Of a DNA stretch of 64,000 nucleotides, positions 1 through 64,000 are shown one piece after another (within the stretch, counting starts at the first letter, position 1; each line of letters starts with the position of its first letter). Location of the stretch: assembly GCA_951406725.2 (NCBI GenBank), contig OX597828.1, positions 34,534,001-34,598,000 on the forward strand, given 5' to 3'. The stretch comes from Octopus vulgaris. Its lineage: Eukaryota. Under the pieces are notes generated by a model, which saw nothing but the letters and a program-made list of their open reading frames with translations, did not search any database and was not told where the DNA came from. The translations under genes and the position numbers were made by a program.

Positions 1-8
1 CTCAGTTC

Positions 9-481
9 TGAACTCATTTGCATACAGCCAATCAGAGCTCATCTTTCAAACTAACTTATGAGCGCATAACAAGTGATGGGTGATAAGATAAGATCTCTTG
101 GGTAAGGAATGACCATGTTTCTTTTCTCTTCTAAAAATGCTTGTTGTTCTTGTTCTTGTTTCAAGCATGGCTGCCTCTTCGTAGTTATTTGTGTTGTTGT
201 TTACTTTGTAAAACAGTAAGGAGAAAGGGTTGCTAACACATAACCCTCTACCCACATTTTCCCCATCCTCATCTTTACCATATGGGGCCCTAACAAAATC
301 CGATAATAGGTATAGAAGCAAATCTATCTAATTACTTGTCTCCTTCTAAAATCAGGCATAACTGGGCGATCGGTCGACTTTCAGCATCGTTCTTTGTCCT
401 GTGTTTACTTGGTAGAGTGTGTTTGTTAACTTGAAAACGAGGTCAAGGTGAGTTCTGATTGGCTGTATGCAAATGAGTTCA
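9..481. mobile_element. Non-autonomous inverted-repeat element (MITE/fold-back), ~36-bp arms
   Basis: gaactcatttgcatacagccaatcagagctcatctt (10-45) is the reverse complement of 445-480 with 2 mismatches; non-coding interior. Confidence 0.6.
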
Positions 482-913
482 TTTCTGGTATCCAGAATTC
501 ACGTGAGAAAAAAAATTTCACATCCCGGTTTTGTTTTCGATCGTATGGAATCCAATATGTCATTTACTTCGTATTTCTCGTGGTTGTTGATATTATAGCT
601 ATTGTCATTGTTTAACCCTTGGTCAGCCCTGGTGGAATCTAACAAAGCTATGATCAAAAGCGCTTCAGCTGTAACCATCCCACCTTGTTAACCGAATGTC
701 TCTTATATGCCCTTTCTCTTATTTGTTGTGGATACTGTTGTCCCGTTACGCCTTATGGAACAGACGGCAACTATCAAAGACATTCCAACCGTGTCTGTCT
801 CGTCATTTCAGACAAACTTTTCCTCTCATTCCATTATTCGACATGTCCTACGTTTTTAATATGATACTAGAACATTATGTGGGAGATTGTAGGGCGTCCA
901 TCAACTAAATTGG

Positions 914-1126
914 TTCCAAAATTTAGCATAAGGCTGGCAATTTTAGAAGCAGGAGTTAAGTGAATTACATCGAGCCCAGTACACAACTGATACTTATTTT
1001 ACCGACACCGAAAAAATGAAAAGCAGAATCTACCTCGGCGGAATTTGAACTCAGAACGTAAAGGTGGGCGAAAGCCGTTTTGCATTTTGCCCGGTGTGCT
1101 AACGATTATGCCAGTTCGCCGCCCTT
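914..1126 (-). mobile_element. tRNA-derived SINE family A, diverged copy
   Basis: Reverse complement of the family consensus ggcggcgagctggcagaatcgttagc...gagttcaaattccgccgaggtcgac. Confidence 0.8.
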
Positions 1127-2023
1127 CCCGTTCTCAATAGTGATAAATGCATCTGTAGTTATATATACAAACCTGCGCAAGATTCCTTTTGAGGAAGATT
1201 GGTAGTTTTCCTTTCTTCACGGCATTGAAGGGAAAGGGCGTTGATTTAAGCTAATACAGCTTGGTACCACTGCTGTCAGGATGTAAAATGCCTAAACAAA
1301 TTCCTCAGGCAAAGTATCCTACCTGACTCTTTAAGAGTTCCGCCTACCCGCCACGACGGATCGGAATTTATAATCACCATCGAAAGTATGACGGTCGAAG
1401 CCGACTTCGAAAGAATTTGAACCCAGAGCGCAGCGCACCGGGACAAAGTGTGTGATATATTTATTTCCATTACTCTAAAGACTGCCAGTTCGCCACTTTG
1501 ATGTGGAAGATAAGATATTCCCTGACGAAAACATGTCTTCTGACCTGAACCATCGACATCAACAGCTTTAAAGATGTGATAGCTTGGATACTGCCGAGTA
1601 TATTACTGGTACTGTTTGGAAAAAACTGAGGTTAATTGAAAACACAAAGCTGACTCATGGAATATTTGGAACTTACTTCCGTACATAAAGAGCCGATTCT
1701 AAAATAGCGATGGGAAACTAATTTGTCACCGCTAAATTTGTCACCGAAAATCAAAGTAAACATTTTTTTTAAATATCTGGCACAAGGCCACAAATTTGTA
1801 TCAATATTAATCGATACAATCAATGTCCGTATTATATCTGGTAATTTAATTCATCGAAGTTGGAGGAGTGTAAAGCAAGGCTAATCTCGAGGGAATTTGA
1901 ACTAAGAACATGGAAGGGTGACACTAAATACTGCAACAGTCTGTCTCCCTCCTTTCTTCTTCTCTTTCAGTCTGTCTGTCTGTCACTCTCTGTCTGTCCG
2001 TCTCTGTCTCTCCGTCTGTCTGA

Positions 2024-2074
<51 letters not shown>

Positions 2075-2075
<1 letters not shown>

Positions 2076-2237
2076 ACGCAGGTGTGGCTGTGTGGTAAGC
2101 AGCTTGCTTTCCAACCACATGGTTCTGGGTTCCGTCACTCTGTGTGGTACCTTGGGCAAGTGTCTTCTACTATGGCCTCGAGCCGACCAAAGCCTTGTGA
2201 CTGTGTTTGGTAGACTGAAACAGAAAGAAGCCCCTGG

Positions 2238-2240
<3 letters not shown>
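2075..2240 (+). mobile_element. SINE family B, 5' half
   Basis: gcaggtgtggctgtgtggtaag...cttgggcaagtgtcttctac...ctgaaacagaaagaagccc, followed by (TA)n. Confidence 0.8.
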
Positions 2241-2315
<75 letters not shown>

Positions 2316-2514
2316 TTTAAAGGGATTTATAATCCTGGCGATTACCCTGTTTCCTCTTGAATAAGTTTCTGATGCCAGCTAAGCACAACGGTCCTTTAGT
2401 GAGACCCGACTTAACAGTAAGTTGCTAGATTCTGGTAACTGTTACCGTTGGATAAACCCGAGTGTCCTATTCAGTAGTGCAGAGTTTCCGTAGAGTAAGC
2501 AAGTAAGTAAGTAA

Positions 2515-2575
<61 letters not shown>

Positions 2576-2612
2576 TGATGATGATGATGATGATAATAAT
2601 AATAATAATAAT

Positions 2613-3016
2613 TCTTTCAATTATAGGCACAAGGCCTGAAATTTGCGGCGAGGGGTAAGTAGATCACATCGAACCCAGTGCGTAACTGGTTCTTATTCAA
2701 TTGAACCCGAAAGGATGAAAGGCAAAGTCGACCTCAACGAAATTTGAACTCAGAACGTAGAGACAGACGAAATATCGCACTTCGCCCGGCACGTTAACGA
2801 TTCTGCCAGCTCGCCGCCTTAGTAATAATATTTATTTCTTTATTGCCCACAAGGGGCTAAACATAGAGGGGACAAACAAGGACAGACAAAGGGATCAAGT
2901 CGATTGTATTGACGCCCCTGTGTGTAACTGGTACTTAATTTAATCCACCCCGAAAGGATGAAAGGCAAAGTCGACCTCGGCGGAATTTGAACTCAGAACG
3001 TAACGGCAGACGGCCT
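2613..3016 (-). mobile_element. SINE A tandem dimer (two different 3' tails) with (ATT/ATC)n tail at 2517-2612
   Basis: Two copies of cgaaaggatgaaaggcaaagtcgacctc...tttgaactcagaacgt. Confidence 0.85.
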
Positions 3017-3021
3017 TAGTA

Positions 3022-3710
3022 ATAATATTAATAATGATCAGGAGAACGGAGGGTTTTCACTTCTATAATTTTATTAAACTGTTATTTACAGCATTCTTTT
3101 CTGGACCTATTCAAGTTTTCAACTGCATTGACAGAACACTGTTAGATATGCATCCTGGTGTCACTGTCAGCACAGTTTCATTAGGGTCCTTATAAGGACG
3201 AAAATAAGGACCCAGTCGAAACTTGCGTAGGTCCAGAAAAGAATGCTACAAATAACTGTTTAATAAAATTATAGGCGCAGGGGTGGCTGTGTGGTAAGTG
3301 ATTGCTTACCAACCACATGGTTCCGGGTTCAGTCCCACTGCTTTTACTTGGTCAAGTGTCTTCTACTATAGCCTCGGGCCAACCAAAGCTTTGTGAGTGG
3401 ATTTAGTAGACAGAAACTGAAAAGAAGCCCGTCGTATATAGATGTGTGTGTGTGTGTGTTTGTGTCTCTGTGTTTGTCCCCCCCAACATCGCCTGACAAC
3501 CGATGCTGGTGTGTTAACGTCATAAGGGGTTTGGCATAAGAGACCGATAGAATAAATACTAGGCTTACAAAGAACAAGTCCTGGGGGTCGATTTGTTTCA
3601 ACTAAAGGTGGTACTCCAACATGACTACAGTCAAATGACTGAAACAAGTAAAAGAGTAAAAGAATAAAAGATTATGTGGAAAATCTCCGTTTTCCTTATC
3701 ATTATTAATA
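3022..3710. mobile_element. Fold-back element whose right arm is split by a SINE B copy
   Basis: Left arm ~3025-3125 pairs with ~3213-3272 and, after the SINE, with ~3677-3710. Confidence 0.65.
3272..3670 (+). mobile_element. SINE family B, full length
   Basis: aggcgcaggggtggctgtgtggtaag (A box), ggttcagtccc (B box), CORE-like ttggtcaagtgtc, internal (TG)n, 3' cagtcaaatgactgaaacaagtaaaaga. Confidence 0.9.
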
Positions 3711-3719
3711 TATATCTAT

Positions 3720-3938
3720 AAAGTGGCGATCTGGCAGAATCGTTAGCACGCTGGACGAAATGCTTAGCGGGTATTTCACCCGTCGCTACATTCTGAGTTC
3801 AAATTCCATCCACTTCGACTTTGCCTTTCATCTTTCGGGGCCGATAAATTAAGCATCAGTTGCGTACTGGGGTCAATCTAATTAACTGGCCACCTCCTCC
3901 CAAATTTCAGGTCTTGTGCCGATAGTAGAAAGAATTAT
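3720..3938 (+). mobile_element. SINE family A (short tail type)
   Basis: Matches the other family A copies in the window. Confidence 0.85.
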
Positions 3939-4257
3939 TGATATGTGTGTGTGTTTGTTTGTCCATCATCACTACTTGACAACCGGTGTTGGTGTGTTTA
4001 CGTTCCCGTAACTTAGCGGTTCGGTAAAAATAAGTCCTGGTGTCGATCTGTTAAACAAAAACTCTTCAAGGCTGTGATCCAGTATGGCCGCAGTCAAATA
4101 ACCGAAACAAGTCAAATAATAAAAGGATATATATTCCTATAGGAGATTTAAGAATTCCTCAGTCACTTCGTCCTTGCTTATCGTAACTTGAGCCTGAAGC
4201 ACATTTTTAAAAAATATTTACCAATATGGAAAGAGAAACCCATTGATCTCTTTGAGT

Positions 4258-4450
4258 AAGGCAGAAAGCATGCCGGACGAAAGAAATACTTAACGGTATT
4301 TCGTCTGCCGCGACGTTCTGAGATCAAATTCCGCCGAGGTCGACTTCGCCTTTCATTCTTTCGCGATCGATGAATTAAGAACCAGTTATGTACTGGGGTC
4401 GATGTAATCGACTCATCCCCTCCCTCGAAATTACTGCCCTTGTGGAAAAA
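4258..4450 (+). mobile_element. SINE family A
   Basis: tcaaattccgccgaggtcgacttcgcctttcat...accagttatgtactggggtcgatg. Confidence 0.8.
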
Positions 4451-5069
4451 AATTTAAAACCATTTTTCTTTTTTGAGTAATAACCGTAGGCTTTAATGCT
4501 TGTGGGGAATTCTTTGTCAACTCCCATAATCCCTTCATTTCCGCCCCACCCCCACCACCACACATTTTCTCAATGTAATCTGTCCATCATGATTTGATGG
4601 TAATGTACTTGTTCACTTCAAATACAAATCCAGCTCTCTACGTATTTACCAATTCGCGGTATCTGTACAAGAGTCTTGCTCACTCAGTGTGTGCGTTCCA
4701 CGTTCCACAGTAGAATCATCAAACAAGGAAATACATGGCTACGAATTTAACTTCTTAATTACTCACACACATATTGTTGTATTTTGGGAAGGCCATTGCG
4801 CCAATCGTAATAAATACCCGCACTGGTTCAATATCACTTCTTTGTTGTTACTCAGTCAGTTAAATATCTATTCAATTCACTTGAGATCCCAGGAAAACCT
4901 TGAAGGGAGGATGCATGTTATTACTGAGGTCGCGAATAGCGACGAACGGACTAAGACAAACGATCAATTGACTGGTTATTGAACCAACGCATCAACACAT
5001 TAAATAAACGATCGATTAGTTTCTTATAACAAACATCAAAAATGTTGCAAATTAAATACGAAAGGAATG

Positions 5070-5122
<53 letters not shown>

Positions 5123-5130
5123 TGTATATA

Positions 5131-5180
<50 letters not shown>

Positions 5181-5254
5181 AATGTATGTTGTATATATAT
5201 ATGTGTATATATTTATGTGTATATATATATATATAGATAGATAGATAAATAGAT

Positions 5255-5296
<42 letters not shown>

Positions 5297-5544
5297 CTCA
5301 CGGTATCGACCAGATTGTCGGATGTTGTTATACACCGCTGATCACAATGCGAACCTCGTATTGTAGTAGCTTTCGAATGATGCCGCCACGCTGACTGGGC
5401 GAATAAGCCAATATCCCTCTCTCTCTCCCTCTCTCTCTCTCCCCTCTCTCTCTATCTCTATCTATCTACCTGGCTGTGTATATATGTGTGTGTGTTTGTA
5501 CATACGCACGCATACACACATAAACACACACGCACACACAATCA

Positions 5545-5978
5545 CAGCGTGGCTGTGTGGCAAGAAGCTTGCCTTTTCAACAACATGGTTCTGGATTCAG
5601 TTCCACTGCGTGGCACCTTCGGCGAGTGTCTTCTACTATAGCCTCACGGACCGACCAAAACTTTGTGAGTGGATTTGGTAGACGGGAACTGAAAGAAGCC
5701 CGTCGTACACACACACACACACACGCGCGCACACACATAGACATATATATTTACATGTGCGTATGCCTGTGCTTGTTCCACCCCACACCACCTTCGCTTG
5801 ACAACCGATGTTGGTGTGTTTATGCCCTCGTAACTTGGAAGTTTGGCGAAAGAGACCGATAGAATGAGTACAAGGCTTACAAAGAATAAGTCCTGGGGTC
5901 TATTCGACTAGAACTCTTTAAGGCGGTGCTCTAGCACGGCCGCAGTCAAATGACTGAAACATACAATAGAGTAAAAGA

Positions 5979-5980
<2 letters not shown>
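5545..5980 (+). mobile_element. SINE family B, full length
   Basis: Both halves present around an internal (CA)n/(TA)n tract. Confidence 0.85.
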
Positions 5981-6009
<29 letters not shown>

Positions 6010-6047
6010 TATAGACATATATATATCTATATATATGTCTATATATA

Positions 6048-6196
<149 letters not shown>

Positions 6197-6246
6197 GACA
6201 TACATATATATATATGCATACACACACATATTTATATATGTATATA

Positions 6247-6285
<39 letters not shown>

Positions 6286-7341
6286 TGAATATATATCTTA
6301 ATCTGTCAACTGTTAAAATACCATCACCAGATTGTTGGGTGCTATCTTCAAATCCACTCTTTCACAAGCATCTATGTTTGGCCATGTCTCCAGTTTGAGG
6401 GTCGAATTTCCCCTTTCCTACCCCCCCCCCGCCGCCAAATCTGGGAGACACGGAAAAAGGTTCGTAAGTGCCTACCTTCCTCTTATCTTAATTAAGAAAA
6501 CTGATGCTGTGCCGTATTTATTTATCGGATACGATACTAATTTAGCTCTAAACCGTTAAATCAACGAATGTTATCAGGACGCAGAACACTGCGGCTTTTC
6601 GCTCATGTGATGTATTTGTGAGTGGGCGGCCATTCATGTGAGCGCCGCGTGCGTGAATATGTGCATGTGTGTCTCTTTAAGCTTATGCGTTCTGTAATTA
6701 TATATGGTTTTAGCGTGCGTACAGTACGCATATCTATAAGTGTATGACTATGTAAGTGTGTGCGTGTTTGTATGAAATAAATGAATGAATAGTTTATCAG
6801 CGTATCGGTTCATTATAAATGTTAGCAAACATCACATTCACAGCGCCATTTTAACCAACTTCATTCAAAACTTTGTTATTTTTTCGTTTTGCTTTGTCTT
6901 TCTCCACAGTTGCAGATTGAGGTCTTATATTATTATTATTGACCATCAATTATGCAGTAATAGTAGAATTATGCAATAGTTTGCCTTGTTGTTCAGTACT
7001 ATGTGATATCTGAGGATAGCTTTTATTGGTTCTCGTTTTATAAATAAATTATGCAATGGTTTCGGTTAGTCTGCTCAAACAGACGTAATTCGTCATGGTA
7101 GTTGAGCGTCTAAATATCGATTTATTTATATGGGCAAACTGCTTCTGATTTATATTGAGAACATAGGTACATGAAATTCTGTCATGTGTTCATTGTAAGA
7201 CATGACGAAATGACACTGTGGTCAAGAATTCTGGTTCGAATCCACAGACTTGTTATTGAAATTTGGTGACTGGTAGCTGTACGAAAGTCAGTTAGATATA
7301 GGTGTGTGTGTCTGTATTTATATATATATATATATATTTAT

Positions 7342-7750
7342 ACAAAATAAGAAAATGGAGAAATACATCTAAATCATTTATCAACTACCAGATAATACCC
7401 AATCACATACTTTATTAAACCTCTACATAAGAACATTAGGGTTAAACATTGTTTTGTTATATATTTTTATGTTTAACCCTAATGTCCTTATGTAGTGGAT
7501 TAATAAAGTATGTGATTGGGTATTATCTGGAAGTTGATAAATGATTTAGATGTATTTCTCCATTTTCTTATTTTGTTTTATTAATTTATGGTAAAAATAA
7601 TTTTACCTTTGCCTATGTAATACAGTAAATGAATTAATTGCATCGCAATTCTTAACATTTATGTATTAACTTTGTTGGGTACTTCACTAGCAGTATATTG
7701 GATATATGTTATCCCATAGTGGGTTGAATTTGCAACCCCTATCTCAATTT
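7342..7750. repeat. Asymmetric fold-back insert in (TA)n: 108-bp inverted arms plus ~170-bp unpaired tail
   Basis: 7342-7449 is the reverse complement of 7469-7576 with 4 mismatches by eye; (TA)n on both sides. Confidence 0.9.
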
Positions 7751-7985
7751 ATATATATATATATTTCATATTTCAATACGGACCAAATAATTCCGGAGAA
7801 AATATTTGCGAAGATATTATTATTGATTCTATTATTATCTAGTGTAACAATTAAAAATGATAATAACAGAATCAATGATATAGGCGATGGCAGTGTATCT
7901 TCGGTGATTTAAATAAAAGTTTTGACTGTTATTTCCAGCAGGTAGACATACTTAGTATGCCTTTTGATTAATTTTAATCATTCAG

Positions 7986-8035
<50 letters not shown>

Positions 8036-8071
8036 ATAGATAGATAGATATATAGATAGATAGATAGATAT

Positions 8072-8108
<37 letters not shown>

Positions 8109-8199
8109 GATGTAAAATCGCAAGAAAAGATAAGAGTCATAACTATAATGAAAAGAGCCGCCACACCGAAGTGGCCGTTCCATGTTTCTAGTAGTTTAA

Positions 8200-8432
8200 C
8201 CCCAGGCAGATTCTCTGCGACTCTGCATCCTTTATATACAATATGTATTGTTAGCGGAGGGAGCGAACTCCTACCACCTTCTATCACCTTCTAACAGGAT
8301 CGTGATACTGACTCAGTTTCGAGCTATTTGGCTCATCCTCAGTCGCAAGCGCCTGTCCGCCAGAGCGATAATCAGAGTCCGCTCCAGCCAAAAATGTATC
8401 GTGAAAAAAGCGACTGGAGTATCTGCCTAGGG
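8200..8432. mobile_element. piggyBac-like MITE
   Basis: TTAA|ccccaggcagattctc ... gagtatctgcctaggg|TTAA: CCC/GGG termini with flanking TTAA. Confidence 0.7.
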
Positions 8433-8541
8433 TTAAAATAGTAATAACATTGAACAGCCACTTTGATGTGGTGACTGACTTTACTTTTTAATATTGTTAC
8501 TACTCTGATCTCTTCATAAGATTTTACAACTAGCTATTTCT

Positions 8542-8602
<61 letters not shown>

Positions 8603-9654
8603 GTGTAATAAATAAAATATATGCGTACATACAAACATATATGTACGTACCTACATCTACATGTATATATACATGCATATATAAATATATATACATGTGT
8701 ACAGGACACCACAAATAGACGTAGAACTCAACGAGAAAACAGCATAACGATCCATAGTCAGGATTAAACTGGAACTCTAAACTACAATAACGTCTTGGAA
8801 TTGAAACCGTTTCGGAAATTCTGTTCTTCCATGAGACATCACCACAATGGTGTATATCTCTTTAGAGGTAAAAAAAAACAAACTGAAGAACGACATTCTT
8901 TCCCCATATATAAATATGATTCTTCCTTTGAAGACATCAAAGACGCATGGTCAAAATATATTTATTTATAACACAGACGGAATCGATGGGAGATCAAGCG
9001 AATATTCATTAACAGGCAACGGATTACGATTAAATGTGCTGAGCCGCCTTCTAGATTTATCTTCAAATTTCTGTTTTGTTAAGAAACGATTCCAAGCACT
9101 AGCTTTATTTTGTTGTTGTTGTTGTTGCTTGAACCCCTCCGGCCATACCTTATTAAGATCAAAGGTGTTCCTGGTGCGAGGATGTTGTTTATGCAAGGAT
9201 GTCTATCGCCAAACGATCTAACTTGTGTTTATTTTTGTAAGATTGTAGAATGTGATTTGACAAAGATTTGCTTGACTTTCTATTTCTAGCAGTTCGATCG
9301 ACCAGGTAAAGGCGCCATTACTGGATCGTTAACGCCAGTTTATTTGTTATGTTAGCAGAATTACCTGCGAGTTTTCCGAAACCAGATCCGGAATTCTTTA
9401 AAGAGATCAGGGGTGCTGATGCCTGTGGGATCTTCTTCCTATGCTTCTACTGAAGGGATCTCATAGATAAACAAGCTGGAAGTCGAAATCATAGCGTGAA
9501 CACGAAGTCAAAACTATGACATCCTTTTTGCTTCTTGCCGTTCATAAGTTACAAATGATATAATATTATGGTCCCGTTTCGTCGTTGTTATCGTTGTCGA
9601 TGATGTTTTTGTAACCTTTGCCAGCAATGTAGTAGGCGTTAAGCTCTTCCTTTA

Positions 9655-9788
<134 letters not shown>

Positions 9789-9804
9789 TTATACATACAT
9801 ATTT

Positions 9805-9859
<55 letters not shown>

Positions 9860-10251
9860 TATATGTGTATGTATGTATTTTAGAGTCAACATATCCTCAT
9901 TTCCGCTTTTATCTTTTTTCCTTCTTCATCAACTAATGTACTTTGTCTCTACCCCTCCTCCACCAACTCATCACCAACGCCGCCGCCGTTATCATCGTAT
10001 TAAAAATATATCATGATCAACTTCATTCAGCTTCCAACAAAAATAAGTAAAAAAAAACAAAGTTTAACGTTTTATTCTAAATCAAACATTGAACCAAACC
10101 CCAAGCAGAACACATCAAGAGATACGGGAAGGACAACCGGATGCTCATATCAAATACTGGAAGTAAAAATATACCTGTGACATCATCAAATTCATTTGGT
10201 CTCATATCTGTGAAGACAAAATAATTGCTGCTGTTATTTAGGGGTAGACGA

Positions 10252-10450
10252 GTTGGCGTGATGGGCGAATCGTTAGCACACAAGACAAACTACAAAGCCG
10301 CTTTTCTTCTAACTCATTATGTTCCGAGTTCAAATTCTACCAAGGTCGGTTGTGTATTTCACCTTTTCTGGGTCGATAAAATAAATGCCACTTGGGTCGA
10401 CGAGCTCCTTTCCTTAGAATTTCGGGCCTTGTGCCTATAATAAAAAGAAT
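10252..10450 (+). mobile_element. SINE family A, diverged
   Basis: gaatcgttagcac...gagttcaaattc...gggtcgataaa...tttcgggccttgtgcctata. Confidence 0.7.
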
Positions 10451-10589
10451 TTCTTTTAAACTTCCGGCACATTTGATCAAGAAGTTTTATTATCAAAGTG
10501 TTCCAGCCATGACCATCTCATTATATTTTCAGGAATACATTCAATCTAGAAGGAAATTATCTCATGTGTCATTTTCAAAGAAAAATAAA

Positions 10590-10699
10590 AAGGGTTCAGT
10601 CTAACCACGTGGCACCTTGGGCAAGTGTTTTCTACTATAGCCTCGAGCCGACCAAAGCCTTGTGACTGGATTTGGTAGACGGAAACTGAAATAGCCGTC

Positions 10700-10755
<56 letters not shown>

Positions 10756-10780
10756 AGATAGAGATATAGATAGATAGATC

Positions 10781-10820
<40 letters not shown>

Positions 10821-11020
10821 TGTATGTATGTATGTATGTATGTATTTGTGCGTCTGTATTTGTCCCCCACCATCGCTTGACAACCGATGGCGATGTCACC
10901 GTAACTTGGCAAAAGAGGCAGATAGAATAAATACTAAGCTTACAAAGAATAAGTCCTGGGGTCGATTTGTTCGACTAAAGGTGGTGCTCCAGCATGGCCG
11001 CAGTCAAATGACTGAAAAAT
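10590..11020 (+). mobile_element. SINE family B, 5'-truncated
   Basis: ggttcagtct...caccttgggcaagtg...; internal compound microsatellite; standard 3' end. Confidence 0.85.
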
Positions 11021-11042
11021 ATATGGATAAAAGTATACATAC

Positions 11043-11122
<80 letters not shown>

Positions 11123-11141
11123 TCTCTCTCTCTCTCTCTCA

Positions 11142-11190
<49 letters not shown>

Positions 11191-11192
<2 letters not shown>

Positions 11193-11559
11193 AGGACTTA
11201 AGGACTGATATAACACGCCATTCTCCACAAAAAGTGGACAGTCAACATGCTAGATATAGACGTCAAATCGCCATTCTCCACAAAAAGTCTATGTTCTCAG
11301 ATCAAACTCAACAGCTAATAGTTAGCAGCAGTTAATTTATCGGTTAGAGAACAAATATTTATATAAAATTAAATTTAGGGTAAAAATTGATATTTACAAT
11401 TAGAACCATATATATATATACCAATTAAGGAATATTTATATATACCAAACACGAAAAGTGGACAGTCAACATGCTAGATATAGACGTCAAATCGCCATTC
11501 TCCACAAAAAGTCTATGTTCTCAGATCAAACTCAACACAAAACCAAAGCAATAAACAAT

Positions 11560-11562
<3 letters not shown>
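11191..11562. repeat. ~84-bp direct repeat in a two-unit insert bounded by (TA)n
   Basis: aaaagtggacagtcaacatgctagatatagacgtcaaatcgccattctccacaaaaagtctatgttctcagatcaaactcaaca at ~11230-11312 and ~11454-11537. Confidence 0.85.
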
Positions 11563-11628
<66 letters not shown>

Positions 11629-13409
11629 TGTAGTCTGGTGAGAATTTGACTACTATTTGTAACAAGCCATGCAACTTTTACAATGGGTCCTTCATCGGCA
11701 AGTATTTGTTGAATAAGAAGACGCTTCTGGTGCTTCTAAAATAACTATGAAGAACCTAAGGTCACATCAAATGTTTCAATGGATCTTTTGGCGTAAATCC
11801 TGAATTCTCCATGTTTCGGTTCATTCAACGATCGGAGCAATCAGTGATAATCTTTTCTGCTAATTATGCATATTTTTTCTATATTATTATTGTTTAGCCT
11901 CAGGTGTGTCTTGGTCGTGCAGATCTATGATAAAAAAGCATTCCATTCACGAGCACCCGGTCTTTTTGTCTATCAGGACTATATCGTCTAATATCCTTTC
12001 ATTAAGTCAGTAGTGTGTAATCTTAGTAAACCTGCCCATAACTTCTAACAGATGTATCGAGCGCAGAGAGTCTCTCTTTACGTAATATAAACTAGCTTTC
12101 TATCCGTGGAGACTGCTTCCTCGCCCTTCTAATACTTCACAGACCAGAATAAAGCATTAAACACGTAGATCTTTGTGATTATTATTATTTGCATATTGTC
12201 TGATGCAAGATATACAGTATTTAAGGTGTGTACCCTATGAGAGACTCCACATGATCTCTCCCCATCTGCAAGAAATGGCAGCCAAATGTCTCTCAAACTC
12301 TCAAACGACGCTGTCCTGTCTTAAAGCGCAAGGGAATATTCGATAATATGTTTTAAATACATTGAAATACATTATGTCTGAGAAAATAAGAGACGAGATT
12401 ATTAAGGTTAAATACATTTGATATTTGGTTTGATAAATCAAAGCTCATTTCGAGTTAAATAACAACAAAAACAAGTTGCGGCTGTCACCAGACTGTAATT
12501 GTTCTCATCTGTCGAGAACGACGAGAGCAAATTATGTTGAAATTAAGACAATTCTATTACCAGGTCAGCTAGATATCTCAGCGAGGACTTTTTTAGTAAG
12601 GAGTATAGTTTATTAGAAACCTGTTCGTTCGTCTATCCAAGGGTGATACTCCGAATGTTAACAAACAAGTGGACTATGTTAAAACACCTCAAGTTCATGC
12701 ATTAATGATAAATCGACAAAAATGACAGATTAAGTCTATGAGTCAAGAATAGGAATTCTCTTTCCAACAGCCTTTCACTGATTCTAGCCATCAAATTTCA
12801 CTCCTAAAGCTTTGATACACACCAGTCTATGGTAAAAGACATTTCTCCTGCCCAAATTACCCAACTGCGGGATCAAATCCGAAACGATTGGGTTGCCAAA
12901 CGCACTTCTTTACTTCATAGCATTGTCTGTAATCTTTTTGTTCAAATGGCCGCGATCTAGATGCGTTTTACCACACACCATCACAGGAATCTTTGTTCCC
13001 ATTAGCTTTCGTAGGTCCTCAATTTCCTGTTGTATGTCTCTGCCAATAACATTAATAGAATAGAGTGCTCTGTTTCCTTTATTAGGTTACAGAGGTCTCC
13101 AAAATATAACATCTAAAACAGCCTGGTGTTCAGAACGATAGTAACGGCCAGCAAAGCCTAATTTGTGTCGAGCAACAGATATGGGTGGAATGTATCAATA
13201 AATCTCTTCTTATGTATTGTGCTTGCATCATGAAATAGTGTATCGATCCTTCCGCTGCCTTAACCTTAATTTTCGCTATAAAGTCATAGAACAAGGGTTA
13301 ATATTTTTCAAGCTGTGTTCTGGCTATCAGTATTCTGGTCTGGATAGCAATTTTATCAATTCACTTTATATCTGATTTTCTTCCAAATTTAATAGGAAAT
13401 CTTGTTCAA

Positions 13410-13790
13410 GTCATTGGGCTGTGGCCATGCTAGGGTACCTTCTCGAAGGGTTTAGTCTAACAAATCGACCCCAGTATCTTTGAAATGTGGTACTCACTCT
13501 AGCGTTCTCCTTTGCAGACCCGCTAAGTTACAGGGATGATAATAAACCAATGCCAGTTGTTAGGTAATAGTTGTGGTGGGTAAAACTCAAATACACACAC
13601 ACACACACACACACACATGTACATAGAACGGGCTTCCACACAGCTTCCAGCTATCAAATTCATTCACAACCATTTGTCGACGCACAGAGTTATAGCAGAA
13701 GACACTTGCCTAAGTTGCCGCGCATTGAGACTGAACTCGGAACCATGTGGTTGTAAATCGAGCTTCTTAACCACACAGCCATGTCTTTGC
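13410..13790 (-). mobile_element. SINE family B, old diverged copy
   Basis: Reverse complement of both halves with an internal (CA)n. Confidence 0.75.
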
Positions 13791-14779
13791 CTATGATACT
13801 AAAATATATTTTCTTTCACAGGGATCAATTAACTTTTTTCAGTATGGTTTATGCTGTCATTTATTGGCTCGGTTTGGTCTGATTTCGTTTAGTGATTTTT
13901 CACTCATTTAAATTTTTTATCATCTCATCTATCTTCTTTAGTGATATATCGATCTTTTAGTTTTGTTTCCATCGCCCTTGTCATTGAACCATAAAATAAG
14001 AAGCAGCCGATTTAGACAACACTTTGTTTTTTTTTTGTTTTTTTTGTATTATTTTGTAAAGTGATATATATGCATCCTAAACGAATGAACGATCACAAAG
14101 CCGTTGAAGAGATAATTGTATTCACTTAAAAATATGTATATTCTGTGGTTTTCTATTGTTTTTAATCTAGGTTATCTGTTGCGCTAGTTAATGTTATCTT
14201 CTATATTTCAACTTTCAAAACTCCATCAAACAAAATTTTAATGTATCTAATCTATTGTACGTCTGAAAATCATAAAGGAAATTTATTCTATTTTATTTTA
14301 ACCGATACTAATTCCAGTGATAACATTAATATCAGTCGTGATATACCGTGGTTTTCATGGCCAGAGAAACCAATGGAATGATTTTTTTTTTTATCGTGGA
14401 AAATATGAGCACTGGAGCTAAAGAAATACTTGATTCAAAGCTAATAGCGACAAGCTATTATCTCTTCTCGGAAAAATTATTACAGTTACGTGGGCTGACA
14501 TAGATCTGTGTGCTTTTGTCATTGGTTTAATGAGACGGAGAAGAACAGCCACAGTGAACTTCCTTTTGCTGGAGATCCGAGACTGATGGTGAGAGGAAAA
14601 AAAATACATAAGTGTTATATTAAGATCCGGAATCTGGTCAGAAAGCTTATAACAGACGGCTGGAAAGCTATCGATGATAGGTTTTTCTCATGAGTGACTT
14701 GAGGATAAACAGCAACAGCACCACCGCCACCACCACCACCATGCAAAGGAATCTTTTATCAGGTCACAGAGCATATTTA

Positions 14780-15400
14780 ACATGCTAGAAATAGCAACCA
14801 GGCGTCCTTCAGATCACATACTACCGTATTCGCAAAAATGTAATATTGAATATGGGACGACTTGGAGATAAAAACAATCGCGAACACCACGAGTACAATC
14901 ACCAATACAGAGATTTGAAGAAACGGACAACCTGCGGCCCCAGGGACTTTCACAAAAAATATCTCGAATATATTAGTAGTGCGGCCCGCCAGATGAATTA
15001 TATCTCATGCGGCCCACTTCTCGAAAAGGATAACCCATGCCTGATTTCAGCATTCTCGAAATAGTAGCCATGTGTCCCTCAAATCACAACCAACTGTATT
15101 GTAAAAAGGTCCGTGGGGGATATATACGACGACTAAGACCGCCACCATTGCCAATACCACCACCTCTACCACCACCTCCATGTTCATTTACAGAGATCTT
15201 CTACCGGGTCACCCAAAATGTTCGAAATAGTAGCTATTTCTTCCTCGAATCACAATCTGCCCTAATGAAAAAAAGATGCACATTGAATAATGTTGTCCTT
15301 TTTAAACATTCAGAAAAAAAAACACATGGATTAGTCACAGGTGGAATGTCTTAAGATCGTAGATAATCTTAATCTAAGCTGACATGGGAGTAAACAACAA
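14780..15400 (+). mobile_element. Old dispersed repeat family C (tgctagaaatagcagccaaatctccctcaaatcaca...), three partial copies; also near 610-700, 9110-9310, 11890-12470, 16385-16440, 19205, 57025
   Basis: Recurrent degenerate motif on both strands, ending in ...taaacaacaac. Confidence 0.55.
14918..15043. mobile_element. Possible hAT/Charlie-like MITE remnant
   Basis: ggacaacctgcggccc start, three tgcggccc subterminal motifs, end acccatgcctg; no clear TSD. Confidence 0.4.
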
Positions 15401-15439
15401 CGGCATGAATAACACCATCACTTGGATTATCCCTATTAA

Positions 15440-15636
15440 AGCATTCGTAAAGGCATGAGATTTGGAGGATGAAGACAGTTAATTACATCGACCCCAGTGT
15501 ACAACTGGTACTTATTTTATCGACCCCGAAAGGATAAAAGGTAAAGTCGACCTCGGCAGAATTTGAACTCAGACGGGCGAAACACCGCTAAGCATTTCTT
15601 CCAGCGTACTAACAATTCTGCGAGCTCACCGCCTTC
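15440..15636 (-). mobile_element. SINE family A
   Basis: Matches the family consensus. Confidence 0.8.
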
Positions 15637-15739
15637 CCGGAAAGGCATTAATGCCACAAAACTACTGCTATAATTCTGAAAAGAAAAAATAAGTTTTTTA
15701 AAATCATGTTTTGGAGCCAAGTGAAAAGAAACGACTGTA

Positions 15740-15901
15740 GGCACAGGCAACGCTGTGTGGTTAAAAAGCTCACTTAGAAACAAAGTGATTTCAGGTTCAA
15801 TCCCATTACGCAGCATCTTGGGCAAGTGTCGTCTGCTATAGTACTTCGCGGACCAATATCTTGTGAGTGAATATGGTAAACGGAAATTTATAGAAGCCCG
15901 T

Positions 15902-15905
<4 letters not shown>
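15740..15905 (+). mobile_element. SINE family B, 5' half
   Basis: ggcacagg...ctgtgtggttaa...ggttcaatccc...cttgggcaagtg...agaagcccgtcg. Confidence 0.75.
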
Positions 15906-15948
<43 letters not shown>

Positions 15949-15964
15949 ACCCAGGCCTATTCCC

Positions 15965-16095
15965 CTTCGAGCAACATAAAATTCACTCATCCGTCCAAAA
16001 ATACTCTCCAAGCTTTCCCATCATTTATAAATTCTCTTGCTTCTCTCAATCCAACACCTCTATCCATCAAAACTTTCCTCATTCCATCCATCCAC
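15965..16095 (-). pseudogene. RTE-type LINE C-terminal fragment
   Basis: WMDGMRKVLMDRGVGLREAREFINDGKAWRVFLDG* resembles the W.D...A.....DR..WR terminus of RTE ORFs. Confidence 0.55.
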
Positions 16096-16119
16096 ACACA
16101 CACACATGCACACATATGC

Positions 16120-16189
<70 letters not shown>

Positions 16190-16192
16190 GTA

Positions 16193-16340
16193 GGTAGAAT
16201 TCACAAAAGAGCAAAAGACGAAGACAGGTGATGTAGGCAACAGATGTATTAGTATAACGCTCGCGAAGTGAAAAAGTCATTGACATTTCGAGCCTACGCT
16301 CTTCCACAAAAAGGAAGCAAACAAGGAGAGAAAATAAAGA
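16193..16340 (-). mobile_element. Solo Penelope-like 3' terminal (pLTR) fragment
   Basis: Homologous to 62335-62500 (caaaagacgaagRcaggtg...tgtattagtat...tttcgagcctacgct). Confidence 0.7.
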
Positions 16341-16451
16341 ATGTCTCTTTGTCTTTTCTCCATATTGCTATATGAAAACTTAAGGTGGTTTTAGAGTCGG
16401 TTCATGGCTGCTATTTTCAGCATGGTGGTATCTCGTAGATACCCTAATTTA

Positions 16452-16522
<71 letters not shown>

Positions 16523-16525
<3 letters not shown>

Positions 16526-16800
16526 CAATAATAAATCTCTGAGCGAGATGTAAACAATAAATAATCACATTATACCGAACGCGAGGGAATGCAACTCACG
16601 AAGCGAGCATTTTTGCTCGGTTCGTGAGTTGCATTCCCTCGCGTCCGGTACAATGTGTTTATTTATTATGGTAGTTTTTACTTTAAGAGTTCCTCCTAGC
16701 GTGAAGCGTTTATGTATAGTAATGCCTTTAATATAAATAAATATATTTAAGAGGAACTACTTGATAAATACTTATAATGATTTTATCCTAGTTTTCAATT
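16523..16800. repeat. Fold-back insert in (TA)n with 54-bp arms
   Basis: 16556-16609 pairs with 16614-16667 (4 mismatches, 4-nt loop); unpaired tail to 16800. Confidence 0.9.
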
Positions 16801-16865
16801 ATATATATATATATACACACATACGTACATACATATATGCATAAGTACATACATACATACATACA

Positions 16866-16899
<34 letters not shown>

Positions 16900-18624
16900 C
16901 ATACGTACGTACGTATGTGTGTGTTCGTGTGTGTGTGTGTGTTAGTGTGTGTGCCACAGTGGAATAAGGATTTTAAATCCAGGCAGATACATTATAAGCA
17001 TTCTATTAAAATCCAGACTTGGCTAATCACATCGAATGTTAGGAAACGTTTCGAATCGTTTAGAATAAACAATTATAGTTGTACACCTTTTGATTGGTAA
17101 ATCCAAAGTTCGTTTCTATGGATTTCACGTAGAATTCAAAGTGCTTTATAGAGACATTATGAAGAATACAGAGTTGCACATTTTAAAGACTTATTTAATT
17201 GAAATTTCTTCCTGTATATTAAATTCCGACACATGTTTCTGTTGTATGTCTCTTAGGGTCCCTACACTCACAACACACACACATACACACACATACACAC
17301 ACACACACACACACATATATACACACACACATACACACACATGTGAATTCTACAGACACACACACACAAACACGTGAATTCTACACACGCACACATACAT
17401 ATGTGTGTGTGACTCCCACTCAGTTGCTTTACAAATGTGTTGGTTTGTTTACATCCCTTAATCTAGCAGTTCACAAAAAGACGCCGACAGAATAAATGTC
17501 AGTCTTAAAAAAACAGTAAGAAAAGAAAACAGAACTGATGTACTGGTATCGATTTGTTTGACCAAAGCCATTGAAGGCGGTGCCCCAGCTTGGCCGCGGT
17601 CTTATGACTGAAACAAGTAAAAAATTTTAAAAAAACGGTAAACGATAATGAAACTATCTGCTGTCAGTCCATCACTTAAAAAGATAAAAATAAAACTGTT
17701 TTACTGTATTAAGAGTCGAAACAAGATGGCCGTCATCAACATCAAACCAAGAACAGCTTGATGTTTTTGCTTTCGTCAGTACGTTTCTCAAAGTCTGTTA
17801 TTAATTCCAGTGCCTTTCCTTTCTCCATTCTTCGATTGGTTCATATCTTTCACAAGGATAATAATATAATATAAAGTTTATCGTTCGGATAGTTATAGCA
17901 AAGAGTTATGGCCGCCAGTTATATAAGACATCAATCAATACCGTTCATTTATTGAAAGAGAATCGATTCATTGTAAGAAATTCTAGAAAAGGCACCGCCT
18001 GTTTGTCTGTAAGTGTGTATATGTGTATGAGTGTGTGTGTGTATAAATCTATGAATGTGTGTATATATATATATATACGTGTGGGTTTATGGGTGTCAAT
18101 GTATGAGTCAGCGTTCCAGTGTATGTGTATGTATGTGAGTGCGCATGCGTGTGTGTGTATCGTTGTCCGTGGTGTCTAACAACGATCAGACGGCAGAAAG
18201 TCATATATTATTCTTTGGATTCTATAGAAACACATTTATTGCTAGAATAATAAATATATGCATTCGCACACATAAATATACACACAAGCATATATACACA
18301 AATATGTTCATGTTCATATACATATACATACATAAATGCATACATACTCACACACGCACATACATACGCATATGGATACACTTATGTATGTGTTCATTCA
18401 AACACAGAATTCAATTTGTTTAAGCAAAACCAAATTGGTTGACCGAGTTATATAATTGAAACATAACTTTAGTATTGAGTACTAATGAGTTACCTTTACA
18501 CACGCACACACACATGTGTGCGTGCGAGTGTGCGTGCGTGTGTGTGTGTATGTGTGTGTGAATTCATGTGTCTCTACGGCAAAAGTAGTTTGGGTGTTTT
18601 GAAATTGAATTGGAATTCAACATT

Positions 18625-18802
18625 AGGCGCAGGAGTGGCTGTGTGGAAAGTAGTTACCTTACCAACCACATGGTTCCGGGTTCAGTCCTACTGCGTGACA
18701 ACTTGGGCAAGTGCCTTCAACTACAGCCTCGGGTCGACCAAAGCCTTGTGACTGGATTTGGTAGACGGAAATTGAAAGAAGCACGTCGTATATATGTGTA
18801 TG

Positions 18803-18874
<72 letters not shown>

Positions 18875-19100
18875 TATGTGTGCGTGTGTGTGTGTATGTT
18901 TGTGCGTCTGTGTTTGTCTCTCCCACCATCGCTCGACAACCGATGCTGGTGTGTTTACGTCCCCTTAACTTAGCGGTTCGGCAAAAGGAGACCGATAGAA
19001 TAAGTACTAGGCTTACAAAGAATAAGTTCTGGGGTCGAGTTGCTCGACTAAAGGCGGTGCCGCAGTCAAATGACTGAAACAAGTAAAAGAGTAAAGAGAG
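18625..19100 (+). mobile_element. SINE family B, full length
   Basis: Complete head, internal (TG)n and 3' end. Confidence 0.9.
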
Positions 19101-19267
19101 TAAGAAACGTAAAATATTAGGTGTCATTGAATGTATAATTTTGTTATTTTTTATCCACTCCTTGACAGACATGAGGCGAAGTGGGGAAGACTAACCTGGT
19201 CACCAATTTGCCAGAAATAACGACCAAATCCCTCAAATCACACACCTACCGCATTGTACAAGATATT

Positions 19268-19867
19268 CTTTTCTACTCTAGGCGCAAGGCCTGAAATTTT
19301 TGGTGAGGGGGGCAGTCGATCAGATCGACCCAAGTACGAAACTGGTACTGAATTTAACGACTCCAAAAGAATGAAAGGCATAATCGACCTCGACGGAATT
19401 TGAACTCAGAACGTAACGGCAGACGAAATACCGGCATGCTAACGTTTCTTATTTCTTTACTGCCCACAAGGGGCTACACACAGATGAGACAAACAAAGAC
19501 AGACAAACGGATTAAGTCGATTATATCGACACCAGTGCGTAACTGGTACTTAATTTATCGACCCCGAAAGGATAAAAGGCCAAATCGACCTCGGCGGAAT
19601 TTGAACGAGAACGTACCGGCATGCTAACGTTTCTTATTTCTTTACTGCCCACAAGGTGCTACACACAGACGGGACAAACAAGGACAGACAAACGGATTAA
19701 GTCGGTTATATCGACATCAGTGCGTAACTGGTACTTAATTTATCGACCCCTAAAGGATGAAAGGCAAAGTCGACCTCGGCGGAATTTGAACTCAGAACGT
19801 AACGGCAGACGAAATACCTCTAAGCATTTCGCCTGGCGTGCTAACGTTTCTGCCAGCTCGCCACCTT
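19268..19867 (-). mobile_element. SINE A trimer with a shared target-site duplication
   Basis: Three tandem units; cgcattgtacaagatatt (19250-19267) vs cgcattgcgcaagatatt (19868-19885). Confidence 0.85.
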
Positions 19868-20611
19868 CGCATTGCGCAAGATATTTACGCATTGCACAAT
19901 GAAGACCTAAATCTAAAAACAAAGGGAAGGGATGGGCACAGCTGGAACGCCTCTGGATTTAGGTTTCCTCCATCAAAGACAACAACAAGAACTACTCTGG
20001 GATATTATAGCATAATTTTGTATGAGCACTCGCGTACATACATACTTACATACATACATCCATCCATCCATTCTTACATACATACATACATACATATATA
20101 CATACATACATACATACATACATACGTACATACATATATAGACACATACATTTACAAACAAACATACAGACACATACAAACACATATAAAATCACATACA
20201 ACACAGATATACAAGCACACAAACATAGACACACGCATTCACACGTACATAAACCCAGACATAGACACGCACACATTCACATAGGCACAAATATTCGTTT
20301 TGTATATTTTAAAATTAATCATGATTTCAGAAAATCGTCAGGAAATCAAAGACAAAACAGATAAAAAAGAAAAAATTCGGCCGTGTTTTGTTTTCCCTTT
20401 CAGTTCTTACATAATTTTATGTCTAAATTTACATTTAATGAATATTAAATGTAATTCTGTGAACAATCACAATTTTATTGAATAATGAGCCTTCTGGATA
20501 CGTGTGTGTATGTGTGTGTGTGTGTCTATATATATGTGTGTGGTAGTGTATAGAAGGGGTTATAATCGAAGCTGTGTCCTCGTGTTCTCTACATGTACAC
20601 AACTATTATGA

Positions 20612-20677
<66 letters not shown>

Positions 20678-20679
20678 CA

Positions 20680-21240
20680 TTTATTGCCTTTGCACAGCTT
20701 CTAACGCTAGAAATATAAACTACGGTGTCAGCTGTTCACTACCAGTGAACTAAGCTAACACCTCTTATTTTTCGAGCACCTTCCGGAGTATTCGTGCAGT
20801 TCCAAGCAGTGCTGCTTTCTGCAAGTGCTCCACCCTTATTGCAGCCCCTATTTGTTCCACGTACTTCTCGAGATTTTTGCTCACTGTTCCCAGGGCTCCG
20901 ACAATTATTGGTACTACTGTTACTTTTTTCATCGACCACTACCGCTTAACTTCCCAAGCTAACCTGTCATATCTCTCCACTTTTCTTCCTTATCGCATAC
21001 CTTGTTGTCAGCTGGGCATGTTATATCTATGATACAACATAGTTTGCTTTCTTTCTCAATTAAGACTATGTCTGGCTTCCTATTCTCTATCTCATGGTCA
21101 CACTGAACCATAAAATCCCATAGGATCTTTGCATTTCTATTTTCGAGATGCCTTCAGGTTTGTGGCCATACCAATTTTTTGCCCTGTCAAGTCCATACTT
21201 GTTGCAAAGTGTCCAATGGACAAGCCTGGCTATATTGTCG
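20680..21240 (-). pseudogene. Decayed R4/Dong-type retrotransposon 3' fragment (RLE domain)
   Basis: Minus strand reads ILWDFMVQCDHEIENRKPDIVLIEK...IIDITCP...VVPIIVGALGTV...VEHLQKAALLGTARILRKVLEK* with stops/frameshifts; ends in (AAT)n at ~20615-20680. Confidence 0.8.
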
Positions 21241-21457
21241 AGGATGGCGAGCTGGCAGAATCGTTAACAGGCCGGGTGAAATGTTTAGCGGCATTTCGTC
21301 TGCCACTACGTTCTGAGTTCAAATTCCGCCGGGACCGACTTTGTCTTTCATCCTTTCGGGGTCGATTAAATAAGTCACGCACTGGGTGGGTTGGGGTCAA
21401 TGTAATCGACTTAATCCCTTCCCTTAAATTTGAGGCCTTGTGCCTTCAACAGAAAGG

Positions 21458-21523
<66 letters not shown>
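21241..21523 (+). mobile_element. SINE family A with (ATT)n tail
   Basis: Family consensus followed by about 20 ATT units. Confidence 0.85.
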
Positions 21524-21524
<1 letters not shown>

Positions 21525-23732
21525 TATGTTTGACTTTTGCTTTATATTTGTACAAGTTGGCTCCAAGTCTCACCCAGAGACCTCAAGAGACAACAGGGTT
21601 GGAAGTTCATGTTGTTGTTATGCCTAGTGTGCCATATATTTGGGGGGTGGGGATGTTGTACTAATGAATGTCTAAAAAAAAAAAGGTTTTTTTTTTTTTT
21701 TTTTTTTTTAAACCGAAAATTATGTTTGTTTTAAACCTTGAGATTACATAGAGAGTATTTTGCGTAGGATATGAGCAGTTCCCATGAGCACTATCTTTTG
21801 AACTTCTGCCATTTTTGGGTTTCCTGGTATCTGAGTTAGGTAGCTATCAGCCCCTTTTGCTATCATTATGACAACAGGTATTGTTTTAGTCTTCAGCTTC
21901 CACATTTTGCTGATTTCTATTTCAAGATCTTTATATTTGCTCAGTTTTTGGTAGGTCTTGACAGATACGTTTATATCGATTGGGACAGTCATATCAATGA
22001 GGAGGCATGTTCTTTGTTTGAAGTTTTTCAATATGATGTCTGGCCTATTTGCATCTATCTTCCTGTCAGTTTGAATGGTGAAGTTCCAGAGGAGTGAGAT
22101 GTGGTCATTTTCAAGCACTGGGGGTGGTTTGTGTTCCCACCAGTTTTTTTCATGGGGCAAATCCAGGTTTTTACAGATTACCCAGTGAATATATTGTGCA
22201 GCTCTATCGTGCCTGTTGAGATACTCTGTAGGCGCTAGAAGACTGCACTTGGAGACCACATGGTCAATGGTTTCATTTTGTTGCTTGCATACACGACACG
22301 TTGGACTGCTTCTGATCTTTAATATGTTGGCCTGGTAGTTTCTTGTTGGTAGGCATTGATCTTGAGCTGCTATGATAAACCCCTCTGTTTCAGATTTTAA
22401 GCCAGAGGCCATTAGCCATTGATGGGTCAGGGCTTTGTCGATATCTGCATTATTCGCTCTCTTTGGGTATTTGCCATAGAGAGGTTTTTCTTGCCATTTA
22501 TTATTCAGAATATCTAAGGCCGCAGTTTTGGCACGGGTTTTCATGCGCCTAGCTTTTTCTGTGCTTGTTTCTTGTATATCTATCTCTAATTCCGAAATTG
22601 GTTGTATTCGGAGTTCACTTAGATATTCCTTTGCCTGTTTTGTGACTGAGTATGATGCTTTCTTGTTTTCATGTTTTGAGACAAGTTTTAGCATCCAGTC
22701 CTCAGAGTTTTTCAGGTAGGTGTCTAGGCCAATTGTAGCAATCTTCATTGTTATTGCCAGTTGCAAAAGACCACGGCCTCCCTCTTTTCTTGGCAGATAT
22801 AGTCGTTCTGTATCTGCCTTAGGGTGGTGCATTCTATGCATTGTCAACAGTTTCCTTATTTTTCTGTCGAGCTGACATATTTCAGTAATTGACCAGTTAA
22901 CAATATTGAAACTGTAAGTCACGACTGGTATAGCTAATGCATTGATTGCTTCGATCCTGTTTCTTGCATTCAGCTCTGTCTTGAGTATTGCTCTCACTCT
23001 TCGATAGCATTCTCTCCTGATCCTTTCCTTCATCTCTGAATGCCTTATTCCGTTCCCTTCAATTATCCCTAGGTACTTGTAGCTCTCCGCTGGGTCTAGT
23101 TCTTTTATGACATTCTGTTGGTCAAGGTTAACGTTAGATGTTTCTGTCATTTTTCCTTTGATAAAGGTAGCCTTTGCACATTTATCGAGGCCGAATTGCA
23201 TTCTGATGTCGTCACTGAATTGTTTGACTATCGCTAGTAAGCCCTTGAGTTGTTGATCATTTTTTGCAAAAAGCTTTAAATCATCCATGTAAACGAGATG
23301 ATTTATATTTTTATCAAACATTTTATACCCGTACTGCGCGTCATTGAGCAGCTTTGAGAGAGGTATTAAGGATAAACAAAAGAGGAGTGGTGACAGTGAG
23401 TCACCCTGGAAAATGCCACACGAAATTTTTACATCACCAGCATTTAGGGATTCACTGTCACTGTTCAGAGTTAGTGTGGTTCTCCATGATCTCATACTTA
23501 CAGTCAAGAAGTTTCGCAGAGTTGGTGCTATCTTATACATTTCAAGGCATTTCCTAATCCAGCTATGTGGTAGGCTATCAAAAGCCTTTTTATAGTCTAT
23601 CCAGGCTATTGATAAGTTTTTGTGTCGTTTGTGACAATCTTCTAAGATCATCTTATTGATGAGTAGTTGGTCTTTACAGCCGTAGGATCCACGTTTACAT
23701 CCTTTCTGTTCATTAGGGAATATGCTGCTGTC

Positions 23733-23734
<2 letters not shown>
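21524..23734 (-). mobile_element. R4/Dong-clade non-LTR retrotransposon, 5'-truncated, inserted in (TAA)n
   Basis: RT plus restriction-like endonuclease ORF; (TTA)n abuts both junctions (to 21523 and from 23735). Confidence 0.9.
21744..23734 (-). CDS. Reverse transcriptase + CCHC knuckle + PD-(D/E)xK restriction-like endonuclease (partial; first ~37 aa of the predicted ORF are flank and microsatellite)
   Basis: [83 protein letters not shown]. Confidence 0.9.
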
Positions 23735-23775
<41 letters not shown>

Positions 23776-23900
23776 GTTATTATTACTGATATATCATTTA
23801 TGTTCGTAGTGTATTTCCCTATACAGTAATGAAACACGTGTAACATGAAATTAAAAACGTACCGAATTTTTCAACCTTTCTTTCAACGCACACACACATA

Positions 23901-23960
<60 letters not shown>

Positions 23961-24426
23961 TTTATGTATGTGGGTTTATACTTATATTTGTGGGTTAACA
24001 AGGCTACCGTTGGTTTCATGTCGGTAACTTTCAGCAATTATCAAGCCTACCACATGAGACGTTGGTGTTCGTTTGAATCTGGGATGAGAATGCAAGGAAG
24101 CTACACGAGACTGTGTGATTTTGGAATAAACAAACAAATAGGGAGAACAAGGGGAACAATTCCTATTTGTTATTTCAGTTCATGTGTATGCACGTATTCT
24201 GCATTGATGCACATCTGTTTGCGCATGCGCATTCATAACTTTCAACATAGCCAGAACTACTCGTTGCTCTTATTATCTACACTCACACACACACACACAC
24301 ACATACACACATGCACACACAAACACACATACACACACACGCACACACGCACACGAGTGAGTGAACAAATGAAAGTGGCACTCAACACATTAAGTTGCAT
24401 GGAGCCGAATGAAACTGTTATTGACT

Positions 24427-24427
24427 G

Positions 24428-24460
<33 letters not shown>

Positions 24461-24517
24461 ATACAACAACAACTACTACTACTACTACTACTACTACTGC
24501 TGCTACTGCTGCTGCTG

Positions 24518-24571
<54 letters not shown>

Positions 24572-24577
24572 ATAGTA

Positions 24578-24628
<51 letters not shown>
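24427..24628 (+). repeat. Compound trinucleotide microsatellite (CTA/CTG/CCA then AAT)
   Basis: Direct reading. Confidence 0.95.
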
Positions 24629-24629
<1 letters not shown>

Positions 24630-24634
<5 letters not shown>

Positions 24635-24950
24635 CTTTCAACATACAAAGACCTGGTAATAGATGTAACCAGAATGTGGAATCTAAAAGCAGAAACAATT
24701 CCTATCATAATAGGATCATTAGGCATGATAAAAAAATATTCAGACAAATGCATAACAAAAACACCAGGACTTACAAACACATATAACATACAGAAAATTG
24801 CACTACTAGGCACTGCACGCATCCTACGTAGAACATTTTCCATACAATAACCATCAGAGCATCACAACAAATCACAGCACATACCCAAGGCACACAGAGC
24901 TGCGCTCGGTAGTGAAGTGAAAGCACGCTATAAAAATAAAACTACTGAAG
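24630..24950 (+). pseudogene. R4/Dong 3' fragment, second subfamily, in (AAT)n
   Basis: STYKDLVIDVTRMWNLKAETIPIIIGSLGMIKK...IQKIALLGTARILRRTFSIQ* aligns with the C-terminus of the 21744 ORF; AAT/GAT repeats on both sides. Confidence 0.85.
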
Positions 24951-24966
24951 AAAAATAATAACAATA

Positions 24967-25037
<71 letters not shown>

Positions 25038-25039
<2 letters not shown>

Positions 25040-25244
25040 CAAACTTTAGCACAAAGCCAGAGATTTCGGGGCGGAGGTAAGTCGATTACATCGAACCCAG
25101 TAATCAGCTGCTACTTATTTTATCGACCCTTAAAGGATGAAAGGTAAAGTCGATCTCGGCGGGATTTGAACTCAGAACATAAGGACGGAGAAAAGGCCGC
25201 TAAGCATTTCGCCTGGCGTACTAACGATTCTGTTAGCTCGCCGT

Positions 25245-25246
<2 letters not shown>
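25038..25246 (-). mobile_element. SINE family A with (ATC/ATT)n tail
   Basis: Reverse complement of the family consensus. Confidence 0.85.
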
Positions 25247-25312
<66 letters not shown>

Positions 25313-25313
25313 C

Positions 25314-25386
<73 letters not shown>

Positions 25387-25412
25387 TCTGATCATATTTG
25401 TGCGTGCGTGTG

Positions 25413-25491
<79 letters not shown>

Positions 25492-26585
25492 TTTATGCAT
25501 TCAAAAATGTTTCTGTATACATCTGTGTATGCATTTGCGAGTGCAAGTGTGTTTGAAGATAACAGTACTGCGACAAATTAGAATTCACCAGAGAAAGGAA
25601 GAAAGATTCCTGCTTTATTTTCCTAAGAGCCAAAGTGTATTGTGAATGTTTCTTCTCTATAGATGTCCATATTCATAAGCACAAACCGATAATTGGTATC
25701 AGCGAACAATGAACAGACAAGATGTTACAAACTTTTATGGTTCTTTGATAACATTTTCAAACTTTTCATCTATTTTGGCAGAGTCGGATAATGTAAGCGT
25801 TTGAATGTCGGACAAATAACATTATGGTGGTATGTGGCTAAGTGTCTTTTCGTTCTGAGTTCGTTTTACCACCAGGCTAACTTTACTTTACATCCTTCCA
25901 ACACTTGTATAATAAGCACCTAAAAACTTATTGCAAGGGAGAATCATTCGTTTAGAAGATAATCTCTACATCACAGCAGGGTTATAAGTTTGAATTTTAA
26001 ATACAAGGGTAACAGACGACATGCTGCTAGGGTACACCACGGGATCAAATTAAATCTTTCGAAGGCCGTGTTCTAGTACGGCCACTGTAGATTTAACTGA
26101 AAACAATAAAAAATAAAAAGGTGATAAGAGGAGAAAACCCAGTAAACAATGTCAGTTTTTCTTCTTACATCAAATTAATCAGCACACGAGGCTACTAGCC
26201 TTGAATGGGAAACTAAATTACTTTGCAGGCATGAATACATCAGAAATTCTGTTGCCGAAATTTGTATATTTGTCTGGACATATATATATATATATATATG
26301 CTGATCTGGGCAAGGATTTTGCTTTTTTGTGGAAGAGAAGTAGTTTTCATGTATGGAAATTCTCCCCTCTCCAAGCCACCAGCATAGTCCAATAGAATGG
26401 CTTTTCTTTAAAATTGATACAACTTGGCACCAATGTAGTTTCATACACTGCTGTTAGAACACAATTGTCTGAGATATAAATCTGGATAAGCCCATCTGAT
26501 TTATGAAGCTGGAACGAGACTTTCTTCCTCTAATTGGGATGAATGAAAGTATTGGTTATTACAACGAATGGAAGAACTCGTATTA

Positions 26586-27500
26586 CACTGCTCAACAAAT
26601 TTAAATGTCTTATACTCATTATGAATGCAAACCAACTTTTTTACACTAATTTTTCATGCTGATTCCAAAATTTCACTCCATTTGTATGCAGCATATATAA
26701 GTTTTTCAGTAGATAAATGATGCAAATATTTTCATATTTGTATTTATATGAAGTCATTAACGTAATAAATAAGGACATATTATTTTTAGAGCGTAAATGA
26801 GTTTATTGAGTTAAAAATAGTCACTATCATTCTACATAGAGTGAATACACAAAGAACAACTGAATTAGAACCATTGTGATTTGGACTTCCTGCGGTGTTC
26901 CTGATCAGGTTGATCACGGTAAAGTGTCCAGCAGTAGTCAGCCAGCATACTGTCATTCCAGAAGCCTTGGTACCGTTTCTCCATAGAACTAATATCCAGG
27001 TGAAATCATTCACCATGTTCATCAGATACAGCTCCAAGGTTATTTGCGAAGAAATTCAGATGAGAGTCCAAGAAGTGAACTTTCAGTGACATGCGACAAC
27101 CCATTGCTGAGTAACATTTCAGAAGATTCTTAATGCCATTTTTGTGGTCCATTGCCTTCTTGTTGTCCAAGAAATTCTCACAGATCCAATTGAAAGTATT
27201 CTGAGCAGGCAGTTCCAGTTCATCCATTGTTGCCTTTACGTTGACATCTTTGAGTACTTCACTAATTTGTGGTTTGACAAAGATACCCTCTTTCAACATC
27301 GAGTTTTCCTGCCTTTCAAAATTGCTGGCCTTGCGTCAAAATCAGAAAGAATTTAGTATTAAATTTATGCTTGCAGGGATTGGTAAATCGCAGAAAAGGT
27401 CTGCGACAATATTCATTTAGAAACTACTGAAATATCTTGCTGCGTTCAATTAATTGCCCTTTGAAAACCAGAACTGGAAACCTAACAGTGATGCTATAAA
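26586..27500 (-). mobile_element. Decayed DNA transposon, probably Chapaev3 (CMC group)
   Basis: GCRMSLKVHFLDSHLNFFANNLGAVSDEHGE*FHLDISSMEKRYQGFWNDSMLADYCWTL motif; candidate terminus tta|CACTGCTCAACAAA at 26586. Superfamily assignment from recall. Confidence 0.65.
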
Positions 27501-28039
27501 GTTGCCCCCATTCTAAAACGTTTGAACAGTAGCAACACGTAAACAACATGAAATCTTTATATCCAGTTTACGTAGATGTCTTGTTAGAACACCAATACTG
27601 CGTTGTTAGCCTCGTGAGACCCTCATATAGGCGCTTGGCGCATGTCTATGTATGCTCTTACGCACCAAGTGCCTATATAAGAGAATCTGTCAACGCTAAT
27701 AACGCAGTATTCGGTGTTCTGATCTTTTAGTATTAATACTGCTTCTGTGGGTTGTAATTAACGTTAATCAATGTCTTTAATTGCCGCAAGAAATCTGTAA
27801 AGATTTAAATATTATTTTGATGTCTAAAATAAATTCAACAGTATAACGAACCGCCGTGTATTTGGGCCATGAACAGTATGAAATTAAGGGTCTGTGAGAA
27901 CCGAGTTCAAATCTGGTCGATGTAAATTTCACATTTTATCATTCTGTGGTCATGCAATAGTTTCCATCGATTAAGAACTCCGGCTCTCTCCCCCACCCCG
28001 CCAGAATGTATCATCTTGTACCAAGTTAAAAACCAGTTT

Positions 28040-28184
28040 TATTTTTTTCTTCAAGCCTGGCACTTATTTTATCGGAATCTTTTGCCGCAATGACGTAAAC
28101 AAACCGATACCAGTTGCCAAGCGCGAAGTTGGTGCACGCACGCACACTCACACACACACACTCACACACGCACACACACACACA

Positions 28185-28263
<79 letters not shown>

Positions 28264-28420
28264 GCTTCTATTATAGAAGTTCTGTCTACCAGATTTACTC
28301 ACAAGGATTTGGACGGCCCAGGGCTATAGTGAAAGACACCCAAAGTGCAACTAGTAAAACTGAACTTTAAACCAGGTGGTTGCAGATTATGCTTCTTAAC
28401 CATGCAGCCATGTCTGCACC
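28040..28420 (-). mobile_element. SINE family B, diverged
   Basis: Reverse-complement halves around (CA)n. Confidence 0.7.
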
Positions 28421-29237
28421 TGAGAGCAAAATAGCAGAAATGCATTACGCTATTTAGTTCCGATTCTTTAAGTGCCAAGTTCCTTTGCCTTAAATCCTTC
28501 TGATGGAACTGAACGAAAATAGCAAAATAGCGATGCTGTAGAGAGGTTCGTTGAATGGCTGTTTTCCTTCAGGACAGATGCAGAAGTTCGTGACGTCAGA
28601 ATTAGAATTCGGTCTTCCTCCAAATAAAAAAAAGAATAAATCCGACATTTTCAATTACGTCTCATATACATCTAAAATTCGAACAGTGCCGGCGGCTTAC
28701 CTGGAGCCGTGGATTAACTAGCATTAGTATACAGAAAATGGAAAATGCATTCCTTCAACTATAATCATTCTGGGGGAAATTCGTGTCCTTGTGTGAGTGT
28801 AAGCATAATGTTATGATAAATGTTGTGGAATACGATGCAGGCCCCTGGCAATAGAAGACGAAGTTGCAGTTTTGGTCAGCTGCGGAAGCGAATGCTTTTC
28901 ACACTCATCATGTTAATTAATGATCTTCAAATTACAAGGGATATCACAAGTTATTGCTCTCCCTCTCCTAGCATCTACGTGTATATACATGTATACACAG
29001 ACACTAAGAGAGAGGGAGAACAATGAATTGGGATATCATATGTGTGTGTGTGTAGTGTGTGTGCGTGCATGCGTGTGTAAGTGTTGTGTGTGTGTGCGTG
29101 TGTGTGTGTGTAAGGAGATACTGTGCACCTACAGAAAAGTAAGAGACAGACTTAACGAAAGTAAAATATTTTATTAATCTGCATAATGAAATTGAGTACC
29201 TCTTTTTTTCCCGACAGTTAACACTAAACACACACAC

Positions 29238-29826
<589 letters not shown>

Positions 29827-30001
29827 ATAGATAGATGTATGTATATATAATAAATAAATAATATAATATATGTGTGTTGTGTTTATATATATATAATAAA
29901 TAATAAATAATATAATATATATATATATATATGTATGTGTGTATATATATATACATATATATATATAATAAATAATATACAATATATGTGTGTTGTGTGT
30001 G

Positions 30002-30084
<83 letters not shown>

Positions 30085-30309
30085 AATATAATAAATAATA
30101 TAATAAATAATATAATATATATGTGTGGGTGTATATATATATATATGATAAATAATATATTATATCATATATATATATAAATGCATACATGGATGCAGGA
30201 CGTCACCAATGGTGCAAATAACATGAAATACGTAAACAAACGAGGGAAAAACAAGTGAATTACGTAAACAACGAGTTTACATTTGGTGTTGCTACATAAT
30301 CTTACTTCA

Positions 30310-30920
30310 CTAATTCCTTTTAGAAATTAACGTTTGGTACATGAGTGAGTTTGATGCCACTGCCCTCATCTGCACTTCTTGCTGTGAAGTTGGTTCATCT
30401 GGGACACTTGTCAGTAAGAATCCTAGTGTTATTTTGAAGGCATCTACATCGACCCTATGTAGGTGTCTCAAGTCCTTCGGGAGGATATTGAAAAGCTGTG
30501 AGCTTTTAAAGCCCAGGCTATATGTTGATGGCAAATTTGGAGTCTTTGGCACTATGCAGCGGCGCCCTGTTCTAGCATTAGTATAACTCTCGATGCCAAA
30601 GTTTGGAACAGGTCCCTCTACGATCTTCCAGATGTATATTATGGCCTATCTTTCCCGCCTACGCTCTACGGAATAGAGTCTCAATCTCTTCAGTATTTCC
30701 CAGTAGCTTATATGCTGCCTAGAGGCTATCTTCTTCGTGTAGCTTCGTTGGATTGCCTCAAGTTCTGGAATTAATTTTACACTGGCTGGTGACCATAGCT
30801 GGAAGCAATAGGTGAAACGGCTTAGGACAAATGTCCTCCAGAGGACCATCATGGTTTCCTGAGCTCTCATTCTATAAGTTCTAAGAATCCTTCCGTTCAG
30901 CCGCTTGCATTTCATTGACA
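30310..30920 (-). pseudogene. Decayed CR1-type LINE 3' fragment (same family as 32031-34036)
   Basis: [36 protein letters not shown]...[12 protein letters not shown]...RLYSVERRRER; stops and a deletion. Confidence 0.88.
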
Positions 30921-30931
30921 ACTTAGTTTTA

Positions 30932-30980
<49 letters not shown>

Positions 30981-31499
30981 CATATATATATAGACATAAA
31001 TATACATATATATATATGAATGTATGTATGTGTGTATGTATATTTGTATATAAATGTGAGTGTGAATATGTATGTGCGTATATAATACGTTAAATGAATT
31101 GCATAATTATCCTGGTTACGATTCAATTCAATGGTCTTTTTGGTCGACTGTAGATATTTGTCCACGAAAATACTGACTGAATGAAACCATAGTTAATGTA
31201 CTTATACAATATAATATAATATATGATATGATATTTTATTCTATACGGTTCTTGCAACCTCGCTGGAAAACATCATTCGATAGTTTGAAAAATATTAAAT
31301 TCCAAGAAAAATCAATCTCTCAAATGTTACAAATACTGAAGATACACTCTGGGTCTAAATAGTTTTCCATTTCCTGAAATGTGCAGCTTGTACACACACA
31401 CACACACACACACACATACACACACATACACACACACACAGCATAATAGAAAACCATTAGTAATTGCCGGTGCAGTTTTGGTCGTACCCATTAAGCTGA

Positions 31500-31696
31500 T
31501 TTGAAACTTTGACACAAGTCCAATAATTGCGGGGTAAGAGGTAAGTCAATTACATCGATCCCAGTATTCAACTGGTATTTTATCGGCCTCCGAAAGAATG
31601 AAAGGCAACGTCGACCCTGGCAGCAACCGTAAAGACTTTGGAATGCCGCTAAACAAATTTTTCTAGCGCCGTAACGATTCGGCCAGCTCACCACTT
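31500..31696 (-). mobile_element. SINE family A, diverged
   Basis: tacatcgatcccagt...gaatgaaaggcaacgtcgac...taacgattcggccagctcacc. Confidence 0.7.
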
Positions 31697-31951
31697 TCAC
31701 ACTCACACAAATTAAATTAATGCTTTCTAATGTTTGTTACGACTACCAATATATTTGTGTGTGTGTATTCATTTGTGTGTGTGTGTGTGTGTGTGTATTC
31801 ATACACACACACACACATATGTATATCTGTCTGTTTACACCCCCATCACATATCCATATATATGTAATGTAGAAATACACAGATATATGTGTATATATAC
31901 GATCAGTAAGTATAAAAGTATAAATGTATAATATACTTAAAGTAACTCTTT

Positions 31952-32030
<79 letters not shown>

Positions 32031-32033
<3 letters not shown>

Positions 32034-34035
32034 TGATTGATTGATTGATTGATTCTAGTTTCAGCTTATGAGATGTGGCCATGCTGGGGCACCGCCATTT
32101 GGTGTTGCTACTTGGTTTCACTTCATGGAGGCTTTCTAGCAACTGCTATTTGGTGCATGAGAGAGTTCGATGCAGCTGCCCTCATCTGCCCGTCCTGCCG
32201 TGAAGTTGGTTCATCTGGGACACCTGACAGGAAGAGATCCAGCTTCATTTTAAAGACATCTGTATCCACCCCATGCAGGTCTCTCAGGTTCTTCGGGAGG
32301 ATATTGAAGAGCTGTGGTCCTCGGAAGCCCAGGCTATCACAGAATCTTGTCCTACATCTTGATGGCAGGTTTGGAGTCCTAGGCACCACGCAGTGGCGCC
32401 CAGTTCTGGCATTTGCGTAACTCTCGATGCCAAAGTTCAGGACACTTCCCTCCAGGATCTTCCAGATGTATATTATGGCATATCTTTCCCGCCTACGCTC
32501 CAGGGAATATAATTTTAATCTCTTGAGTCTTTCCCAGTAGCTTACATTCTGCATAGAGGCTATCTTCTTTGTGTAGCTTCGTTGGATCGCCTCAAGTTCT
32601 GTGATCAACTTGACACTGGATGGTGACCATAGCTGAGAGCAATAGTCAAAGTGGCTTAGGACAAGTGTCTTCCAGAGGACCATCATGGTTTCTTGTTCTC
32701 TTGTTCTAAAGGTTCTAAGAATCCATCCAGCCAGCCGTCTACATTTCATTGTCAGTTTAGCAACATGTACATGAAAGGTCGCGTCATCACTCATGTGAAT
32801 ACCCAGGTCACGCACTGATTGTGCCTCTGGGATTGCAATCCCTCCGGGTCCAGTGTATTCATTGGGTATTGCATTCAGTTTTGCATGCTGATAGTATAAA
32901 GCTTGAAACTTTCCAGCATTGAACTGCATGCTATTCTTTTCAGCCCACTTGTATATTTCGTCCAGCTCACATTGCAGGTGTTTAGTGTCCTCAAGGTTCT
33001 GTATTGCCTGTGAAACTTTTGTATCATCTGCATAACTTGTGATCGTGGCTCTCTGCGTGGCTGAGGGCATGTCTGAGAGGGCCATTATGAACAGTAGTGG
33101 TCCCAGAACAGTGCCCTGCGGAACACCGCTCACTATTTGTGTGTTAATGGAGGTGGCCCCATTGGCTACTACCACCTGACTTCTATCCTTCAGAAAGTCA
33201 TGAAGCCATTCTCCCAGTTTTCCAACTATGTTGAGATCACGCAGTTTGTGACATATCATTCCATGATCGACTTTATCAAAGGCCTTTGCAAAGTCGAGAT
33301 ATATCACTTCCACATTTGAGTGGTTGAGCAGCCGTTTCAGCACCCAGTCATAGTGTTGTAGGAGCTGAGTTAAACAGCTTCTCCCTGGTCGGAAACCATG
33401 TTGGGTGTCGGGCAGCAAGTCATTCTCTTCAAGGAAAGTGATCAGCTTCCTTCTGACTATTCGTTCCATGACCTTGCTGATGTGTGAGGTCAGAGAGATA
33501 GGTCTATAGTTCTTGGCTTCCGCTCTGCTACCTCCTTTATGAATGGGGCATATTTTACCTTCCTTCAGTTTTCCTGGAAGTTTGCCAGATGCAAGGAAGC
33601 TCTGAAAGAGGAACTGCAGTGGTTTTGCTAGGACTCTCTTACATGCTTTTAGGAGGATTGCCGGGAATCCATCGGGGCCAGTAGCTGAGTCTGTTTTCAT
33701 TTCATCTATAGCCTTGGTTACATCGTCTTCCTTTATATCGATGTAATCTATCGTCGCCGCCTCTGATTTTATATCTGCAGTGGTAAAAAAGTCAGTTGGA
33801 TTGGTGATTTGGAGATGCCCAAGGGGTGGAGTGAAAACACTCTTGAATTGCTCATTCAGTATTTCACTTACCCTCATTGGTTTTCCTGTAAGTGTGCCAT
33901 CCTTTTCGAGGAGTGGCCCTATTCTACAGTGCACTGTAGCTGTTTCTTTGGCATACCTGTAGAAAGCTCTGGGGTTAGATTTTATGTTTTCTATAGCCCA
34001 GGCTTCTTTGTCTGCTCTTTCTTTTTCATGGGAGA

Positions 34036-34036
<1 letters not shown>
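32031..34036 (-). mobile_element. CR1-type LINE, 5'-truncated, (AATC)n tail, inserted in (TA)n
   Basis: Uninterrupted RT ORF, short 3' UTR, (GATT)n at 32031-32054, (TA)n at both junctions. Confidence 0.9.
32123..34036 (-). CDS. LINE ORF2 reverse transcriptase (endonuclease lost; predicted N-terminus is microsatellite)
   Basis: [72 protein letters not shown]. Confidence 0.92.
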
Positions 34037-34072
<36 letters not shown>

Positions 34073-34081
34073 TAGATAGAT

Positions 34082-34144
<63 letters not shown>

Positions 34145-34681
34145 GCGGTGTACGTACACTTTGTTCTCTTATATGTAAGTACATATTTCACTAAACTTTG
34201 TACGACTTCAACACTCTCTCTCCCCTCCTTAATTCTTTTGCTCCTCTTTTTCTCTCTCTTCTCTTCTCATGTAACCGCTGACCTTTTGCGTCGGACCACC
34301 GTCACGGTCACATCGTACTTTTCCTCTGCCGTAAGGCTTAATTCTCAACGCGCCAGCTGAATTCAATTCGTCTCCAGTCGAAAGACGCCTGTTGTTATGT
34401 CCTGTTATTATTATTATTGTTTTGTTTTTGTATTTATATTGTATTATTTTTTGTTTTTTTTGTATTATTTTTGTATTTATATTCGTGTAACATCGTTCGT
34501 TTTTCCGTCCTTGTTTCGTATAAATTTGATCCTTTTTCCAAGAAATCTAATGCCCTTAGCTTAGTTTTTCCTTGGGGCTGGCCAGATTGGAGCAATCTCA
34601 AGACTAATCAACCGAAATTGCGAGGATGATCCGGTTCTTGTATCGTCTATTTGGATTCTTTGCGTTCTTGTCCCATTTTGC

Positions 34682-34744
<63 letters not shown>

Positions 34745-34746
<2 letters not shown>

Positions 34747-35045
34747 GTGAGGGTGACCCCTTCTGTCATGAATGACCATGGGATTGCACTTAGAAAGTTA
34801 CTCTCCCAGGCACAAGTCCGGCAAGGTTGTTTATGGAAGACCAGCAGTCGCCCTTGCATACCAGCATCCTCTCTCCACGCCACAGATGTTATCCAAGGGA
34901 AAGGCAAAGGGGCCGTTACTGCTTGGTACCAGTGATATCACAACTCATTTCTACAGTTGAATAAACTGGAGCAATGTGAAATAAAGTGTCTTGCTCAAGA
35001 ACACAACACGCAGCCCGTCCGGGAATCGAATTCACAATCTCGCTT
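34745..35045 (-). mobile_element. tRNA-derived SINE family D
   Basis: Minus strand: aattcgattcccgg (B box), then gttgtgttcttgagcaagacactttatttcac, shared with 41650-41910. Confidence 0.65.
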
Positions 35046-35353
35046 GACGCTCTGAGCTCTAAACGAATAGGTACGATGAGTAAGTTCTATAGCTGGTCGT
35101 CCGTTAGGCTTTAGGATTGATAATTATTGATTCTTTGGAAAGCTTTCCGAAATCGCTTCGTGATATGTATGAAGAACTGGAGCTGGATGCCAGGTACATG
35201 AGTGGAAATGCAGAGTATAAAGCAACAATAGGTACACCATTTTTCTCCCGCCTCTATTCTACCTTTACTCCTTATTCTTGTATTTACTCCTTTGTTCTTC
35301 TATTTTATTCCTTATAAACTGTGAATCTTTCCTGTCTAAAATATTCATACCTT

Positions 35354-35429
35354 GTCTCTGTTGACGGAATACCCAGTGCATGGTATCGCTAACCTACAAC
35401 TCGAGTTATCCCAGAAACGTCTGTAAGAC
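35354..35429 (+). ncRNA. Hammerhead-ribozyme-like motif (variant core)
   Basis: gtct-CTGTTGA-c-ggaata...tatccc-a-GAAAC-gtct-GTA-agac; stem I gtct/agac. Confidence 0.45.
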
Positions 35430-35527
35430 TTTAAATTCACTTTGCCCTAATTAAATAATTCTGAATGGCTTGAGATACTGGTTCTGCCTTGGTTTTACTT
35501 TTTCTTCTAATGTAATTTAATAACATA

Positions 35528-35574
<47 letters not shown>

Positions 35575-35606
35575 TTAATAATAATAATGATGATAATAAT
35601 AATAAT

Positions 35607-35680
<74 letters not shown>

Positions 35681-35700
35681 TAATAATAATAATACTAATA

Positions 35701-35747
<47 letters not shown>

Positions 35748-36016
35748 CATGCACGCACATACATATATGACTATATACGCACCACACGTGTATATACATA
35801 TTTACACATTTGTATGCGTGTTTATGTGTGTGTATGCGTGTATGTATGTGTGTGTGTGTTGTGTGTGTGTGTGTGTGTGTGTGTGAAATGTATAGCTAGC
35901 TATGTATTTCCTATGTGAATAAAAAAAAACAAAGATTAATCTAACGCATGGTTGCAATTAATGATAAAGATGATGTCGAATACGTACAAAGTCTTTTAAC
36001 AGTAAGAGAGAGAGAG

Positions 36017-36113
<97 letters not shown>

Positions 36114-36809
36114 TAGAGATTTTAAGAAAGAAGCGTAGAGAAACAATATATATTATATAAATACTGGCTGCAGCAGCAGCAGTGGAGGATGTTACTTTAC
36201 TTGTAGGCATGAGCTGAGATAACGAATCAATATATTTACAATTATAAGCCTGTCGTACGTGACTAGGCGCAAAATAGAAGACCGAGCAATTCCAGAACTT
36301 TGCAATCCTGACCAGACAGTATGGCGTTTTGGGGGGAAGTGTTCATTAAGCAAAAGTTTGAAAAGACTTTCTGATTGTTCCTTTCTATCTTTCTCACTTT
36401 CTCCCAGTCTTCTTTCTCTCTCTTCTTTGTCCTTCGCTCGTTTTCTTTTAATTTTTCTCTATGTGTAACCGAGGCGGTGAATTGCTCAGAGGAGGTAAAC
36501 CAGATTTTGCTTGGTTTTAATCTTATACATCTTAAAGCAATGTATTCACGGAATCGTTCGAGTACCGGATAAAATGCTTTCCAGATTTTTAAGTACCGGG
36601 CTTCAACATTCAGAATTCAAATCACGTTGGGATTTACTTATTTCCCTCATCCGACAGCGGCCATGTTGGGGCACCACCTCGAACAGTTTTAGTCTAACAA
36701 ACTGACATGTGTACTTAGTTTTTTTTGTTTTTTTTTTTGCAGTTAGGTACATACTCTATCGGTTTCTTTTACTGAACCACTGACATCATATAAATTTAGA
36801 AACTTCGAG

Positions 36810-37660
<851 letters not shown>

Positions 37661-38308
37661 GAGTAATTCTATTTTACTACTTTGGATAGAAAAAGCCGAG
37701 TAAATATGACAGGCGTTCTGCCATTGAACCAAAGCAATACTTCGAATTACTCCATTCGTCTTGCCGGTATATACATATATGCAAGTGTGTCTCTGTGCTG
37801 GTGTTTGCGTTCTGACCCTTCCGCTTGACAGACGAGTTGCTTTGTTTACATCCACATAACATAGCGGTTCGCTTAAAGACACCGATAAAATAAATATCAA
37901 ACTTAAAAAATAAAATATTAGGGTAGATCTGTTCGGTTAAAACCCTTCGAGGCGATACCCCAGAATGGCCGCAGTCCAGTAACCAAAGCAAGTGAAAATA
38001 GAAGGTAGAGCTGCAAACATTCTAGATCGACATATTCAGTGAACTAACTTGATTGTATATCTACACATACTTAACGTATCTTAATAGATCTGACAAGCAC
38101 TGGAATAAATAGATGACACTTTGCTGTGAAGGTGTAATAAAGCCGAAACATGTCGGGATTTGTGAACATGTCAACTAAAAATTACACCATCCTTCCCTTC
38201 ACTGACTTGAAATTTTAATTAACAACTGGATCACTTATTAGTCAACGCATTTCAAATGCTCACACACACACATACATATATGCACACACACACAGACGCA
38301 CTCACACA

Positions 38309-38352
<44 letters not shown>

Positions 38353-38765
38353 TCCTTACACATGTTTCTATCTCTCCGTTTCTTCGTTCTCGCTCCATTT
38401 TTTCCTCTCCTCCTTTTCTATTGGAGAGCGTCGGCTCGAAACGTCAAAGACTTTTGATAATCATTGTTATCATTATTATTATAATTTAGCAGAAGCAACA
38501 GAGTGATTCAAATCTCGCGCGTTAGCATATCAAGCTTTTCTATTTTTCCTATTTGCCTTACCAAACCTGTGTGTGTGTGTGAGCGCGTATGTGTGTGTGC
38601 GTGTGGTGTATGTGTGTGTTTGAGTGTGTGTGAGTGTGAGTGCGCGAATCTTTGTATTTGTACTCATCCCGATTGACAACCGGAATTTGTTTGCGTTGCG
38701 TAACTTAGAGGTTTAGCAAAAGAAACCGATAGAATACGCCTCAGACTTTAGCAAAATATGTATAT

Positions 38766-38914
38766 AGGCGCAGGAGTGGATGTGTGGTAAGTAGCTTGGT
38801 TCCGGGTTCAGTCCCACTGCGTGGCATCTTGGGCAAGTGTCTTCTGCTATAGCCCTGGGCCGACCAATGCCTTGTGAGTGGATTTGGTAGACGGAAACTG
38901 AAAGAAGCCCGTCG

Positions 38915-38957
<43 letters not shown>

Positions 38958-39170
38958 ATGTGTGTGTGTGTATGTGTGTGTGTGTGTCCCCCTAGCATTG
39001 CTTGACAACCGATGCTGGTGTGTTTACGTCCCCGTCACTTAGTGGTTCGGCAAAAGAGACCGATAGAATAAGTACTGGGCTTACAAAGAATAAGTCCCGG
39101 GGTCGATTTGCTCGACTAAAGGCGGTGCTCCAGCATGGCCGCAGTCAAAATGACTGAAACAAGTAAAAGT
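38766..39170 (+). mobile_element. SINE family B, full length
   Basis: Matches the family; small deletion in the head. Confidence 0.9.
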
Positions 39171-39824
39171 AGAAGTATACCCGATTCTATTTGTTCGATT
39201 AAAAACCGTTCAGACAGTGCTACAGCATGGCCTCTATCCAAATGCTGAAAGACAAAAAGAGAATATGTACATATGTGTTTGCATATATATGTGTTTGTGT
39301 GTATGTCTGTGTGTTTATTACATCATATATTTACTGAGGGTTATTCCATATGCTTTTCAATACAGGAAATACGAAAACAACTCTCAAAAAATTCGATATG
39401 CATTAGAACCAAGATTGCTTTATTCTTGGCATTTTCTTCATACAGCCATATAGTATAATAAATTATATTATCTGAGTTTTCCTCTGAAGATTTTCAAAAT
39501 TTGCTCCAAAAATGTGCAGATTTTTCTACAAATAGGCTGCTCTCTGCCTTTAGCGATATCATTGGCAGTAGTTATAACCTAATTTTTGTTGGTGATAGTA
39601 ATCGATGAATGTACACAATTGTGAGAGAAAAGAGCTGTAAGAAAAACTAGAAGTGTAAATAATACGTTTATGTTATTTATCGTATATCATATCATATTAC
39701 ATGTATATTGTCGTATACATATACATAGATGTATATAACAGACAATTGTATCGCTTAGACGTGTTGATAAACAAAATGGATGATTGCCCACTTAATATAA
39801 AGAGCATTGTATAATACATACGCA

Positions 39825-39855
<31 letters not shown>

Positions 39856-40999
39856 GCACGCTACAAACGCACGCAAACACACACACTCACACACACATAT
39901 ATACGGATATATGTAACAGATCCATGTATATAAACGCACAGAAACATAAAAAAATATACATATTCGTACCAGACATTCGCCATTTTGAAACGTGAATTTA
40001 TCTTATTATGTAAAACTCTCTCTCTTCGTTTTTTTTCTATATTTGTTCATTTACATTTATCTGTCATTGCCCCTTCTCTTTCTCTTTCTCTCTCTGTCTA
40101 TCAGCATTTCTCCCTCTCTCTCTTTCTCTCTCTGTCTCTCGACACGTAGCTTTTGTTAGTATCGTTACAGGAGAAAAACCTGTCTATATATTGCTGAAAG
40201 TCGCCATTTTACCGTGGCGATCTTCGTATTGTGACGGACCACAAAGTTGGCCGACGTTGTTATTGCTGTTTCTTTTTTATTGTTGTTGTTATTGCTGTCT
40301 ATTCTGCTCATTGATTACCATTATATTTGTTTATGTGAGATAAACACTCAGTCCCAGATACATTATCTGATTTGCTTTCACGCCAAATAGTTTCATCTAC
40401 TACTACCACCGCCGCCTCCACTACTACTACTGCTACTACTACTACCACCGGTACCAGAAGCACCAGTAGTACCACCAGCAACAGCACTACGACTACTACT
40501 TTTTCTCTTCTTTTCCAATTATTTTTTTGTTTCCGTTGTTGTTTTTGTTGTTTTCAAAAGTTGAATCAATATTTATTTATTTCATAATATTTTCGTCTGT
40601 CGAAGATCTGTGGATTAGCAAAATCGCTAAAGTATCATCGAAAAAAAAAATCTTTCTTCAGTATTTAGTTTCGAATCTTGTCTAGGAATCGATATAATTG
40701 GTCTTCTCAGCCAAAATAAATCGTGATCTCATATGGTTTTATGAAAAAATCAGTATTTCTGCCGAGGGAAGGCGCGCAGCGTGGTGTGTTCGGTTGACGA
40801 TCATAATGTCACGTGTTCAGTTCTTGGGCCTGCCGACACGTTGTGGCTTTGTGGAATTCACTTCATTTTCAAGTCTAACAGCGTAATCAGGTAGAAATAC
40901 GTATTTGTCGAGTGTTTCTGCCGATCCTCATCTCTCTCTCTCTCTCCTCTGTCTGTCTGTCTGTCTCTCTCTTTTCAGCATCCAAAGCCCGTATGTGCT

Positions 41000-41355
41000 A
41001 CTGGGTCAAAGAGCGAAGGTGCAGGAAGATCTCTATGTCAGTGAATGGCTTGATGTGAAGTTGGGGTTAAGACAGGGTTGTGTGATGTTTCTGTGGCTGT
41101 TTAATCTATATATGGATCGTTTGGTGAGAAAGGTGAATGCTAACACCTTTGGTAGAGGAGCCGAAATGAGGGTGGGGAGAAAATGGAGAGAAATGGCCGG
41201 TGAGTCAGTTGTTTGCTGATGATACAACCCTGGTGGCGGATTCGGAAGAGCAACTGAGGAGACTGGTGGTAGAGTTTGGAAGACTGTGTGAGAGGAAGAA
41301 ACTGAAAGTGAATGTAGCAAAGAGTAAGGTGATAAGTTGTTCGAAAGATGGGCGC
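41000..41355 (+). pseudogene. RTE-type RT fragment, frameshifted
   Basis: WLDVKLGLRQGCVMFLWLFNLYMD and QLFADDTTLVADSEEQLRRLVVEFGRLCERKKLKVNVAKSKV in different frames. Confidence 0.85.
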
Positions 41356-41639
41356 CTAAAGCAATTAATAAAAACATGTTGCCAAACCAGACTCGTTCAT
41401 GAGTATCAGCTGGTTTTTAATTCCCGCTGGCAGACGGTGAAGTGAATTGGAAGAACTGATAAAGCATCGGTCAAATTTCCTTAAACCATTTAGATGTATC
41501 ACATCCGAATATGAGTTCGAATACTTATAAGGCTGACTTAGGATTTTGTCTGTTTTGGATGGTCACAAAAATTCTTGAAGTTGATGAAACCGGTTGATCA
41601 CACCTTGCAAATTTGTGATCCTGAATATGAGATCAGTAC

Positions 41640-41910
41640 TCCGTCAGTTGCGAGAGTCGAGGTTTCCACTTGATCTGATCAACGATACAGCCTACTCGGG
41701 AAATTAACGTGCAAGTGGTTGAGCATTCTATACTCACGCGTACCTTCAAGCTCTTTGATATACAGATACAGCTATCTCATTTTTGCCAGTGAACTGGAAA
41801 AACGAGGACTAAAGAGTCTTGCTCAAGAACACAACGGGCTGTCGATAATCGAACTCACAACCTTACTATCATGAGCCGAATATCCTTAACCACTAAGCCA
41901 CACGGCTTCA
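41640..41910 (-). mobile_element. tRNA-derived SINE (family D-related)
   Basis: Minus strand: gtggcttagtggttaag (A box), gagttcgatt (B box), gttgtgttcttgagcaagac. Confidence 0.7.
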
Positions 41911-42499
41911 CTCCTGTATATGAAGCACAATGATGACAGTCAATACATTTAAACGCTGGACTCAATAAGTTAAAACAATCTATTTTGTCAAAGACGCTTG
42001 AGTGGCAGTAAAGGGGGGTTACTGTGTCAATAACTTTATCTGTTTTATTAAAGCTTGAAATTCGCAAAGTTATTCGCTTGCTGGATAGACTTACTTTCGC
42101 TCTTCGTTCCTCTGGTCTTCATATTAATCCTAACAAGGTCAGCTTTTCTTTTTTACCAACCTTCAAAATCGATAAATAAAGAACCATTCTTCACTTTTTC
42201 TCTGGAAAACTGTGAATGTCAAGACCTGGAGAAAGATGCCCAAAACACACAGCATCGCATGATGACGTCACCATGACTGGATCTGGAGTTCAGCACAACT
42301 TTTACATTATAAACAAAGAACGGTTGTAAAGCAGTGTTGTTCATACACACACACACACACACACACAGAGACACACACACATTAATTACAGAAGCAGCCT
42401 TTGTGATGAATATTAATAAGTACATCCAACTTAAATTGGAGATCTTGTTTAGAATGCTGTAATAACGCAGTAACCCATTTTCTTCTGCCTGAAGATGTG

Positions 42500-43450
42500 T
42501 CAGGGACTGAAGTGTGCCAGAGTCTTCCAATACAATGCAGGGACAGCGTTCTATCGCGTAGAATTGTGTATGAGTGAATCGAGAAATTAAAAAAGTGACC
42601 GGACAAGTTTGAAGAACGAAGAAGGCGTAGGACGGCCAATCAACCTCCACCACTGATGTGAAGATACTGCAAGCTCAAGAAATAGTTCTGGCGAACTGAC
42701 AAGTGACCATTCATGAGGTGGCATATTGTCTGTAAATTAGTCATGGTTCTGAATATGAAATCATCCACGACAAGCATCGCTTCCGTAAAGTCTGCAAAAT
42801 GGATGCCAAGGGAGTTTGCAACAGTGTAGAGATCTGTTAACGCTTATTCGATGAAAGCGAAGCGTTTTTTTGGAGGGAATAGTCACAGGAGATGAGACCT
42901 GGGTCCATCGATTTGAGTCAGAATTCAAAAGGAAAAATATGGAGCGAGAAAACCCAGAATCGCCAGCGAAAAAGGAATTCAAAATTCAACCTTCCGTAGA
43001 AAAAGTGATGCTAACCGTTTTTTCGGGACTCGAAAGGGCCTATACTGGAATAGTACCTGGAAAAGAGGTCTACGGTCACCAGTGTAGGCTACAGTGAAAT
43101 GCTCGCCAACAAATTGAAACCAGCAATTCGCACTAAACGTAGATGTCTACGCACGACAATGTACGCCCAGATACAGCGGTCCCAATCGCCTAAACTATTG
43201 AAAAATTGGGTTTCGGATCATTGGAAAACCCTGCATACAGTCCAGATCTCGTTCCATCCGACTATTATCCCTTTGGATCAATCAGAAAATTTTTACGTGG
43301 TCTTTGATTTAGTGCGGACGAAGAAACGCATGAAGTGGAGCATGCATGACTGCCCAGCCAACGGAAAACCTTCTCCGACGGAATAAACAACCTTGCGGAC
43401 CGCTGGAAGAAATATAACAAAAAGTAAGGCGACTATATTGAAAAATGATG
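42500..43450 (+). pseudogene. Decayed mariner transposase
   Basis: IVTGDETWVHRFE, KVMLTVF, LHDN.RP, HPAYSPDLVPSDY and terminal DYIEK* across frames. Confidence 0.85.
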
Positions 43451-44431
43451 TAATTATTCAATATTGTTTCTTACCTTATGTTAGCAGTGCGATACTTTCT
43501 CTTTCCAGTTTATCTCTGTAGAATTCAGAACCAGCACCAAAAGTGTCGACGTTTTGTAAACGAATATATTTATGGTATTTAAGTCTATAAAAATATAAAA
43601 ATAGGTATTTAGCGAACAGTCAATGGGTTGGATGTGGTGCTGGTGAAAGAGCAATAACTGTCGAAATATGCATGTATACCCATACCCTATTTTACTATCT
43701 TCGATCACATTGTTTACATAGGTGCATTTGTTTACGAGGTGTCGTAGCTCCTGAACTGGTGTTGAGTTCTATAGAAAATCTGCAGAGATCAAGTTAAAAA
43801 TGAAGATATCACAGAGCAATTCTCAGATGAATGAGAACTTAAAGACCAACTCCTACATCCAGACCTAGTACCTCCGGCATTGAAAGTTAGCAATATGGAC
43901 GATAGATGTCGAGCTGTTATTGAGATAGATAGGCTGATAAACATAAGTACATTTGCCATTCCACTTCTGCTAAGGGTGACCTGGCTTCGCCTAACAAATC
44001 CTTGGGAACTTATGTTATTACACTCACCTACGACATCATGCTCGTATATTACATATGAATGTGGTTACAGCATAAGTCATCGTGCTCCCGAAACAGCTGT
44101 CAAGACAAATTTTACTTTATTACCTACTCTGTATTTTGTATTCCATATAAATATGCTCATTAAACCTACTTGCGTTGATCTGCCTTTTTACTTCTCTCTC
44201 TCTTCACACTTATCTGTCTCTTTTTCTCTTTCATACATAAACACACTCACACACAGACACACACACTTACACGTATATATGTATATATATTTCACTTAGG
44301 CATTGTGAGACCAACAACCTGGTGTAAGACTCAATATATGTATGTTTCAGAACGAAGTGTTAGCTGAGTATAGATCGATAAGAAGAAAGAGAGATGACAA
44401 AAGAATAAATGATTATCGTATGAACTTCATT

Positions 44432-44513
44432 AGCTTGCAGCTGTTTCTGCTATAAGAAGCAGTGAACCCATAATTGAGTGCTTGCGTAACACCTTATAAC
44501 TTCATCAGAGCCT
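44432..44513 (-). ncRNA. Hammerhead-ribozyme-like motif
   Basis: Minus strand: ggct-CTGATGA-a-gttataag...cttatagc-a-GAAAC-agct-GCA-agct; 8-bp stem II, cleavage triplet GCA rather than NUH. Confidence 0.5.
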
Positions 44514-45156
44514 CGAATATGAAGAACAATTTATTTGAGAAAGAATTACAGGGCTTCTATCAGCTCCGGGTTTTGGCGGAAATGGAGCCATGGTAGAAGT
44601 CACTTGTACAATGTTCTGCCACGCACAGCCACGCCTGCATCTATGTTATTTTTTTCTTTTGAATTGAAGAGTATAACTGGAAGAGAATCGTCGGGGGAGA
44701 AATATGACATTTTCCTTGATATATTCAAACAAGTGTTTACAGGGAGAGTTTCCATTGGATGCATAGCAAAGTACAACAACAACAATAACAAATTCAGCAA
44801 TAACAATAAAATGAGTAGCAAGCAAAAAAAAAAACAGCAAAGCAAGAATAAAGCTGGTAGGATAGAGATTCTGGAGAGAGAGAAAGATGGGGAGAGAGAA
44901 AGAGAAAGAGATAGGGGGAAATGTAGGTAATACTGAGAAGAGCGATTTAAAAAAAGTAAAAAGACGATTAAATATGATTGATTTATTAACGATACGTTTA
45001 ATACCAGCACAAGTGGAGTGTGTATGTGGATGTGCATCCCAAATACAATGAGAGGGAATACATACACAATACGTAAGTATCTATGTACGTGATTGTATGT
45101 ATGTATGTGTGTATGTATATACCCCTTCCGTATGTGCGTGTCTGTGTGAGGATATA

Positions 45157-45203
<47 letters not shown>

Positions 45204-45213
45204 GCATATATGC

Positions 45214-45246
<33 letters not shown>

Positions 45247-45851
45247 CATATATGCATATATATATATATGATTATATATATATGCATATTTATATAGCTA
45301 TCCTTGTATATATAATATATATAAGGGTCATATATATAAATGTGTGAATTTTTTCAATGTGTTCAAATAACACGGAAAAAATAAATAAATAGTTACCAGG
45401 GTAGTAAAAATTCACATAAGTACCAAGAAAAACACCTGCGTTTAATTCTCTCTCTCCCCCTCTCCCCCTTCTCTCTCCCTCTATATATATAGCTTGATCA
45501 TACCTAATGTGGTGTCCACACACATCCATACACAGACGCATACATATATAGGTATATATGTCTGTGTACATACGTATATATATGTAAATGTTCATATTCA
45601 ATATGAAGTCGCCTTCCATAACTTACACACGCAAAAATATTTGTATACACACACACATGCACACACAGGCACACATATACATATATACTTACATACGCAC
45701 ATATATATCTGTACATATCTGTATATGAATATATATACATGTATAAATGTATCTATATATGTGTGTAAATAATGGGCACACTCAATATACAGTCGCTTTC
45801 CATCATTTACACATATACACACATACCTTTAAATGTGAATACTACCCCCAC

Positions 45852-45913
<62 letters not shown>

Positions 45914-45998
45914 CTCTCCCCCCCCCCCCTCTCTCTCTCTTTCTCTCTCTCTCTCTGTATATATATATATATATATGTCTGTATGTATATAATCATTC

Positions 45999-46069
<71 letters not shown>

Positions 46070-46107
46070 GAGAGAGAGATAGATAGATAGATAGATAGTT
46101 TGTTTGT

Positions 46108-46185
<78 letters not shown>

Positions 46186-46634
46186 TGTACGGACACATAA
46201 TATACATACTGATACAGAGAGGAAGTAAAGAGAGATGATGGCGGTTTTGGAGTGTGGATCGCAGTGTCGGCTGATTTAAACCAGTCTGGCGTGAACCTGT
46301 TGGCATGAAAGCCATATCAACGTATATTAAAATCTACTTGTAAGCTTTAAGTGTGCAAAGGAATGAATTGCTTGTAATTTTGTGTATCGTGAAGTCGTTG
46401 ATATTTGACGACTCCAGGAACGTTTGTAATTGCCAAACATGTACAGCGTTCTTCCCTTCTGGTAAATGGCGAAGCTATAAGTGATGATAGCGGAGGGCAG
46501 AGTCAGAGACAGAGGCGGCGTGAGGGGAAGAGGAGAGAAGAGCAAGGCGGTGGTTGTGATTGTGGATGTAGACGAGGTAGCTTTTGATATAAGATGTCGT
46601 TATTTGTGAAGGGAACGGAAGGGAGCGAAAAGGA

Positions 46635-46679
<45 letters not shown>

Positions 46680-47207
46680 AGGGGGAGAGATAGAAGTAAA
46701 AGGGCAGGGTAGGAGGCTATGTATACGGAATGGGGCCGTTAGATGCTAGCTGAGGCCGGAAAGAAGAGAACGGACTAGAGCGGAAGGGAAGTGAAAGGAA
46801 CGGGGAGCGGTGTGGACGAAATAGGAGCGGAAGGAAACTAAACGGGAGCTAAGATGAGTGAAAGGAAGAGAGAAAGGGGGGAGAGAGAGAGGGGGGAGGA
46901 ATGGGAGATAGGACAGAGAGAAGGACAGAATAAATTATATACCATAGATATATCGATAGACAGACAGATAGACAGATAGATAGACCAGCGTAGAAAAACA
47001 GGCAACCCGACATTGCAAATATAATCAAATATTAGATACAGTTACAGGAAGAAATATTTAGAGATAGATTGACGGATGGGTTGAGGGAAGGGTTTTATAA
47101 GAATCTATAGAAAATCGGGAACACAAACTGATAAATTAACGAACAGACAGCAAGATAATTTCATACGAAATTAATAATATATATATGTAGGTACATGTAT
47201 ATGTGTG

Positions 47208-47308
<101 letters not shown>

Positions 47309-47309
47309 A

Positions 47310-47800
47310 CCAATTTACATTAGTTTGTGCTCATAGATGCAGGTATGTATATTTATCTCTCACATTGTGTAGAGAGAAATAAGGATAATCACAAGTCTAT
47401 ATTGTTGTTCCTACACACGTTTCAAAATGACGGTTGTTTGGAATCCTGCATTGGTAGTTCCAGTTGCATTAATGCTCAGCCACAACGAAGCATTACGGAA
47501 CACTTTATTGCATTAAGTTACAGAAAACTACATCTGTAACTTAATGCAATATAGTTGTTCTTCTGCTGATCAGTTGTGGCTGAGCATCTAAATGAAGTTG
47601 GAATATCTATTGCAAGGGTCCAAACAACCGTAACGGTGAAACGTGTGTAGGAACTATGATATAAACTTATGTTTATTCTGATTTATCCTATATTTGCTCT
47701 GTAGCTCCATAATTAGTAATGCTACTACTGTTCAGTCAATAGTTACTTAACCATATAGCAAGCAAACTGGTAATTTGCGTTAAGCTCTAAATATGGTAGT
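47310..47800. repeat. Diverged long fold-back between microsatellites
   Basis: Inner stem 47506-47524/47533-47551; outer blocks 47472-47486/47573-47587 and 47407-47424/47637-47654. Confidence 0.85.
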
Positions 47801-47898
47801 ACTATATATATCCTTTTATTCTTTTACTTGTTTTAGTCAATTGACTGCGGCCATACATACATACATACGTACATACATACATACATACATACATACAT

Positions 47899-48010
<112 letters not shown>

Positions 48011-48145
48011 ATTTGAAAACCCCACTAGAATAGGAGAAAGCGCTAATGATCTGAATGATATGATATATATGTAAAAAATGTAATATATAAATAAATATCT
48101 GTAAATATGAACCATCCGATCTTCTGATTACCTCATTTCTTCTAA

Positions 48146-48190
<45 letters not shown>

Positions 48191-48524
48191 TTTTCATTAC
48201 AGCTGCAATATTATCACAGACCTTTTACACAAAGTTTCACGTTCCCTTTCGTCAGACCGTTGCGATGAATACTCGAGTACTATTTTTTCCACATTGTTTT
48301 GTACTTATGTGCTCACGTGTGTGTGTGTGTGTCTTTTAACTGTTTCTTGTTCTAGTCTTTGGAGTAGGGCCATACTGGGGCACTTCAGTACTTCTATTTT
48401 AAGTCTGTCACTTAATCTATCAAACATCTTTTGCCGAACCGGTCAGATACGGGGACGTGGACAGTCAAAAACGGTTGTCAAACTGTGTGGGTGTGGTAAA
48501 CAAAAAGACAAACAAACACACATA

Positions 48525-48580
<56 letters not shown>

Positions 48581-48967
48581 CACACACAAAGTCACACATA
48601 TGTGAATACACAAAAAAGTTAAGCGGTTTCACACGAGTAGATATATATTAAAAAAGAAGAGGAACAATACTTTGAGAATTCAACGAAAAAATAACCTTTT
48701 TGTTTTATCTAAATAAGCTACCGGTTTTAATCCCTTTCACATGATGATTTAGTCATACTGATATAAAGGGAAATAAATTGCAATAAAATGAATTATTAAT
48801 AGATTTATCTTTCCTAATATCAGTTCTGGGAGTTCATAGGTTTTCTTTATAATAATCACAATGTGTTACATTTGGTTTTCCCCTGATTGTTGTTGGGTAA
48901 TAGAAATGATATTAAGCAACGTTAATTTAATTTCAATTAATTTTTCCTTTTATTTCATTATGACTGA

Positions 48968-49067
48968 NNNNNNNNNNNNNNNNNNNNNNNNNNNNNNNNN
49001 NNNNNNNNNNNNNNNNNNNNNNNNNNNNNNNNNNNNNNNNNNNNNNNNNNNNNNNNNNNNNNNNNNN
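48968..49067. other. Assembly gap (100 N)
   Basis: Run of n. Confidence 1.
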
Positions 49068-49109
49068 TTTAAATTTCCTTCTTATGTGAATTATTTTGGT
49101 TATGTTCGA

Positions 49110-49480
49110 AAGGCGGCGAGCTGGCAGAAACGTTAGCACGCCGGGCGGAAGGCGTAGCCGTATTTCGTCTGCCGCTACGTTTTGAGTTCAAATTCCGCCG
49201 AGGTCGACTTTGCCTTTCATCCTTTTGGAGTCGATAAATTAAGTACCAGTTACGCACTGGGGTCGATGTAATCGACTTAATCCGTTTATCTGTCCTTGTT
49301 TGTCCCCTCTGTGTTTAGCCCCTTGTGGGTAGTAAAGAAATAGGTATTCCGCCGAGGTCGACTTCGCCATTCATCCTTTCGAGGTCGTTAAATTAAGTAC
49401 CAGTTGCGTACTGGGGTAGATCTACTCGACTTGCCCCCTCCCCCAAAATTTCGGGCCTTGTGCCTGGAGTACAAAAGGAT
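49110..49480 (+). mobile_element. SINE A dimer (long tail, then short tail)
   Basis: Full unit to ~49341, then restarts at ttccgccgaggtcgac. Confidence 0.88.
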
Positions 49481-50140
49481 ATACGTACGAATCAGCCAGA
49501 GTATATACAAAATAACATATGTTCTTGCCTGGATTGCCTTTTACACTTTATTGTACATCTTGTTCTTGCCTTCTTATAACTGTAATTATTTAATTACTTA
49601 TAAATATAATATGTCCATATATCAACTTTTATATTTACGTTGATTATAACAGAATATTTTGGTTCTACGTATCAGCATGGCATTGACGTTGTCCAGGTTT
49701 TTCGTAAAGAAACCTAGCAAAGACCATATGCGGAACACAGTTTATTGCTAGTCGCCCGTCGAAGCGGAAATGTGACACTTCAATAATGCCTCACTCTAAT
49801 TCAACTTTGAACACGCCCTACACACCGAATGTGTCTATAGATATTTCCGTTTCCTCCCCACATTTTCTCCTTCATATAACCACTACCTCTACCCCACCTA
49901 AATACATCTAATCTTTTAACGTCTCACTTTACGATCGTTTATTTTTACTTGTATGTTTTTCTTTATATCTCCTCATTGTTGAATCCAGTTTACTTCTATA
50001 TGAGTCTGTCTGTCTGTCATTAGTCCTTCTTTGTTCTTCTCCCCCTCTCCATCTCAGTCAGTCTTTATCCACTTATAACCTGTCTCCCTTCTGTCTTTCT
50101 CTTTGTCTATGTATCTATCTGTCTGTCAGTCTGTCTACTT

Positions 50141-50360
50141 TCGTAGCGTAGTGGATAAAGGCGTTGGTTAATGCAATGCAATCACCTTGAGGTTCTCAGT
50201 TCAATCCAAAGGAGAGGCACGAGAATGAATCGCAAGACACCTGAAGAAGGATGGAGAATACAACAGCCGAAACGCAGTGAAAATTAGCAATCAAGATGAG
50301 GACATCAGTCCGACCAATATAAACAGTGCACATAACATAAATTCCTCCTCTCAGAAATTT
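50141..50360 (+). mobile_element. Candidate SINE: tRNA-like head joined to a Penelope-type hammerhead-like tail
   Basis: A box TAGCGTAGTGG (50144-50154), B box GTTCAATCC (50199-50207), CTGAAGA-a-ggatg...cagcc-GAAAC (50241-50273). Confidence 0.5.
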
Positions 50361-50392
50361 AGTATTGTACTTCTCTCTCCTTATCTCTTTCT

Positions 50393-50433
<41 letters not shown>

Positions 50434-50752
50434 CTTCCTTGCTACCCTCTTACACTCTCTCCCTTTTTCTCTTACTCTCTTTTTCTCCATTTCTCTCTCT
50501 GTTCTTTTCCTCTTTTGCGTTATTCACCTTTTCTGTCTTTCTTCCCTTAATTTTCTACCGTTCTTCCTCCATTCCATTTCTCTCCCACTCTGCCCACCCT
50601 CTTACTCTACTCATCCAAGTTGCACTTGAGCAAATCTATCGCAGTGACGGAAAGACACCGGATATTGTGTTTTCTATGCGCTTGTGCAATGTTTTTCTTT
50701 TTAGTATTATCGTTGATCGAATAAACGAATATGTATACAAATACGCACGCAT

Positions 50753-50783
<31 letters not shown>

Positions 50784-51151
50784 GCATACATGAATACATA
50801 CATACATACATAGATATATACATACATACATACATGCATGCATACATACATGCATACATACATATATACACACATACATACATGCATATATACATATATA
50901 TATACACGTACATACATATAAATATATATGTATAAGTATATATATATATATACACACACTTATATGTATAATACATATATATACACATACACGCATCACT
51001 CACGCACATATATATGTGTATGTACTTGTGTGTGTGTGTTTATGTATATATGAATATATATATATATATATATATACATATATATACATATGTATATAAA
51101 TAGTTAAATAGAGAGAAAGAGAGAATGAAAGAGAGTTAAAAGGACATAGCA

Positions 51152-51203
<52 letters not shown>

Positions 51204-51638
51204 ATTTATAAATGCATATACATATATTTATATACATATATATTCATAATACGCAAACACACACACACACACATATGTAATATACATACACAAACATACA
51301 TATATAAACATACGTATTCGGGAAACATTCTAAAAGGGTTTAGTGTTAATATTTATAGAATTTTTTATTCTCAACATTATTTTTGCAATTAACATTCTAT
51401 TCACAGTAATATTAATAGAACAGTTTGCCTTCATGCAAAATATATATTACAACAATGATAATGCTAACAACAACATTTTTAACGACGGCAAAGTGTGCGC
51501 CGGAGATAGCAACAGATACAAACAAAAACTACAAAACAACAATAATACAAATCTTTGCAATTTTTCGAAATTTGCAAACTGCAAACCTGCACTTTCCGTA
51601 CATTTTCTTTCACCACTTTTTAATGGTACAATACAGTA

Positions 51639-51670
<32 letters not shown>

Positions 51671-52169
51671 CGGAGATAGAAAGAGAGACAGATAGATAGA
51701 TAGAAAGAGTGGTGTATGTGTGTGTTAATCTATCAAAATAGAACTTATTCGAAAATAATTTAGTTCTGGCAACTTACACTTATTTCGTGAACAGTAATAG
51801 AAATGTTTGTTATTATTATGAAAACCTTATAAGCAGACAACATTAGAAAATCATCAGAGATTGTGTAGCATCCTTAAACAACTTTTAAGACTCACAAAAG
51901 AACCTGGACATTGCAATGGTTTCAATGACCGTATCTAGCGTTAAACTAGGTCAAAAAAGAATTGTATCTAAAACCTAGTAAAGGAAACGGAACAGAATAT
52001 TTCTTTGTCGTAAATAAGGGAATAATTGCATATTGTCTCTATGATAATGGATTGAGACATGATATAGCCCTGGCTTTGAGACTCAAAGAACTTTCAAAGA
52101 TCTCAAAACTAGAAGTTTAATAGCTACTTCTGTTGTAAGATATATATATATATATATATATGTATATGT

Positions 52170-52233
<64 letters not shown>

Positions 52234-52419
52234 GAAGGATTTAATGTTCCTTTTTTTTTTGACCTGCAATCGCCTATATTATCGATTCAGTTATTATTAT
52301 ATTTAAATTGTTACACTAGATAATAGCAGAGTCAATGGAATCTCCGCAAATTACTTTTTCGTGAATTATTTGCTCCGTATATATATATATATACATATAC
52401 ATATACATATATACTTTAT

Positions 52420-52790
52420 AGGCGCAGGAGTGGCTGTGTGGTAAGTAGCTTGCTAACCAACCACACGGTTGCGGGTTCAGTCCCACTGCGTGGCATCTTG
52501 GGCAAGTGTCTTCTGCTATAGCCCCGGGCCGACCAATGCCTTGTGAGTGGATTTGGTAGACGGAAACTGAAAGAAGCCTGTCGTATATATGTATATATAT
52601 GTATATGTGTGTGTGTTTGTGTGTCTGTGTTTGTCCCCCTAGCATTGCTTGACAATCGATGCTGGTGTGTTTACGTCCCCGTCACTTAGCGGTTCGGCAA
52701 AAAGAGACCGATAGAATAAGTACTAAAAGGTGGTGCTCCAGCATGGCCGCAGTCAAATGACTGAAACAAGTAAAAGAGAGAAAGAGAAAA
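52420..52790 (+). mobile_element. SINE family B with an internal deletion in the 3' half
   Basis: Matches the family. Confidence 0.9.
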
Positions 52791-52834
52791 AAATACATAT
52801 ACATATACATATACATAAACATATATATACATAC

Positions 52835-52910
<76 letters not shown>

Positions 52911-52915
52911 TATAT

Positions 52916-53047
52916 AGTTCAGTTGTAGCATGAGAAATCTAAAGATTTCTTACGGATGACAGCAACTGAGTATCGCCTGAGGATATAATAAATTAATTTT
53001 CTTATGTATTGGTAAACTTACGTGGTTAACCCCGAATCAACCGGACC

Positions 53048-53105
<58 letters not shown>

Positions 53106-53230
53106 GTCAGTTGTAGCATGGAAATCTAAATTTAGCCATTACGGAGACAGCAACTGAGTATCGCCTGAGGAGATACGTATAGTTCTTCTTATACAGGTAA
53201 ATCGTTGCATAATTTAATTTAAACTTAACT
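52916..53230. repeat. Two related short units separated by (TA)n
   Basis: tcagttgtagcatg..aaatctaaa...acagcaactgagtatcgcctgagga at 52916-52983 and 53105-53171. Confidence 0.8.
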
Positions 53231-53650
53231 ATAAATCCACACACACACATATATATATGTATATATTTATCTCTCTCTCCCTATATATATATATATATAA
53301 ATATATACATATATATATATGTACATATATATATGTACATATATATATATGTACATAAATATGTATATATGTATGTATACACACACATTCACACACATGT
53401 TTTTACTGCCTCAGTGATTAGACTGCGACCATGTTGGGGCACCGCCTATGAGAAACTTTAGTCGAATGAATCAACCCCGGTATTGTTTTTTTAATCCCCG
53501 AACTTATTTTAGCGGTATCTTTTGCTGAATCTCTAAGTTACAGGGACGTGAATATACCAAAACCAGTTCTCAAGCGGTGTGGGGGACAAACACATACACC
53601 AAAAAACATACACACACACGCACACACATACACACAAACATATATGTGCA

Positions 53651-53709
<59 letters not shown>

Positions 53710-54016
53710 GTGCGTGCGTGTTCTATGCACAGCCTGGACAGAACGTGACTTATTTCCGTTAAATATCCATATGATAAAGACTGCGAATAATATACATTTC
53801 TGCGAAAGTACATTAACTTATGTGTGTATGTATGTCTATGTATGTATATCTATGCCCATGTACGTACATTTATGAGTATGCACATGTGCGTACGGATGTG
53901 TATGCATATGTATGCACATGCACACATATGTACATGTCTGTATGTATACATAAGTGCATGTGCCTATGTGTCCAAATGTGTATGAATATGTATTGATATA
54001 ACCAATGCATTTATGC

Positions 54017-54048
<32 letters not shown>

Positions 54049-54804
54049 GAACTGCAGTCGTGGATCAAAAAGAGGCCGAGGAAGGGCGAATGGCACCGCG
54101 AGTGTCGCGTTGCTCTCAAGCAACTCTGCCGTCCTGGGTCGACCTTAAGTGACTTCAACACAACCAAAGCATTCTATAGGGGTTTAGTGGAGGGGAGGTA
54201 CGACGACGAGCTCGGGGCGAACCTGGACGTCGACGAGGAGTACCTGACCCGCCTGTTCAGGACGACTTTCGGGCCAGGGCCCATGGACAACTTCCAGAGA
54301 TCCCTGGCCTGGCAGTGCTACCGAGAAGCGCTACCCGTTCGGGATAAGCTCTACAGACACGGCTCGAGAAACACGGGGCCGACCTGCCCGAGATGCGGTC
54401 AGAGCGACGAAACCGTTCTGCACGCACTCGTTCAGTGTCCAACAATTTCCGACCTGTGGGCTTATGTCGAACAACTGCTGTCACGTGTGGGACGAGTCGG
54501 TTTATCAGCTGAGTCTATCGTCAATATTGTCACGCCTCCTTCCTTCAAACGGGAAGGAAGAGCTATTTTCATCATCCTTGTGGCTATGGCGAAAGAATGT
54601 ATCTGGTGGACGCGTCTGAAAGGATTGGAGACAAACACTTTCCTCTCTGGTCAATCTCTCATCAACTTCTTCAAGTACCACTTGAAAAGGAAAGTGAGAG
54701 TAGAGAGGCAAGTTTTGTCTAGCGAATGTTTTAAAAAAAGATGGGTGAATGTAGCAAGAATGGCACGTATGAATGACGAAGCCACCTTGAGCATAGTCCT
54801 ATGA
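54049..54804 (+). CDS. LINE ORF2 C-terminal zinc-binding (zf-RVT-like) region, partial
   Basis: AWQCYREALPVRDKL...CPRCGQSDETVLHALVQCP...IWWTR. Confidence 0.8.
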   Translation, partial: ELQSWIKKRPRKGEWHRECRVALKQLCRPGSTLSDFNTTKAFYRGLVEGRYDDELGANLDVDEEYLTRLFRTTFGPGPMDNFQRSLAWQCYREALPVRDKLYRHGSRNTGPTCPRCGQSDETVLHALVQCPTISDLWAYVEQLLSRVGRVGLSAESIVNIVTPPSFKREGRAIFIILVAMAKECIWWTRLKGLETNTFLSGQSLINFFKYHLKRKVRVERQVLSSECFKKRWVNVARMARMNDEATLSIVL

Positions 54805-55186
54805 ACCCAGAAATCGAAAACAGAGAGTTGCTTATTTGCAAAAAAAAAAAAAAGAAATATAAAATGTGACATCATTGACCGAGGTTACCGTGGTCTTTTC
54901 CGTAGGCTTTTCTTTGCACGGGTAAACCTCACCTGTCCTCCCCTTTACACTTCATATTGACATTTCTGTGATAACGATCCCTATTGATCAATTTTTTTCC
55001 TCCCCCTTTTTTTAAACCCCCCTTTTTTTTGTCCTCTTTCTCTCCTTTTACGATCCCTTTTGATCGAAACTCCCCCTTCCTTTTTTTTTTTTTTTTTTTT
55101 TTTACTTTCTTAAACCTTCAAAAGAAAAGCTCTACCTTGTAATTTGTTCTATCTGTGTGCAGCCCTGTGTGGCTAATAAAGAAACA
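54049..55186 (+). mobile_element. L1/Tx1-clade LINE 3' end inserted in (ATCT)n
   Basis: ORF C-terminus, pyrimidine-rich 3' UTR, aataaa at 55175; (ATCT)n at both junctions. Confidence 0.8.
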
Positions 55187-55187
<1 letters not shown>

Positions 55188-55227
<40 letters not shown>

Positions 55228-55264
55228 GTCTATCTGTCTGTCTGTCTGTCTATCTATCTGTCTG

Positions 55265-55359
<95 letters not shown>

Positions 55360-55364
55360 GTCTG

Positions 55365-55401
<37 letters not shown>

Positions 55402-55439
55402 TTATCTATCTATCTATCTGTTGTCTGTCTGTCTATCTA

Positions 55440-55487
<48 letters not shown>

Positions 55488-55491
55488 TCTA

Positions 55492-55554
<63 letters not shown>

Positions 55555-55630
55555 GTCTATCTATCTGGCTACCAATCTATATGTCTATCTATCTATCTAT
55601 CTATCTATCTGCCTCTCTATCTATCTGTCT
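55188..55630 (+). repeat. (TCTA/TCTG)n compound microsatellite
   Basis: Direct reading. Confidence 0.95.
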
Positions 55631-56101
55631 ACCTCACTCTTTTTTTCTCTTTCTCTCTCTTTCTATATATGGATTGAAATGCATCGTTAAATGGAAATGA
55701 GATATCGAATTGAAAGAAAATAACGACGAAACAACAGTTGCTTTAAGTCCTGAGAATATTTGAGGGGGACTTGATTTTATATTCAATCTAAATATATCAA
55801 GGTTAATGAGTAAAGGTTAATGAAAGGAAATACGACGAACGGACAGACACTGAGCTAGTTCGTGACTACATATCAGTTTCGACTGCAGGTCTTTTAATAA
55901 GGTCAAATAATGATAAATATCTTGTATGTGTGAATCATTGCTAACATCATATATGATACCAGTCAATAAGAGTTTGTGTATCTTCAGTGTATTTTCAAAA
56001 CGGATGAAGAGGTCAGCTGCTTGCCTGCCTGCCTGCCTGCCTGTCTAATATTCTGAACAACAACAACAACAACAGCAATAATAGTAATTATAATATATAT
56101 A

Positions 56102-56333
56102 AAGGCGGCGAGCTGGCAGAAACGTTAGCGCACGGGGTGAAATGCGTAGCTGTATTTCGTCTACCGTTACGTTCTGAGTTCAAATTCCGCCGTAGTCCAC
56201 TTTGCCTTTCATCCTTTCGGGGTCGATAAATAAAGTACCAGTTACGCACTGGGGTCGATTTAATCGACTTAATCCCTTTGTATGTCCTTGTTTGTTCCCT
56301 CTATGTTTAGCCCTTTGTGGGCAGTAAAGAAAT
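56102..56333 (+). mobile_element. SINE family A (long tail)
   Basis: Matches the family. Confidence 0.9.
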
Positions 56334-56366
56334 ATATATATAAATATACACACATACACATACATA

Positions 56367-56940
56367 CGAGGGTGAATCAAAAAGTAATGCCATTTTGTTT
56401 AGGACAGTTATAATTACCGGCACAGAAACATGTATCATACATCAAAATGAAGCTGGTCCTCTGTGGATCACATCCCTACTTCTCAACATAGTCACCGTTT
56501 CTCTCAATAGCAATGTTCCACCTTCGAATGAGAGCATGTTTCCCTGCCCCGTAAAATTCTGTTGACTGTTCTTTGAGCCACTTCTTCACTACAGTTTTCA
56601 CTTCCTCGTCACTGGAATAATGTTTGCCTCTCAAACCCTCTTTTATGGGGCTGAAGAGAAGATAGTCCAGTGATGAGAAAGTGAAAAGTGTGTATGTATG
56701 TATACATACATATACATACATACACACACTCATATACATACATGCATACATACATGCATGAATACATATATATATATATATACATACATGTATACATGCA
56801 TGCATGAATACATACATATATACCATACATGCATACCAAGTACATATGCATGTGTAGTATGTATGCTTGTATACTTCACTGTGCATACCTTAGCTTCGTT
56901 ACCATGCCAACAGTCCGGATACTTATTGATCAGACCACAT
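56367..56940 (-). mobile_element. Mariner 3' remnant with TIR-like ends
   Basis: DYLLFSPIKEGLRGKHYSSDEEVKTVVKKWL..F..G...LIRRW......GDYVEK*; ta|cgagggtgaatcaaaaagt at 56365; TIR-like cagtccggatacttattgatcagaccaca|ta at 56911-56941. Confidence 0.75.
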
Positions 56941-57400
56941 ATATAGATGTGTGTGTGTGTGTGTGTGTGTGTGTGAGTGTGCAAACATACATACATGCTA
57001 ACATGTTCATTTTATTAAGAGTAATCTTAGGGTGATTTAGCTGCTGTTTCTAACAGGTTAAATGACCACGTAAGTTGTTCTCCAATGGCTGACTGTGCCA
57101 TTGAGTTCACTCGTTAAATGTACCTTACATCTCACTCTGTTTAAAAAGATACCAAATTGGGAAGTTTCTTGCAACAGCATGTGTGGGGATCACTCCATTG
57201 ACATAGTTTTCATAAGCAGCAGACACTCGCCACGTGATCAAACGCCCTACAGCATTTTTCAAATGTTGGGATTCCCTAAAAATAGAGAGAAAGCAGGTGA
57301 TTTGTGAGCGATAATTGCATATTGTGTGTGGAAGTATTAAAGAGCTTCAACATTCTTCAGGAAATTGAACTCGTTAAATAGATAAATAGTAAAACGTACA

Positions 57401-57437
<37 letters not shown>

Positions 57438-57712
57438 ACGCACACACACACACACACACGTACGCTCACACACACACACGCACACGTACGCACACACACA
57501 CACACGTACGCACACACACACACACACGTACGCTCACACACACACACGCACACGTACGCACACACACTTACACACATGCACCGATGCAAGCACACGCATA
57601 TATGTATGCATGTATTTTTATACATAGATTTGTATGTATATGAGTATATATTAATATATACACACTCATCCGTATTCTCATATACATACATACCTACATG
57701 CATACATACATG

Positions 57713-57780
<68 letters not shown>

Positions 57781-57891
57781 CATACATACATACATACATA
57801 CATACATACATGCATGCATGCACACACTCATATATATATACATATACATATATATATATATATATATACACACACATGCATGTACATACAC

Positions 57892-57953
<62 letters not shown>

Positions 57954-57964
57954 GCACATACACA

Positions 57965-59015
57965 CGTAAACTTAACGAATTCCAAACACTTCTAAATGAA
58001 ATAAATGAAAACCTCCAATTTACGATAGAGTACAGTCAGGAACAACTACCGTTTTTAGATATCCTTATTAAGAAAGTCGGAGACAAAATAGAGACAGATA
58101 TCTATTACAAACCCACAGACTCGAAGCAGTACCTGCCATTTGATTATTGCCACCCGAGACACACCAGGATGAATATCCCATTTTGTTTAGCCAAAAGAAT
58201 ATGCACAATAATATGAAACGCAAACACCCGTTAGACACGACTCCAGGAATTGAAAACCACGCTCATCAATAGTAATTACCCGCAACTCTTAATCGACAAT
58301 ACGATCCAACGAGTACTTAAATTAAATACACAAGAACTTAGACAACCAAGACCAAAGAAGGAAGAAAAATTGAAAACCCTGCCTTACATTTCCACACACA
58401 ACCAACATAACAATGAGGCCTTCGACACTATTCTCCACAGCATAGCTCCACTCAAGAGAAACCCAAAGATGAATCAAATCCTCAAAACATACCCAATCAT
58501 GAAAAGTAAGAGACAACCAAAATCAATGAAAAAGATTTTAACTCAGGCCTAATTACTCCCAACAATAACCGCTAAGCCGACAGTAAAAAAATGCGGGAGA
58601 CCAAACTGTGGGATTTGTATCAGCATAACAGAGGGATCAGGACAGCGATTAGAACAAGGACATAATTTCATCATAAAAACTAATTTTACATGCGCATCGG
58701 AGAACTTGATTTAATTACATGCTCGGGATGTAAACGGCAATATATTGGGCAACAAAGGCGGCGCGCTGGCAGAATCGTTAGCTCGCCGGGCGAAATGCGT
58801 AGCTGTATTTCGTCTGCCGTTACGTTCTGAGTTCAAATTCCGCCGAGGTCGACTTTGCCTTTCATCCTTTCGGGGTCGATAAATTAAGTACCAGTTACGC
58901 ACTGGGGTCGATATAATCGACTTAATACCTATGTCTGTCCTTGTTTGTCCCCTCTAGCCCCTTGTGGGTAGTAAAGAAATATGTTGGGCAACAAAAAACA
59001 GCCTACGTCAAAATG
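57965..59015 (+). pseudogene. Penelope-like retroelement fragment (RT thumb, Cys-rich linker, GIY-YIG start)
   Basis: [40 protein letters not shown]; CGRPNCGIC; ITCSGCKRQYIGQ; in-frame TGA, TAG and TAA stops. Confidence 0.88.
58756..58980 (+). mobile_element. SINE family A inserted in the PLE YIG motif
   Basis: TSD aatatattgggcaacaa (58739-58755) vs aatatgttgggcaacaa (58978-58994). Confidence 0.92.
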
Positions 59016-60568
59016 GAATATTCTCATAGGCTATTATTTGCATAACTCAAAGCTCACCTATCCATGCATTTAATTTCTTATTTAAGCCTGGTAATCCTCT
59101 TAGACTTCAAAAAGAAGCTGAGCTGAGTTGAGCTGATCACCGAGTGAGGTAGGGGTGTTCTCCTCATCCACATCTCCTAACGTGATGAAAGATTCTCATG
59201 CACTGTGTTGTGCAGGTTATCTGAATTGCTTTGAAAATATTTTATATCTACTGGAAATTTATCCCTTGTATTTTCTGCGAAAAGATTGACGATTCGTGAC
59301 CCTCGATGCCCAGACTCTTACAATAACATTTTTATTCTCTATTTTTAGGGAATCCCAACGTTTGAAAAATGCTGTAGGGCATTTGATCACATGGCGAGTG
59401 TCTGCTGCTTATGAAAACTATGCTCACTAGCATACTAGCATTATGCTGTATGCAATATTGCAAAATGCAACTGCATGGAATATTTGATGACAACTTTAAA
59501 AAATTCCTGTTAATATTTTCGATTAAATGTTTAAAACGATAGGCGGGTTGCTTGAATCTATATTAATATATCTAAGCATTTCATAAGATTTACTATATCA
59601 CGGCCATTTGTCTGAGTTAAGATTGAGATTGATATCTAAGAAATTTAGAAAACATAATTTAGAGATATTTGTTTTCCATGCAGGAAGTATGAAAGGTGCC
59701 AGTTGAATGGTTCCTATATTCCGTCTACTGTGCGGCTATTGGCGTACTGTGATAGGACTAACACGTTATCCCCATAATAGTCCTATATCTGTATGCGTAA
59801 ATTCATTTATAAGTACGAACTTGTTTCTGACACGAGAGACAACGAGATCACCTGTCTCTGCCGTTTAAACGATCTCATGCTAACATCTACTGAACTGGTC
59901 CTTTTTTTTTATTATTTGTTTGACTAAGGAAGAATTCTTGTCCAAAAGTAATTTTTCCTGGCATGTATAACTATATCATTGACGTCCATAGTATTACGAA
60001 GCGATGCAATTTCTAGAACAGTGTTGAATAACGATTTTACGGAAGTAAATTTAAAAGTACTTTTAAAGACAATAATGGCACTGCTATTGTTCTGTTTCCC
60101 GGATTAAGTTATGTATCTAATTTTATCGTTAACATTTAAAAACGTTTTTGCTGATTAATCCGATTGAACTTTACGCAGGGTTGATTAATCTACTTATTGG
60201 TTTACAGGAAAAATTCTTCTTATGGTTTTTTAGCGTGATTTACACTCGGTGTTTAGCCAAACATTCTAATTGTTATTTAGTCTAAGTTCATAAACAATAG
60301 TTTCAGCTCCATTATCTATTTATACGAGAGATACATAGCTTTGGCTGACGTTCTTGACTGGAAGTCGTTTATACATGGCTTTGTAACGATTTTTGGTTTT
60401 ACTTGTGAAAATGCTTTCTTTTTTTCTCTCTCTTCATGTTCTCAATAGAGTTGAGGTTGTATTGCAAACGGTTTTTGTACGTATCAAATCCAAAGTTATT
60501 TATCATACTTGCGAAGCTAGAATCAAATAGTTTTAAGTCTGTGGAGGAATGAAGAGAGATATCAGATC

Positions 60569-60855
60569 CGGTGGCAAGGGGGAGTGACGTCACGTCAAGA
60601 AGAGGAGGCGTTTGAGCAGCGTCTTTCTTCGTCAAGACTTTGAGATGAACAAAGTGTGGAGCGGATGACAGAGGGATGGAAGGTTCTGACGAGAGTTTGG
60701 AGTAGTTGGGTACGGTGGCAAGAGGGAAGTGACGCCACGTCAAGAAGAGGAGCCGTTTGAGCAGCGTTTTTCTTCGTCAAGACTTTGAGATGAACAAAGT
60801 GTGGAGCGGATGACAGAGGGAGAGAAGGTTCTGACGAGAGAATGGGGTAGTGGGG
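60569..60855. repeat. ~144-bp GC-richer tandem duplication
   Basis: cggtggcaag...gtcaagaagagga...ggttctgacgagag occurs twice; followed by a short duplicated ccaaca..ttcttatcctggt. Confidence 0.9.
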
Positions 60856-61647
60856 TGCGCCCAACAGCTTCTTATCCTGGTATAGGTACGTCCAACAAGT
60901 TCTTATCCTGGTGGAGTGTGGTGTTATACTCTGTCCTGAAGTTTGTCTCGACGTAAGAACATTCTTATTTTTGCTGTCCTTTCTACAAAGTCTTAAATTC
61001 CTGGCAGGAAGTTTCAGGTTTTTACAATAGATTAATCGCTGATATCTAAGTCATGGACGAGGCATTTCATTTAACAAGCTTTCCAACATTTACATTATCA
61101 TAGAAGCTTTTAATAAATTAACTGCTAGATTGAATGTTAGCTTTGGTTTCTAGGTTAAGTTCTAGAGACCCGTTGAAGCATTTGTATGCTCCACAGTTGG
61201 TGTCGTCACGTACAAAATGAATCTACACGATGCATAGAGGAGAACAAAGCATTAAGCAAATTATTGTGCTTATTGGCTAAGTTTACGAGTCCATGAATTA
61301 CAGTTTCATATTGCAGCAGAGAAATTGACTACAGTATTATGCAGATGACAACAGCAGATAGAAATTATTGGCTCAAATGCTAAAAAGTAAATTGTGGACG
61401 ACTTACTTCCCTTGGGTCCTGAAACCTAACTACCGAACAGATCAACACTCTTCAATATTTTTGTGCTATGTTTAATATAATTGTGATTTAAAATGCTTTC
61501 TCTACTTTTCCAAGGTATCTTATTGTGTATACAGACACATACATAGACGCATGTTTTAAATGTTTACATATTTCAGAAGGACATCAGCCAGCAGGAAGGA
61601 GAGAAATGTCTTCTAAATAATTTTGAAGAAACAAGTTATAAGTTATA

Positions 61648-61866
61648 CAGTAATCCCTCGACTATCGCGGGTGTTACGTTCCACACCCCACCGCGATAGG
61701 TGAAATCCGCGAAGTAGAAACAGTACTGTACTGTATTTTTAAAATTATTTTTATAATTTGTATATATTTATTTTATCATAAATGCAAAACAATACCACTG
61801 AGGAATCGACGTAAGCTTAAATGATAAGCCGCGATAGGTGAACCGCGAAATGGCGAGGGTCTTCTG
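61648..61866. mobile_element. Tigger/pogo-like MITE
   Basis: ta|cagtaatccctcg...cgagggtcttctg; repeated ccgcgataggtgaa subterminal motif. Confidence 0.7.
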
Positions 61867-62637
61867 TTAAACTGTTATCACTTGTCTTAATGCGCGCCTA
61901 GAGGAAAGTTGATATCATCTTCCAAGTAACTGCAATTTAATTCCCTTCTACTTCATGAAACTTTAAGCCATGAAATACGTACAAGTTACCAGTAATATTT
62001 ACAACTACACTCTCACTCTCTCTCTGTCTCCATCTCTCACACACACATGCAACGAGGCGTACATCGTTTACAACCCGTTTATCACTTTTTTCTTGCGTCT
62101 TTTACTTGTTCCAGTCAGTAGACTGCGACCATTCTGGAGCACGAGGAACGGTTCTCACTGTGAGATTTAATCTTGGAAAAGAGCCAAGAGACTTTGTTTT
62201 TGTTAAACACGCAACATACTGCAAATAACGTCATCAAACAATCAAACAGATGTTTCGATATAATTTCGATTCCTCAGTTACAGACACTGCCTTTGTCGTT
62301 TTGAATTACAATATATATATATATATAACGGGAAGCTTTATGAAACTAGACAAAAGACGAAGGCAGGTGGAAAACAAACAAACAATTGTATTAGTATGGC
62401 GCTCAGGAAATATAAATAAAACAAGTCTTTAACGTTTCGAGCCTACGCTTTTCAACAGAAAGATACACAGAGAGAAAAAAAACACAGAAAGAAGGAGAGA
62501 AAAAAATGCGTGCAGTAACTAACGAATCAACATGGCGATCTGATTTCGGCCAGAGGTCAAAGATCAAACATGAGACGCGAGAGCGAAATAAGGGGAGATA
62601 ATAGGGATGATAATAGGGTTGAATGACCCTAGGATAG

Positions 62638-62860
62638 GTCTGGACAGGCGTATGTATGGGGTTGGTGTATGTATTAGTATGTATTAGTATGTATTAGTAC
62701 GTATTAGTATGTATAAGTGTGTGTGTGTGTGTATGAGAGAGTATAAGTGCGTATGAGGGGTCTGGACGTGTGTATGTATAGGGTTGGTGTATGTATTAGT
62801 ATGTATTAGTATGTATTAGTACGTATTAGTATGTATTAGTTGGTGTATGTATTAGTATGG
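62638..62860. repeat. GTATGTATTA 10-mer array within a ~120-bp duplication in the PLE 3' region
   Basis: ggtctggac...gggttggtgtatgtattagtatgtattag appears twice. Confidence 0.85.
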
Positions 62861-64000
62861 CACATCATATATGATGTGATGTGTAAAGTCGTGTGGTGTA
62901 GTGAGGAGAAGAGGGGGAGGGGGAGAAGAGGGGGAGAGAAGGGGAGGGGAAGGAGAGGGGGAAGAGGAGAGGAGGGGGGAGAGAAAGGAGGGGGAGGAAG
63001 GAGGAAAGGGGGGAGGAAGGAGGAAAGAGGGGGAGGGGGAGAGAGAAGCGGAGTGAGGGAACAGAGGGAAGAGGGAAGGAGGGAGGGAGAAAGAGGGAAG
63101 AAGGGAAGGGGAGTAGGGGTGAAAGGATGAAGGACTGAAGAAGTAGGGGTCGGGGGGAAGGATAGGTGAGGAGGGGGAGAGGGGGTTAGATGAGGAGGGG
63201 GAGAGTTGAGACCAAATGGCGTATAAGAGCGAAGAGAGAAGATTAATTCCTGTTCACGGCGCAAACGGGAATCCGGATGGCCTCTGTGTAAGGACAAACC
63301 GAACACAGATAGGTGTTGCAAGGAGTGATCGGTGGAGCGGAAATGGCGTGAGACCGGTGTGTCGTTCGCAAGGTGGATGTCACGAAGGTGTTCCGCGAAC
63401 CGGTCAGCCAAGCGGCGTCCCGTTTGTCCGATGTACAAGGAATTGCAGAGAGAGCAAGAGACGCAATAGATAATATTGCTGGAGGTGCAGGTGAAGGAGT
63501 GGATGATGGGATAGGGTCGATGGTGGGTGCTAGTGAGGCGGGTGGTGTTGGAGAGGTAAGGGCAAGTGCGGCAACGTGGGCGGGAGCAGGGGAACGAGCC
63601 GGGTTGGGAGGTAGGGTCAGGGAAGGAGCTATGGACCAAAAGGTCTCGAAGGTTGTGGGCTCGTTTGAAAGAGGGGAGGGGTCGGTTAGGGAAGAGGTGT
63701 GAAGTGGACGGGTCGGACTGGAGATGACGGAAAGCTCGAAGAATGGTGCGTTGGAGACGTAGGGTCGTGGGGTGGTAAGTGAGGGGAAAAGGGAGGCGGG
63801 AGACTACAGGGCGGGTTCGGGGAGAGAGAGCAGATACACGGTCCACGGACCGTGCTCTGGCAAGGGTGGTGTGGATAGTGGTGAGGGGGTATCCACGTAG
63901 GGTGAAGTGGTGAGCCATACGTTGAGACTGAGTCTCAAAGTCATGGTCGTCACTACAGAGCCTACGTAGACGGAGGAATTGGGAATAGGGGATGGAAAGC
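62836..64000 (-). CDS. PLE RT thumb + Cys-rich linker + GIY-YIG endonuclease (partial)
   Basis: SIPYSQFLRLRRLCS upstream of the called Met; CSRPRCRTC; NIIYCVSCSLCNSLYIGQTGRRLADRFAEH; RREQELI..L....PFGLN. Residues after GLN are a pyrimidine-rich tract. Confidence 0.88.
   Translation of the reverse strand, partial: LSIPYSQFLRLRRLCSDDHDFETQSQRMAHHFTLRGYPLTTIHTTLARARSVDRVSALSPRTRPVVSRLPFPLTYHPTTLRLQRTILRAFRHLQSDPSTSHLFPNRPLPSFKRAHNLRDLLVHSSFPDPTSQPGSFPCSRPRCRTCPYLSNTTRLTSTHHRPYPIIHSFTCTSSNIIYCVSCSLCNSLYIGQTGRRLADRFAEHLRDIHLANDTPVSRHFRSTDHSLQHLSVFGLSLHRGHPDSRLRREQELIFSLRSYTPFGLNSPPPHLTPSPPPHLSFPPTPTSSVLHPFTPTPLPFFPLSPSLLPSSLCSLTPLLSPPPPLSSFLPPFLLPPPPFSPPSSPLPPLLPLPFSPPLLPLPLFSSLHHTTLHITSYMMCHTNTYTN

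What the first reader, a model, noticed from the sequence alone, without database searches (positions are those of the whole stretch)
7342..7750. Asymmetric fold-back inserts in (TA)n: one architecture shared by unrelated sequences
Seen: (TA)n | 108-bp arm | 19-nt loop | inverted arm | ~170-bp unpaired tail | (TA)n. The same layout recurs with different sequence at 16523-16800, 37129-37345, 47310-47800 and, in miniature, at 52916. Ordinary MITEs have terminal, symmetric repeats, whereas here one side carries an extra tail. Inference: either truncated Penelope/Naiad-type insertions with an inverted pLTR copy (some PLE clades target (AT)n), or Crypton-like hairpin elements. Each would form long dsRNA if transcribed.
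Basis: partly seen in the sequence, partly recalled or inferred. Interest (0 to 1): 0.7.

Follow-up and report, generated by a model that had tools for sequence, protein, structure and literature searches.

The report
Two-ended Penelope retrotransposon insertion scars
This hairpin is the cut-short end of a Penelope-type jumping gene that inserts into TA repeats, and its lopsided shape likely arises because both broken DNA strands start copying the element's RNA at two different fixed points; the lopsided form is already known for this group.

Summary
The hairpin is real: 108-bp arms with 4 mismatches, a 19-nt loop, a ~173-nt tail and (TA)n on both sides. It is the 5'-truncated 3' end of a high-copy Hydra-clade Penelope-like element (PLE). 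Full-length relatives have a ~5.6-kb unit, a ~945-aa RT plus C-terminal GIY-YIG ORF with the Hydra motifs, and a hammerhead. The inverted arm is made per insertion: arms run from about 40 bp to 3.2 kb while the outer ends are fixed. 52 of 53 two-ended copies pair site A (3' end) with site B (176 nt upstream). In 10, the A piece never reaches B, so cDNA snap-back cannot be the general route; priming of both target strands at two RNA start sites fits. The other window hairpins belong to unrelated hammerhead-bearing families; two are tandem units with no ORF found, and 52916 is a chimera. The architecture (inverted truncated copy plus tail) is published. The 175-nt tail, strict A+B pairing and coupled truncation points were not found in print. 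This scan noted the two-site pattern before, on this and other genomes. Not a MITE, Crypton or Naiad.

The parts
7319..7337 (.). left (TA)n target microsatellite
   Evidence: sequence
7340..7449 (-). inverted piece; starts at internal site B (176 nt upstream of the family 3' end) and is truncated at -285
   Evidence: 95% to real copy L116, positions -285..-176; same outer end in 52 of 53 two-ended copies
7450..7749 (+). forward piece; 3'-terminal 304 nt of the Hydra-clade PLE leader/pLTR, ending at site A. Contains the loop (7450-7468), the second arm (7469-7576) and the tail (~7579-7749)
   Evidence: 95% to L116 over 304 nt; ~81% to the pLTR of full-length sister copies L248/L249
7449..7450 (.). 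head-to-head junction, blunt, no overlap
7590..7607 (+). small hairpin just 3' of site B (GGTAAAA/TTTTACC); candidate start signal, untested
   Evidence: also pairs in sister copies L249 and L254
7721..7738 (+). small hairpin ~15 nt 5' of site A (GGGTTG/CAACCC); candidate start signal, untested
   Evidence: stem kept and loop varies in the nine commonest of 42 variants; no compensatory change seen
7750..7764 (.). right (TA)n target microsatellite
   Evidence: sequence
16524..16800 (+). truncated two-armed copy of family E2 (~492-bp tandem unit with a type I hammerhead motif upstream of the part held here; no ORF found)
37126..37345 (+). truncated two-armed copy of family E3 (466-bp tandem hammerhead unit, ends at -1 and about -73)
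47307..47802 (+). old two-armed copy of family E4; the arms contain a decayed hammerhead (core reads CTGCTGA here); parent not resolved
52914..53237 (+). two fragments of hammerhead family E5, the first fused to the 3' end of a further fold-back family (E7, as in L099/L103)

Best explanation
The insert is the 5'-truncated 3' end of a Hydra-clade Penelope-like retrotransposon, and its arm and tail were likely made in one insertion event in which both nicked strands of a (TA)n target primed reverse transcription at two fixed sites on the element RNA, 176 nt apart. Shown: family membership, fixed ends A and B, variable inner ends, near-strict A+B pairing. Inferred steps: (1) the GIY-YIG domain nicks both strands of (TA)n; (2) one 3' end primes at site A, the other at site B; (3) both cDNAs run towards the RNA 5' end and stop early, often at nearly the same place, which suggests one shared, 5'-shortened RNA with the A-primed strand displacing the B-primed one; (4) the two cDNAs are joined head to head, blunt or over a few bases. 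Where the A piece runs past B the overlap is present twice and reads as a fold-back with an unpaired 175-nt tail; where it stops short there is a plain inversion without a hairpin. The other window families are likely mobilised the same way, E2 and E3 in trans.
For: Parent: L211 joins a GIY-YIG ORF 3' part to UTR 97% identical to this subfamily and carries an inverted arm ending at B, 96-98% identical to the window copy. L248 and L249 are pLTR-ORF-pLTR copies of a ~80% sister subfamily with RWR/RWK, DKT, CxCX5C, CxxC and CxH motifs, as listed for Hydra in PMC8557442 section 11. Hammerhead motif about 400 nt upstream of site A; descriptor hits 30 in 371 kb against 0 in the reversed control. Arm length varies: 43 bp (L146), 1240 bp (L116) and 3.2 kb (L249/L256), all from site B. 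Of 53 distinct two-ended insertions among 120 loci: 52 A+B, 1 A+A, 0 B+B; the tail-only query added 14 of 14 A+B and the arm-only query 9 of 9. In 10 the A piece stops short of B, nine of them at 44-81 nt; in 17 of 52 the B piece reaches further upstream than the A piece. Inner ends lie within 20 nt of each other in 9 of 14 copies against 2.2 expected, 0 of 20,000 permutations. Arms agree at 415 of 441 polymorphic positions against 288 expected. In vitro a PLE protein nicks and extends both strands and starts at two internal RNA sites (PMC11167929). Site B followed by (TA)n appears as a loose end in 11 contigs of an independent run.
Against: No biochemistry for this clade. Coupled inner ends and shared haplotypes are also what snap-back gives, and L011 turns at a natural hairpin, so snap-back may make some copies. 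Later deletion at palindrome centres or arm-to-arm conversion can blur both measures. L028 has arms from two subfamilies (6 discordant sites), so one RNA is not obligatory. Searches scored only the best 40 candidates each, and favours copies shaped like the query. No intact full-length copy of the window's own subfamily was found. Family E2 is looser: A+A arrangements in L040 and L053, and the window copy's arm starts at -172, not the usual -90. In E3, L286 looks B+B. (TA)n hides any target-site duplication.
Confidence: 0.8

Rival explanations
1. Same element, but the arm comes from self-priming: the A-primed cDNA folds back and copies itself as far as site B (or self-priming on an antisense template, as proposed for rotifer Penelope).
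For: Inner ends are coupled (9 of 14 within 20 nt); arms share haplotypes; L011 and L129 are near-perfect palindromes; PMC3846280 reads head-to-head palindromes as self-priming (passages).
Against: 10 copies have a B piece although the A piece never reaches B; in 17 of 52 the B piece extends beyond the A piece; 26 unpaired ends lie at B; the window junction is blunt; L028 arms come from different subfamilies.
Confidence: 0.13
2. A fixed-structure DNA element (MITE, Crypton-like or Helentron-like) with one terminal and one subterminal inverted repeat.
For: Both outer ends are fixed, and many of the best hits have nearly the query's length.
Against: Arm length ranges from 43 bp to 3.2 kb, the centre differs per copy, many copies have one end only, and the sequence is contiguous with an RT-GIY-YIG ORF and carries a hammerhead.
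Confidence: 0.02
3. Assembly artefact (fold-back reads at microsatellites).
For: No public contig laid spans the window copy's loop or its (TA)n flanks.
Against: Arms differ at 4 of 108 positions; dozens of loci share the same two end points; element depth is 10^3-10^6 against 14-45 in the unique flank in 4 of 4 runs, and the site-B junction is seen in an independent run.
Confidence: 0.01

Closest known systems
Hydra clade of C-terminal EN+ Penelope-like elements, incl. Hydra-1_Obim (Craig et al. 2021, PMC8557442; sections 6, 11, 15 and supplement rows read)
   Same: Single ORF, RT then GIY-YIG; RWR/RWK, DKT, CxCX5C, CxxC and CxH motifs; hammerhead; (TA)n target; 5' truncation, partial tandems and inverted copy.
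   Different: Unit ~5.6 kb with a ~945-aa Asn-rich ORF and 2.2-2.6 kb of UTR, against generally <3 kb (Hydra-1_Obim 2507 bp, listed without pLTR); by eye a different family from Hydra-1_Obim (no alignment run). Tail ~175 nt against 30-40 bp. Hammerhead core mostly CCGAAGA in this subfamily, CTGAAGA in the sister, with an 85-100-nt stem II.
Poseidon of the green anole, two RT start sites (Frangieh et al. 2024, PMC11167929; parts 1-2 of 4 read)
   Same: Two fixed internal start sites downstream of the hammerhead; the tail is the stretch between them; A/T-rich target; both strands extended in vitro.
   Different: There the sites lie inside the ORF and show no strand preference in vitro; here both lie in the leader, A about 140 nt before the ATG, 176 nt apart, and each insertion uses one of each.
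Adineta Penelope with inverted pLTR, optional 31-bp tail and Asn-rich inserts (Arkhipova et al. 2013, PMC3846280; passages)
   Same: Head-to-head inverted copy, one-sided tail, Asn-rich stretch between RT and EN.
   Different: They infer self-priming and see 8-10-bp TSDs; here non-overlapping A and B pieces require two priming events, and (TA)n hides any TSD.
Metazoan non-LTR retrozymes (PMC7229834, passages; bioRxiv 10.64898/2026.07.22.740005, part 1 of 5 and passages)
   Same: E2 and E3 are tandem units without an ORF found, with one type I hammerhead each.
   Different: Units are 466-492 bp; they carry the PLE two-site inverted footprint in (TA)n, which these two main texts do not discuss. 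Cleavage and circles were not tested. E1 itself is not a retrozyme.

Membership tests
EN+ Penelope-like element | single ORF with PLE-type RT and GIY-YIG endonuclease | tested here: met
   955-962-aa open frames in L247-L249; alignment to full-length homologues. Pfam gave 0 hits on the two C-terminal fragments scanned, so the EN call rests on motifs, not on Pfam.
EN+ Penelope-like element | partial tandem / pLTR in front of the ORF | tested here: met
   L248 (~880-bp direct repeat, 98%), L249 (508 bp, 99.6%), L254
EN+ Penelope-like element | 5'-truncated copies, inverted 5'-truncated copy, one-sided tail | tested here: met
   tail is 175 nt, not 30-40
Hydra clade | C-terminal EN; RWK, DKT, CxCX5C linker, CxxC and CxH; no CCHH | tested here: met
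   RWR (RWK in L254), SDKT, CNCRNKNKC, CSLC, CIH against PMC8557442 section 11. The EN has CTV/VYIG, with one cysteine in the GIY-YIG core.
Hydra clade | hammerhead motif in the pLTR | tested here: met
   27 motif variants listed across family loci, stems I-III pairable. Rfam did not detect it; cleavage not tested.
Hydra clade | insertion into (TA)n | tested here: met
   ends of nearly all copies listed
Hydra clade | placement in the RT phylogeny with named Hydra elements | not tested
   named reference proteins were seen only as paper text; no tree built
Naiad clade | N-terminal EN, no canonical hammerhead | tested here: not met
   EN is C-terminal and a hammerhead motif is present
MITE / Crypton-like DNA element | fixed internal structure and termini copied whole; no RT link | tested here: not met
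   variable arms and centres, single-ended copies, RT-EN link
Non-LTR retrozyme (for E2, E3) | tandem non-coding unit with a type I hammerhead | tested here: met
   E3 stem II reads GGAG/CTCT or GGGG/CCCC. PLE-protein hits lay in the flanks of some loci; those looked at were beyond the unit's 3' end.
Non-LTR retrozyme (for E2, E3) | self-cleavage and circular RNA | not testable with these tools
   no assay possible; no RNA reads laid

The most novel reading that the evidence does not exclude
Hydra-clade PLEs integrate by obligatory two-site twin priming: an RT dimer on one RNA hands one target strand to site A and the other to site B, the A-primed strand displaces the B-primed cDNA or stalls before it, and each start is set by a hairpin ending about 9-16 nt upstream, like a telomerase template boundary. 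Several unrelated hammerhead RNAs borrow this machinery and have seeded thousands of 0.05-3-kb palindromes, a standing source of dsRNA in a lineage known for heavy A-to-I editing (the telomerase and editing points are recalled).
Probability: 0.35. Interest if true: 0.65.

Novelty: new member of a known kind. Interest (0 to 1): 0.38.

Why it matters
The PLE integration mechanism is still open: Craig et al. call for a system that explains the tandem and inverted structures, and Frangieh et al. leave the steps after first-strand synthesis unvalidated. This family spaces its two start sites 176 nt apart, so the two priming events can be read apart in genomic copies. The counts (52 of 53 A+B, pieces that do not overlap, coupled truncations) argue against self-priming as the general route and give exact predictions for an in vitro test with an intact ORF. 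For annotation, these hairpins should be filed as PLE, not MITE. The window copy itself is a dead fragment, and the overall architecture is published.

Tried and rejected
Rfam scan of 15 loci: no hammerhead at threshold, one weak HH9 match (E 0.11), the rest miRNA-type matches to hairpins and repeats; an own descriptor was used instead. That descriptor found no intact hammerhead in the window and missed the E4 motif, seen with a looser pattern in 6 of 20 loci. Pfam missed the Hydra EN. Two earlier runs of the end classifier had a faulty low-complexity filter and under-counted (16 of 16 A+B); one search is the corrected run, and it still left some visibly two-ended loci unpaired (L016, L027, L167). 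Its E2 calls are unreliable (anchors misfired), so E2 is described. Lead from earlier scan notes, that both ends lie just before twin copies of one hairpin: only partly seen. There is a hairpin 3' of E1 B, E3 B, E2 A and E2 B, weak or absent 3' of E1 A and E3 A, and the two are not copies of each other. Hairpins 5' of the site fold at 6 sites (E1 A, E2 A, E2 B, E3 A, E3 B, weakly E5 A); none was seen by eye at E1 B or E5 B; 23-31% of random 30-nt windows fold as well, windows were chosen after looking, and three of the eight patterns mostly caught unrelated sequence. An A[AT]TTTA motif near most sites is a lead only. Expression: no RNA holder listed; not resolved. The GIY-YIG remnant after site A in L017 is read as a neighbouring piece in the same (TA)n, not the element's own continuation. 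Paper searches found no report of strict two-site pairing or tails above 40 bp; most subscription papers, Repbase reports and bioRxiv supplements were not seen and may bear on this. Sequence look-up in the scan's notes gave nothing.

Full report
Observation. The window holds the structure as described: (TA)n at 7319-7337, arm 7342-7449, loop 7450-7468, arm 7469-7576 (4 mismatches in 108), tail to 7749, then (TA)n. It folds at -193.9 kcal/mol against -67.0 +/- 5.8 for 30 shuffles. The four other sites do not match it in sequence. Three are true fold-backs of falling quality (89%, 71%, 75%); 52914-53052 is a fusion of two families. The genome is 2.8 Gb in 227 contigs. Its SINE-like repeats looked octopus-like to me (recalled), and one scan note on the same genome says octopus.

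Family. Each site is a repeat family: 2783, 1539, 1914, 417 and 183 first-look candidates, 40 scored each. In 4 of 4 public runs, contig depth on E1 is 10^3-10^6 against 14-45 on the unique flank, and site B followed by (TA)n is a loose end in 11 contigs of one run; no contig spans the window copy itself.

The centre varies, the ends do not. Against a real long copy (L116), forward pieces end at one site (A, the 3' end) and inverted pieces at a second (B, 176 nt upstream). Inner ends range from -44 to beyond -1549. Arms run from 43 bp (L146) through 1240 bp (L116) to 3.2 kb (L249/L256, sister subfamily, homologous site B).

Parent. Walking upstream led to GIY-YIG and RT frames and, by a protein search with 8501 candidates (150 scored), to full-length copies. 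L248 and L249 read pLTR, ~140-nt leader after site A, ORF of about 945 aa, 2.2-2.6 kb UTR, pLTR; the unit is ~5.6 kb. These are ~80% identical to the window's subfamily. L211 ties the subfamily itself to the endonuclease: ORF 3' part, then UTR interrupted by a LINE fragment, then UTR 97% identical to L116, plus an inverted arm ending at B that is 96-98% identical to the window copy. The protein has RWR/RWK, DKT, CxCX5C, CxxC and CxH and a C-terminal EN, the marks of the Hydra clade (PMC8557442 section 11). That paper's supplement lists Hydra-1_Obim, 2507 bp, (TA)n, by eye a different family. 314 library proteins match at E<=1e-30. Pfam did not recognise the two EN-containing fragments. A type I hammerhead motif lies ~400 nt before site A, core CCGAAGA or CTGAAGA; the window copy is truncated downstream of it.

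How the arm forms. Among 120 loci from four queries (overlapping), 53 distinct two-ended insertions gave 52 A+B, 1 A+A (L196, 259-nt gap) and 0 B+B; 45 ends stayed unpaired (19 A, 26 B), some through locus edges or missed anchors. The two one-sided queries, which could have shown symmetric forms, added 14 of 14 and 9 of 9 A+B. In 10 copies the A piece stops before B, nine at 44-81 nt, giving an inversion with no duplication. A cDNA that never reached B cannot have templated the B piece, so B is a priming site. In 26 of 52 the A piece reaches further upstream, in 17 the B piece, in 9 they are within 3 nt. Where A passes B, the inner ends are coupled: 9 of 14 within 20 nt against 2.2 expected (copies left out as biased; 6 copies dropped for reaching the reference edge or for large gaps). 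In 34 copies the arms differ by 2.9% on average against 8.3% from other copies, and agree at 415 of 441 polymorphic positions (288 expected); L028 is a clear exception. One RNA copied twice fits most copies; snap-back may account for some near-perfect palindromes such as L011. Junctions are mostly blunt or overlap by a few bases. This matches the in vitro result that a PLE protein extends both target strands and starts at two internal sites whose spacing is the tail (PMC11167929, parts 1-2 of 4), and does not fit self-priming as the only route (PMC3846280, passages). Nicking, priming, displacement and joining are inferred, not shown.

The other families. E3 is a 466-bp head-to-tail unit with a hammerhead whose stem II reads GGAG/CTCT or GGGG/CCCC; ends lie at -1 and about -73; 13 of 14 two-ended copies among 20 loci are A+B. 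In 30 more loci I read 7 clear A+B, 1 B+B-like, 1 other and 2 unclear by eye. E2 is a ~492-bp tandem unit with a hammerhead; inverted arms end near -90 in six loci, elsewhere in three, and A+A forms occur. E4 carries a hammerhead inside its arm (6 of 20 loci intact) and E5 has ends about 140 nt apart; their parents were not found. E2 and E3 meet the sequence definition of non-LTR retrozymes (PMC7229834 passages; bioRxiv 10.64898/2026.07.22.740005 part 1 and passages). One enzyme class acting on several RNAs likely explains the shared layout of unrelated sequences.

Start signals. Small hairpins lie 5' and/or 3' of most sites, with an A[AT]TTTA motif nearby, but the background is high and no compensatory change was seen within a family. 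The twin-hairpin idea from earlier scan notes was only partly borne out. This stays a lead.

Novelty. Inverted truncated copies with a one-sided tail, (TA)n targeting and Hydra elements in octopus are published (PMC8557442). A recent octopus repeat annotation lists Penelope families without this anatomy (PMC13282606, passages). The 175-nt tail, 5.6-kb unit, strict A+B pairing and coupled truncation were not found in seven searches. The scan's own notes already report two-site priming on this and other genomes; these are not independent support. Verdict: new member of a known kind with a useful mechanistic footprint; interest 0.38.

Noticed in passing
window 57965-58711 and 63319-63996: Fragments of Neptune-like PLE reverse transcriptase (53% and 27% to the ORF in L214; label from motifs, recalled).
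   Followed up: no
window 3063-3274, 27586-27720, 28940-29037, 8108-8531, 9-481: Further aged palindromes or inverted pairs, not matched to the families examined.
   Followed up: no
window 16524-16555: 32 nt between (TA)n and the E2 arm that do not match the E2 unit; origin unexplained.
   Followed up: no
L255 (G000 C1:119514000-119523900): A second Hydra-type family in 3.6-kb tandem units, 99.9% identical, with open 899-aa frames and no CxCX5C linker; 39% identical to the E1 protein; appears very young.
   Followed up: partly
L017/L118/L211 (G000 C32:1267641-1284182): One E1 insertion appears split by a ~250-bp tandem array over about 10 kb and by a LINE fragment.
   Followed up: partly
L030 655-925, L153, L087, L073: Another abundant (TA)n fold-back family that often inserts beside E1 and E3 copies.
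   Followed up: no
L151-L173 (arm-only set): Short A pieces cluster at 44-81 nt, with few between -101 and -161; may reflect stalling before the second RT at site B.
   Followed up: partly
L027; L091: Two insertions of one family back to back in a single (TA)n tract.
   Followed up: no
L253 7948-9552: A 535-aa tandem C2H2 zinc-finger frame lies next to a Hydra PLE copy.
   Followed up: no

Follow-up and report, generated by a model that had tools for sequence, protein, structure and literature searches.

The window, the 64-kb stretch of Octopus vulgaris DNA analysed here, carries a 5'-truncated, decayed copy of a 308 nt non-coding, deleted Penelope/Poseidon-type element, which RNA polymerase III (Pol III) likely transcribed from the tRNA-like segment of its parent and which the parent's protein likely copied into the genome; we put the probability of this reading at roughly four in five. 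The family to which the copy belongs, here called family A, is very probably an internally deleted, non-autonomous Penelope-like element (PLE), and by alignment it is the ORF-less relative of a coding family, B, its nearest kin. Related to both is a second coding family, P. The original prediction of a non-autonomous element is therefore borne out by this ORF-less family.

The window copy, the sole copy of family A within the 64 kb, is on the forward strand at positions 50131–50369 and is 86.6% identical to positions 70–306 of the family unit, with a divergence of 11.6% from the family A majority sequence. The element first proposed at 50141–50360 is real, and its ends lie further out on both sides; under stricter scoring the 5' end falls at head +4, which is position 50144. 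Aligned with the unit, the copy begins at about the point where the tRNA-like head starts and reaches the long 3' end, and approximately 75 nt of the unit 5' of the head are absent. It has no inverted partner, and there is CT-rich microsatellite on its flanks.

All parts of the copy are on the forward strand. The tRNA-like head (50140–50220), homologous to the pseudo-LTR module of coding families B and P, contains the A box (50144–50154) and the B box (50199–50207) that had been predicted; 10 of 11 and 10 of 12 nucleotides, respectively, are the same in the A and P majorities. A linker (50221–50237) follows, within which is the family A deletion point, where family B has 121 additional nucleotides between head and hammerhead. 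Next is a minimal type I hammerhead of the PLE type (50238–50279), with an extra unpaired A before stem II and without stem III. Its 5' part, cac-CTGAAGA-a-ggatg (50238–50253), and its 3' part, cagcc-GAAAC-gca-gtg (50264–50279), were found as originally described, while the gap between the B box and the hammerhead, given as about 35 nt, exists and is 30 nt. What had been taken for an AT-rich tail (50280–50369) is, from the family alignment, the decayed start of the ORF, and thus 5' coding region, of the parent PLE.

The hammerhead cut in the window copy is predicted to be after 50276. The copy ends at +93 from this site, the distal of two preferred 3' ends of the family, the proximal of which would fall at about 50330–50335. 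Given a stem II mismatch at 50251 and the change U16.1>C at 50275, which accounts for the non-NUH cleavage triplet already noticed in this single decayed copy, the ribozyme is predicted to be dead and the copy to be a fossil.

The 2.8 Gb, microsatellite-rich genome was searched with positions 50141–50360. Of 846 candidates, 40 were scored, and these gave 44 matches, which are 74–85% identical, the self match apart. Head and hammerhead are spanned together in 26 of the 39 other best genomic places, so the two are linked as the original prediction supposed, and the exact 18-mer across the head-to-hammerhead junction occurs 27 times in the genome, its reversed control 0 times. Alignment of the matches gives a clear majority sequence with the stem II GGCTG/CAGCC and the triplet GUA. 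Where the window copy has the aberrant C, 43 of 51 family A copies have T, and the next base is A, also in 43 of 51; it is through these last two positions that the expected GAAACGUH is restored in the family.

The full hammerhead motif is present in the majority sequences and is intact in 4 of 51 copies of A, 5 of 61 of B, and 20 of 64 of P. The A and P majorities of the hammerhead are the same except at the free positions N7 and H17, at four positions of loop II, and at two bases on the flanks, a confinement that indicates selection on the hammerhead in the master lineages. Stem I in A and B is only 3 bp, and minimal hammerheads of this type are described as needing dimers and as cleaving poorly in vitro (PMC4209133).

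Many copies of family A reach the roughly 75 nt 5' of the head, and the end of the tail joins directly onto that upstream part, giving the unit length of 308 nt. Thirty loci were fished with this junction and read by eye: in these the tail goes on into the "upstream" part and then mostly into the next head, with no run-on from the tail into an ORF seen. Seven of these loci (L062, L066, L072, L075, L084, L087, L089) have, also by eye, two hammerheads, about 290–310 nt apart. Among 37 copies with the fusion junction, 21 extend across a head of the A type, and in none does the insert of family B follow. The exact 17-mer at the junction of ORF start and ORF end is found at 14 genomic places, and its reversed control at 0. 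At about 14% divergence, the 27 and 14 exact words would by our own estimate represent roughly 400 and 180 places, and the copy number of family A is thus estimated at a few hundred.

In family A the 5' end of the ORF is therefore fused to its 3' end, and the linker bearing the ATG is deleted. From end to end, the monomers of A and B can be aligned with the pseudo-LTR and ORF start of P; both termini of family A are those of a coding PLE, the ORF is deleted, and the result has been amplified as a family of its own. By eye, the ORF-start and ORF-end sequences have a similar short word just before the fusion point (L061–L090 compared with L357–L364), which would suggest a template switch at microhomology.

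Three DNA-level searches did not at first reveal the coding parent. Stop-free translation of the L072 tail together with the upstream part led to loci with long ORFs at 42–53% identity, and the 16 loci examined, of at least 150 listed, are copies of the coding PLE family P. This family has a unit of approximately 2.7 kb and a majority ORF of 2410 nt, and a single frame takes in an upstream ATG, the hammerhead, and the start of the ORF. An outside full-length relative, P0005, likewise reads through a peptide encoded by the hammerhead; the family A tail peptide alone has no match to P0005 (E 0.84). Copies of P match RVT_1 in Pfam at E 3e-6, just under the curated cut-off, and the endonuclease piece is not scored by Pfam. 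Their translations contain YADD/YVDD, DKG, and GIY-YIG-type motifs (some of the names as in PMC8557442) and are 52–69% identical to eight outside reverse transcriptase (RT) proteins. There is no CxxC linker in the P translations, unlike the two other PLEs of the window. P-like DNA is present in sequencing runs of at least five organisms, and none of the runs with this stretch is recorded as RNA.

B and P share one arrangement: ORF stop, about 30 nt, tRNA-like module, ATG linker, hammerhead, ORF start. In P, this was seen in 30 loci fished with the ORF end, where the pseudo-LTR has the module, then an (AAT)n stretch, the ATG linker, the hammerhead, and the tail; the module is on the majority line of these loci and scores at least 8 bits in 16 of the 30. 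The insert that distinguishes B from A contains an ATG aligning with the in-frame upstream ATG of P, and in three B loci there is coding sequence upstream. A search with one B ORF end gave 30 loci, of which 12 have coding homology, 69–80% to P, directly before a head of the window type; one of the others has a B head and 17 are P cross-matches. This homology, and the divergence of copies from their own majority (about 14% in B, about 8% in P), indicate that B is an older coding family. No intact full-length copy of B or P was seen, the longest B coding piece being about 940 nt. The B insert (e.g., L031, L358) also includes another, degenerate core that resembles a hammerhead, CTGAAG...GAAAC, with the intact core about 120 nt further downstream; the degenerate core is perhaps a relic of an internal duplication.

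The parent families have the features of endonuclease-bearing (EN+) PLEs: a single ORF with RT and C-terminal GIY-YIG, of which only the C-terminal part is seen in B, a minimal type I hammerhead within a pseudo-LTR that is repeated in partial tandem, inverted 5'-truncated copies, and a tail of 30–40 nt at one end. The tail of the window copy matches the pseudo-LTR of a coding PLE, as had been proposed. The likeness to described Penelope/Poseidon elements extends to the unpaired nucleotide before stem II of their minimal type I hammerhead (PMC4209133), to an ORF that starts at or before the hammerhead and encodes RT and then C-terminal GIY-YIG (PMC4209133, PMC11167929, PMC8557442), and to their partial tandems, inverted 5' copies, and 30–40 nt tail at one end (PMC8557442). 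The families described here differ from these in that there is a tRNA-like module with A and B boxes between the ORF stop and the hammerhead, and in that family A has neither ORF nor ATG.

Judged from its sequence, Pol III transcription of these elements is reasonably probable. Against a profile made from 25 distinct tRNA genes of the same genome, which cover few isoacceptors, the head scores 4.7 bits in the window copy, 13.2 in the family A majority, and 18.0 in the family P majority, and in each case 0 of 500 shuffles reach the score. Its best pairwise matches, among only these 25, are to tRNAs for Arg, Thr, and Ala; the Rfam tRNA model does not score the P heads. The most probable alternative accepts the same ancestry and makes the module a passenger, the 3' UTR of an ancestral PLE having trapped an old SINE or a fragment of a tRNA. 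Transcription would then be by Pol II or by read-through, which is what is assumed for other PLEs and for retrozymes; we consider this alternative rather unlikely. The boxes were kept between A and P as given above, whereas the spacer between them has diverged, with 19 of 42 positions the same, which counts against a passenger. In favour of a passenger is the weaker A box of the B majority, which has A at position 14 in 25 of 28 copies.

The runs of T that would terminate Pol III bear on both readings. The P majority ORF of 2410 nt has no run of four or more T, and neither do 4058 nt of ORF pieces from B, which overlap each other; such runs are rare in P copies, which have 8 across 34.7 kb. 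Two other PLE families of the genome have 4.8 and 3.5 of them per kb, rates in which T-rich non-coding parts are included, and the median is 2.9 per kb in 62 related ORFs; the long LINE-type RT reading frames of the window served as additional controls. That such runs are missing from B and P alike, though their ORFs are only 69–80% identical, argues against a passenger module. On the other side, the gap is not significant against P's own composition (0 compared with 2.0 +/- 1.2 expected; synonymous shuffle P=0.064) and is thus within chance, and 6 of the 62 related ORFs, which are without the module, are likewise free of such runs. The idea that T-run-free ORFs elsewhere are marks of the same promoter was rejected: in the 4 of these 6 that were inspected there is no B box, and T-runs are present in the 3' regions (loci L281, by its flank, L289–L291, and L328, likewise).

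The 5' ends of copies gather at the start of the head in both lineages, which also speaks against a passenger. They fall at head -8 to +15 in 25 of 44 A/B pieces and 16 of 24 P pieces, with flanking rates of 0.27 and 0.12, and in 19 of 28 A/B pieces (flanking rate 0.35) when the original search matches are left out. These counts exclude the primary matches of 90 loci fished with upstream sequence; they use BLAST ends, loci fished by score, and a bin chosen after the histogram had been seen, and a short palindrome at the start of the P head can shift the ends. RNA-seq reads from three unstranded runs of a related organism, for family P only, follow the DNA copy profile and reveal no start or end site, which would fit a passenger, as would the statement in a review that metazoan retrozymes seem to be without promoters (PMC7761336). 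Taken together, the conserved A and B boxes, the absence of T-runs from P and B, and the 5' ends at the head suggest that Pol III is used, and because the coding parent already has the tRNA-like segment before its hammerhead, the whole family is likely to be read in this way.

The insertion ends indicate how copies may have been made. Among 177 distinct pieces in loci L001–L120, 3' ends cluster at +52 to +66 (45 of 177) and +88 to +97 (45 of 177) from the cut site, about 35 nt apart, and reads of family P have two break-off sites 34 nt apart. There are 67 outward and 3 inward inverted pairs, with 34 long/short, 9 short/short, and 3 long/long ends, although these classes are crude and some loci are counted repeatedly. 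The 67 pairs have AT-rich junctions, and no regular duplication was evident by eye in the printed flanks. In a PLE from the anole, two internal RT start sites were likewise measured downstream of the hammerhead cut, and the main substrate in vitro was uncleaved RNA (PMC11167929). That insertions end some 55 and 92 nt beyond the cut site argues that uncleaved, or re-joined, RNA is the template, and mobilisation of family A by PLE machinery is, on these sequence signatures, well supported.

The events might then proceed as follows. Pol III would start at the head and read through the hammerhead into the next unit of a tandem master, since the unit has no T-run terminator. The PLE protein would bind the retained ORF-start region and nick AT-rich DNA, and reverse transcription would begin within the RNA, some 55 or 92 nt beyond the cut site, as for the anole PLE in vitro. 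Copying that stops at the 5' end of the RNA would leave a SINE-like copy running from head to tail, such as that in the window, and copying from a longer tandem RNA would leave copies of 1.5 to 2 units. Any hammerhead cleavage would need a dimer or a protein.

A different template is envisaged if family A is a Pol III retrozyme, in which tandem transcripts self-cleave to 308 nt monomers that circularise and undergo rolling-circle reverse transcription. This is compatible with ancestry from a deleted PLE, and we think it unlikely. There are tandem 308 nt units, each with a type I hammerhead and within the 150–400 nt size range of retrozymes, the unit is circularly permutable, dimer-length copies exist, and the hammerhead was under selection; moreover, circles have been shown for other animal retrozymes (PMC7229834) and multimer cleavage for the Schistosoma element Smα (PMC6765202). 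However, the same two 3' ends recur in the coding P family, whose unit is about 2.7 kb, no array of more than about two units is present among the loci examined, the 5' pile-up is at the head and not at the cut site, and the preference of the anole enzyme for uncleaved RNA points the other way.

An independent tRNA-derived SINE head could have been joined to the 3' end of a PLE, as in pairs of SINEs and LINEs, and this borrowing of a partner's end was the origin first suggested. It is now contradicted as an origin and, as an alternative, very improbable. The window copy does look exactly like such a SINE, with a tRNA-related head that has A and B boxes, and many copies start at the head. But the head is not independent of the partner, as a SINE beginning at its Pol III start would have it; it is embedded in the pseudo-LTR of the coding PLEs B and P themselves. 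In addition, family A retains the fusion of ORF start and ORF end, and upstream of its promoter it has a remnant of the ORF end, sequence of a kind that a plain SINE is unable to copy. The two other PLEs of the window were rejected as partners, being of other families, the young one with a different hammerhead; no tRNA module was found in 25 loci of each of these families, the copies of the older one mostly ending before the 3' UTR, which weakens the check. That a tRNA pseudogene and a PLE end are side by side by chance, which might be suspected because scores for the single copy are poor (ARAGORN makes no call at default settings, although the relaxed setting -ps85 calls the head, with 0 of 300 shuffles called; no Rfam tRNA or hammerhead match; folding z about -0.4), can be dismissed given the 26 of 39 places spanning both parts and the 27 exact 18-mers.

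Other elements are present in the window. The young PLE is the 3' part of a very young element of another family at 62300–64000 (reverse strand), with a CxxC linker before the endonuclease and its own minimal hammerhead at about 62427–62462. All of its best 40 genomic matches scored are approximately 100% identical over 501 nt, and it is therefore possibly still active. The older fragment at 57968–58745 (forward strand), from a third family with a CxxC linker, was used as a control and is interrupted by an abundant SINE at about 58768–58980. Two 145 nt tandem units at 60569–60856 each have a loose hammerhead-like core on the minus strand. The LINE-type RT frames, at about 32126–34168 and 21747–23870 (both reverse strand), have 681 and 708 codons, including low-complexity starts, and there is a further LINE-like fragment at 53986–54800 (forward strand). 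An assembly gap ends at 49067, after which 49113–49470 is a partial tandem of an abundant tRNA-headed SINE, the 3' part of which also makes a 185 nt tandem at 19429–19807.

The module looks to be specific to this lineage. A first scan of metagenomes found no relative; the second found 274, of which the best 80 were kept, 62 having at least 900 coding nt and 44 a usable 3' flank. In none of these 44 related PLE loci on metagenome contigs is there, within 450 nt, a tRNA-profile match of at least 5 bits or a pair of A and B boxes, although a profile of so few isoacceptors might fail to pick up divergent modules. A truncated PLE ORF in L279, from another organism, has a tRNA scoring 38.6 bits in Rfam about 420 nt upstream, at 2513–2580; no hammerhead was seen in the interval, and the tRNA is probably an unrelated neighbour. 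No description of a coding PLE with a tRNA-type promoter was found in the literature covered; Repbase/Dfam, subscription journals, bioRxiv supplements, and the repeat library of PMC13282606 are outside that scope and may include such families. The portions consulted of PMC13282606, PMC6962438, PMC7229834, and PMC8967140 describe no coding PLE with a tRNA module.

There are similarities to several known non-autonomous elements. In the Schistosoma elements Smα and Sjα, a Pol III promoter derived from a tRNA precedes a type I hammerhead, and in their tandem repeats one unit drives the next (PMC2770079, PMC6765202). Compared by description only, Smα has canonical hammerheads, and the sections consulted of these papers name no coding parent, whereas here the parent PLE is identified and itself has the tRNA module. 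Animal non-LTR retrozymes share the non-coding unit of about 300 nt, the type I hammerhead, and kinship to PLE pseudo-LTRs (PMC7229834, PMC7761336), and those of vertebrates have been proposed to be non-autonomous PLE derivatives (bioRxiv 10.64898/2026.07.22.740005). They are said to lack promoters and often to form long arrays that give circles (PMC7229834, PMC7761336); family A, in contrast, has an internal promoter-like module and, in the loci examined, arrays no longer than about two units. The TRIMp3 elements Helenus, Cassandra, and Ajax are also miniature and non-autonomous, with a small-RNA-derived Pol III promoter in a terminal repeat that is able to drive a downstream unit. These are LTR-type elements (PBS, PPT, 4–5 bp TSD) and are non-autonomous only (PMC10886601), while here the machinery is that of a PLE and the coding families have the module too; "Penelope" occurs 0 times in the text consulted of that paper.

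What makes the element of interest is chiefly its parent lineage, together with the hypothesis of Pol III use, which can be tested. In its fullest form, which we put forward tentatively and at somewhat less than even odds, a coding PLE lineage would have exchanged its promoter for one of the tRNA type, read by Pol III and situated in the pseudo-LTR, and would have cleared Pol III terminators from its unit of about 2.7 kb; the RT and endonuclease would be translated from an uncapped Pol III transcript, with the first codons running through the hammerhead, and deletion would spawn SINE-like and Smα-like miniatures. Were the Pol III reading true, a long ORF would here be read by Pol III, which is unusual, and a coding PLE with a defined A- and B-box promoter and a terminator-free body makes PLE transcription directly testable. 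Copies like that in the window would be annotated as SINEs, and the series from coding element to truncated pseudo-LTR copy to deleted miniature would derive a tRNA-headed ribozyme "SINE" from a single autonomous element. If so, SINEs may be born by simple deletion, without fusion of a head to a tail, and schistosome Smα may merit a search for a comparable coding parent.
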